A stretch of DNA of 64,000 nt from contig OZ024740.1 of NCBI GenBank assembly GCA_964016885.1, positions 376,712,001 through 376,776,000 of the forward strand, given 5' to 3'. The DNA is from Eledone cirrhosa (lineage: Eukaryota). Of the stretch, positions 1-64,000 are shown piece by piece. Both the position numbers and the translations under genes were made by a program. The stretch's first letter is position 1, and each line of letters begins with the position of its first letter. Below the pieces are notes generated by a model. That model did not search any database. It worked only from the letters and a program-made list of their open reading frames with translations, and was not told the origin of the DNA.

Positions 1-1156
1 CCACCAGTACTCTTTCATATTATGTACATGGATGTCTTCCACATTGCTGTAGCTTTTAATGTGTTTATTATCGGGGCTATCTTTTTTACGAACTGCATTG
101 TACAGTGTTTTGGCCACTATATCATGCCTCATAGGTAGATAGTACCGCGAGGACATCTTTGGACAGCTGCTGATGACATAGGTGATATCTTCGATGTTAG
201 TTCTGCAGAGTCTTCTTGTTATCACATCTAGGTATTTTGCCTGCATCCATATCTCTTTTGTGAATCAGGTATTTCGTGCTAATCTCCTGTTCCTGGATTG
301 CAAAAGCGTATCCTTCAAAGTGGGAGCCAATATAGCGGTTGTTGGTCCAAGATAGACTGCTTTCCTTATCTATATTACTCTCACTCTCGACCTTCCTGGC
401 AACATATCCATGCATGATTTTTTGCTGATAGGCATGCAGTTTTTCAGCCATGGATTCACTGCGATACTGCTGAGCGACATCCCTGGGTGTGAGTTTTTGA
501 ATATCACACAGGGAATATCTCTCGAGAAGTTCGTTCCCAACTCTCATGATCTCATCTGTTTCATGCAGATAGACTTGCTCGAGAAACGGGCTCCTACGCT
601 TCGAGGTTCGTAGATGTTGTCGGAGAGATATGATGCGACATTCAAATGTTGTCTGGACTGATGTTAGGCCTCTGCCTCCCTGCTTACGTTTCAAGTAAAG
701 GTGGTCTATGTTACTGTTGATGTGGAAATTTCCGGTGTTGTTCAGTATTTTTCGAGTTCCAACATCAACTGCACGGATTTCTTCTATCGTCCAATCGAGT
801 ATTCCAAACGTTGGTGTTAGGACAGGCACAGCAAACACATTGTGAGCCACTGTTTTGTTTTGCGCAGAGAGTTCCGATGACCAGATCTTTCTAAGCGGGT
901 GTAGTATTCCTTGGTTACCCTTTCTTTATTACAGATACTATTATAGGATATGTTCTCATCTATCCCCAGGTATCTGTAGCAGTCCTCATCAGATATCGGT
1001 GAAACAGTTAGACCATTGATGACAATGTTGCTAGATTGGGTTGTTGTTTTTCCCCGCTTTACAGAAATGTATGAGCATTTATCTTGGCCAAACTACATTC
1101 CTATATGCTTTGAGAACGTTGTAATCAGGTCAAGATTTTTCTTCATCCCATCCATG
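1..1156 (-). mobile_element. R4/Dong-like (REL endonuclease) non-LTR retrotransposon fragment: RT C-terminus to zinc knuckle, 5'-truncated, runs off the left edge
   Basis: ORF 197..850 (AVPVLTPTFG..NFHINSNIDHLYLKRKQGGRGL..FAIQEQEI) aligns with the 8965-11547 ORFs; the flanks read CYRYLGIDEN and SSCPKMSSRYYLPMRHD..KEYWW; stops and frameshifts present. Confidence 0.9.
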
Positions 1157-1347
1157 TATGTATGTATATATGTATGTCAGGTCGATCTTTAGCGCTACTG
1201 GTAGCATGTATGTATGTTTTCTTCATCCCACGTGTATGTATGTTTTCATACCACGTGTATGTATGTTTTCATCCCACATCTATGTATGTTTTCTTCATCC
1301 CACCCATGTATGTATGTATATATGTATGTATGTATATATGTATGTAT

Positions 1348-1677
1348 GTCAGGTCGCTCTTTAGCGCTACTGGTAGCATGTAACCCCGTACAACCTGTGC
1401 ATGGTCGGGTCTTTGGCGACTAAAAGGGCAGAGGAACTGAGGAGAGGCAACGGCTATCCAGTAAAGGTTTTGGGGAGTGAGAGACTCCTAGTATTTATTA
1501 AGATATCTCTCTAGGAGAAGGTCACTTTGATATAAAACCTACGACTTTGTTTGCATCCAATGGTGTAGACTGGTTCTGTTTGGGCAAATGCATTCGATGT
1601 TCAAAGAGTGGGATTGGCCCCATGCAAAGCCTTTCCTCACTTAAAAAAGCTTCAAGCACAGGCATCGCGTGTGGCAT
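1348..1677 (+). mobile_element. Non-autonomous RTE-derived element, family A, 3' part missing
   Basis: Near reverse complement of about 1826-2160; starts GTCAGGTC directly after (TATG)n. Confidence 0.7.
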
Positions 1678-1702
1678 CCATCATTCATGCATGCATTCAT
1701 GT

Positions 1703-2160
1703 ATGATGGCTGCAGCACCATTTCGTGTAATGCCATCGCTTGATCCATAAGCATGAACATCACGGACGTGGTTTTTTAGTCTTGCTAGGGACTTGCCTAT
1801 GGCCAACACTCATGCATCGCAAAAAATGCCACATATCAAGCGATGCTTCTGCTTGAAGCTTTTTTAAGTGAGGAAAGGCTTTGCATGGGGCCAAAATAAC
1901 TCTTTGAGCATCGAATGCATTTGCCCAAACAGAACCAGTCTACACCATTGGATGCAAAAAAAGTCGCAGGTTTTATATCAGAGTGACCTTCTCCTAGAGA
2001 GATGTCTTAATAAATACTAGGAGTCTTTCACTACCCCCAAACCTTTACTGGATGGCTGTTGCCTCTCCTCAGTCCTCTGCCCTTTTAGTCGCCAACGACC
2101 CGACCGTGCACACGTTGTACAGGGTTACATGCTACCAGTAGCGCTAAAGAGCGACCTGAC
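1703..2160 (-). mobile_element. Non-autonomous RTE-derived element, family A (~460 bp)
   Basis: Head shared with 2209-2818; zinc-finger remnant KSLARLKNHVRDVH; 3' end TGGC..GCAGCCATCAT resembles the RTE 3' stem-loop at 11.63 kb. Confidence 0.7.
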
Positions 2161-2208
2161 ATACATACATATATACATACATACATGGGTGGGATGAAGA
2201 AAATATAC

Positions 2209-2818
2209 ATGGTGGCTGCCAACTCGTTTTCGAGTACGGCCACTACTTTATATCCATGTAGGAGAAACCCTACCGATGCGCTGAACGAGTGTGACTTTTT
2301 AGTCTAGCCAGAGACTTGAAAACTCTGGTACAAACAATACACTCTTGACAATTATTGACACATAATGCTGGGCCTATCATACCATGTGACGACAAGTGCA
2401 AATAGATCTCCAGATATAAAGCAATGCCTGTGCCGTGAAGCTTTTATAGTGAGCAAAGGCACTGCACAAAGCCAGTCCCACTCTCTTAACCAAGATGATA
2501 TTTACCAAAAAGAAGAACAAGTCAACATCATTGGATACCATCAGGGTTGCAGGTGTTATATCAGAATTTTCCTTCTTCTAGAATTCTGCCTTGACCGAGG
2601 CTAATGGGTCATCTCTCCCGGTGATTTTGGATGGCCATTGACTCTTAAGAGCTCCTTTGCCCTTTGACAGGTTTTGCTTTTAGTCCTGCAGGATGTCCAA
2701 AGTCAACCTCCTCACCAAGAAACCTTGGTGGGGTTGCCAGTTTAGTCGCCAACGACCCGACCATCGGACAGGTTGTACTGGAATAGATGTTACCAGTAGC
2801 ACCAACTGGTGACCTGAC
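2209..2818 (-). mobile_element. Non-autonomous RTE-derived element, family B (~610 bp, apparently full length)
   Basis: Homologous to 20317-20770 and 55989-56421; ends with a C2H2 remnant (..CTRVFKSLA.LKSHTRSAHR*), a TGGCCGTACTCG-AAAA-CGAG..GCAGCCA stem-loop and an ATGT tail. Confidence 0.75.
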
Positions 2819-2869
2819 ATATATACATACATATATATACACATACATATATACACATATATATATACA

Positions 2870-3395
2870 GGTGCTACTAACAACGATTGCTATTGGCATT
2901 CTGATCTAAGTGGATTTTTAGGTGCCTTTCAAGAGATCCAGGCCACCCGGCGCACACGAGTCAGCCAGAGAATACCTTCACTATCTAAGATTTTAACATC
3001 TCGGGTCGGATTTCATCTTCCCCCGCGGCCTTGCCAAATTTGAGCTCCTTAACTGATATTGTGACATCGGTCTCTGAGTGATTTGCTACCCCTTCCAGAT
3101 GCACCTCGTGTACACCAGAAGATGTTGTAATTGGGTGTAGGCGATCAGCAAAATATTCTCTCCAGCTCATGAGGATGCACCTCTCTGAAGAGAGGACAAT
3201 CCCAGATGCGTTATTGATAGCACCTGTGGAGGAGAGTCACTTATTACGAAGTCGGCGGATGGTCTGCCAGAACACTTTATTTGCTGATCTAAAGTCGTAT
3301 TCCAGCTTAAACCCAACGTCCTTCCATGTTTTAACTTTGGGCGCCTTTACTGTATCTGCTGCGATTGTTGTGCTGCCTGCTTGTACCGCAAGGGC
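2870..3395 (-). mobile_element. RTE-clade LINE internal fragment (between endonuclease and RT)
   Basis: Translates ANKVFWQTIRRLR..WREYFADRL..GKAAGEDEIRPEMLK; homologous piece at 49925-50170. Confidence 0.8.
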
Positions 3396-3811
3396 ATGGA
3401 ATTAATTCATTATTAAATTTCCCTGTCTCTTTATTATTTGAATATACTCGATCACTAGTAAGACATGTTTCAGTCTGTGGACACATTTTCTACCACAATA
3501 CAAGCATATATGTGCAAAATAGTCTGATTACCCCTTAATCATTCAATTATTTATTTTTAGTGAATGTTTGACATTAGAATTATAATTAACCACCTGTGTA
3601 ACAGTACACTATCAACACGTTAATATTTATATTTCTTCACAATTTATTTCTCTTATTATATTTTTCTTAGTTTATTTAACATAACACTCACCTATTTTTT
3701 ATAACTTTTTGAAATTTATACGATTATTATAATTTTTGTTAATTTTCTAATTTTTGTAACCTTTATAATCTTTTATAACTGTTAATATATTTTTATTTTT
3801 CATTATTTTAT

Positions 3812-4016
3812 TATCGGTAGGGCGTCGTACGCCATGCTTTGCAGCATAGAGTTACAGTCCTTTATTATCTGAGTTCAAATCACGCCGGGGATAATTTTGC
3901 CTTTCACCTTACTGGGTCGATAAAATAAATTACCAATCACGCACTGGGCTCGATTTAATCGACTTTCCCCTCCCCAAAAATTGCTGGCCTTGTGCCTGTG
4001 TAACAAACCATTATTT
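3812..4016 (+). mobile_element. tRNA-derived SINE (dominant octopus-type family)
   Basis: B-box GAGTTCAAATC, core TTTGCCTTTCA..GGGTCGATAAAATAAA, 3' TGCTGGCCTTGTGCC plus ATT tail; many copies in window. Confidence 0.85.
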
Positions 4017-5195
4017 TGTACAATTTCTATAATCTTGTACACTTTTATAGCGCTTATAATCCTCTCACCACCGTCAGGATACGCTGGTTTTCAATAAATA
4101 TCTACTGGCACAGAGTTTAATACCTTTCGTCATGATTAATGAATGGCATTTTCCGAGGACAATAGAGTTTCTGTCACCACCTAACAACTCCTTCCCCCCT
4201 TTATCGCAATTACCAACCCACAATGTTTAGCATTGATGCGTGTTTGCCGTTACAATAACACCGAATTGCCGCGCCATCCCTGAACCAAATCTATCCTCTT
4301 TTCTCTGTTTATATATAACTAATTTTGCAATGAACACATGATGAAATTGTATGATGATTGGATGATGAAACTGGGCCATTGAAATAGGTATAGTGTTTTT
4401 GAAAAGTCAAAATTTCAAGAATGTTTCCATCCGCCCTTCTTTTGTTTTTAATGAATATTTAACTCCGTTCGTGCATCAGCCACGGGATAGTACATCTACG
4501 ATGGATGATTTACATAACGTCGAGTGCTCTACTGTATTGCATAACCGTCTACTAACCGGAGTGACCAGCTCTGCCCATTGGTAAACAAATTGGTAAATAA
4601 ATAGGTGTATTTTTGTCTATTATTTCCTCGTATTTTTAATTTGAGAAATAGCACTTATTATTGAGTTATTTTAATTCTTTTGATTATTTTAACTTACTCG
4701 ATCATCGAGCAAAACGTTTTAAGACGGACATCACTCACACACATATTCATATGATTATGTGTGTGTACATTATTATTATATTGTCCTAAACTCCCCTATG
4801 GTCGAGTTAACCAGACGTGTGCTAACTGCGTTTTCTATCAAATACGGTACTCGCTTATTGTCCACCTTGACTACCCTATGTGACCACTGCTTCGCGTGTT
4901 AATTTCTCCCTCCACCTTTCGAGAATTTCTCACTTGCTACGAACGCATCAAGAAACAGTCCTTTTTTGTGGGGTCTTTTGATAAGCTCTATCAACCTCGC
5001 TGCGATGATGCACTTATAAGGTGCATATCTCTGCAACCGGATTCGTCGAAACTACAGTCAGAACTTTGAAAAGAAATAGGTATATTTTTGTCTATTATTT
5101 CTTCGTATTTTTAATTTATATATATATATATATATTATATATATATATACTCAGTTATATATATTATATATATATCTATATATTATATATATATT

Positions 5196-5260
<65 letters not shown>

Positions 5261-5424
5261 ATTATATATATATATATATTATATATATATATATATATAC
5301 TATATATATATATTATATACTATGTATATACTATATATATACTATATATATACTATATATATATATTATATATATATATATATTATATATATATATACTC
5401 AGTTATATATATTATATATATATC

Positions 5425-6806
5425 TACTCAGTTTTGATGTGGTAAGCCTTTACACCAACATTACACATGATTTAGGAATAAAGGCGGTTAAATACTGGGT
5501 GGAAAAACATAGAGAAGTGATTCCCATTAGATTCACAGCGCCATTTATATTAGACGCAGTTAAACTTATTCTGGAAAACAACACTTTCTTCTTCAATGGA
5601 AAGAATTACATCTACATTAGAGGCACAGCGATGGGAACGAAGTTTACTCCCGTTTACGCGAACTCTGTAATGGGATACTTAGAACAACAACTCTACCAAG
5701 AAATAGAGGAAAAATATAGTACTGACTTTAGAAAGTACATTGAAAAATCTTGGAAGATATACCTTGACGACTGTTTCATCATCTGGACAGAATCTCTAGA
5801 TACTCTGGATGAGTTCAATATCCTCCTGAATAACCTACACCCATCTCTCCAATTCACAAAAGAGATGAGTAGGACCAAATTACCATTCCTAGATATAATG
5901 ATAATCAAAAACGACACCACCATTACCACGGATATATATTATAAACACACAGACACCCATCAATATCTGAATTTTAAGTCGTGCCATCCACCTCATACAA
6001 AACGCAACATCCTATACTGCCTAGCCAGAAGAATTTGTACCATTGTAGAAGATACGAATACCAGGTACAAACGCCTAACAGAACTAAGAGAATGTTTGCT
6101 CAAACAAAAATAACCATCTCTACTTATAGAAAATGGCATACAGCGGGCTATAAAAATACCTATACAACAACTTAGAACAACCCAAGGAAGAAGAAACCAA
6201 GAACTGGTCATACCATTTATAATGACACACAACCCATGTCACCAGAATATATTCAACACTGCCAAAGCAAACCTACCGATCATTGCTCAAAGTAATGAAT
6301 TAAAAGGCTTAATCACAGATCGATCTTTGACTCTTAGTAAAAGACAGCCAAAAAATTTGAAGCAATTGCTAACAAAAGCAAAGTTTGACCTTAACAACAA
6401 AGACCAATCATTCACTGTATCTAAATGCAATGATAATCGATGCGGCACATGTCAATCCATACACGCCGGTCAATATATGAAAACAAAAACTGGAAAAATA
6501 TTCCCAAATGCAAATATGAACTGCAAAAGCAGAAATCTAATTTACTGCATTAAATGCCCGAATTGTGAAGAACTATATGTCGGTCAAACTGGAAATGCCC
6601 TATCGGAACGTGCACGGGTACACCGTCAACAAATCAGAGACCCAAATGTCCGTCAGATACCCCTAAGCGGCCACCTGGCAACATGTGGTCAGGGAATATT
6701 TATAATATTCCCATTCTACAAATTACACAGCCCAAGTGAAATCAAGAGAAAAATCAAAGAAAAGAATTTTATTGATAAATTCAAACCCAAGCTAAATGAA
6801 CAATAA
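5425..6806 (+). pseudogene. PLE RT + GIY-YIG endonuclease ORF with one in-frame TAA (6111-6113)
   Basis: ORFs 5322..6113 and 6222..6806 share a frame and 6114-6221 is open; the N-terminal YI part of the listed ORF is only (TA)n. Confidence 0.88.
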
Positions 6807-7186
6807 TAACGCCTAGGGGTATTACTTCTACTACCACTATGACCACGACCACTAACAACAACAACAACAACAACAACAATAATAATAATAATAAAAGTGA
6901 TGTTGATGGTGATGATTAATAGAAAATGCTATTTTCATCATTTCAAAAAGCAAAACAATTGAAACGTTGGGTATGACTATTGGTTGTTAGCATGCTCAAC
7001 CAGCCGTGAAGCTTAAACCAATCAGCTGTAGTAATTCAGTGAAACTACACAATGATTGGTCGAAATACAGTTTACAGGGCTTTGCATTCTGGAGCCACTT
7101 TTCTCTGTATAAAATGTATAAAAGGTAGTAAATTTATCCATCTCATTACAGTTGAAAATTGCAAACTCGACTGTCACCACATATCA

Positions 7187-7225
7187 TGAACCTGAAGATT
7201 GCGAAAGCAAGAAAGTACTTGTTCA
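7187..7225 (+). ncRNA. Minimal type I hammerhead ribozyme (PLE-associated)
   Basis: TGAAC-CTGAAGA-TTGC gaaa GCAA-GAAA-GTAC-TT-GTTCA: stem I, intact core, stem II, palindromic stem III. Confidence 0.85.
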
Positions 7226-7344
7226 ATTAACACTTAGAATTTAATATTCTATCATACTATTTCATTATAATACCATATTATATATATTTTAAAGGATTGT
7301 AAATAAAACGAGTAAATCAGACAAAGTTGGAATTCCTCTTATTA

Positions 7345-7409
<65 letters not shown>

Positions 7410-7486
7410 TACATATATACATATATACATATATAAATACATACATACATACATACATACATACATACATACATACATACATACAT

Positions 7487-10400
7487 AAATGGCGACCGTT
7501 GTGGTCAGTGTCCGATAATCGGACGTGTGTAATTACGGCTTACATGAAGGCAACATACCATATATTGGAAAAAGTTGAGCTACATTACGCGGTAAGATTA
7601 CATACAATAATTCTACATAAGTGTTTGAACTGTAAGTGTGTTGTAAAACACCTCTTTATATGAAAGATACATACACTTATGATATATGAACGGTACATAC
7701 ACTTTAACATATAAATGCAACGTTGTTATATTACATTTATAAAGAAATATACAAGTAACGTTTTCGATTCAGAAACAAAAATATAAGTGTTTGAACTGTG
7801 AATATGTTGTGAATAGGTTGTAGAACACCTATTTATATGAATGATACATAAACTTTAACATATAAATACAGCGTTGTTATATTATATTACATTCATAAAG
7901 GAATATACTAAGTAACGGTTCTTTTTGTTCTCGATTCAAACGATTCAAGAACAACGTTTAAAACACAGATGTAGAATTAAAAACTAACTGAAAAGAAATT
8001 TTACCCAAGCTGTGAATAACTTTAAATTTGATTATGACAGAACTTTGTCGTAACTTTTAAAGAAGATCATCGACTATTTTGAAAAATAAATACGAAATAT
8101 TAGTGAATAGACGAACTCATCATGGCAAAAAGTACAAACAATCTGAACCCCAAAAGTTCGGTTTTATGCAAAGGCTAAAAACTTTATGGAACTCCAAACA
8201 CCCAGAATTAGACTTTTCTCCAAAGCATCGAAATGAACAGACAAAACGTATCATTAGATGTAAATTGATACATCTAACGGAATTGAGTGATACTACAAAT
8301 ACAGCCCTTGTAGACAACCACCCACCTCCACTGACAGACAAAGAGAATGGCCAGCTAAATCTAACAGTGAACAGCTCACCAACAATTTTGCTGAAATCCA
8401 TCCCACTTCCACTGAAGAACAGCGAGAAAGGTCAGTGGACTCTAGTAGTAATTGTCACCACATCAACAACGAGGCTGAAATTCATGACTCTACTGAACAA
8501 ACAGACACCAAAAACTTGTGGGCACCCTACAAGTGATATGGAACGATATGTTTTAAGAGATACACAGCCTTAATGTGAGTGACAGACCATACAACACTAG
8601 AGTCAGTAAAGAACCCACTAAATTGGAATTGGAAGCGGTGAATGAAATAGCTGGCAATTATCTGAAGGCTATACGATTTAAAGGTGTAGAAACGACATTT
8701 GAAACGCTTAATGTTTTGTTATATGTTTCAGCTGTCACATGGCTATTATATAACACACATCTAAAACCAGGCAATCAAGATACAAACTGAAAGCCTGAAC
8801 CAGCGTGGATGCGAAATTTAAAAACCAAAATTTTGGCCCTGAGACGAAGTATCTCACACATCGCAGTCGTTATGAAATGCAACATAGAGAGCAACTTCAC
8901 ACGACACCAGGAAGACCTAAAGAAAAAGTTAGAGAGACGATTTGGAGATACAAAATTTTAAACTTTGAACTCCAAATTACACCAGTTGAAACAACAACTC
9001 ACAGCTACAACAGAAATACTAAAATATAAGTCAACAGCACATAAACGACAAGTGCTAAATAGATTGTTTGCCAGAGATCCTAAATCAGTTTATCGCAGCT
9101 TAGGTGGCAAAAGCTTAATCCCTGTAAACGACACCCCTTCAAAAGAACAGGTTGAGAGCTACTGGAGATATGTATGGGAAACGGATGACGGATTCAACAG
9201 ACAAGCTAATTGGCTAAGAGAACTGGAACAGGACTACTGCCATCATGTCCAGACAAAACAATATGACACGGATGGGTCAATACTGGAAACAGCTCTACAG
9301 AAAATATCGAATAGGAAATCGCCAGGCCCAGACCTCATTACAGGATACTGGTTGAAGAATTTCACTTACTATCGGCAAGATCTCATACGGCTGTTTACAG
9401 AAACCATTAAGGGCACACAAGAACTGCCCAGCTGGTTATCAACTGCCACTATTCTCCTCATTCCCAAAAATAGCCAAACCACCCTTGCTAAAAATTACCG
9501 CCCAATTGCCTGCCAAAACATCATGTATAAATTATATACTGGGTGCCTTAACCTGTTCTTACAGGATCACTGTGCTACCAACACCATCATAACACCTGAG
9601 CAAGCTGGTGGAAAGAGGGAGGTGTGGGGTTGCATAGATCACCTACTAACTAACAAAATGATTCAGGAAAAAACAACAAAGAATCGCAGAAACATGACTG
9701 TCGTGTGGATGGACTATCAAAAAGCATTTGATAGTGTACCTCATGGGTGGATTATTAAGGCTTTACAGTTATCTAAAGTCCCACAACCATTGGTAGCTGT
9801 TGTTGAACGCCTGACTAAGAACTGGTACACCAATTTGATCCTTAGAGGTGAGAAGGAGCAGGTTAAGACTGATAAGATAGATTACCAGAAGGGCATCTTT
9901 CAGGGTGATAGTTTGTCAGTGCTACTCTTCGTTCTCTCACTGAATCCACTATCTTACCTACTCAGGAAACAAGGTGGACAAAGAAGTGGGCCCAGAAGTA
10001 TCTCCGATCTTTTCTTTGTTGATGACCTGAAGTTGTATGGGCCAAATATCAATGACATCAAGAAACAATTGGACCTCATTACACAATTTTCAACCGACAT
10101 CAAAATGAAATTTGCTGAGTCCAAGTGTGCATATTTGGCAGTAAAACGTGGAAGAGCTGTGCCCTCCTCTAGAAATCTAGAGATGAACGGCCTGACAATA
10201 CAACCTCTGCAGTCAGGTGACAACTACAGATATCTTGGACAGGATGAGAATGTCAGATATGATGGACCCATAAATAAGGAGAGAACCAGAACTGAATACC
10301 TCAGAAGAGTAAAGAAAATATGGTCATCAGAACTGTCAGCATACAACAAATACATTGCCCAGAATACTTATGCTGTGCCAATTCTAACGCCAACATTTGG

Positions 10401-11630
10401 CCTACTGAACTGGTCATTGCAAGAACTAAGTGAGATGGATGTTAGAACTCGAAAACTTCTCAGTGTTACTGGCAACTTTAACATCAATGGTGATGTGGAT
10501 AGGCTATACTTCTCACGCAAGGAAGGTGGCCGGGGTCTAAAATCAATATTAACAACGTATGAGACCCGGATGGTAACACTGAAGCAACACCTTCAACAGA
10601 GGAAAAAGGTTGGCAACCACCTTGCCCAGGTTTATGAGCATGAAAAAAGAAATATCATTAGAATAGCGACTGATCTGGAGGAGAGATATGGAATAAAGCC
10701 TGATATAAATCTCTCCCCCAGAGAAATCGGAAGATCCTATTCAATGTTCAAACAAGATTAAAAAATTGACCAATTTACAGAAAAAGTTGTGCATGGATAC
10801 TTGAGGCGTAAAACACAGACCATAGAGGGGATAAACCACTCAAAAAGCCTGGCATGGAGTTCCGACAAGTTTATGACATCACACCTTGAGGGATATCTCT
10901 ATGCAATACAGGAACAAGAACTCCCTACCAAATATCTGCTGCACAACAGAGGAGGGCCAGCAGCTGACAATAAATGTAGGCTATGTAAAACAAAGATCGA
11001 GGATGTAAGCCACATTGTTGCCAGCTGCGAAAGAATGTCATCTCGCTACTATCTCCCCATGAGACACGATGGGATAGCTAGAACCATCTGGAACGCACTT
11101 CGGAAAACAAAATTAACAACAAACGAGGAAGAATATATTGAGACAGATGACACTAAGGAATACTGGTGGAACCTGAAAATAAAAACTGCCACCAAATTAA
11201 AGCACAACCGGCCTGATATTGTTGTTTGGGACCACACATTGAAAACGTGTTCTGTTGTGCAGATCAGCTGTCCACTTCATGTAAACGTTGTCAGAAAAAT
11301 ACAGAAGAAGGAGGACATCTACGGACCATTGATGAGGAGTTTACAAATCCAGTATCCAAGATACACCTTTAGCTTCATACCCATCATTATTGGTGCTACG
11401 GGTTATATACCAACCCGCTTGGACCAAAGTATGACTGAACTTGGATTTGCGGACAAAGAGCGCAGCTCCCTAATTCATAGTCTACAAATGGCTGCGATAG
11501 CTGGCACCTTCAAAATTTGCAAAACATTCTTGCGATTCAAGGGATGACAATTTCTTTTCTGTTACAACCTTGCCACCAGGAAGGTGGCCGGTCAAAAAAT
11601 ATACTCGAAATTAAGAGAAAGAGAAAACAT
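7487..11630 (+). mobile_element. Near full-length R4/Dong-like non-LTR retrotransposon flanked by (TACA)n
   Basis: RT (NYRPIAC, DYQKAFDSVPH, GIFQGDSLS, FVDD, YLG), CCHC knuckle CRLC..HIVASC, REL endonuclease RHD..NRPDIVV..ISCP; ACAT repeats on both flanks. Confidence 0.93.
8079..11547 (+). pseudogene. R4/Dong RT-REL polyprotein, disrupted by frameshifts and stops
   Basis: ORFs 8079..8573, 8575..8790, 8965..10761 (598 aa RT) and 10789..11547 (252 aa knuckle plus endonuclease) are collinear. Confidence 0.88.
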
Positions 11631-11692
11631 ACATGATGATGACTGTTCCCTCGTTATCGAGTATGGCCATTGCACGAGAAGAAGAAAAAAAA

Positions 11693-11758
<66 letters not shown>

Positions 11759-12823
11759 AAAATAAAATTAAAATTTAAAAAAAAATAAATATATATATAT
11801 ATATATATATACATATACATACACATATACACACACACACACTCACACACATATACACACACATACATTAATAACAATAATAATAATAATAATCATAACA
11901 ACAATAATAATAACGACAACAATAATAATATACATATACATATATATATACACACACACGCACACACATAAGCATATCTACACACACACACACACGATAG
12001 TAACTAACAGCGCTGCGATCGAACGTGGCATTTTAGCCCAGCCAATGATCTAAAATGTCTTGCACAGAGTCGGCAACCAAAACATTCACTGGGAATAGTC
12101 GGCTGTGGTTGGAGTTCGTGTACTTTTGCATGTCGCTTGAGCCCGCCTGCTGATTTACATTCTCTACCACATGTTTGGCAAGCATGATGAGTAGCATCTC
12201 CAACAGCAGCCTGGTAGTCAACCACTGGTCTTACTTTATGACTGCGAAGATGACTTTCGAGTCCAGCTTTGCTTAGGCAGAGTCTCGCACACACGCTGCA
12301 TGCCAGCACCATAGGAGGACCCTCGCCGTCTGGAAGTGCAACAGCAATGCCCTTCCTCCCATCCCGCTTTACTTTCTCGTATGCGATTCGAGATGCCTCA
12401 AAGGCAACTTTTCCCTCATATACAGTCTTTCTCCATTTATTACGATCAGCAGCAATATTCTCCCATGTATCAGCAGAGATGTTAGCGTCTTTCAGAGAGG
12501 CTTTCAAGGAATCCTTATACCTCTTTTTTGGTTTATGTGGCGGTCGTTTTCCTTTAACCAACTCTCCATAAAAGAGTTGTTTTGGTATTCTAGAATTCTT
12601 CATCCTGGCAAGGTGACCACTCCAACGGAGTCATTGCTTAAGCACAAGAGCTTCTATACTGTCACACATAGAGCTTTCCAAAATCTCGACATCACTGATG
12701 TGGTCCCTCCAGTGAACGCCATGGATCCGTCTGAGACACATCTGATGGAAACGCTCCAATTGCTTAAGGTGGTGTCGATATGTGACCCAGGTCTCGCAGG
12801 CATAAAGAAGACAAGAGAGCACA
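11630..12823 (-). mobile_element. 5'-truncated RTE-clade LINE with C-terminal C2H2 fingers
   Basis: LLYACETW..LERFHQMCLRRI..LRWSGH..RIPKQLFYGEL..RYKDSLK; one in-frame TGA at 12631-12633; microsatellite-rich 3' UTR; terminal stem-loop and ATGT tail. Confidence 0.92.
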
Positions 12824-12825
12824 AA

Positions 12826-12945
12826 TACATACATACATACATACATACATACATACATACATACATACATACATACATACATTCATACATACATACATGA
12901 TGGCTGCCCCCTCGTCATCGAGTATGGCCATTGCAGGATATAACA
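12826..12945 (-). repeat. (TACA)n tract followed by an isolated RTE 3'-terminal stem-loop
   Basis: ATGATGGCTGCCCCCTCGTCATCGAGTATGGCCATTGCAGGA matches 11635-11678 and 57129-57170. Confidence 0.8.
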
Positions 12946-13016
12946 ATAGTAATAATTTTCAACTAATTCTATCGTGTATATGAGGGTGTGCGTGTACGTC
13001 TGTGAAAGAGTATATG

Positions 13017-13039
<23 letters not shown>

Positions 13040-13054
<15 letters not shown>

Positions 13055-14241
13055 TATTGAAAACACGACCACACTCGAATTTTATCAAGGATGTTTCGTA
13101 TATATATGTTCGTTCCCTACGTTTACTTGTGTACGCTAACGATCCCAGATCCATGTGAGTATTAACCACGATAAGCAGTCGTAAATGTCCCTGAGAATAG
13201 CGATAATTATGGAGAGCTGATTTATAATATCTTTAGATTTGAAACAAGGCAGTTATTTTATAATTTTTGTTTAACCAGGCACTTGAAACAACGGGCACAT
13301 TTTCATACATTGCAAGGAAAAAATAGTTAGGATGAACAGCAATAGATGATCAATATGATGTCAAAGTATGAACCAAAAATTGTTAAAACGGTTAAAGTTA
13401 TAGTGGTGTGTAAGTATAAAGATGTGATGGGGGTAGGAATATTATTAATATGAAAATAAATATGAAATATATACATATGTATTGGTTAAATCACAGATGG
13501 TTAGAGTAGGAAGAAATGATATAATGATAAATAACATATAAAAGATAAATTAATAAATTAGAAGTTAGGTTAAAGGTTAGGAGATACAAGATAGGATAGA
13601 AGGGAAGAGGTGAAATTGTTATAGGGAGAGAGAGTGAAAGAAAGTGAAAGAAAGTGAAAGAAAGGTTAGGAGGTTTATGATGTTGATTTAGTGATTAGTT
13701 GGGCTGTTGACAGTTAATAATAGTGGGTTGCTGTGTAGTTATTATAGTAGACTCTGGGTGGTTCAGCTAGAATTATGGGATTGTTGGATCGAATCATGTT
13801 GGTTTGAAATTTGCGAATTTAGTAGCTGCTTTGTGCCTACAGAAAATTGATCGTTCTATTTTGCAGTTAAGCAGCAATTTGGAATCAAATACAGTGTACT
13901 TGTGTACTATAAATTCGGGCAACTTAACATGGTACTACATAGGTTCTACGACTGGGGTGTTCAAAGATGGTATGTACACAGACATTCTATGAAGAACCGT
14001 AGACTAGAAAACATAACACTGGCCGATAAAATCTGGCAGCTTAAGGATACAAACCAAGAATACAGGATTAGCTGGTCGAAATTATCGGGAGCAAAGGCCT
14101 ACAGAAATCTAAATGTCCCACTGCGGACTTTGCAATATGGAGCTATTCCATATTTTAAAGTATGACAAAATGCTGCTTAACAGCAAAATAGAACGATCAA
14201 TTTTCTGTAGGCACAAAGCAGCTACTAAATTCGCAATTTCA
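13040..14241. mobile_element. Naiad-type PLE endonuclease fragment with internal inversion
   Basis: + strand 13880-14240 reads VYLC..YIGSTT..IWQLKD..ISW..CGLC..E..LLNSKIE..IFCRH; 13804-13876 is an inverted copy of 14171-14241 that continues leftwards as probable 3' UTR. Confidence 0.75.
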
Positions 14242-14447
14242 ATCTTTTCTATATTTCATGTGCATGTCATCCACTTCGTGGTTTGTATCGTTGTTGACCA
14301 CTGGCTGCTGATTTCTGTCCTCTGAGGCATTTTTGCCCATCTCTGTCTTTGACAGCATTTTGCTGTTTTAACGATGACTTTTCTCATTTTCATATGTATT
14401 CACAATACACTTCCGCTCCATCTCGATCAGATACAACATTGCTTTTC

Positions 14448-15350
<903 letters not shown>

Positions 15351-15586
15351 TATATATATATATATATGAAAACAGAGAGAAAAAGACTATTATTAGGAAG
15401 AAAAATATATTTTTTTTCCTTTTTTATTTCTTTCTCTCTTTTTTTCTGGGTTAGAAAATGATTAAAACGAAATATTTTATTTTGTGTGAAGTGTTAAGGT
15501 ATTAGTTGATTTATTAATTAATTAACAATGCCATTTATTTATTTATTTATATATTTAATAATTGTATATATACATATATATATACG

Positions 15587-15619
<33 letters not shown>

Positions 15620-15784
15620 ATTATACATATATACATACATATATATATCTTCTTTCTTTTCTTGCCCCTAACTTCTGATAGAGTCTTCGGGGCGCTGTAT
15701 TGACATACGGTGTTTCTTGGGCATTTTAAGCCTGGCGGAGCTCATCCCTCTCCAGGCCCGAGTATAGCAGATTTCTTCCAGAGA

Positions 15785-15930
15785 GAGGAAGAATCGACCC
15801 AGCATTAGACTGGTACTTTTTTATCGACCTCGAAAGGATGAAAGACAAAGTTGACCTCTGCGGGATTTGAACTAAGAGAGCAGAGAGTCGGAACGACCAT
15901 AAAGCATTCTATCCGACGCCCAAACGACTC
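15785..15930 (-). mobile_element. tRNA-derived SINE, diverged copy
   Basis: TATCGACCTCGAAAGGATGAAAGACAAAGTTGACCTC..GATTTGAACT. Confidence 0.75.
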
Positions 15931-15984
15931 GTACATATCAATATACATAAATATGTGTGTGTGTGTTTGTGTCTCTTTCTATCC

Positions 15985-16312
15985 CTCCGCATTGAGAACA
16001 TAAGCTGGCGACATCTGACTTTCAGGGAGACATATGCCGGCCTGCCACGCATATCTGTCGTTGTACGTAAAAGGAGAGTAAGATGTACTGGCGACTGCCA
16101 TCGTGCCACCGATGAGGCTGTGTCCCCATTAGTCATTTGGAGACCTCACGCAGTCACTAATAACAGGAGGCGCAAGCTATCCTATCCCGATCTCATCGCC
16201 AGAGATTCTGGTATTGAAATCCTGGACTTGGCAACGGCAATGAACGACAGAACCACGAGATCAATCGTTGAGTCCATTTCGGCTGCAGCCGCCGGAAGAT
16301 GATGATGATGAT
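15985..16312 (+). mobile_element. RTE-clade LINE 3' fragment (different family) with (TGA)n tail
   Basis: NISWRHLT..LPRIS..RRVR..WRP..YPDLIARDSG..AMNDR matches the typical RTE C-terminus. Confidence 0.75.
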
Positions 16313-19300
16313 TTGATTGAAACATTACTTATTCTAAATTCCCCATTTGTATCGGTTTAGTTCATTACAAAGGACTATATTACGAACCAAAGATTAATAC
16401 ATTGAATTAACATATTAGTAACATAGCGTGTGTCCGAGCATGCTAGAAGAAAATGGGAAAAATTTCAAAATTCAGCATCTAAGTTTATACATGCTAAAAT
16501 AGAAACTATTTTGATAATGATAATAAAGATTGTAGTGAGTGAAGAGGATCTCTTAGCAGTGCTGCTGATTGTTTTGGAAGTGACGTTATTGACAGGATAT
16601 ATCAAGTAAAAATAAAATAAAATATAACTCTCTTTATTCTCTGACTGTTGAAAGATATTTGTTATTTTCCCTGCGATTGCTTAAATTATTCAGTACATTT
16701 TACGTTTGCAATGCCGTGCTGACACTGCATTCAATGAATAAAATTTTCGTCTATCACATCGTATAATTCCTCGCTAAGTGTATTATCATGAACAAAGTAA
16801 TAGTTCCACATACACTATTCCATTCCTTCTATAATAGATTACTTCAGAAATGCCATTAAACAAATGTCGTGTATGCAAAAACGTGTGTTTATTTTATTTC
16901 TGATTTGTTCGTTTCATTATTTGTTTAGTTTGGGTTTAAGCCATGAAATTTAAGATTGAAATCATTACTTCATATGTTCTATTCTAATAAGATGAACGGT
17001 CAAATGCACGTAAAATCAACATGACATAAGTGATATGAATATAATGTTTGGCTGCAGTAATCACGTATTATTTCGGATTATTATTCAGTTGTTCCACCTT
17101 TAACGATCGTTCTAATAGTTGAACTATTACATAGAGGAAAACAAATATAATACAATTAATTCTAACCATGTTCCGGTACCATAACAACGCTAACTGAGAT
17201 TGGGTCCCGAAAAATATAAAAATCATTTACAATGTTTTTAAAGTCAGTAAAGGCTTCATGGAACTCATTGATTAGGAAATATTTGCAGTACTTTTCCGTG
17301 CACACATCTGCATTAAAGACGCGTATCTTGGAGGGACGTTAATAATGAAAAGTCTGTCATAATAGTATCTAATAGTTTATTTTCATAACGTTTAACTTTA
17401 TTCCCAAAGTCACGCCCATTTATTCTCTTCTTCCAATTTAGTATTCAGGTTATTTAAATGCTCTGTAATATTTTACAATAAAAGCTAAAGCTTGAACTCA
17501 TTTATTTTTCAGTTCTTGTATACCTATTTCGTTCTGCTGCATAAATATCACCATTCCATATCACAATTCATAAAATCGCTTCAGCCCAATTTTCCGACTC
17601 ACACAGCGAATATCGTGACCTTTCATAAAAAATAGCCGTTGAACTGTTGGTGGCTCGAACCTCACATACGCAGGGCATTCATTATCGTTATAACAACGTT
17701 CATGTCATTATCCGTGTTTACAGCCTAACACCTCTTTATGTACGATGCAATGAATATTACAAAATTGCGGCTTGAGTTCACACGTAGCAGTTTTATCCTG
17801 TTGCCATGTCACCTCTTCTATCAATCATTTGCCTTAAAGGAGAGTCTTAAATAATATATTCTAAAATATACAGGACCTCCACAGCTGTAATGTCGGTAGC
17901 CATATGCTTTTTCAATTAAAATGTCGAAAGGAAAATTCTTTCATTTTATTTAACGAAACTGCCAAATGCTAATTATACATAAATGTATTGTAAATGGAAG
18001 CATATACACTTTCATAGTAACAGATTCATTTTAATCATTGTATAAAGAATAAATAATTCACTGATAATCATAGTATATTATTCAATAATATGTTAGTTAA
18101 CATTTTGGAATACAGTGATATGCAGCGAGATCAGTTAATACTGAATTAAATATACATTCTGTTGTCACGCTAGACTCGATATTGAAGGTAGTTGACATTT
18201 GTAAACAACCTTCCTTCGCACCTCAGACACAAGAACAATTATGGTAAAGTGTATAGTCGATGTATTCAAACCAGATTTCACGTGGTACTTATTTATTTTA
18301 ATGTAGCAAAGCAGCATATATATTCTAGACAGAATTTAAATCGAAGTATCCAAATATAATTCAAAGAACTTTTGCGGATTCGAAATTCAACGTTAGTAAG
18401 CGTGTGTCTTTTCCATTTTATGGAAGAATATATGATCAAGAACGAAAACCAGACAAAAAAGAAACAGGATAAAAAACAAACCAGCAACCCATACACTTGT
18501 TTAAAAAACATGCCTCTGTTCCGTCCTGCAGGAATGGTGACAAATGCGTTGCTACTAAGAACTGTGCAATGATAACCGCTGTCTGTATCAGTCTTTCCAG
18601 CTCGCTTCTTCCATAGACACGATGATTTCATCCTCAACTGATATAAGAGAGCTGCAGTCCAGGGACCAGGGACACTGAAAGTCGCAACAGTGGCAAGCGA
18701 AAACTGGTATATTTTCATTAATGACTGGTATTTAATCATCTTCTGCTCTTCTGATAACATTACCCGGTTTGTAAGTGAATTGATGCGGTTAGTACGGAGC
18801 ATGTGTCACAACACTTGGTGCACCAGATGAATGACTTACCCCATTTAAACAAGAAAGGTATTACCTCGGCGTGTGTTCTACCATCACCATGAAAAAATGA
18901 TATTCACAGCAGTTTTACTAGGGATACACCCCGCACTGTAATTGAAAGGAATAAATTGCAATTCGATCTGACTTGATATGTATCCACAACTAAGATGCTT
19001 TGAAAGCTGTAATGCTTGTGCTATCATCAACAAAAAGTGTGTCAGGCGACAAATGGGTACCATATTGAGCCTGGCACTGAAGTTAGGTTAGGAGTTACTC
19101 AGATAAGGGGGTGGTGCTGTTTGAATGATAACTCGTTACACTTAGTGGTTTAAGTATATTTTACATTATCCTTATCCAGTTGATAAACTGTCTCATGAAG
19201 GACAGGGGGCCCTTATTTAATCCAGACAGATAACGCCATCTCGTATTCGCGACAGCACTGCCGAAGACGATGAAGCAGGCGATGCTAAGCAAAACCTTAA

Positions 19301-20109
19301 GTGTAGACGGATACGCCAGAAATCCACAATTTGATGCTGTTAGGATGTCACCTATAAATAAGTTGAAGATGAATTTTACAGTAAACATCTGGAGACGATG
19401 GCGCCAACATAGCCCCCTATACCATGATGGGCCACCAATGCCAAGTGACTCAGGCTATCGAAAATATGGAGCGTACGTCGAAGACCACGAACAGTATGAG
19501 CGGCACTGTGCTAAAATTATGAATTATTCAAATAACTATTTGGTATTTTTTTTAAATACACATGTTGATCATATCTAACAAGAATAATTTTACACATTTG
19601 AAAATTAATAGTTAAAAACGTATTCGTTTTTATTTGTAGAAGAAGACAATAAATGCAAAATATATGCCTTATCTAACATACATCAAAGTGATCTTTACCA
19701 ATGTGATCACATATATATTTTCATTTGTCTTCCTTTTCGCTTCTTTTATGACTATGAGTTTTAATAGAAACTTGTTTCAAAGCGTCTCGTGTAATTAATA
19801 TTCATGCCACTTAACATAATAATTTAAAAGAGGATGAGTCGAAGGTGTAATTGAATTTCAAATTTTCTTACAAGGCTTTTAAAACATATAATAACTTATG
19901 TAGTAATCATATAAAATGTCTCTGTTAACATAAACGTGTGAGTATGTGCACGTTTTTGTGTGCGTGTGGTTTAGAAAAGAACAAGTGAAGGAATGATAGA
20001 AGGAAAGTGAAAGAAGCTGAAAAATGATATTCATAACAAAAAGAATTTTAGAATATATTGTTAACATTGTGACTATAATAACTAAAACCTCACCCGAGAT
20101 TTTGTTAGT

Positions 20110-20187
<78 letters not shown>

Positions 20188-20316
20188 AACAATGAAATAA
20201 AAACAAAGAACAGGTTCCTTATATTGAAAGATTGATCATTTTACGATCGTTTATAGGATATATATGTGTGTATATATGTGTGTATATATATATATATACA
20301 TATATATATACACACA

Positions 20317-20766
20317 GGGCAAAGGAGCTCTTAAGAGTCAATGGCCATCCAAAATCACCGGGAGAGATGACCTATTAGCCTTTGTTAAGGCAGAATTCAA
20401 GGAGAAGGAAAAATCTGATATAACACCTGCAACTTTGATGGTATCCAATGATGTTGAATTGTTCTTCTTTTTGGTAAATATCATTTTGGTTAAGAGAGTG
20501 GGACTGGCTTTGTGCAGTGCCTTTGCTCACTATAAAAGCTTCACGGCACAGGCATTGCTTTATATCTGGAGATCTCTCTGCACTTGTCGTCACATGATAC
20601 CATGGGCTCAGCACTATGTGTCAATAATTGTCAAGAGTGTAGTGTTTGTACCAGAGTTTTCAAGTCGCTGGCTGGACTAAAAAGTCACACTCGTTCAGCG
20701 CATCGGTAGGGTTTCTCCTACATGGATATAAAGTAGTGGCCGTACTCGAAAACGAGTTGGCAGCCA

Positions 20767-20770
<4 letters not shown>
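20317..20770 (+). mobile_element. RTE-derived family B element, 5'-truncated, inside (TA)n
   Basis: Close match to the reverse complement of 2209-2662. Confidence 0.85.
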
Positions 20771-20804
<34 letters not shown>

Positions 20805-21609
20805 GAGGGTGCATGTGTATGTGTATGTTTGTTTGACAGTGTGTCTAGGAGAAGGATTATTCTGATTTCAAAGCCCAGATAGATAGGACTCCTTAGTTAC
20901 AGAAGCGATAATGTTTCAAGTGGCCAACGGTTTCATACTTGTGGAGAAGGTGGATGAGCTGAGGCTCGGTGGCCTGCTTCCAAGTAATGAACGTCACATT
21001 TTCCCCGATGAGAGTTATGGACAAATAGAGTGTCCATGGCTTCCAACCATCTATAAAAAGGATGGAAAGACATGTGACCACAAACAAGTCCTAATGGTTA
21101 AGGCCCATGATTGTAGAATAATGTGTTTGATCAACAGACCAGGAATCGCATTGAGTTTTCTCACGTATATACAGTTCACAGCTGGAAATATGAGTTGCAA
21201 CGACACTTGCGCCATGATGTGTCGAAGAAAGGATAGGAAAAATATTTTGTGAAAAAAAAGTTGTGTACTGAATACATGTCATTTCTCTCAAAATACTTTT
21301 TCCATTCATTCCTTTTCTCACTCTCTATCTTTTTATTTCATTTTTTATTTTTCATTCTATCTTCTAACGGAGGAGTAGCGTCTGCAACATAAATACTTTT
21401 TTTCCTACTATATCAAGCGTGTTCGGTATTTTCCTGCATCACAAACGTAATAGAGGTTATAAACACGTCTGTACATAGACAGAAAAAACTCACGACTGAA
21501 TCAATCGATCATCTTGAAACAAGTATGTACTTGCCTGCTAAGCTCATAACCAATATGCCTATATACATCGTCGACGTTCTGACTCTCCGTGTTGTACATA
21601 GGAGAATCA

Positions 21610-21638
21610 GTTGTCGTACTTTTAGAACGAACCTCGTA
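21610..21638 (-). mobile_element. Probable Tc1/mariner terminal inverted repeat (one end only)
   Basis: Minus strand TACGAGGTTCGTTCTAAAAGT next to TA resembles mariner termini; partner end not found. Confidence 0.4.
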
Positions 21639-21669
21639 TATATATAAATATATATATATATGTGAGTCA

Positions 21670-21705
<36 letters not shown>

Positions 21706-21750
21706 AGAGAGAGAGAGAGAAACAGAGACAGTGACAGCAAGAAGGAGGGG

Positions 21751-21825
21751 TAAAATCCCGACAGCGACGCATAGTGGTTTCGGCTTCTGTGTTCAGAACG
21801 CCTTTTTCAAGTGTGTATGGATTTA
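21751..21825 (-). ncRNA. Hammerhead-like motif, U3-A8 core variant
   Basis: TTGAAAA-A-GGC..GCC-GAAA-C..G-TC with an interrupted stem I (TAAATCC/GGATTTTA distal). Confidence 0.45.
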
Positions 21826-21982
21826 TACAGGGTGTGTAAAAATAGGTCACTAGTCCTGTCAGTGCTGCAGTTATATTTGTCATTGTTGTGAGCTGGGCTG
21901 ATGCAGAGGATGACACTCCCCCCCTCTCTCTCTCTCTCTTTCTCTCTTTCTTTCTCTCTCTCTCTTTATCTCCCTCTCTCTC

Positions 21983-22013
<31 letters not shown>

Positions 22014-22048
22014 TTATCTCCCTCTCTCTCTCTCTCTATATATATATA

Positions 22049-23239
22049 TATGAATAAAAATAGACCAAGAAACAATAATGTCCCTCATCAGTAGTCTGCT
22101 GATTATCGTTGGTATTTCTTCGCATTAAAGACTAGATACCTAAAATCAGCGCGAGCGATAACTAAATTAAGTTATCGGGACAGAGCGATTTGGAAGGGTA
22201 ACGTAAACAAACGACATAGTAGTAATGCAACGTAAAGCGAGGAAAAGAGAGACACGTCAATGAATCTTGTGGACTTAAGTCCGAACAAATCAATCGACGA
22301 GAAGAAACAGACACGTCCGAGCCACGCGAAAAGTGAGAGAGAAAAGGATTTCACACAGGTCAGACGGGAGGAAGTGAGAGAGAGGGAGTAACGGTGAGCG
22401 AGTGAAAGTGCGAGGAAGGGGTCAGCCGAGAGAGTGTGAGACCAGCGGAGGGGGTGAATGAAAGCAAGAGCAGCAAGGAGAGAGAAGGGGGAGAGGGAAA
22501 GAGGATAGCAGTAAGGTGATAGAAAAAATACGAACCACAGCGAGGGGAAACATTATATATGAATGAAAAATGGCGTGCTGCCTTGTTGTAATACATATGA
22601 ATAAAAATAGACCGAGAAACGGGACTGTCCATCATCAGTAGTCTGCTGATTATCATTGGTATTTCTTCGCATTAAAGACTAGATACCTAAAATCAGTGCG
22701 AGCGATAACTAAATTAAGTTATCGAGACAGAGGAAAACAGATGAAAGGAAACAAACAACATGGTATTAATGCAACGTAAAGAGAGGAAAAGAGAGACATG
22801 TCAATGAATCTTGTGGGCTTAAGCCCGACAAATCAAAATGACGAGAAGAAATAGATGCGTCCGAGCCACGAGAAGATTGAGAGAGGAAAGGAACTCAAGC
22901 GGGTCAGACGGGGGAAGTGAGAGAGGCGGAATAGCAGAGAGTGAGTGACAGAAAGTGAGGAAGGGCCAGCCGAGAGTGAGTGACCAGCAGCGGGAGTGGA
23001 GGAAAGCAAGAAGAGGTGAAGGAGAGAGAAGAGGAGAGAGAAGAAGAGGATAACAGTAAGGTGACAGAAAAAATACGAACCACAGCGGAGGGAAAAAATA
23101 TATATGTGAATGAAAAATGATGTGCTGCGTTGTTGCGAATATGAACATATGAATGAAAATAGACCGAGATTATCGCATATGCGAAGAAATACCAACGATA
23201 CCAGCAGACTACTGATGAGGGACATTCTTTTTCTTGGTC

Positions 23240-23243
<4 letters not shown>
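22049..23243 (-). repeat. Two tandem ~550-bp units plus short inverted terminal copy (PLE pseudo-LTR or retrozyme-like)
   Basis: Units start at about 22049, 22596 and 23148 (stub); 23180-23241 is an inverted copy of the unit start. Confidence 0.85.
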
Positions 23244-23290
<47 letters not shown>

Positions 23291-23499
23291 GTAAATTAGC
23301 GAGAATCGTACTTCAGCTCAGGAATTAACGAAAAACAACTTCCGAGATTTGTGGCAAACGCTCGATGATTCATATGAATCAGAGCTACAACATACGTTAA
23401 AGGCCAAACACACAGAGATGGTGGTTAAACTAATCATCCGCATAGCAAAAAAAAACGACCAAGTAATTCTGGTCAAACAATAATATATATATATATACA

Positions 23500-23580
<81 letters not shown>

Positions 23581-23822
23581 ATTATCTATATATATATATA
23601 CATTTATTTATATATACATTTATATATATATACATTTATTTATATAAATATATAAATATATATATATATTTATTTATTATACTTATTCACATGACAGTCA
23701 TCAACCAACCAAATTACTTTTCTAAAAACCTAGCATTTCGAGCCACTTTTTTTCCATATAAAACAGAAGTAACATTCGAACATCAAACAGATACGAGAAA
23801 AACCACAAACCCTCCATCTCAA

Positions 23823-23866
23823 TTCTACTTTTGAAAAGCACAAGAACTGCGAAAGCGGTAAAGGAA
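23823..23866 (+). ncRNA. Minimal hammerhead-like motif, U3-A8 core variant, in a PLE-like remnant
   Basis: CTT-TTGAAAA-GCA caagaac TGC-GAAA-GCGG-TA-AAG followed by AATAAA; stem III has a mismatch. Confidence 0.5.
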
Positions 23867-24011
23867 CCAAATAAATATTCTTAAAAAGACTCCAGTTGCA
23901 TTTTCGATTTCATCTTTTTCTCTTATACTTTCACTCGTGTAGGGCATCTCGTTTTTTTTTTCATTTTGTAAAAACAAAACTCATTTTCTAATATACATAT
24001 ACATATATATA

Positions 24012-24221
24012 GGAATATGTTCAAGACCCTGATGGCAGAGCTCAAGCCGTTTCGACGGCTATTTCTGGACGGCTATTTTAGTCCAAAAATAGCCGTCGAA
24101 ACGGTTTGAGCTCTGCCGTCGGGGTCTTGAACATGTTTCTATTACCCACTATACTACCCTAAGTATTCAGGACTCTGGTGCGTTATGGCCCTTCTGGTTC
24201 CTTACCACACTTCTTTCGTTA
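24012..24221. repeat. Short dispersed repeat with ~60-bp inverted arm
   Basis: 24012-24070 is the reverse complement of 24081-24140; related copies at about 31828-31905, 45215-45368 and 47110-47190. Confidence 0.7.
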
Positions 24222-24263
24222 TACATATATATATAGATGTGTGTGTGTGTGTGTATCTCTATA

Positions 24264-24376
<113 letters not shown>

Positions 24377-25277
24377 ATGTATGTATATATATATATACTT
24401 TTGAAATAATTCGAGAAACTGGTATTTAGCATTCTGACATATACCTAACCTTAAACAATTCCCACTGGGCCAGAGCACGTTTTATAAGCATCGCTTTATG
24501 CAGTGTGAGGAGGAATTTTAAACTATGAAAATATATCGCGTTTTATCACTGGTCGACGCCAAACTATAAAAGAAAATATTTTGCAGTTTAGTCACATTGG
24601 ACTATTCTGCAGAGGTGTCAGTTATGTTCAGAATTACAAAATCGAAGGTGAAATATCTTCAGAAATTCTGTACATAGATAGATCTTGCGTTGGGGAATGA
24701 TTTATTCATGAATAAATATGAAATTATCGAAGCGTCTTCTAAAGATTAAAAGAAACACGTTAGTGTTAAACAATGTAACGGTAATTTTTTTAAGATTTAA
24801 ATATATGCATTAAAGTTTCCTCAACAACAAATTATTAAATAATAGCAATTGTTATTATTCAGATTATGTTTTTATAGCGTTGCTATTGTTACCATTATTA
24901 GTAGTAGTCGTATTACCATGTGAATTTGGTAGTGAAATCTTAATGGGCGAAGTGAATAGAGTTCAATGTTTGTATCCAAATCATTACAGCTTATTAGAAA
25001 GCTTGGCGCCCAGAACTTTGTTCATAGCGGGAGTTACTGTGGCATCTTGAGTAACAAAATATGCTAGAAAGGAGGGATATGTGAGAAATGAAAATTATTG
25101 TTGACATATAGTAACAAGTAAAGAAAAAAATAACAGGTCATCTGCATCTACATAGTTACTGTTGGCTGTGAACGAATACGTGATGAGATTCGGTGATTTT
25201 GAATGCACTAACGTTGTACATTGTTTGATCAAATATAGTCGACATTTGACACATAGGCAAAGAGTTCATGTTTGGTG

Positions 25278-25310
<33 letters not shown>

Positions 25311-25959
25311 GTGTGTGGGGGGGGGCGTGTGTGTGTGTGTGGCAAATGTATATCTTTATAGAAAAAGAATGGTAGAAACCGAGATTATACAAATGTGTAT
25401 AGAAATATATACATGTTCAATATATAGACACGTAAACTTCGGTTCCGTATTTTCTTGTTATTTAAATGATAGCTAATAAGCTTGAAACTAGTACAGCGTT
25501 CCTTTGTCAGTGTTGAACAAATGAGCAGCGATGGTTGCTAGACACTGTACGGCTTAATTCGGGATGTTTGTTTACAAACACACCGAGCATTATAATAAAT
25601 GTTCGGTGAATCCATACGTACATATATATATGTGAACATGTATGTATTATATATACATACTACTGTACGTCTGTATACATATATGTATGTACGTATACAT
25701 ACTTATATTTAAGTAACAGCCGTACTAAGAGTGAGAAATGAAATTTCGTTTCATTTTTTCCGTTGATATATATACCTTCTGATGAAAATACATCTAGTTT
25801 TGAAAAATGTATTTATAATTGTGTATAGGAAACTATATTTGGCATGTTTATATGCGTATATACTAAAGCGTATATAATTATATACATATTAATGTAGACT
25901 AGGTTATCTATTTTCTGTATATAACTTTATCATATATTTCCGCTACTTAGCTCACAAGT

Positions 25960-26365
25960 GAAGATTGGCAGTATCGGTAGAGGGTCGGATGCCATGCTTT
26001 CCAGCATAGTTACGTCCCTTAACGATCTGAGTTCAAATCCCGCTGAGGTTGACTTTGCCTTTCACCCTACGGGGTCGATAAAATAAAGTACCAGTAATGC
26101 ACTGGGTAATTGCTGGCCTTGTGCCAAAAAGTAGAAACAATTATTAACCATCAGCACAGGGCGGTGGAATGGCAGTATCAATAGTGGGTCGGATGCTATG
26201 CTTTGCAACATTGAGTTCTGAGTTCAAATCCTGCCAAGGTTAACTTTGTCTTTCATCCATATGGGTCGATAAAATAAAGTACCAGTCACGCACTGGGGTC
26301 AATTTAATCGAGTTCCCCCTCTCCCAAGATTGCTGGCCTTGTGCCTATATAAGAAACCTTTATTA
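25960..26365 (+). mobile_element. Two tandem tRNA-derived SINEs
   Basis: A-box-like TGGCAGTATCGG and B-box GAGTTCAAATCC; short variant followed by long variant. Confidence 0.9.
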
Positions 26366-29300
26366 ACTACCAACACAAGCGTTAATAATATGCAAATTAG
26401 AACCTTCGTTTCAGGTCTCAAACTTAGGTCAGCAGAAAAAAGGCAAAATGGTAATGACCATTGTAATTATTACCGCATCAAGAGTTTTAGTCAAGAATCA
26501 TAGTTATGAAGCATTTAGAATAGCTTTGTGTATGTTATAAGAGATACGAATTCTTAAAAGACTTCGGAAGTATAGAATATAACGTTTCCCGCCCTTTGTC
26601 TTACGAGAGGAGATGAACTGGTTTTCCCAATTGTGTTGCAAACAAGAACATTTTGGACGTGGATTTTTACTGATGTATACAGGAAAAATGACATCACTAG
26701 CTGCTCTTCCTCGTGAAGAAGACGAAGAAGAAAAGACAAAAAAATCACATTCTTGATTCCTTACGGCAAATAACATCATTTAACTTTACCACAAACTCCA
26801 CTAATGTCTAATTTTTCCCGGTGTAAACCAAGCGCTGATTCCTCGGATGTCTGATTTTGCCACTACTTCGTGTGGACATGTTTCCGTCTTCCAATTAATT
26901 CAACGAAACTTTGATTTGAGCTTAGCTTTAATTATTTGTTTATAGTTGTGAAAGAATCATTGACAATGTATAGAATCAACTAATGAGAAATGGTGAGAAA
27001 TGGTGAGTTTATAATATGAGAATTATACGAGAATGCATGGCTTATAAATTTCCATATAATATATGTACGTACATGACAATCAAATGTATTGTTAGCCGAT
27101 GATGATCCGAATGAACAATATCAGAGAGAATCCCTATGGTTTGTATCAAGCGATTCGAAACGTACAAAGATAATGTGCTGAGAAAGAAAGTACTGATGGC
27201 CGTTAAATTTCAAACTAGATTGGATTTGATTTTAGGTTTATTGATTTTTCATAATTGTAGCGAATTAAGTATACAAGGTGACCATCATAATATCAGTGTC
27301 AGGTTGACCTGAAAATGGAGCAAGAGTCTCTTAACTGGAAGTATAATAATTACCCTAAGTTACTGTGGCGGTTCGTTTGTCTGCTATTCAGTGGTAGGTT
27401 TGCCGCGGCACACAGTTTAACTCAAACAACTCATCATCAGCTGCCTTTTACCGAGTTCAATTAGTGACCAAGGCTCCACCTCCACTGGCATCATGTTTTC
27501 CTTAAGAACATTTACCTGCAGATTCTGAAGCTTGGAAATGATTTTATCAATTCAATATGTCTGGTACGGCTTGAAATGTTTATTAGCAAAAATATGTTTT
27601 CCTCTAATTAACTAACAAAAGCAATATTTGTATTTGATTATTCCTTCATTGTTTTTCAAAGTGGATAAATGTTTTGTACATTCCTCCTATTCTGGATTAA
27701 TATCCATTAATATGAATAGTAATGTTACAAGTAAAGCAAATCATATTACAATAGAACTACATCAGGTGACCACAATCAACAAAGTAAGGAATAGACATAT
27801 TGTTTCACAACATCTACTCCAAGTTATTACGTGAAACTAACAAGAGCTACAAGCTCTTGTACAAATCTGAAAATTATTTCCTCTGTATAGATGAGAAAAC
27901 TAAGGGTTATGTGTGCATGTTACGTAACAAGTTTTCAACACGTTCAAAAGTGATCTTTAACGTGTTACATCCACTTTGCGTCCGAATTTCATATGTATTA
28001 ATATATTTCACAGTTTTCACCTTGAAACAAACCGACGTAGACAAGAGAGGAGGTTTAGTAAAACATTAAATGGAAACTGTATTAATCTCCCAAACTTGTG
28101 CTTACGAATCGTTACATAATTCTCCCCACATGCCAAAGAAGCTACCGTAAGTTTCTCAATACGATCAATACCGATGCAATGCATACATTATATCAACAAT
28201 TTACGCCAGAGAAAGACGTCAGCCGAAAAGTACATAGTGTATCATACTACATAATAATTCAGCATACGTATATATGGAACATTTGCATATTTTAGTTTAA
28301 GTAAATATATTTGTTTACTCCATGCGCCAGTTTACAAACAATATAATAATTTCCGTATTCTCATCATCAGTTTTATCTTTTGATTTGTAAACAACTCTGT
28401 TGAATCTGAGAAGATGTTAGTGCGGGGATTTGTGTTTTAAAACCTGCTTTCAACCAATAGTTGAGACTCCAATGACGTGACAACTGGATTCATCAAATTT
28501 GTTTGGCATTGATAATGTGGGTGTAAAGCAGGTATTTGTTTGTCTATTATGTTGTTTTAAAGGCAATTTAAGTATCCAATCGCTTTAGAAATATATGTAA
28601 CAATAATATTCTCACTGTATTAATAAACCCATTCTCAATTGTGACGATGTAATATAATGTTTAGTTCGAATGTCTACAAAAAGGATTCATTGGTGGAAGA
28701 ACTTCCTTATAATAGGAAGGCAATTCATTACATAAACCTCTCAAATGATAACGAATAAACCTCAATAATACAAACTAACGAAAGTCAAGTGAATTTTCCA
28801 ATGATTTTTCTCTTTACAGCTGTAAACTACATTACGCTGTCCTTACTATTAGATTCACTGGATCAATTTGAACACAAATTGATCTCGGATATGAGCCCTG
28901 TTCTCAATGGACTAGACTATCTGTTGTTTTTCGCAGCTACTTTCAAATTATACGAACAAAAGCCAAATCACCTTCCTCAGCAGGAATGTTTAAGTTGAAC
29001 ATATAAGGAGATGATGAACCTGGAAATTATCAAATCTGAAAATAAATTAAATTACTCGACCGCCTACTGTTATATTACCAGTGTGTTATATTTTGTTTAT
29101 TTAAGAATGTTAATATTGGTGTGATTTGAACTCACAAATATAACACAGCGTCTGATTCAGGAAACTATATCCTGTAGTGGCTTTAGAACAGAAGAAACAT
29201 CATTTACTTCTTTACTTCAATGACCTATCTAAAATACTTACCCATCTGATATATATGAAATTTATGTGTTAAAATTAGAAATTAATCTAAAGTTTGTCTT

Positions 29301-30321
29301 TGTCATTGAATTGTGTTCCCTCGTTTCTTTACTATAAACGAATTTCCAAAGTAATTAACCTTTTCGACTACTCCAAAAGCTTTCATGCATTACTTTCACA
29401 TTCTCTCCCTATTTTCGTCTACACAGCCTGAACCGGGAATATTGTCAACTACAATTAATCACATTAAGCTATCTGACTTTTGATTTTTTTCTGTATTTGA
29501 TTACATTTTTATTAATTGCTAAGTTGAATTTCGATTTTCTACGGTAAAACAAAATAATGCTTTAATTATACCTCACAATATTTTTTCTCTTAATTATTCT
29601 GTTATATATCAATTGATTTATCATTCATTTCTATTTCACAAGACATTCTGCAGTTATTAAACTCAATTTAACGAGAATGATATCTATTCGAAGTTTAATT
29701 GCTCGTATAATTTAAAACTACATATATATATAAAGAGAGAGGGCGGTGGATTTATAAATATATATATATGCATATATATATATATGTATGTGTATGTGTG
29801 TGTATGTGTGTGTATGTGTGTGTGGTGGGGTGTATATGTGTGTGTGTCAGTGTGTGTATGTGTGTATGTATATACAGCTTAATATAACTTGCACGATGCA
29901 TGCTTAAACATAAATCATTTCTCTGTTACAAAGAAAAGTCTAAAGTTTGTATACATTCCAATGTCAATCAATAAATGTATGCCTGAAATTACAGTTACTT
30001 TATCAAAGAAGGGAAAAAGAAAGGATAACGATTAAATTGTTTAAGAACGAACATGGGATAAGAATTAAGTGATAAACGGAAGGAAATGCCTTATAGAGAA
30101 GAGGCAAGTAACAAATACCGATATTAAAGTATATTGAGGACGATCCTGAATTTACTGTGGAATTTGCTGGGGATCGTCCGCATCGATAAAGGTTATTCTG
30201 TAGGAATCTTTTGAACGGTTCTTTTGTAAAGGAAAATGAAGAATTTACAAATTCGAGACTTATATTACATCTGATTATGAATACAAGATTGTGTTGACGC
30301 TTTGGTTCCGGGCATATAAAT

Positions 30322-30420
30322 AATTATTTCTACTTTTGGAACAAGGCCAGCAATTACTCAATGCATTACTGGTACTTTATTCTATCGACCCCGGAAGGAT
30401 GAAAGGCAAAGTTAACCGGG
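30322..30420 (-). mobile_element. SINE 3' fragment
   Basis: TTTCTACTTTTGG.ACAAGGCCAGCAATT..CGACCCCGGAAGGATGAAAGGCAAAG. Confidence 0.8.
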
Positions 30421-31942
30421 CATATAAATAATGATTTTTTATTACTAATTTAAGCACTGCTTGCAAATTTGGTAAAAGATTAAATTAGATTAAATAACTC
30501 CAGCACATGACTAATAATTTATTTTATCGAAGAATAAAAGGCAATGTTGAACTCGGTGGTATTTGAATTCATAATATATAAGCCCCTGAACAAATATACA
30601 AGGGCAATGTATTGGACGCTATCCAATTTCTGGAAATTCACAATTCTTTCCAGACAATCAAAGTGCGATGCGAGGTGTGATGTGAAAAGTGAATCGGAAC
30701 TCTGAGAAGTGGTGTGAAAGGGTCCGAAATATGGGGTACAAGTAGAATGTGACTGATTGATATATCTATTTGGAGAATAACAATTAAAGCGATGCGTCAG
30801 GACAGGGATAAGGAGGTTACCGTCTCTCGAATACAATGTATACCAGAATTTTACTCTCACCCATAATCTGTCACTAAGCTTTCATCCCTTTACTCTAGAG
30901 CTGTCCCCTTCATATCATTTTCAGTTCAATTTCTCCTGTATCATCTAAGCCACAACCAAAGCAATAGTAACACCTTATACTACTGGTCAACATGGTTTAT
31001 TATTCAGACATTGCAGCAATTGAATTTATTACACATGTCTAGATGATCTCTGAAGGAAAGTACATAACAGGAAAACAAGTAATATTGATTAATTCTATGT
31101 AAATATTTGATAAAATGTATATCTCTTTAATTGTCAATCAATATATGGTTATGCACACAAATGTTTTTTCTTCGGCAGCGAGACTACACATATGTTAATT
31201 TTATATAAACTTATTATATCCATTATAAGGTATCTTCATACGCCTCTATTATATATATATGTCTGTGTGTGTGTATGTGTGTGTGCACGTTGTGCGTGCG
31301 CGTATGTTTGAGTGTGCGTGTGTGTGTACATTTATATGTTTATGTAAATACACATGAGTGAAGTATACGCTGACTTGAAACTTTCTTTGTTGAAGATGTT
31401 GTTAGATTACTCACTGGAAATATTTAGACTGCCCCTCATGTTACACAGGATTTTGTCATTGCGCCCATATAATTTTACTCCCACCTTTCCCGTTGTAAAT
31501 CCGGGCACGAACTTTCTTTTGCTGAGATCAGAGTATCACGATCGTCTACAAAAATGAAGCATTGCATATTAAAATGAGAGGAGTGAGGGACGGAATAAGA
31601 GATCATACTCGATCGCGAATTGACACAGTGTATTTTATCAAACCCGATAGAGTTTTAATATAGGTGTTTATGAGCCACGCTACGCAAATTTAAACAAATG
31701 TGGAAAATATGTTTTTCTCATTGTGAACATAGATTCTATAAATAATTCGCAGATAATCATTAGACAAGTCTTTTCACACGATGTATATATATTTTCGCCA
31801 TCCGAACACCAGCAATACAGTTCGGATCTAGCTCAGCCGTCGGGGGGCCCGAATCCCTATATTACCCATTGTACTACCCCAGGTATCGAGTACTTTGTTT
31901 GGTGTAACTGTTTTCTATTGCATCCATTCTGATTTATGTATG

Positions 31943-32006
<64 letters not shown>

Positions 32007-32899
32007 GGATCATATTCAACTTTGCTTTCATCCTCCCTGTGTCGATAATATAAGTACCAGTCAATTAATGTGTTCGATTTAATCGGTATCATCTCCAAAT
32101 TTGCATAACGTTCCCCCTCATGCTGATGGTAATCGTATGCAATAGATTTGAAATCGCAATTTGCTTTGATTATGTTTCTTATGCTCATAATTCAATGTGA
32201 TGGTGAGGGAGAGAAAAGGAAAGAAATCCATAAAGATACATAACATAATAACTTATACTCATAATTTGCGAGAAATTTTTACAAATATATTTCAGCTTTG
32301 TGGATCATGTAATATTTATTTGAAATGAAACCATTAGAAGAAATTCAACAAATTGGAAACGAACATTAATAGTCGATGAATTTAAGTGAAATAGATTTTG
32401 AAATGTATTTAAGCTATGATTTTATGTCCTTATTTTATGTTATATTCCTACTCTTATTCACATCATTAACAAAGTATTAATTAGAGATATATTTACGCCA
32501 TTAGAATTTATATAGCATGTTCAAATTCATATAAATTAAATACTGATCATGAAAAAAATTGTTAAATGGAAGGAAAAAGAGCTAAATGTAGTTATGCATG
32601 GCGTGAGAGATAGAAAGTGAGAGAGATATGGAATATGTGAATTTGAAGGAGAGAATATGAGAGAAATTCATACAAAATATATATCATAATAATTTTACTG
32701 TTTCTCGTAAATAAAAATGCTCATTGAAGTTCACCATTATTATTATTATTATTAGCATTATTAGTATTTATATTATTATCTTGTCGTTTTTGTTGTTGTT
32801 ATTGTGATTGATGTTATCAGCCTCGTCGTCGTTGTTGCCATCATCAACATCCTCATTATCACCATAATAATTATCATCATCATCATCTTCCTCATCAGA

Positions 32900-33125
32900 G
32901 CGGGAAACTGGTAGAATTGTTAAAGCATCGGGATCAATGTTTTGCGGTATGTTTTCTTACCTTACTATGCTCTGAGATCAAACCTTGCCAACGTCAATTT
33001 TACCTTTCATCCCTCTGGGACCGATAAAATAAAATACCAGTTAAGTACTGTCATCATTGTAATCTACTTTCCCCTTCCCCAAATGGCTGGTCTAGTGCTG
33101 ATGCTAGAAAGAATTATTTTTTATT
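32900..33125 (+). mobile_element. tRNA-derived SINE, diverged
   Basis: CTGAGATCAAACC..CCTTTCATCCC..CGATAAAATAAAATACCAG. Confidence 0.7.
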
Positions 33126-33849
33126 ATTGCATTTGCTGAGTCAAGAATATTTATTGCTGATCTCGTAAGATTTGAAATTAATGTTAAACATTTTCCCATT
33201 TAAAGGTTTATTTATAAATTTCTCTCTGAGGATTATTAGGTAACGTGGTTTTCAAAGGAACCAGGTGGCAGTGTCGTTTTGTTAATTGCCATTTGAGGGT
33301 AAAACTTCAAAAAGAACGAGTAAAATTGTATTTGGCTCGCCGATTTCTCTTCTAACATTCATCACAACACATGTCATACGCCGCTTCGTATATCTCAGAT
33401 ATATCATAGGTGAGAGAGACAAAAAGAAGAACGCCACATTATCCCTAAATGAAGGGAGAGAAAACTGAAAAAGAACAACATGAAGCCATACAAGAAGCAG
33501 GTAGAAAGAAACTAAAGCCCACGAGGCTAACAACAGCACCACTACATATTTCACCCCCACCACAACCACTACCACAGACACCACCATCATTACGAACTCC
33601 ACAGAGGCCACAAACACTACAAACTACACAACAAACGCCAACACAAACCAACACACACCCATTCCAATACGAGTCGCTCTTGTGACATGAACAAAGAAAA
33701 AATATCATTAACTACATGGCCATAGACAAATACAACAGACCCTCTGAATAAAACAACATTATTGCGTACCAGCATATATAAAAAATCAAAAAAATCTTCA
33801 CTAATAAAGTCTTGAAAAAAGCAAAGTGTGTTCGAGACTCATTTTGCAA

Positions 33850-34070
33850 GCAGTTTTTATTTTATATGGTGATCATATCGAAAGAGGATTTAAGGTGTGC
33901 AATATTGAAAGTGCTGAAGTCATACAATTTCCTGTTCCGCCAAATCCTCAACGTGTGTCAGATTTCACTCGAAAAGAAAATTGGGGCTTCTGGACTAACT
34001 CCAAGTTCCCCGAGTGAAAGGGCCTGCTCTGAATGTACACCTATAAATTGACCCTGGATATTTATGTGAG
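33850..34070 (+). mobile_element. Highly decayed C-terminus of the Tx1/L1 family seen at 61.6 kb
   Basis: FYMVIISKEDLRCAILKVLKSYNFLFRQIL..KKI aligns with FLCVIAMAKEVVWWTRLKGLRSGTFLSGQQL..RRI. Confidence 0.5.
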
Positions 34071-34413
34071 TCCTTCCATGAGTAGAATTTGCTTTGTTTC
34101 AGTATGATATTACCAATTTTGTTTTGTGTGCTTTATTTCCATTATTTTTGTTTTTACGCGTTTCCATATAAAACCACACTGAATTGTTTGATTTTAATGA
34201 TTTTATGGTGAGATTTATGGTGGAGATGATATATGCACGCTTTTCAGAGATCTAATTGATTTCTTGATATTTTTGCCATTTACAAATTGCTCCCAAGAAA
34301 TTTACATAAGATAGAAGCTCATAATGTAACAATAAAGCAATTCCAATACAATTACGAACGTGTTGAAATAAAATGGCGTTCTTTATATAGTTTCTGTTTT
34401 TCCCTCCTCCCAT

Positions 34414-34511
<98 letters not shown>

Positions 34512-34599
34512 GTCTACCACTCTCTCCCTCCACCACTCTCCCTCGGTATACATACACATACATAAACATACACGCACGTGTATATATATATATATATAT

Positions 34600-34630
<31 letters not shown>

Positions 34631-34632
34631 AC

Positions 34633-34669
<37 letters not shown>

Positions 34670-35179
34670 ATATATATATAGTAGGGGGGAGGGGGGCATG
34701 ATGTATTTATGTATATGTATATATTCACGCCTTTTAATTTGAGCTACTGGGGTTGTATTCTACCTCGTAACTTATCATTATTTAAACCTGCTGTCTGTTG
34801 ACAGCTTTCTTTGCCGGCATTTACATCAAAGCATTTACTTCAAAGTATGGGCAACTCCCAATTCTACACCTACTTCACAACATGGATGCGTGCGATAATT
34901 GCTTCAAAAGGGTCTTTAATTCAAACACTCCCCGAAATAATATTAGCTCAAGCTACATGAACACTTCTTTCGGTTTATTTCCAAAGATAAACTATTTTTT
35001 ACATAACACACTGATGGGTAATGCATCTTTACAATATCTCTGTAATATGTGGTATTGATTAATATGATTATGATATTTAAATCAGCAGAAAATTATTTTT
35101 TGCATGGAATCGACTTATTGGTGCGTGGTGTGAGTATACATGTATATATATATATAAATGTATATATGTATATATATAA

Positions 35180-35309
<130 letters not shown>

Positions 35310-38300
35310 TATATGTGTATAAATATATATATATATATTATATATGTATATATACATATTTACATATATGTGTGTGTGTGTGTGTCTATGTGTAAAACGC
35401 CTGCGTGTGCGTGTGTGCCGCATTCAAGCGTTTAAATAAGATGTCGTTTCTTATTCCCTCTTTTACCCAAGTGAATAACATTTAGCAAACTGGAGATTAA
35501 TGTATAAATATATAATGCAATGAATAAGAATCAAGAAGACATAAAAATCAGCATAAAATTACTTTATTGAAGATATAAATGTCAATCACCTATCATTTGG
35601 ATCAGTAGGTACTGTTTTGGGTTTGTCTTTTAGTTGTTGTTTAGTGCCAGTTTTGTTCTAGCTCACCAGATCTTTGATGATGGCAGTAGCAGCTGTCTCC
35701 ATAGAGATTCATACTGCCAATATAATCGTACGCTTTCCACTCCGTTTTCAACATTTAATTCGAGAATTAACCCTTTAATTAATTAAATAATTTACCATTT
35801 TTCTAAGTTCATTTGTCACAACTGGTGATCTTATCGATGGCGACGTGTTCCATCCGTGTTCTTGATGCGTTTCCTTCTCGCCAGCTCTGACTACTTTCCT
35901 TTTTTTGCCAGAACCCACTTGAGTCAACTTCGCAGAACTAAATTATCCGATGTACCAATCATTTTTTTAAAGTTCGTTGTGTATGTTTATGAAGATTTTG
36001 CTGTTACTTTCAAGAAAAGCGTCAATTTAGAAGCTCGCTTGTCAATACATCTGCATTTAAACTTGTAGTGTGACTTTTCTTAAAATTGCATCGTCATCAG
36101 GAACACTTGTATAGTTATTTATAAGTTATTGATGCCTTTTTCCTGGCAGTGTTTTTATCATCTTGTTAAGGTTTACGTATTTTATAACCTATAGCAAATA
36201 GAAAACGGTGCATATATCTCTGAAATAAACTAAGAAGTACGGATATAAAAGTAACATGATTTGACTAGATATTTCTTTTAATATTTTTCTCTTCGTAGTT
36301 CACAAGTAGTTCCATTCTCATTTAATAATTTCATATTTTTATATTGAAGAGGACATTATTTTAATTATTTTAAACGCCTTCCCACCTGAATTACATCATG
36401 CTCGCTTTCCTATAATCACTGGTTGAAGTTTGAGCGCCGTTTGGGTAGCTATTTATTTATCCTTTATTGTAGTGATTCCAAGGATACATTATAATCGGTT
36501 TCAAAGCGTTATTTTCAAATAGTTCATAAAGTAAGCGATGAATTCTTATATTTCTTCTCACTGCGAGTCAGCAAGGTGAAAGTTTAGTCGTTTCCCTTTT
36601 GGCTGGTTGCCTCATCTGTAATATAGTGATACAAAAATGCATTGCCATGATCGAAGTCACTTTGATATCAGTGTTTTAACTTATGTCAACGTCCTTGGTC
36701 ATGGTCTATGTGTAATGATATAATCCAACCTAGCTTGTTCATCCCCGTACACCATAGAATGACACGTACCTCATAGGCTTTATTTGGAAAGCAGCGTTCA
36801 GAGCAACTAGAAATGGTGAGTAATTTTGAGTAATTTAATCTACAATAATGTTCCCCTGAATGTGTAAATATTGTGGCGAGGTTTGTCTTAAGAATTTATG
36901 GTTATTGCAAACAAAATCACGGTTTGCTTCAAGGTCCACATAAATTGATGCAGCTATTCTCAGAACGTATCCACCAGTTATTTGTAGACAAATATCTGTA
37001 GCATCAAGGCATTCTATAATCTTATTTGTGTTATCTTTAGATCGTAGCATATGGCAGCAGAAATATGTGCGTATCACTCAGTTGACAATACATCAATGCA
37101 ATCTTAGTTTGGGCCTTTGCAAAGCTTATCATAGCATCAATCAATATTGTGTATAACAATAAAACTGATTCGCCAACAATGATAGGCTTTATGGGGGGAT
37201 GAAATATAATATAGACGTATATTTTTCACATAAATTACAGTGTTATCATCAATTATTATACGATAGTCTTGCATGCATAGTCGATATACATTTTGTTCCC
37301 TTGCTATCTCTGTCTTTACCAATTAATAAAGTCTCCGTTCATCAGTTCGTGCCTTGGGAATATATGTGTTGATATGCGCAGATTCGAGCAACGATGCCTT
37401 GGCTAGTAGGCTACATGCCCATCTAGTTGATTTATTTTCATGTATATGAAGATAGTTTCAGGTAGATGACCCTATGCGGGTCATGTTTTATATATTTATT
37501 CATTTTAATGTTGGTATGTCAGAACGTCTTCAGTGGTAAAGGACATATTGCCCTGAATTTTTAATCGACACAACTGTCATACGAATGATGTGTATCTTAT
37601 AAATGTTGACACATGATGATATATAAATAAATAATTACAATGTATAAATATTAATTTATGAAATGTAAAATTCATGAAAATATATAAAACCCATGATATT
37701 ATTATATCAAATGTTATCCTTCGATATGAGTGGGAATAATAATAAAATGTCACAAGAAATGTTACGGGTGTCTTTTTTCAGCAAAGAAATAGCAGCATTG
37801 TGTTTTATATAATAGTTGATTTTGTGATCAATGTGAGATGGCTGCAACAACAATGAATGGAAATCGGCTAACGCAGTCATTGTGTTAGAAACCTGCGGCT
37901 TATCTAGTGTTTTCTATTGTTCTTGTTTTGGTTGCTGTTGTTGTTCTTTATCTCCACATCAGCTCTGAGCAAGTTTACGCTTAATCAAAAGGCTGTCCAA
38001 CAGTGACTATCTCGTTTTATTATTCAGACAGTGACTAAGGATTGCATTATCCAATTCGTCCTTTTTAAACACGGTAAAATATTATTTGGCCTTTCACTCT
38101 AGCAGATTGGGTGTGCACAGCAGTACTTCAACTTTTAGTAAAGTGAGTGAACCGAATATTGATATGTATTATGCTCGGTACGCCATACGTTGTGCTATCT
38201 ACCATCACATAGGTTTGACACACTTTACCATATATAGGACACGCTGTGGAGTGTATGTTACACACATGCTTGGATAAATACCATTATTTCAGATTGATGT

Positions 38301-38959
38301 TAATATATGATTACAGACTGCAAATTATTCCCGTTACTATAAACTATGTCTGATGGAATAGTTATGTCTTTTTCTGCAGAACTCATATTATAAGCTAGGA
38401 ACTTTATTGGACATATATTTCGGAAACATCTCACTTACTATATATTAATTACTGAAGTGTATCTTTATTTTTTCGTTAGTTTGATTTTATTTCTTTTTAT
38501 TCTTATCAATTTTGGATTTCGAGAACAATATTTATTTATTTATTTATTTATTTCAGTTGGCACGGGAGAGAAATTCCTCCGTGTACCCTTCATTTTATGA
38601 TATGTAGATAATATTTGTTGAAGTAATTGTAGAATAAGCTGATTATTTGCCATTCTTCGCGTTAACATTGGAATGTTGAGCTAAACGTCTAAAAAGACCA
38701 AGATTACTTTAGTTTACAAATCTTTGCTTTAATGTTCATATATATAAATTTGTATTAAACAGTTAGGCCTGCTTTAAAATCTAGATGTTGTTCTTATCTA
38801 AATTGATTTCTGAAACAGATTACTACGGGTAAATATTGTATAAAAAAATGCGTTGTTTGAACTGGAAATTTGGTATGTAAGAATTATTCTACGCATTTAT
38901 CCCAATGCTTTTATCTCGTACACATTTATGGTCTTTTCTATATCTATCCATTTTAAAAG

Positions 38960-39105
38960 ACGACGAACTGACACAATCCTTCGAGCTGTCGGCTGAAATG
39001 TATTGCTCGAGCTTTCTGCATTCTGAATTTCAATCAGGCCGAGGTAAACTTTGCCTTTCATCCTTTCCTGCTCGATATATAAATTTCCAATCCTGTACTG
39101 AAGTT
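38960..39105 (+). mobile_element. Old SINE copy
   Basis: GCCGAGGTAAACTTTGCCTTTCATCCTTTC core. Confidence 0.6.
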
Positions 39106-39834
39106 GTTTCCCCCTCTCTCTCTCTCTACCTCTCAGCCACTTTCTTTCTCACTTTATCTATTTCGTACACACACACGGCTTCTCTGTAAGAGAATGTGTA
39201 TTTAGAGATAGGGTAGTTATAGGATTCATTAAGCTGTATTGCAAGTTACACGACATGAAAAGAAAATCTTCAGAGATGCTGATTACGTCATGAGTACTCA
39301 TTTTCAATAATATCGTTAAAAGGCTCCAGGATGTCTAGTATTTTAAAATATTTAACAATCTACAGAAATTATTTTGCAACCATAAACTATTCGTATTATG
39401 CCATAACAAACGATCTCCTCAATAGTATAGCAGTTGATAGAGTCTATATATTTTAAAGATATATACGTTTGATACTGTGGACTAGTGAATGTTTAAAAAC
39501 AATTTCGTGTTAGACAACTAATTGTAATGTAAAATATAGTTCATTACGGTTTTTAATAAACAATGTTTCAATAATTAATTTTGTCTGACACCAAAATAGA
39601 TTACATGAATCAAAGCATATTACCAAATCTATTGTTTTATGTTCTGTTCAGTTTTACTGCTGTAGTTTCATCTTAATAAACACTGATCTCTATCTCAAGA
39701 CTCCATGAAGCAATCAGTGTATTTAGTATTTCCTGTTGAAACTTCACTAAAAAAGAAACATTGCATCAACTGTTTTAATGATAGATTTGTAGTTTATAAT
39801 TGAAAATATCTGTGTATATTTCAGTTGACATGGC

Positions 39835-40979
<1,145 letters not shown>

Positions 40980-41353
40980 TATCCACGGTAAGTTGTGGGG
41001 TCTAGTCTGCATGATATATATATATATATTGACATTTTCGTCAAACTTTGATATTGCGTAATTAGTATCTACGGTGACCTTCCATGTACCTTCTAAGCCA
41101 AATAATTACACAAGCTATATGTGGCAGCAAAGAATCTAAATGTGGAATCTATATTTTGGTTATTGTTAATTAGGTGAATTTTATATGAGGTACAAAAGAC
41201 TGAGAAACTTCCAAATGAATTAATATCTTATATATCAGTTATGGGAGAATTATCTTCTAAATGAATTTTGCAATAATTCCCTGCGTAATTTAGATACTAA
41301 GAGGTTAATTATTAACTCTCCATCAGTAGTGGGATGATATTTTTACCACAATC

Positions 41354-41431
<78 letters not shown>

Positions 41432-41652
41432 GTAATGATTTCTAGTATAGGCACAAGGCCAGTAATTTGGGGGGAGGGGAAATCTATTAAGTCGACTCCA
41501 GTGCGTGACTGATACTTTATTTTATCTACTCCGTAAGGATGAAAGGCAAAGTTAACATCGGCGGGATTTGAACTCAGATGATAAAGGGCCGTAACTCTAT
41601 GATGCGAAGCATGGCGTTCGACACTCTACCGATTCTGGCATTCCACCGCCCT
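41432..41652 (-). mobile_element. Full-length tRNA-derived SINE (long variant) in (TAA)n
   Basis: Complete head-to-tail match with TAA repeats on both sides. Confidence 0.9.
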
Positions 41653-41659
41653 AATAATA

Positions 41660-41892
41660 ATAATAATACAAGGACGATTTGTTAAGCCTTCATTACGGTT
41701 GTTGATTGATGACGCGCGTTTCTCTATTGATCAGCTCAACGTTCGATCTGTATCGATCTGGCCCGACTCTGGAAGCAAAAGCTCGTCGGGCCTGATCGAT
41801 ACAGATCGAACCTTGAGCTGATCAATATCGAAACGCGCGTCACCAATCAATAAACGTAATGAAGGCTTAACAAATCGTCCTTGTATTATTAT
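41660..41892. repeat. ~105-bp-arm palindrome from a PLE pseudo-LTR
   Basis: Arms about 41660-41767 and 41785-41892; contains the hammerhead 3' half CGAAA-CGCGCG-TC followed by AATAAA. Confidence 0.75.
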
Positions 41893-41990
41893 ATTACACT
41901 CTGTCTAGCTCTACATCTCACTACTAACGTGAACCTAAACATCGAGTGCTCACCTGGTTGAACCTGCAGTACCTTCACGTTACATTCCCT

Positions 41991-42028
<38 letters not shown>

Positions 42029-42207
42029 GATAACAAAATATCGTTATAGGTAATCCAGTTAGAGGTTGTGAATACTTCGTATTGTGGATAGTTTTAGCCT
42101 ACCGCGTTGTTTTACTCAACAAGAGGTTTCCGTAGGTGGCGACTTTATGAGTTCTCTTGCATTCCTATGTAAGTTTATCTTGGAGTAATAATTTTGAAAG
42201 AGTGAAG

Positions 42208-43420
42208 AATAACATGGTCAACAGTACAAAAAAGGGGTTTTATTTACAGTCTTTACAATTGTTTCACTGATTAAGTTGTCTAAAAATTCGTGAAGACTTG
42301 AAGCTGTGCCACTCAATGGTAAATACGTTGTCAGCTTAACCAGATCATCAGAAGAACTGATAAAAACTGTTAAAAATATACTCAGTGCCTACTAATTCAA
42401 ATTACAACAGCATTAATAAAGAAAGAGTGAGAAAAAAGAAAGAGAGAGAGAAAAAAGAAAAATGAAAAAAGAAAAAAGAAAAAAAAGAAAAAGAAAAAAG
42501 ATATAGAGAAAAAAGACAGAAAGAAAAAAAAGAAAGAAGAGAAAAGGATGAAGAAGAAAAGATAAAAGATAAAGAAAAAGAAAAATAAAGAGAAAAAAAC
42601 AATGACAGCAACAATAAATGAATAAATGCTCTTAAACAAGTTACATCGAGAATGATAAAAAGCAATACAAAATATGATAAAATATAAATAAAAATTGTTT
42701 ATATGTGCGAAGAGAAGTAAACATAGTATGATTATTGAGAGTAGTTGTGGTATAAACATAAAAATGTTAAATATATTCATGTATGTATTAGTTACATTAA
42801 TAAATTAATTAAATAATTAACTAATTAATCGTAAGTTATATTATAAGTGAAAATAATACGATAAGATATAATGTAAGAGATGAAATACATTTAGGGAAAG
42901 AAATAGAAAGATAGAAAATGAAAGAGAGAAAATATAAAATATAAAAGGTTATGATGTTGGTTCATTGACAGTTGATGACAATAATAATAATTGTTTCTAC
43001 TTTTGGCACAAGCCAGCGTATTACTGGTACTTTATTGTATCGACACCGTAAGGATGAAAGGCAAAGTTAACCTCGGCAGGATTTGACAATAATAATAATT
43101 GTTTCTACTTTAGGCACAAGGCCAGCAATCACCCAGTGCATTACTGGTACTTTATTTTATCGAATAATGATAATAGGTTATTATAATAGATTCAGGTGGT
43201 ACAATTTGAATTATGGAATAGATGGGATGAATTAAGTTGGTCTGAAACTATCGAATTTGCTCGCCGTTTTATGTCTACAGAAAATTGTTTAGCTAACAAC
43301 GTATTTAAAATTGTGTGGCACAGCTTCAAGTGTTCAACAATTTTTAGACAACTTAATCAGTGAAACAATTGTTAAGACTGTAAATAAATCCCCTTTTTTT
43401 GTACTGTTGACCATGTTATA
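42208..43420 (-). mobile_element. Naiad-type PLE 3' fragment with inverted partial pseudo-LTR, interrupted by two SINE fragments (about 42985-43163)
   Basis: 43245-43287 on minus reads IFCRHKTASKF (compare IFCRHKAATKF at 14.2 kb); 43292-43418 is inverted relative to 42209-42336. Confidence 0.75.
42247..42359 (-). ncRNA. Type I hammerhead ribozyme with long stem II
   Basis: CAGTTCTT-CTGATGA-tCTGGTTAAG...CTTAATCAGt-GAAA-CAATTG-TA-AAGACTG. Confidence 0.75.
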
Positions 43421-44696
43421 TACATATATATATATATATATATTGACCATGTTATATATATATATATATATATATATATAACTCATGTTTTATTTTATAG
43501 TATGTCTTTTGTATTTGTATATATGTATATGTATATGTGTATATGTATGTGTGTATATGTATGTATATGTATATATATATGTGTGTGTATGTATATATGT
43601 GTATATATGTGTGTATATATGCGTATGTATGCATGTACGTATGTCTATGTATATGTGGCTCTATATATATCGAAATGTATAATTTGAATACATTCTATGA
43701 ATGAACTCATGTAAAAAGGTTTTTTTACGGTATATGCTTTAGATATATTCTTAAGAAAAACTTTAAATATTAAGACGTTATAGTAATCAAACTTATATTT
43801 TAACAATCACAACTGTATAACAGGTGGATATATAAAATATATAAATTTTATAAATTACTATAAAATAATATAAGGTTCTCTTATAATCTTAATTTTTTAT
43901 CATCTTAACTTTTATAACATTTAATCATTAGAACTATCTAAATTACAAATAAATCAATTAATTTTCCCTCACGCTGTATTTCTATTACTAAGAAGAGTTT
44001 TTCTTCAGTAAAATCTCTGAACATTCCTCTATTTTAAACATATATTTTGTTATTTCTTAAAAGGTTTATTGTTAATTGAAAAATTAATAATTAATTGTTG
44101 GTTGATGATAAATAATAAATTTATGTAAGGTTATGTAATAATAACATATATTTTAATAATATTTTTTGATAGTATATGTATATATATATGTGTGTGTGTG
44201 TGTATGTATATATATTATTTTAATAATATATAGATCTCAATTTTTAATTTTTAGTTTATAGATCTCAATAATGTAATCAAATTTAAACATTAGATAAATT
44301 TCTCCGGTTACTACTATCTATTTATTTATTTATCTATCCACGCTAACTCATCCACTATATATTTTGCTTTTCGCTTCATCATCTCATAAAACTACGTTAA
44401 TACAACACTCTCTCACTTAGGGTTTTCTTTCTTCCTCTTTCTTTTGTTTTTCCTATTCCTTTTCCTCTTCTTTTCTTTTGGTTTCCTTTTTGGGTTTGCT
44501 CTTTCTTTCTCCTTTTATTTTTGTCCCTATTCCAATGGCTTAATTTAAATGTATGGGATTTAAACCTCTCCGACACTAATTTGCATAATAGACCAATAAT
44601 AAAATTAGTAACCCCACTAACCGGGAGCTTCCAACGGACATAGTCGCATTCTTTTAAGGGTATGTCAATATTTCTTTATAAAACTGATCGATATTA

Positions 44697-44761
44697 TATT
44701 TTATCTGACGAAAGCTCACCATAATTTGCTTTGGTGTCCTTGAAATGTGTATAATGAAATA
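44697..44761 (+). ncRNA. Type I hammerhead ribozyme in a PLE-like remnant
   Basis: TATTTTAT-CTGACGA-AAG..CACCA..TGGTG..CTT-GAAA-TGTGTA-TA-ATGAAATA. Confidence 0.7.
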
Positions 44762-44951
44762 AATATGGTTTTATAAATTTAGTTTCCATTTGTTAATATA
44801 TTGTATTTTTACTCCAAAAATGTTGTTGAGTGCTTTATATCAGTTATTTGCTTGTTGTATCCCAACAAATTAAATATAACTTCTACATATATATATATAC
44901 ACATATATATATATAAAGATATACATATATATATATATACATATCTATATC

Positions 44952-44985
<34 letters not shown>

Positions 44986-45011
44986 CATATAATAATAAAT
45001 ATATATATACA

Positions 45012-45067
<56 letters not shown>

Positions 45068-45088
45068 TATAAAGATATACATATATAT

Positions 45089-45164
<76 letters not shown>

Positions 45165-45391
45165 ATATATACATATAATAATAAATATATATATACATAT
45201 TTATATATATATATAACGAAGGAAATGTGGTAAGGAACCAGGTGGACCATAACGCACCAAAGTACTCAATACTTGGGGTAGTAGAGTGGGTAATAGGAAC
45301 CAGTAAGACCCCGTCCAGAATTAGCCGTCGAAACGGCTTGAGCTCAGCCGTCGGTGTCTTACTGGTTACTATATATATATATATATATATA

Positions 45392-45617
45392 TAGTGTAAA
45401 CAAAGTTTCATGCACTTAACATGGATATGCTACCAATAGTTTTGGGGTACAGTCGTGGCCACCACTGTATAATGGAAGAGGCCATTCATACAGGCAAGTT
45501 CCTAGATAAAGGGCCAGTTTGAAAGTGCCTCCTCAACTATACAGTGGTGGCCATGACTGGACCCCGTAACCATTGGTAGCACGTACATGTTAAGTGTATG
45601 AAACTTTGTTTACACTA
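45392..45617. mobile_element. MITE-like element, ~80-bp imperfect terminal inverted repeats, TA flanks
   Basis: TAGTGTAAACAAAGTTTCAT...ATGAAACTTTGTTTACACTA. Confidence 0.75.
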
Positions 45618-45684
45618 TATATACTCTCTTTCAGTAGATTGAGCACTGTTTTCCTTGATCTTTCATCTACAGATTTCTCACAAA

Positions 45685-45716
<32 letters not shown>

Positions 45717-45722
<6 letters not shown>

Positions 45723-45902
45723 GTTTCTACTTTTGGCACAAGGCCAGCAATTACCCAGTACGTTACTGGGACTTTATTTTATCGACCACGTAAGGATGAA
45801 AGGCAAAGTTAACCTCGGCGAGATTTGAACTCAGTTCGTAAAGGGACGTAACTGTGCTGCAAAGCATGGCGTCTGATCTTCTACCGATACTGCCAATCCA
45901 CT
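45717..45902 (-). mobile_element. tRNA-derived SINE (short variant)
   Basis: Full match to the family. Confidence 0.9.
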
Positions 45903-45911
45903 ATATATATA

Positions 45912-46126
45912 TAATGTATAATAAACAATACAATATAATTACCTCATTACCAGAGGTTTCCCGAGTAAAACGAATACAAGAAACGTCCGCATTCGTTCGT
46001 CAGACAAGGCAATTTAAAACATAAATTGCCTTGTCTGACGAACGAATGCGGACGTTTCTTGCATTCGTCTTATTCGGGAAACCTATGGTAATGAGGTAAT
46101 TATATTGTAGTGTTTATTATACATTA
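45912..46126. repeat. ~105-bp-arm palindrome with a hammerhead motif in each arm
   Basis: Centre at about 46018; + motif 46029-46096, - motif 45942-46009. Confidence 0.85.
46029..46096 (+). ncRNA. Type I hammerhead-like motif
   Basis: CCTTGT-CTGACGA-aCGAATG..TATTCGg-GAAA-CCTATGG-TA-ATGAGG; first stem II pair is A.G. Confidence 0.6.
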
Positions 46127-46195
46127 AATGTAGTTCTGTAACTTAGGTAGATCACTCTTCACTCCTATGACTTTTTCAATTTTCAACGGAAACTT

Positions 46196-46269
<74 letters not shown>

Positions 46270-46341
46270 AAGCATATATATTTATATATGAAAAACGTAA
46301 AATAAGAAAATTATAGTAATTAGTTTACTTACTTAAATTTC

Positions 46342-46413
46342 ACTCCAACTAATTAGTTTCTGAAAGGAAATATACATGTAGAGCATGGAGAAACAATTTC
46401 GTCATCAGGGAGT
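46342..46413 (-). ncRNA. Type I hammerhead ribozyme in a PLE remnant (46283-46900, nested inversions)
   Basis: ACTCC-CTGATGA-cGAAA...TTTCa-GAAA-CTAATTAG-TT-GGAGT. Confidence 0.75.
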
Positions 46414-46903
46414 CATTCTCAGCTAAGATACCTGGCGATGGGTGGACACAGGAAACTTATATAAAAATATATTCAGTGGATGGAAGAGAGCAAGCAGGGA
46501 CTAAATTCCAGTACACTGAAAAAATTACTGCCTTCTTGTTCGGTGGCAAATTCAAAAGACATCGAGGTTAATCAGTGAGGAGTGGGGTGTAAAACGACAG
46601 TAGCCAAGCTGTCACTATGAACTATAGTAGTAATTTTTGGCAAATTTTTGCTTAACCAAATAATTTGGAGATAATTATTAAGAAATAGTATATCTACCAA
46701 GATATATATACAGATGTATACCTATGCAAGCAAATATATTGGTTTTATCTTAGTAAGCTAATTACTATAATTAGTAAGTAAGCTAATTACTATAATTTTC
46801 TTATTTTACGTTTTTCATATAATTGTTCTGCATCCCCAAAATTACTAAGACAAAACCTACATATTTGCTTGCATCTGTGTATATATGTTGGTAGATATAC
46901 TAA

Positions 46904-46961
<58 letters not shown>

Positions 46962-46963
46962 AA

Positions 46964-47016
<53 letters not shown>

Positions 47017-47234
47017 GAAAAACAAATAACAAAAAACAATAACAAAGAGTGCAGTACGAACAGTGTTGGTATTAGGTCACGCTGAGAGTGATATATATAT
47101 ATATATGTATATTACCCTCTCTACTACCCTAAGTATTGAGTACTCTGGTGCGTTATGGTCCACTAGGTATCTTACCATGCCCTCTTTGTTTTATATATAT
47201 ATATATATATATATAGCAACAACAATAATAATAA

Positions 47235-47688
47235 TAATTGTTTCTACTTTTGGCACAAGGCCAGGAATTTCAAGGGGGGAGGGGAGTCGATCAAATCGAC
47301 TCCAGTGCGTGATTAGTGCTTTATTTTATCGACCGCGCAAGGATGAAAGGCAAAGCCAACCTCGGCGGAACACGAACTCAGAAAGTAAAGGGTTGCAACT
47401 CAATGCTGCGAAGGATGCTGTCCGACACTGTATCCATGAGCCAATCACCGCCCTAATAATAATAATAATAATATCGGTTGTATGATTTAGGCACAAGGCC
47501 AACAATTTTAGGGCAGGGAAAAGTCGATTAAATCGACTCAGTGCATTACTGGAGCGTTATCTTATCGACCCCGTAAGGATGAAAGGAAAAGCTAACCGCG
47601 ACGGGATTTGAACTCAGAATGTAAAGGGCCGTAACTATATGCTGCGAAGCATGTTGTCCGACGCTCTATCGATACAGCCAATCCACTA
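47235..47688 (-). mobile_element. Two tandem SINEs (long variant)
   Basis: Copies at about 47235-47454 and 47478-47688 joined by (TAA)n. Confidence 0.88.
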
Positions 47689-48125
47689 TACTCCGGGATA
47701 TGCCAATACATACAGAGAGAGATAAAGACCAACCAACCAGATATTGTAGTCAGAGACCAAAGAGAAAAAAGATGCCTTCTAATAGATATATCAATCCCCA
47801 CAGACGACAATATATCTTCCATGGAAATAGAGAAACTCTCCAAATATAAAGATCTAGAGATAGAAATAACTCGAATGGGGAAAAAGAAAATAGAAACAAT
47901 ACCCATAATAATTGTTGCCCTAGAAATGATTTAAAAAAACAGATAAATACATAGCCAAAACCGCAGGACTTACAAATATATATAGCATACAAACGATAGA
48001 ACTACTAGTACGAAAAGTACTATCAATACAATAAAAATAACATCAGCAAAAACTACGCTGCTCGTATCCAAGGCGCACAGAGCTGTGCTCGGTAAAACAT
48101 TAATGATGCGCAATAAAAATAATAA
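47689..48125 (+). mobile_element. R4/Dong-like 3' fragment (REL endonuclease) of a further family, ending in TAA repeats
   Basis: EIKTNQPDIVVRDQREKRCLLIDISIPTDDN..EKLSKYKDLEIEI..IPIII (PD..D motif); not in the ORF track. Confidence 0.85.
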
Positions 48126-48132
48126 TGGAAAT

Positions 48133-48622
48133 GATAATTGTTTCTACTTTAGGCACAAGGCCAGCAATTAACCAGTGCATTACTGGTACTTTATTTTATC
48201 GACCCCGTAAGGTTGAAAGGCAAAGTCAACCTCGGCGGGATTTGAACTCAGATCGTAAAGGGACGTAACTATGCTGGAAAGCATGGTGTCTGACCCTCCA
48301 CCGATACTGCCAATCCACCGAAATGATAATAATAATTGTTTCTAATTTTGGCACAAGGCCAGCAATTATCCCAGTGCATTACTGGTACTTTATTTTATCG
48401 ATCCCGTAAGGATGAAAGGCAAAGTGAACCTCGGCAATAATAATTGTTTCTACTTTAGGCACAAGGCCAGCAATCACCCCAGTGCATTTCTGGTGCTTTA
48501 TTTTATCGACCCCGTAAGGATGAAAGGTAAAGTTAACATTGGCGGGATTTAAACTCAGATCGTAAAAGGCCGTAACTCCATGCTGCAAAGCATGGCATCC
48601 CACGCTCTACCGATACTGACAA
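48133..48622 (-). mobile_element. Three tandem SINEs (short variant, middle copy truncated)
   Basis: Copies at about 48133-48320, 48331-48436 and 48437-48622. Confidence 0.88.
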
Positions 48623-49924
48623 TAGGACAGATGTAGATATTCATAATCCCTTATTGATAATCCGCCGTAATACATATTTCTGTAACGTTCTTGATTATAT
48701 ATGCATTTATATATATGTCTGTGTGTGTAGGGAGGGGAGTGTGAGTATGTGTGTGTGCGCGCGCGTGTGTGTGTGTGTAGGGGTGTGGGTGTGTGAGTGT
48801 GTGTGTGTTTACGTATATGAGTAATTATCTATATTGATTCTTCTCATATACTTTTCTTACCCTCTTTCATATCCCTTTTTTATAGCCTTTTTATGCATTA
48901 TTTTATTCCTATTTCATTGTTGTAATACCGCATTAGTTTGATATTCTCACTATTTTCCCCCTTCCTTGTATATATTTCTATGATCATATTTGTTATATAA
49001 GTCTTATTCTTCATATAATTAGATACAATTTTATTTTATTAATTTTTAATATTTAATTTTCAATATTTAATTCTTAACGTTAATTCTAATTTTTCACCCC
49101 TTAAAGTTAATATATTCATTTAATTACATTATTTATATGCATTTGCAGTCAATGAAATTACCTGGGGTGTCTTGACAGACAGTGGGCGTATTGGGCAGGG
49201 GTACGCTGCCACGAGAATTTTAATTTAGTGGTGGTGGCGGCATCAATTTTGTTGGAGGCTGCTAGAACAGAATTTACCAGAAAACATTTAGGCTGACTAG
49301 AACTGTGTGACCATCATATCGTAGAAATAGCTCGACAACTGTGGAGAGTAAAGATAATTGATATGGAACTGGTAGCCTCGTCCTGATAGCTGTTAACTAA
49401 ATACAGAGGCTAGGGGAGTGGTTGGTACCCAATTTCCATCTTCCTCTTTTCACACAACTACTGAGTGTACTAGAGTTCTCAAGGGGACGGGTCTCAATAA
49501 GGGAAACATGAAACTTGTCCGTTCCCTTGTTTAAGCCTGTATTACTTTAACAATATTACATAACAGCTATCATACTTAAAATGCTGTATAGTGAAACCGT
49601 AATCATGAACTCCACAAAATATATACAATATGACTGATCATGAATAAAAGAAATAATAATATCTACATCTGGCCTTCGCAATTATCCTTATTTTACGTAT
49701 ACTCCGTGATGGACTAACACATCGCATTTGGAAAGGCACACATGACGTAGATTGCCTGAATCTAACGACGTCATCATTAACAGACTGGTGTCTTGCAACA
49801 TGAATATGATAAGTTAATATTTATAACATTATATATATATAGTAGAAACAATTATATATATATATATGGGATTTTTAATCATTTTGCGTAGGTGTGAATG
49901 TGTTTATAAATATATGTATAAATA

Positions 49925-50170
49925 TCAAGGCGTCCAAAGTTAAGATACGGGAGGACTTTGGGGTTTAGGTGAAATCCGACTTCAGATAAGCAAATAAAGT
50001 GTTCTGGCAGACCATCCGCCTACTTCGTAATGAGAAGCCCACCTACACACCTGCTACAAAGAACGCGTCTGGGGTTCTCCTTGAAAAGCACATAACCGCA
50101 TTTCTCGGGGTCTGCTGTTGAAGGTTGTGGAGCTTCTTGCAGCCCTGATGTCTCTATACGAATGGCCGAG
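49925..50170 (+). mobile_element. RTE LINE internal fragment
   Basis: ANKVFWQTIRLLRN..NASGVLL; reverse-complement match to about 3200-3347. Confidence 0.7.
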
Positions 50171-51565
50171 TAGAGTTTCCATACCTCATCCAAATCTACA
50201 GTATCAGAGCCATGGAACTTTGTTAAGAAACCCAGACTATATCCGTACATAATAAATTCAGTATGTACACTTAAAACCATTTCTCTTCTTTATAATATTA
50301 ACATTTCGTTTGTTACCTTATTGATGATACTATAAGGAACACTAATTGGAGAGTGATTTACTGTCTACAACCACAGTCGCTAGATTAATTGATTAACCAA
50401 TGTTTATTTACTTGAATAATATACATATGTGTATGTGTTGGTGTGTAGGGGGGAGGGTTCAACCCAGTACAAAGTGTTGCTGTGTCGGGTTCTCGAATAT
50501 TAAACTTGCTATCATATGGGGTGGTGTAAGGATTGGGTACTCTGCCAATAAAGGGATGCCGAAACTATGCGAAGGTATGGTAGTATTAGAGTGTTGGTTA
50601 TGAAAGTTAAACTATTAAGTCGGAAAAGTTTAGAATATTATAAGGATGAGCATTCAACTTAAAAATCATGATTACTATATTTGTATTTAAATTAATATTG
50701 TAAAGTAAAATACTAAAGTGTAAAATTTAGTTCATATATTTAAAACCTGATACCAGTATTAGATAGAATAAATAACCTACTTTTAATAAGATGTGATAAT
50801 TAGCCCTATTTATTATAGATAAATAGAAAAAAGATTTGAAGCAGGAACAAGTAGACTTTTATATTTTAGAGTATCGTACATCTCTCTATATATAAAATTC
50901 TTTGTCTCTCTGTATGTCCTTAAGCATTCTCAGAGTCAAATGAAATATAACATTGTATCTAGAATATTCTACTATAAATAAATGACATTTTATAACACGA
51001 CGACGTCGTCGCATTTTATGTAGGAGTGTGTATGTGTCTGTGAGTGTGTGTGTGTTTGCGCGTTCGTTACATATGTTAGGCCTTAGTAAGTTATATACAC
51101 ATTCATTTTCACGTAAATATTTTATCAGATACACAGAGAATTAAAAACACACACATCTACACATACATATACATATGTGATGACTAAAAAGTATGTGTGA
51201 GTGTATGTGAGGTTGAATTTAAGAGGCTTCAGTTACCAGTCAAACTAAGTTTTGTTATTTTAATTAACAAATCTCAGGGTCAACCTCTCAAGGACTCGAT
51301 CTCTCTACTATATGTTTCTCCCGCGGTCAACTCTATGTTCGTTGCTCACGAGTTGGAAGCAGCAACAATTTATCCATTTGGACACCAACAAAAAATTACA
51401 CAATGAATATTGTTTACTCTGAGGTGCTTCAAGAATTTCATTTCTAAATTCTATTATCATTACAATTTTGATATTTTATTATAAAATGTAGATATTTTGA
51501 AATAATCATGAGAAAAAATATATTTCCATATTTATTGTTAACTAATCTGAATAAGAACAGCAGTA

Positions 51566-51596
51566 ACCCGGGCAACGCCGAGTCATTCAGCTAGTA
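51566..51596 (+). mobile_element. Helitron-like 3' terminus
   Basis: GC-rich hairpin CCCGGGCAACGCCGAG followed about 8 nt later by CTAGT; 5' end not located. Confidence 0.45.
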
Positions 51597-51697
51597 GTAA
51601 ATAAAATTGTAAATTCGGTTTAGTATAGAACTTATACTCTTACTATATTATAAAACGATTGTTGTTATTGTAAAAGATTATACAATTACAGTTTACA

Positions 51698-51865
51698 TAA
51701 TAATTGTTTCTACTTTTGGCACAAGGCCAGCAATTATCCCAGTGTATTACTGATGAAAGGCAAAGTTAACCTCAGCGGGATTTGAACTCAGATCATAAAG
51801 GGCCGTAACACTTTGCTGTAAAGCATGACGTCCGACCATCTGCCGATACTGCCAATCCACCGCGC
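51698..51865 (-). mobile_element. SINE with internal deletion
   Basis: Family match lacking the TTTATTTTATCGACCCC block. Confidence 0.85.
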
Positions 51866-51885
51866 TACTAGTTTATATAAGAATA

Positions 51886-51943
51886 TATAGCGGTTAGCAT
51901 GGTTAGCTTCCAAGCAGTCGATTCGGTTTTCTCTTCCTACCGA
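51886..51943 (+). pseudogene. Degenerate tRNA-Gly(TCC)-like fragment
   Basis: TATAGCGGTTAGCATGGTTAGCTTCCAAGCAGTCGA resembles the D and anticodon arms of metazoan tRNA-Gly-TCC; acceptor and T stems broken. Confidence 0.55.
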
Positions 51944-52279
51944 GATATTAAGAAATGGCATATGGTTGCATTACCATATACACGGCTTTTGCTAACACTG
52001 TCGGAAACATGTTCAAGTTATCAAAGTAATAATATTAAATGAATAATATATTAAAATTATAATAGATTTAAACAGATTAACGAGTCCAGTTATTAGTTAT
52101 ATGGAAACGAGTGCAATAGGTTCAGTTATATCATTGATAGTATGAAATTATTGCAGCTGAATTTGTAAATGAAGTTGTTATCTTTTAGTATATCATAAAT
52201 TAAATTAATATCAATCAGCGAACGATGTATTAAGAAAAGCGGGCGTTTTAAATGCACAAATCCCTCTAGTAACAGACCC

Positions 52280-52487
52280 ATTATGATTTCTAACATAAGC
52301 ACAATTTGAAGGGGGGGGGGGGTCGATTAAATCAACCCCAGTGCGTTACTGGTACTTTATTTTATTGACCCCTTAAGGATGAAAAGTTAACCTCGACGAG
52401 ATTTGAACTCAGAACGTAACCGGCTGTCACTCTATGCCACAAAGTAGGGTGTCCGACGCTCTACTGATACTGCCAATTCACCGCGCT
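52280..52487 (-). mobile_element. tRNA-derived SINE
   Basis: Family match. Confidence 0.85.
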
Positions 52488-52784
52488 ACGCTCGACACAT
52501 TATAATGAAAGATAACTTTGGTGTTTTGAGAACTACAAGTTTATGTTTACGTAAGTTAATATATCGTTTTTGCATTTCTTTGACGAGATTCTGGATAAGA
52601 AATTATGTGTTGAAACATATGTTATATTTAGGGAGGTAAATACTGTAAGACAAAAGAACAAATAGAGACACACATGCACCTGTTATATTTCATTTTAGTT
52701 TTTAATAGTGAAACCATGTGGTGCGTGTGTTCTTACTGGCAGTATCACTCTCCTAAAATATAACAATAAACTAAGGAAACGGCA

Positions 52785-53760
52785 TTTAAAATGACAATCC
52801 CCCACACCAGGTTGTTCATGCAGAAAACCGTACGCATGCCCCCCTTGACCCAGAATGCATCATACCACCGAACAAACAGAAGGAGAACAAGGCATATGTG
52901 GAAATATCGGAGGGTCAGATTAATGTCCGTTTTCATAACCATGGAGCCACCTTTAGGCATGCAGACAAAAGATCTGCTACGAAATATGGAAGCCATGTGT
53001 GATCCTCAAAGATAGCGGCACAGATTTCTCCAATAAATGGGGGATTCTTGAAAGATCTAAGCTCTATGCAAACGGAAAGGAGACGTGTAATTTATGCACA
53101 GACGAAATATAGGACATTCTAAAAACAACTGCATTAGAGGAATAACTGCCGAAATACGTGAGAAATCTTATTTAACCGTTGCCCACACGTCCACATATAT
53201 ACTTACAATGTAAACAAAAAAAAACAGACTAAATAATTAGCACGTCCAGAAAGTAGGCAACACACCTTCACACACTCTTCACTTCTCTCTGAGAACAGTT
53301 AGATTTTATAAATTTTGTGTGTATTTCCGTATTGGAAAGACTCACAAAATTACCAGAATAAGCCAATTGATGTGCCTCCTCCCGTAATTGCAACACTCCC
53401 TCAACTTCTCAGAACTCTAACTTATTGATCCAAGCCTTGTAGTTTCTTAATTCTCGCTTTCAATAAACTATAAATATAACATAAGTTAGCTCCCTTCATC
53501 CTTTCACTCGTTCTACATACCTACCCACTAATAATTGTTGCCCCATTTTTTGGAAGTCTTTTATAAAAGGAAAACTGAACAGATAGAAACGTTCATTCTA
53601 AGATTACCTCACTGACGTATTAAGAGGGTATCTTTAGATCCTTCCAGTGAAACATGTGAATGCGTATAATATACTGTTGATGTAATAAAACAATTTTATA
53701 CAATGCAACTCTTCCTTCGGATTGAGTGTTCTACCAACATTGGATATTTATTATGGAATT
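52785..53760 (+). mobile_element. Decayed Naiad-type PLE endonuclease plus 3' region
   Basis: Broken frames give VRFHNH..TFRH, CNLCTDE and RCPH; decayed hammerhead (CTGACGT..GAAACATG) at about 53612-53658. Confidence 0.55.
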
Positions 53761-53824
53761 CAAGTACATTATGTATATACAGAGAGAGAGAGAGGGAGAG
53801 AGAGAGAGAGGGAGAGAGAGAGAG

Positions 53825-53880
<56 letters not shown>

Positions 53881-53893
53881 AGAAAGAAAGGCT

Positions 53894-54215
53894 AAAGACC
53901 CCTTTCGGTCACGAATGACCATGGGTTTTTTTCACCTAGAACGTTCCCCTCTGAGCATAAATCCGGGCAACGTTGTTTGTGGAAGATCAGCCATCGTCCA
54001 TACACAGAAGAATCCCCTCTCCACGCCTCCAATGTTGACTAATGAATAAGCAAAGGTCAAAACAGCTTGGCACCAGTGACGTCGCAATACATTTCTACAG
54101 TTGAGTGAACTGGAGCAGCTAGAAATAAAGAACACAACACAAAGCCCGGTCCGAGAATCAAACTCACAACTTCACGATTGTAACCCTGACACTCTAACCA
54201 CTAAGTCATGCGCCT
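53894..54215 (-). mobile_element. Second tRNA-derived SINE family
   Basis: tRNA-like head GGCGCATGACTTAGTGGTTAG..GAGTTTGATTC and 3' hairpin GGTCATTCGTGACC. Confidence 0.75.
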
Positions 54216-55988
54216 TTACATATATATATATACATATATGTGTGTGTGCGTGTCAAGACCGAAGGGCCCGTACAAGCAACGCATGCAGTGCATGCGTTAT
54301 CGAATCTTGAATTTATCAATTGCGTCGGTTGAAGCAGCAGAATTTTGGCTGCTTACTAAAACGTATAGACACAAAAAAAGAAAACACACACACACATACA
54401 CCCAAACACACGACAGCTTTGTGGCAAGCAGAATTTTGACAGCTTACTAATTCGTAGACACATAAAAAGATAACACACACACACACACACACTGGATAAC
54501 ACTACATGCGGAGGGTTATTTAGAGGGAATTGGGGGGGGGGGGCACAGCCCCACTTTCCCCCATGGCGATTGGACTGCATGCCCTGCTTTCCAGGTTACC
54601 CATCGCCACTGGTGCGTGTGTGTGTGTGTGTGTTTGTTTGTGTGTATACACGAGGGCAGAGATTATATATACGCATACACACACATATTATATATACACG
54701 TATATGCGCGTGTATATATGAATAATTCATTACATTCGAGCGTTATGACTCTGGAATTTCATGTAAAACACCAAATATTTGCTTAGGTGTAGACAGATGT
54801 GGATATGAAGCATGTATTCTTAAAATAATATTGTCTTATAAAGGGCTCTGTCAAATAAATTCTTGTAAACTATTATTGATTTGATACAACACTATGAAAA
54901 TCTTCTGTGGAAACTATAAGTTGTTACTAAAAGCACATCGATATATAATGACCCAATGATATTATTCAATAGAAAATATGCAAATAAAACATTATATGAA
55001 ATAAGAAGTGTATGCACAAGTGAATGAAAGTTAGAAAATAAATCATTATGAGGTAACATATTATGAGATGAATAAAAAATAAAAGAGATATAGAAAATGT
55101 ATATGTTTGGAGATGTACAAGTTTGGATATATTCGAAAGACATTATATTTGCTGACCTGTAGAAACAAATGAAAATAAGAGTTAAATAACATTATCTCTT
55201 GCATGTTTTTCATATCACAAATATGCAGACTAAATGTTTTTATTTAGAGCAATTTGGTAGGTAATCTGATAAAAACAAAACAGGCGGATATCTTAAAATA
55301 ATACATTTACAGGGTTGACTAAGGTCAATAATATGTTTGAAAAGCAAGAGATGTGAAAATAAATGGCCTGTAATATGAATTGGAATATAAATTATTATAC
55401 GCTGGTATTAACGTGGACAAAATATAGATATAAAAACGGGAGAGTAGAGATAAATTCTAGGGAATTGTGGAGCAAATTTGTACATTTGTACATAGATGTA
55501 CAAGATTGTATAGCTTGGAATAGTTATTGTCTTGCAATATATATATGTGTGTAAGTTTTTACGTGTGTGTGTGTGATTGTATGTGTGTGTCTAATTGTGT
55601 GTGAGTGTGTATGTGTGTGTGTGTGTTGTATATATGTGTGTGTGTATGTGTGTGCGTGCGTGTGTGCATAGTGTATGAGTGGGTGTCTATGAGAGTGTAA
55701 GTGTGTGTGTGTGCAATCGAACATAAACGTAACCAACGAATCAAATGAAAGAGTACAATAAAAAAAATATATTAGTTTCATGCTTGATATAGTCTTTACA
55801 TTAGTCCTTCATCAGAAGATAGAATGAGGAATAAAAAATGAAATAGAGAGATAGAGGGTGGAACGGAAAAAGATTTTTTTAGAAAGAACACGTGTATTCA
55901 GTAAGCCATACATACATACGTACGTACATACATACATACATGCATACATACATACATACATACATACATACATACATACATACATACA

Positions 55989-56421
55989 TACATACATACA
56001 TACATACATGGTGGCTGCCAACTCGTTTTCGAGTATGGCCACTACTTTATATCCATGTAGGAGAACCCCTACCGATGCGCTGAACGAGTGTGACTTTTTA
56101 GTCCAGCCAGCGACTTGAAAACTCTGGTACAAACACTACACTTGCGACAATTATTGACACATAGTGCTGGGCCCATGGTACCATGTGACGACAAGGGCAG
56201 AGAGATCTCCAGATATAAAGCAATGCCTGTGCCGTGAAGCTTTTATAGTGAGCAAAGGCACTGCACAAAGCCAGTCCCACTCTCTTAACCAAGATGATAT
56301 TTACCAAAAAGAAGAACAAGTCAACATCATTGGATACCAACAGGGTTGCAGGTGTTATATCAGAGTTTTCCTTCTCCTAGAATTCTGTCTTGACAAAGGC
56401 TAACGGGTCATCTCTCTCGGA
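55989..56421 (-). mobile_element. RTE-derived family B element, 5'-truncated, within (TACA)n
   Basis: Close match to 2209-2622. Confidence 0.88.
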
Positions 56422-56496
56422 GATACATACATACATACATACATACATACATACATACATACATACATACATACATACATACATACATACATACAT

Positions 56497-57095
56497 AATA
56501 TGAAAGAGTACTTGAGGAATGTTGCAGTAAAATCTACAACAAAATGCAGGCATAACAGACCAGATATTATGATATGGGACAGGGATAAGAAGGCATGCAC
56601 AGAAGCCCAGCAGATGCCGATATATTATAAAAGATTAGCGAAAAGGAGAATATCTATGCAGAACTAAAGACTATACCTGGCTATACCTTCAGATGTATGC
56701 CTGTGAGTAGTGGGGCACTGGGATATATTAGTAACTGCCTCAGTACAAATCTTGAGAAGCTGGGCTTCACAGAAACAGATAGAAACAGATGGAACACGAC
56801 TAGTTAGGAAATTACAATTACAGGAACAGTAAAAATATTATAAACATTCCAAATATTCTGCATCTAAGAACTCTATACAAAGCATATTCACATATACACA
56901 TATAACTCAAAACATACACCTCCACACATACAATAACATCCATACCTGTACACACATGGATGCATGCAGACATGCATACATATATACCTAGTTGATGTTG
57001 TGTAAATTCCAATGAGTGAGTCTTGTAACTATGTTAAAAGCCAACTCTCTTTCTCTCTCTATTGGTATACATTTGTGAAATTATAAGACCAGAAG
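56497..57095 (+). mobile_element. R4/Dong-like 3' fragment (REL endonuclease) within (TACA)n
   Basis: [37 protein letters not shown]. Confidence 0.75.
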
Positions 57096-57128
57096 CACAT
57101 ACACACATACACATACATACATACATAC

Positions 57129-58200
57129 ATGATGGCTGCCTCCTCGTTATCGAGTATGGCCATTGCAGGAGAGAAAAAAACATAATAATAACAATAATAA
57201 TAATAATAACAACAATAATAATGACAACAGCAACAACAATAATAATATACATATATATATATACACACACGCGTACACACATAAACATATCTACACACAC
57301 ACACACACACGATAGCAATTAACAGCGCTGCGATCGAATGTGGCTTTTTAGCCCAGCTAATGATCTAAAATGTCTTGCAGAGAGTTGGCAACCAAAACAG
57401 TCACTGGGAATAGCCGGCTGTGGTTGGAGTTCGTGTACTTTTGCATGCCGCTTGAGCCCTCCTGCTGATTTACATTCTCTCCCACATGTTTGGCAAGCAT
57501 GACGAGCAGCATCTCCAACAGCAGCCCGGTAGTCAACCACTGGTCTTACCCCATGACTGCGAAGATGACTTTCAAGTCCAGCTTTCTTAGGCAGAGTCTC
57601 GCACAGACGCCGCATGCCAGCGCCATAGGAGGACCCTCGCCGTCTTGAAATGCAACAGCAACGCCCTTGCTCGCATCCCGCCTTACCTTCTCGTATGCGA
57701 TTCGAGATGCCTCAAAGGCACCTTTCCCCTCATATACAGTCTTTCTCTATTTATTACGATCAGCAGCAACATTTTCCTATGTATCAGCAGATATGTTAGC
57801 GTCTCCCAAAAAGGCTCTCAACGAATCCTTATACCTCTTTCTTGGTCTCTGTGGCGGTCGTTTTCCCCCAAACCACTCTCCATAAAAGAGCCGCCCCGGT
57901 ATTTTGGAGGGCTCTCAGTGTGACAGTGTGGAGGCTCTTGTGCTTGGGCGACGACTCCGTTGGAGTGGTCGTCTTGCCGGGATGAGGGATTCTGGAATAC
58001 CGGGGCGGCTCTTTTATGGAGAGTTGGTTGGGGGAAAACGACCGCCACATAGACCAAGAAAGAGGTATAAGGATTCCTTGAGAGCATCTTTGGGAGACGC
58101 TAACATATCTGCTGATACATGGAAAAATGTTGCTGCTGATCGTAATACATGGAGAAAGACTGTATATGAGGGGAAAGGTGCCTTTGAGGCATCTCGAATC
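57129..58200. mobile_element. RTE-ZnF LINE copy with 5' inversion-duplication and heavy A-to-G change
   Basis: 57129-57903 on minus matches 11635-12589; 57901-58200 on plus matches the sense strand of 12684-12385. Confidence 0.92.
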
Positions 58201-58280
58201 ACATACATACATACATACATACATACATACATACATACATACATACATACATACATACATACATACATACATACATACAT

Positions 58281-60725
58281 AAATCAATTTATGACTGATG
58301 ACACCCCAACAAAAGAACAGGTTGAGAGCTAATGGAGATCTATATGGGAAACGATTGATGCCATTTAACAAAACAACTAAATGGATATAATAAATGAAAC
58401 AGGAATACTGCCAGCATGTCCAGACAAAACAATAGGACATAGATAGGTCAATACTGGAAACAGCTATACAGAAAATCACCTATAGGAAATCAGCAGGGCA
58501 AGACCTCATAATAGGAAACTGGCTGAAGAATTTCACCTTCTGAGGAATTTCACACGGCTGTTATCAACTGCCACTACTCGCCTCTTCCCTAAAACGAGCC
58601 AAACCACCCTCGCTAAAAATTACCGCCCAATAGCATGCCAGAACATAATGTATACATTATACACTGGGTGCCTTAATCTTTTTTACAGGATCATTGTGCC
58701 ACCAACAACATTTTAACACCCGAGCAAGTTGGTGGAAAGAAGGAGGTGTGGGGCTGCATAGATCACCCACTAACAAATAAAATGATTCACGAAAAAACAG
58801 CAAAGAATCACAGGAACATGACTGTGGTGTAGTTGGACTATCAGAAGGCCTTTGATAGTGTACCTCATGGGTGGATTATTAAGGCTTTACAGTTAGCCAA
58901 AGTCCCACAACCACTAGTAGCTGCTGTTGAACGCCTGACCAAGAATTGGTACACCAATTTGATCATTAGGGGTGAGAAGGAGCAAATTAAGACTGGTACA
59001 ATACACTACCAGAAAGGCATCTTTCAGGGTTATGACTTATCAGTGCTGCTCTTCGTCCTCTCACTAAACCCACTATCATACCTGCTCACGAAACAAAGTA
59101 GTCATAGAAATGGGTCCAGAAGTATCTCCCATCTTTTCTTTGTTGATGACCTGAAGGTCCAAATACCAACTATATCAAAAATCAATTGGACCTCATTACA
59201 CAATTCTCTGCAGATATCAGAAGGAAATTTGTTTAGTCCAAATGTGCATATTTGATAGTAAAACATGGAAGGGCTGTGCCTTCCTCTGGAAATCTAGAGA
59301 TGAACGGCTTGCCAATACAACCTCTACAATCAGGAGACAACTACAGATATCCTGGACAGGATGAGAATGTCAGATATGATTGACTCATAAATAAGGAGAG
59401 AACCAGAACTGAATGTATCAGGAGAGTAAAGAAAATAGTGCCATCAGAACTATCAGTTTACAACAAATACATTGCCCACAATACTTATGCTATGTTAATC
59501 CTAACGCCAATATTTGGTCTGCTGAACTAGTCATTGCAAGAACTAAGTGAGATGGATGTAAGAAGTCGCAAGCTTCTCAGTTTTACTGGAAAATTTAACA
59601 TCAATGTTGATGTGGATAGGCTATACTTCTCACGCAAGGAAGGTGGCCGGGGTCTAAAATCCATATTAATATCATACGAGACCCGCGCAGTAGCACTGAA
59701 GCAACATATTCAACAGAAGAAAATGGTCAGCAACCATCTTGCCGAAGTTTATGAGCATGAAGGAAATAATATCATTAGGATAGCCACTGATCTGGAGGAG
59801 AGATATGGAATAAGGCCAGGGAAATTGGAAAATCCTATTCAATGTTCAAACAAGATAAAAAGAAAAATGGACCAGTTTACAGAGAACGTTATGTATGGGT
59901 ACGTGAGACGAAAGCCACAAACCATAGAGGGAATAAATCATTCAAAAAGACTGGCATGGAGTTTCGACAAGTTTATGACATGCCACCTTGAAGGATATCT
60001 CTATGTAATACAGGAACAAGAAATCCCAATCAAATATCTTCTACACAAAAGAGGAGGACAATCAGTCGACAATAAATGTAGGCTTTATAAAACAAAGATT
60101 GAAGATGCTAGCCACATTGTTGCCAACTGCGAAAGAATGTCATCTCGTTACTACCTCCCTATGAGACACGATGTGATAGCTAGAACCATCTGGAGCGCAC
60201 TTAGGAAAACAAAATTAAAAACAAATGAGGAGGAACATGTTGAGATAGATGCAGTGAAGAATACTGGTGGAACCTGAAAATAGAAACTGCCTCCAAATTA
60301 AAGCACAACCGGCCTGATGTTGTTTGGAACCAACCATTGAAAACGTGCTCTGTTGTAGAGATCAGCTGCCCACTTGATGTCAACTGTGTATGAAATATAC
60401 AAGAGAAGGAGGGTATCTACGGACCATTTATGAGGAGTGTATAGATCCAATATCTATGATACACCTTCAGCTTCATACCCATCATTACTGGGGCTGCAGG
60501 TTATATACCAACCCGCTTGGACCTAAGTATAGCTGAAATTGGATTTGTGGACAAAGAGCGCAGCTCCCTAATTCATAGACTACAAATGGGTGCGATAGCT
60601 GGAACCTTCAAACTTTGCAAAGCATTCTTGCGATTCAAGGGTTCACAATTTCTTTTCTTTTACAACCTTGCCGCCAGGAAGGAGGTCGCTCAAAAATGTA
60701 CTCGAAATTAAGAGAGAGAGAAACA
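58281..60725 (+). mobile_element. 5'-truncated, degraded copy of the R4/Dong family at 7.5-11.6 kb
   Basis: Collinear with about 9080-11628; many stops; ACAT repeats on both flanks. Confidence 0.93.
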
Positions 60726-60971
60726 TACATACGTACATATAGGGATATGGGACAGCATTAACAGCGAAAGGAAAGTGCGCACGCCCATATATTCAAAGAG
60801 GCAAAACAGTAATATTTACATGTCATTGTTTGGCATCATGAATACTATCAATTTTATTCGTTTAACTCAGACTTTATTCTTCTAGCTTTCAATATATCCA
60901 TTAATCTATCTATTTACTTGTATATTCTTCTGTTTGCTTATATATCCTACTACTTATATCGATACATACAT

Positions 60972-61056
<85 letters not shown>

Positions 61057-61216
61057 ATACATACAAGTATACATATATAAACTTATACATATACATACGT
61101 GTACTTAAAGATATGCGCATAGCTACTCATATACAAATATACATAGAAAAATATCTCTCCCTCTCTTTCCTTCTCTGTTTCTTCTTGGCTTTCTCTCTCC
61201 TTATCTCTCTCTTCAA

Positions 61217-61249
<33 letters not shown>

Positions 61250-61292
61250 CACACACACACACATGTATACCTATATATATATATAGATAAAT

Positions 61293-61310
61293 AGATAGAT
61301 AGATAGATAT

Positions 61311-61360
<50 letters not shown>
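61293..61360. repeat. (GATA)n microsatellite abutting the Tx1/L1 3' end
   Basis: Direct inspection. Confidence 0.95.
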
Positions 61361-61361
<1 letters not shown>

Positions 61362-64000
61362 TGTTTCTTTTATTTGCCACTAGGGCATCAAAAGTGGGAC
61401 AAGTACAAAGGGGGGAGTTTACACAAAAAGGCGTCCTCAATAAGGAGGAAGCAATAACAAAATATAAAAATAAAATAAGATATAACAAAAAATAAAATTT
61501 TTAACAAAATCCTCAATAGAGAGGAGGCGCCTTGGGGGGTCGCACACACCCCCGAAAAAAGTGTGCAACCCTTCTCCTCAGGAGCACAGAGAAGGGGTGC
61601 TCCCTTGGTCTTTCATCTTCCTCACCTATAGTCTGATGTAGAGTGAAGGCCCATTCACACGCTCCATTCTCGCCACTTTCACCCATCTTTCATAGAAACG
61701 GCTGGGGTGCAGCACCTCTCTCTCCATCCTGATCCTTCTTCCGAAATGATATCGGAAGAAACGGACCAGTTGTTGGCCAGAGAGAAAGGTGCCTGACCTC
61801 AGTCCTTTCAGACGCGTCCACCATACAACCTCTTTCGCCATGGCTATTACGCACAGAAACACCGCCTCTGCTTCATCTTTGAAGGGGGGAGGCGGCTTGA
61901 TCATTACAATAGACTCGGTGGTCAACCGGATCGGTCCCACCCTTGACAGCAGTTGTTCGACATAGCCCCACAGATCGGCTACGCCCGAGCAGTGTACCAA
62001 TGCGTGTGCAACGGTTTCCTCGTCGCACACGCATCTGGGACAGATCTTTTTGGCGGGGTCCCTACCCGGGCGCCCGTGTCTGTAGAGCCTTTCTCGAACG
62101 GGTAAAGCCCCTCGGTAGCACTGCCAGGCCAGGGACTTCTGGAAGTTGTCCATAGGTCCCGGGCTGAATGTCCTACCGAACAGGCTGGCCAGTTCGTCCT
62201 CCTCCATGTCTAGGGCTTCTCCGAGGGCGTCGTCGCACCTGCTGCGTACCAGCCCTCTATAGAATGTTGCGGTGGAGTCTCCACTGGTAACCGGATCCGC
62301 CTGCCAGAGGGCGGTGAGCGCCTGGGCACACTCAGTGTGCCAGGCGCCCAGTTTTCTCGGTCTTTGTTTGACCCAGGATTGCAGCTCGGTGAGTGAGACG
62401 AGTCTGGGAAAGGTTCGTCTCACAAACGAGGCCCACACCGGTTGTCCGGTGAGGAATACGTAGAGGTGCCGTAGCCTTAATGCGTGTTTACGCATCATTA
62501 GCCACGGCATCCCCAGCCCTCCTTTCGAAGGGTGTTGACAGCAGATGGATCTCCTCACCATAGGAGCCCGCCTCTTCCAAAGGAATTGGAAGAGCGCGCG
62601 CTCCATCTTGGTGAGGGTTTCCCTTGGGCAGGGCACTACGGTCAGGCGGTAGTAGATGACGGACGCTATGTAGGTGTTCGCCACCTCCGCCCGACCTTTC
62701 AGGGATAGTTTGCAACTGGCCCACTTCTGGGTCAGTGCAAACACCCTGTTCGTAACCTCCACCCAGTTTTTCTCCACCTGGAGGTCCGGTCCGAACCAGA
62801 CCCCGAGCAACTTCACCGGGCCCTCCGTCCAGCATCCGACGACGCCATCGGAGGGCATCGGTCTGCCCCTCCACGTGCCGAGTTGCAAACCGATCGACTT
62901 GTCCCGGTTCAGCTTAGCCCCTGTGAACTTTTCGTACTCCTCCAGTAAGGTGCCGACCGCCTCGATTTCGGAGGCCGTCGACACCATTACTGTCACGTCA
63001 TCGGCGTAGGCCGACACCGCTTTCCGCAATCCCGGTTCCAAAGGGATGCCCTGCAACAACTCCAACTTCCGCAGTAGTGGCTCTAGAGTCAACACATACA
63101 GAAGGGAGGAGAGAGGGCACCCTTGTCGGATGGACCGCGCGATTTTGAACGGCTCCGAGAGGTAGCCGTTCACCTTGACCCTAGAGCAGATGCGGCTGCT
63201 GTGCATAGCAGTGATCCAGCCCCTGAAAACGGGTCCGAAGCCTGCCGCCGCTAGCACCGCATCCAGGTAACCATGGTCGACCCTATCGAACGCCTTAGAT
63301 TGATCCAAGTTGATCAGAGCCCCACCAAAGCCGGGTTCGTTCCCAACCCTCTCTATGATGTATCGCATGAGGTGGAGGTTGTCATGGATGGACCTGGACG
63401 GGATAGCGCATGTCTGCGCATCTCCTACCAGGTTGCCCACGACAAGCGCCAACCTCTTTGCTAGCACCTTGGCCCAAATCTGTAACTCTGTATTTAGCAG
63501 TGTTATGGGCCTGAAGTTACTTATTTCGTCCCCCTTGTTCTCGTCCTTCCTCACTAGCGTGACTACGCCCTCAGTACAGGGAATTCTCCCGTTCTGTTGC
63601 CAGTTGCAGTAGACCGCCTCGAGGAGATCGGGGAACAAGTCCGGCATAGCTAGATATAATTCGTAAGGAAGACCATCGAGACCCGGGGATTTGCGTTTGC
63701 CGCATTGGCTCAACACGTCCTCTATCTCAGCGGCCGAAATCGGCTCCTCGCAGGACTTCGCCTCCCTGTCCGAGAGGCGCGGCAGGCCGTCGAGGTATGG
63801 ACCGAAGTCCACGTTCCCAACCGGCTCCCCGCCCCTCCCGAACAGTCGGGCAAAGTGCCTTTGAAAGGCCTCACACATCTGCTTAGGCTCAAGAATCGCC
63901 CGTCCATCCAGGTCTCGCAAAGACCGGATGGTGGATTTAGTTCCACTGTTGGCCTCTGTCACGCGGGCCCAGCTAACAGCTTTGGTCCCCTCGTTCCCTA
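61361..64000 (-). mobile_element. Tx1/L1-clade LINE (3' part), GC-rich, apparently young
   Basis: Uninterrupted ORF2, ~265-nt 3' UTR, AATAAA just before (ATCT)n. Confidence 0.92.
61626..63998 (-). CDS. Tx1/L1-type ORF2: reverse transcriptase plus C-terminal CCHC (zf-RVT-like); N-terminus outside the window
   Basis: KSPGLDG, NFRPITLLN, DQSKAFDRVDH, QGCPLS, AYADD, LSLKGR, GGLG, CPRC..ETVAHALVHC; frame stays open to the window edge. Confidence 0.93.
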   Translation of the reverse strand, partial: GNEGTKAVSWARVTEANSGTKSTIRSLRDLDGRAILEPKQMCEAFQRHFARLFGRGGEPVGNVDFGPYLDGLPRLSDREAKSCEEPISAAEIEDVLSQCGKRKSPGLDGLPYELYLAMPDLFPDLLEAVYCNWQQNGRIPCTEGVVTLVRKDENKGDEISNFRPITLLNTELQIWAKVLAKRLALVVGNLVGDAQTCAIPSRSIHDNLHLMRYIIERVGNEPGFGGALINLDQSKAFDRVDHGYLDAVLAAAGFGPVFRGWITAMHSSRICSRVKVNGYLSEPFKIARSIRQGCPLSSLLYVLTLEPLLRKLELLQGIPLEPGLRKAVSAYADDVTVMVSTASEIEAVGTLLEEYEKFTGAKLNRDKSIGLQLGTWRGRPMPSDGVVGCWTEGPVKLLGVWFGPDLQVEKNWVEVTNRVFALTQKWASCKLSLKGRAEVANTYIASVIYYRLTVVPCPRETLTKMERALFQFLWKRRAPMVRRSICCQHPSKGGLGMPWLMMRKHALRLRHLYVFLTGQPVWASFVRRTFPRLVSLTELQSWVKQRPRKLGAWHTECAQALTALWQADPVTSGDSTATFYRGLVRSRCDDALGEALDMEEDELASLFGRTFSPGPMDNFQKSLAWQCYRGALPVRERLYRHGRPGRDPAKKICPRCVCDEETVAHALVHCSGVADLWGYVEQLLSRVGPIRLTTESIVMIKPPPPFKDEAEAVFLCVIAMAKEVVWWTRLKGLRSGTFLSGQQLVRFFRYHFGRRIRMEREVLHPSRFYERWVKVARMERVNGPSLYIRL

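Follow-up and report, generated by a model that had tools for sequence, protein, structure and literature searches.

The DNA considered here, referred to as the window, is a 64,000-nt stretch of the Eledone cirrhosa genome (contig OZ024740.1, positions 376,712,001 to 376,776,000). Between 57129 and 58200 it contains a retrotransposon insert made up of two arms in opposite orientation, with (CATA)n repeats on both flanks (Table 1). The insert belongs to a LINE family with an intact copy, L217, which has one ORF of 1,182 aa giving Exo_endo_phos, RVT_1, and weak C2H2 hits, a 5' UTR without a long ORF (and with nothing above threshold in Rfam), and a tail of (ATGT)n. LINEs of the RTE clade lack ORF1, encode AP endonuclease and RT in a single ORF, and end in a short tandem repeat. 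On its ORF, domain, and tail features, which are the basis of the label here rather than a tree, the family would be an RTE-type LINE. The Octopus element RTE-2_OV, described as showing signs of recent activity (PMC9115989), is similar in having a single ORF of about 1,100–1,200 aa (endonuclease, RT, zinc fingers) and UTRs of about 600 nt, a likeness judged from the description of that element. The available text on it describes no editing of the element. At its 5' end, the sister copy in the window runs up against another such element (12863–12956), meeting its 3' terminus and (ATGT)n tail, so elements of this kind insert into each other's microsatellite tails.

Table 1. Features of the insert, its flanks, and the sister copy, in window coordinates.
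Feature	Position	Strand	Basis
(CATA)n microsatellite target, 3' side	57097–57131	+	Sequence; merges with the element's (ATGT)n tail
LINE 3' UTR and terminus, microsatellite-rich, ending ...GGCAGCCATCATGT	57129–57318	-	Matches sister 11627–11764 and 11871 onward
Left arm: 3' part of the ORF (RT end, C2H2 fingers), putative first cDNA from the 3' end; one frameshift	57319–57903	-	Domains from intact copy L217
3-nt microhomology ATT at the inversion junction	57901–57903		Contig from run X1 spans it without difference
Right arm: inverted 5' segment, likely the second, internally primed cDNA	57901–58200	+	Alignment to sisters
Inverted duplication: ~208 nt in both arms, ~95-nt spacer	57693–58206		Identical A>G sites
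(CATA)n target, 5' side	58202–58282	+	Sequence
Unedited sister copy used in the preliminary description	11627–12826	-	99% to other genomic copies

Read in the sense of the element, a (CATA)n flank is followed by the inverted segment, which meets at the junction the forward segment running to the 3' tail, and a second (CATA)n flank closes the insert. No target-site duplication is readable, because the (CATA)n target merges with the (ATGT)n tail. The left arm (57903 down to 57129 on the minus strand) matches the sister through to the 3' end, and the terminus of its 3' UTR is the same as that of the full-length copy L217. On the other side, the CATAC at 58202–58206 matches the element as well as the target and is the expected internal priming site. 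A twin-priming layout was found, with an inverted 5' segment, complementarity to the target at CATAC, and ATT microhomology at the junction, and we infer that the insert is a 5'-truncated inversion of twin-priming type with an internal duplication. Simple fold-back of the first cDNA was also considered and is ruled out by the spacer, which is in sense on the first-cDNA strand. In L1, twin priming is described as internal priming by spurious complementarity, with both cDNAs made from one RNA (bioRxiv 10.1101/2024.08.27.596794). Inverted 5' segments, microhomology at the junction, and breakpoint duplications (in 17% of L1 inversions) are reported there as well, but the median duplication is 22 bp vs. 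about 208 nt here. The present case also differs from the L1 ones in that the element is of RTE type, the target is a microsatellite, and the edits would act as a barcode of the template.

The preliminary description had noted, from a hand alignment of the right arm with the sister copy (57901–58200 on the plus strand against 12684–12385 in sense), that most differences are A-to-G and occur in runs. Its counts proved exact, at 29 A>G and 2 G>A with 9 differences of other kinds in 300 gap-free columns, and the quoted runs were reproduced, as was the change in the encoded protein from GHLARM..RIPKQLFYGEL to GRLAGM..GIPGRLFYGEL; the right arm and the sister differ at 22 amino acids in 99 codons. 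One of the 29 A>G differences is the sister's own mutation, two are sub-lineage polymorphisms, and one is common to L207, leaving 25 that are private. L207 is the nearest-lineage copy, carrying the diagnostic alleles of the focal copy and two of its Gs, which were probably inherited. When the majority base in each column of 84 sister copies is the reference instead, 28 of the 38 differences in the right arm are A>G and none is T>C, and in the left arm, over 560 nt, 23 of 44 are A>G. When the Gs common to L207 and the sub-lineage polymorphisms are taken out first, 36 of the 190 As in the two arms are privately G vs. one of 156 Ts to C (polarised by sisters; Fisher p = 2e-9). In the densest 195 nt, 25 of 64 As (39%) are G, and the changes are clustered (17 pairs within 5 nt vs. 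9.8, p = 0.003). Sense G>A, by which APOBEC action would be recognised, is not the pattern of this copy (4 G>A vs. 38 A>G), and across the LINE family G>A and C>T are symmetric.

It could be asked whether this is an artefact or ordinary divergence, arising from assembly error, from descent within a G-rich subfamily, or from G>A decay of the sister. The family has A at the sites in question, so the focal Gs are derived; neither a G majority at these sites nor a G-rich subfamily was found among the sisters. A search pattern requiring two of the focal Gs matched 2 places, while a permissive version of it matched at least 1,576 copies, and the closest non-self match to the right arm is 89% identical, with the reservation that the candidates scored were the best 40 of 930. 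On these results and the A majority, a G-rich subfamily and decay of the sister were rejected. As to the assembly, run X1 yielded one contig over 57781–58118 (338 nt, depth 6.4), which has no differences from it and covers the inversion junction and 26 of the 28 right-arm Gs. Runs X2 and X3, from the same sample, have zero depth over 57872–58033, and the RAD run X4 has none over the element core, so that the presence of the Gs in genomic reads is backed by one contig from one of three same-sample runs. The contig is support against assembly error; the sample is likely from the same individual as the assembly. With the pattern also symmetric in the two arms, an artefactual or ordinary origin is barely credible.

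The arms lie on opposite genomic strands and show the same sense change, as expected if the substitutions follow the sense strand of the element, and the proposal that they are older than the duplication was upheld by identical A>G sites in the ~208-nt stretch present in both. Within a 198-nt BLAST overlap of the arms, 10 of 10 A>G changes are common, and a GGGGCGG run adds six more. Other changes are private to one arm or the other (4 and 7), with at most one new non-A>G change in both. With at most one such common change vs. 11 private ones, the duplication would date from at or near insertion, and the Gs found in both arms would therefore have been in a common template. It is likely that they were present in one RNA before it was copied, and less likely that a prompt duplication at the DNA level gave rise to both arms. 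A different history has been considered, in which the ADAR edits are real but the inversion arose later, by template switching at the DNA level, or gene conversion made the arms alike, so that the sites in common would not be two readings of one RNA. A 208-nt duplication is unusually long for twin priming, there are other local inverted repeats in the window, and one C/G site differs between the arms, with L207 agreeing with the left one. Later inversion would, however, call for switching twice and for losing the 5' part. The 5' joint lies on the CATAC match to the target, and the junction on a 3-nt microhomology. Almost no new change other than A>G is common to the arms, and 5' inversions were also seen in three other sampled copies of the family (L062, L220, L228). 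Such a history thus seems unlikely.

Among 5' neighbours of the edited base, the order of preference of ADAR is U > A > C > G. The preliminary description had remarked that A after G is mostly spared, and in the focal copy such As changed in 2 of 52 cases vs. 34 of 138 for other As (p = 7e-4); a 3' G preference is not significant in this copy taken alone. There are five further independent, heavily changed copies. Five patterns forcing one or two Gs returned 33 rows, corresponding to 25 distinct loci, and the heavy set consists of the focal copy, L032, L094, L095, L099, and L058, each with 20–40 A>G and 0–2 T>C after removal of lineage alleles. The sub-lineage alleles of the focal copy, L032, and L094 differ from each other and from the rest. 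A>G changes cluster significantly within 5 nt in five of the six. For the 203 pooled events, the frequencies by 5' neighbour are A 98/746, U 49/416, C 39/659, and G 17/744 (p = 1e-15), and by 3' neighbour G 85/678, A 63/767, C 30/498, and U 25/622 (p = 1e-7), a result unchanged when distinct sites are counted. According to Eggington et al. (PMC3113232), the 5' neighbour is the most influential for ADAR, and ADAR2 prefers a 3' G. The pooled context, with 5' G avoided and 3' G favoured, is ADAR-like.

A pattern forcing one G found eight copies, six of them with further non-lineage Gs inside the 23-mer, while the mirror T>C pattern found five, none with a second C or a T>C cluster. Fourteen sites are common to the focal copy and L032, a number inflated by the use of the focal sequence to find L032. 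In samples taken in position order, heavy copies numbered 0 of 60 among older copies and 1 of 92 in a marker-defined subfamily (the latter including two copies already in the set), with one older copy, L104, ambiguous (28:6 among 141 differences); heavy copies are estimated at about 0.3–1% of the family. None of the heavy copies was seen to have given rise to others. One of them, L094, also carries a deletion and a short repeat in its interior (~1418–2644), which may record further template jumps.

The one-strand character of the changes also bears on deamination of DNA during or after integration, whether by an adenine deaminase on single-stranded DNA or by ADAR working on the DNA side of an RNA:DNA hybrid. 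ADARs are reported to deaminate dA in hybrids in vitro (PMC12925331), but deamination of the first-strand cDNA would appear as sense T>C, the opposite of the data, and only an enzyme specific for the second strand remains; this origin is considered very improbable. Editing of the hairpin transcript of the locus itself was rejected as well, since one arm would then show A>G and the other T>C, which is unseen.

A lighter bias of the same kind is found in the youngest sub-lineage. A two-marker pattern matched 710 places, of which 90 were taken in position order; 74 had at least three of the four diagnostic alleles, and the other 16 were left out. Among the singletons in these 74 copies (177 kb of ORF), sense A>G is the leading mutation, with 47 vs. 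8 T>C (p = 2e-7); the others are 17 G>A, 11 C>T, and 35 transversions. By orientation of the insertion, A>G:T>C is 20:8 on the plus strand and 27:0 on the minus. Among variants shared between young copies, 41 of 50 are A>G when polarised by the older majority. At the 44 shared A/G sites, a 5' G is disfavoured (3/302, p = 2e-4) and a 3' G preferred (22/266); the singletons alone have no significant 5' G depletion (11/47, p = 0.34) and show the 3' G preference only. The variable sites of the young copies were also compared with the heavy copies of other sub-lineages, with 24 in common vs. 19.7 expected from triplet context, no significant excess (p = 0.14).

On a tree of 59 young copies, 124 of 158 steps are A/G, although the tree is a weak one, having been built from the same few sites. 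Some sites take one to three steps and travel together, as inherited changes would, and others take five to nine and are unlinked even at short range, where the four-gamete test is failed by 14 of 23 pairs less than 150 nt apart. This agrees better with source RNA being edited again at the same positions than with recombination. The young A>G changes would then be partly recurrent and partly inherited. Most of the frequent ones are silent or of the types K>R, I>V, R>G, and S>G, and in this sub-lineage 21 of the 25 full-length ORFs are open. Light editing is likely to be present in most new insertions and to be passed on at times by new source copies.

No such asymmetry was found in the singletons of 60 older copies (A>G:T>C 161:132, p = 0.24); all variants of these copies together, which are not independent, give 295:183. 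The singletons of a second, older LINE family (30 copies) likewise lack significant asymmetry, at 167:101 (p = 0.38). The related SINE described below has 21 A>G vs. 3 T>C over all variants, and only 5:3 among singletons. As a DNA-transposon control, a small, young Tc1/mariner family (L370–L380; 11 copies about 99% alike, with a 350-aa ORF and terminal inverted repeats of ~185 bp) gave 7 A>G and 5 T>C.

These data allow a comparison with polymerase error at retrotransposition, through misplacement of dG opposite template dT in the second strand or skewed dNTP pools, with no deaminase involved. Such error predicts a sense-strand bias acquired at insertion time, and slippage could favour a 3' G, which is all that the young singletons show. 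It would have to account, however, for change at 39% of As with one T>C in 195 nt, for the same sites in two separately synthesised arms, for avoidance of 5' G both in the heavy copies and at the shared young sites, and for single young sites altered on up to nine branches of the tree. As a general explanation it is therefore distinctly improbable; as the source of the light signal in young copies only, it is a real candidate, if one with the odds against it. For the focal copy, it is very likely, judging from the sequence patterns, that the A>G changes were made by ADAR acting on LINE RNA and were then fixed by reverse transcription.

The host has what appears to be an intact ADAR2 gene, one exon of which matches Octopus vulgaris ADAR2 at 95% identity and retains the catalytic motifs CHAE, PCGDA, and SCSDK, as fits an octopod host. 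The LINE RNA would be double-stranded transiently over a few hundred bases. Structure within the LINE RNA was tried as the substrate and rejected, since the LINE contains no long inverted repeat and the edited As are not associated with its predicted local fold. With no long inverted repeat of its own in the element, the partner has to be sought outside it, and would probably be either antisense RNA or a neighbouring inverted copy within a read-through transcript; the copies found, at least 1,576 and 710 with the two patterns and on both strands, are candidate sources of antisense RNA. ADAR would deaminate the sense RNA in a cell of the germline or early embryo, and the element's RT would likely read inosine as G in the course of target-primed reverse transcription. 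Priming by the (CATA)n target would occur both at the tail and, internally, at CAUAC, leading to one RNA molecule being copied twice over 208 nt.

The closest parallels are in retroviruses. ADAR-type A>G hypermutation is described for Rous-associated virus, avian leukosis virus, and HTLV-2/STLV-3 (PMC12925331), with clustered A>G at up to about half of As attributed to reverse transcription of ADAR-edited RNA, as proposed here. Those cases concern exogenous viruses in somatic or cultured cells and are tied to an inverted repeat, whereas the present element is a non-LTR one fixed in the assembly, its RNA has no inverted repeat, and there are several independent copies and a lineage-wide bias. 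According to the same source, ADAR1 suppresses L1, apparently without editing. APOBEC G>A footprints fixed in vertebrate LTR elements (Knisbacher and Levanon, PMC4866542; Zaranek et al., PMC2873906) are likewise strand-biased deaminase marks, polarised by the family majority and absent from DNA transposons, but they are G>A from C-to-U on cDNA and are reported absent from 19 invertebrate genomes; here the change would be A>G at the RNA stage, in an invertebrate LINE. In coleoids, RNA derived from repeats is described as undergoing widespread non-neural A-to-I editing, suggested to be a transposon defence that is called unexplored (Albertin et al., PMC9068888). The measurements given there are of RNA only, and its available text describes no write-back to DNA. 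No report of ADAR-edited non-LTR copies fixed in an animal genome was found in the literature, with the proviso that the supplements of PMC4866542 may bear on it; none are described in the available portions of PMC5974252, PMC7186786, and PMC3880073. A 2016 review calls a role of ADAR in Alu subfamily evolution or mutational suppression undetermined (PMC4982230). The present locus contributes the twice-copied control and the lineage-wide A>G bias.

The preliminary description had proposed both a heritable record of editing and a possible route of transposon restriction. The first is supported by the derived, one-strand, context-biased A>G changes. The second found no backing, in that heavy copies did insert, A>G creates no new stop codons, and lighter A>G has been inherited with ORFs open; restriction is unproven, since the edited RNAs seen are those that inserted and failed RNAs leave no trace. 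Insertion of the heavy copies and inheritance of A>G in open ORFs read more like mutational input than a block. A joint reading, favoured here with modest confidence, is that ADAR is the main mutator of this currently active octopus LINE. Most new insertions would carry at least one edit, and some sites in the source RNA would be edited repeatedly, so that the frequency of G among daughters (~10–40%) would preserve, like a fossil, the level of editing in the germline. Certain edits would become founder alleles of new sub-lineages, mostly through conservative amino-acid replacements (K>R or I>V, for instance) that leave the ORF open, and rare hyperedited molecules like that behind the focal copy would lie at the extreme of this process.

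As a rule, A-to-I editing leaves only a passing mark on RNA, and copies such as these would carry it into heritable DNA through retrotransposition. They would also show ADAR meeting LINE RNA in the germline, and if the joint reading is true, RNA editing steers LINE evolution and does not just block it. The family supplies exact sites and expected editing levels for comparison with gonad RNA. Marks on the template can be told apart from polymerase errors by means of the twice-copied stretch, which acts as an internal control.

Several other elements in the window were noted. A young SINE-like element of ~450 nt is present in three copies (55958–56424, 20313–20835, and 2159–2666), all sitting in (CATA)n; it shares a 150-nt stretch with the LINE 5' UTR (74%) and also the LINE 3' terminus (92%), and would thus be a bipartite, LINE-derived SINE. 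There are five further inverted repeats with short spacers, at 24009–24142, 41655–41896, 45386–45623, 45906–46132, and 46676–46912, which show no clear editing pattern; the first has 6 G.T vs. 1 A.C arm mismatches, and the other four are balanced. A second LINE, which we take to be R4/Dong-like, has RT and a C-terminal restriction-like endonuclease motif and is represented by decayed copies at 58300–60730 and 9130–11634 that are 84% alike. Finally, reading frames on the plus strand at 5400–6806 resemble RT and GIY-YIG, a combination typical of a Penelope-like element.
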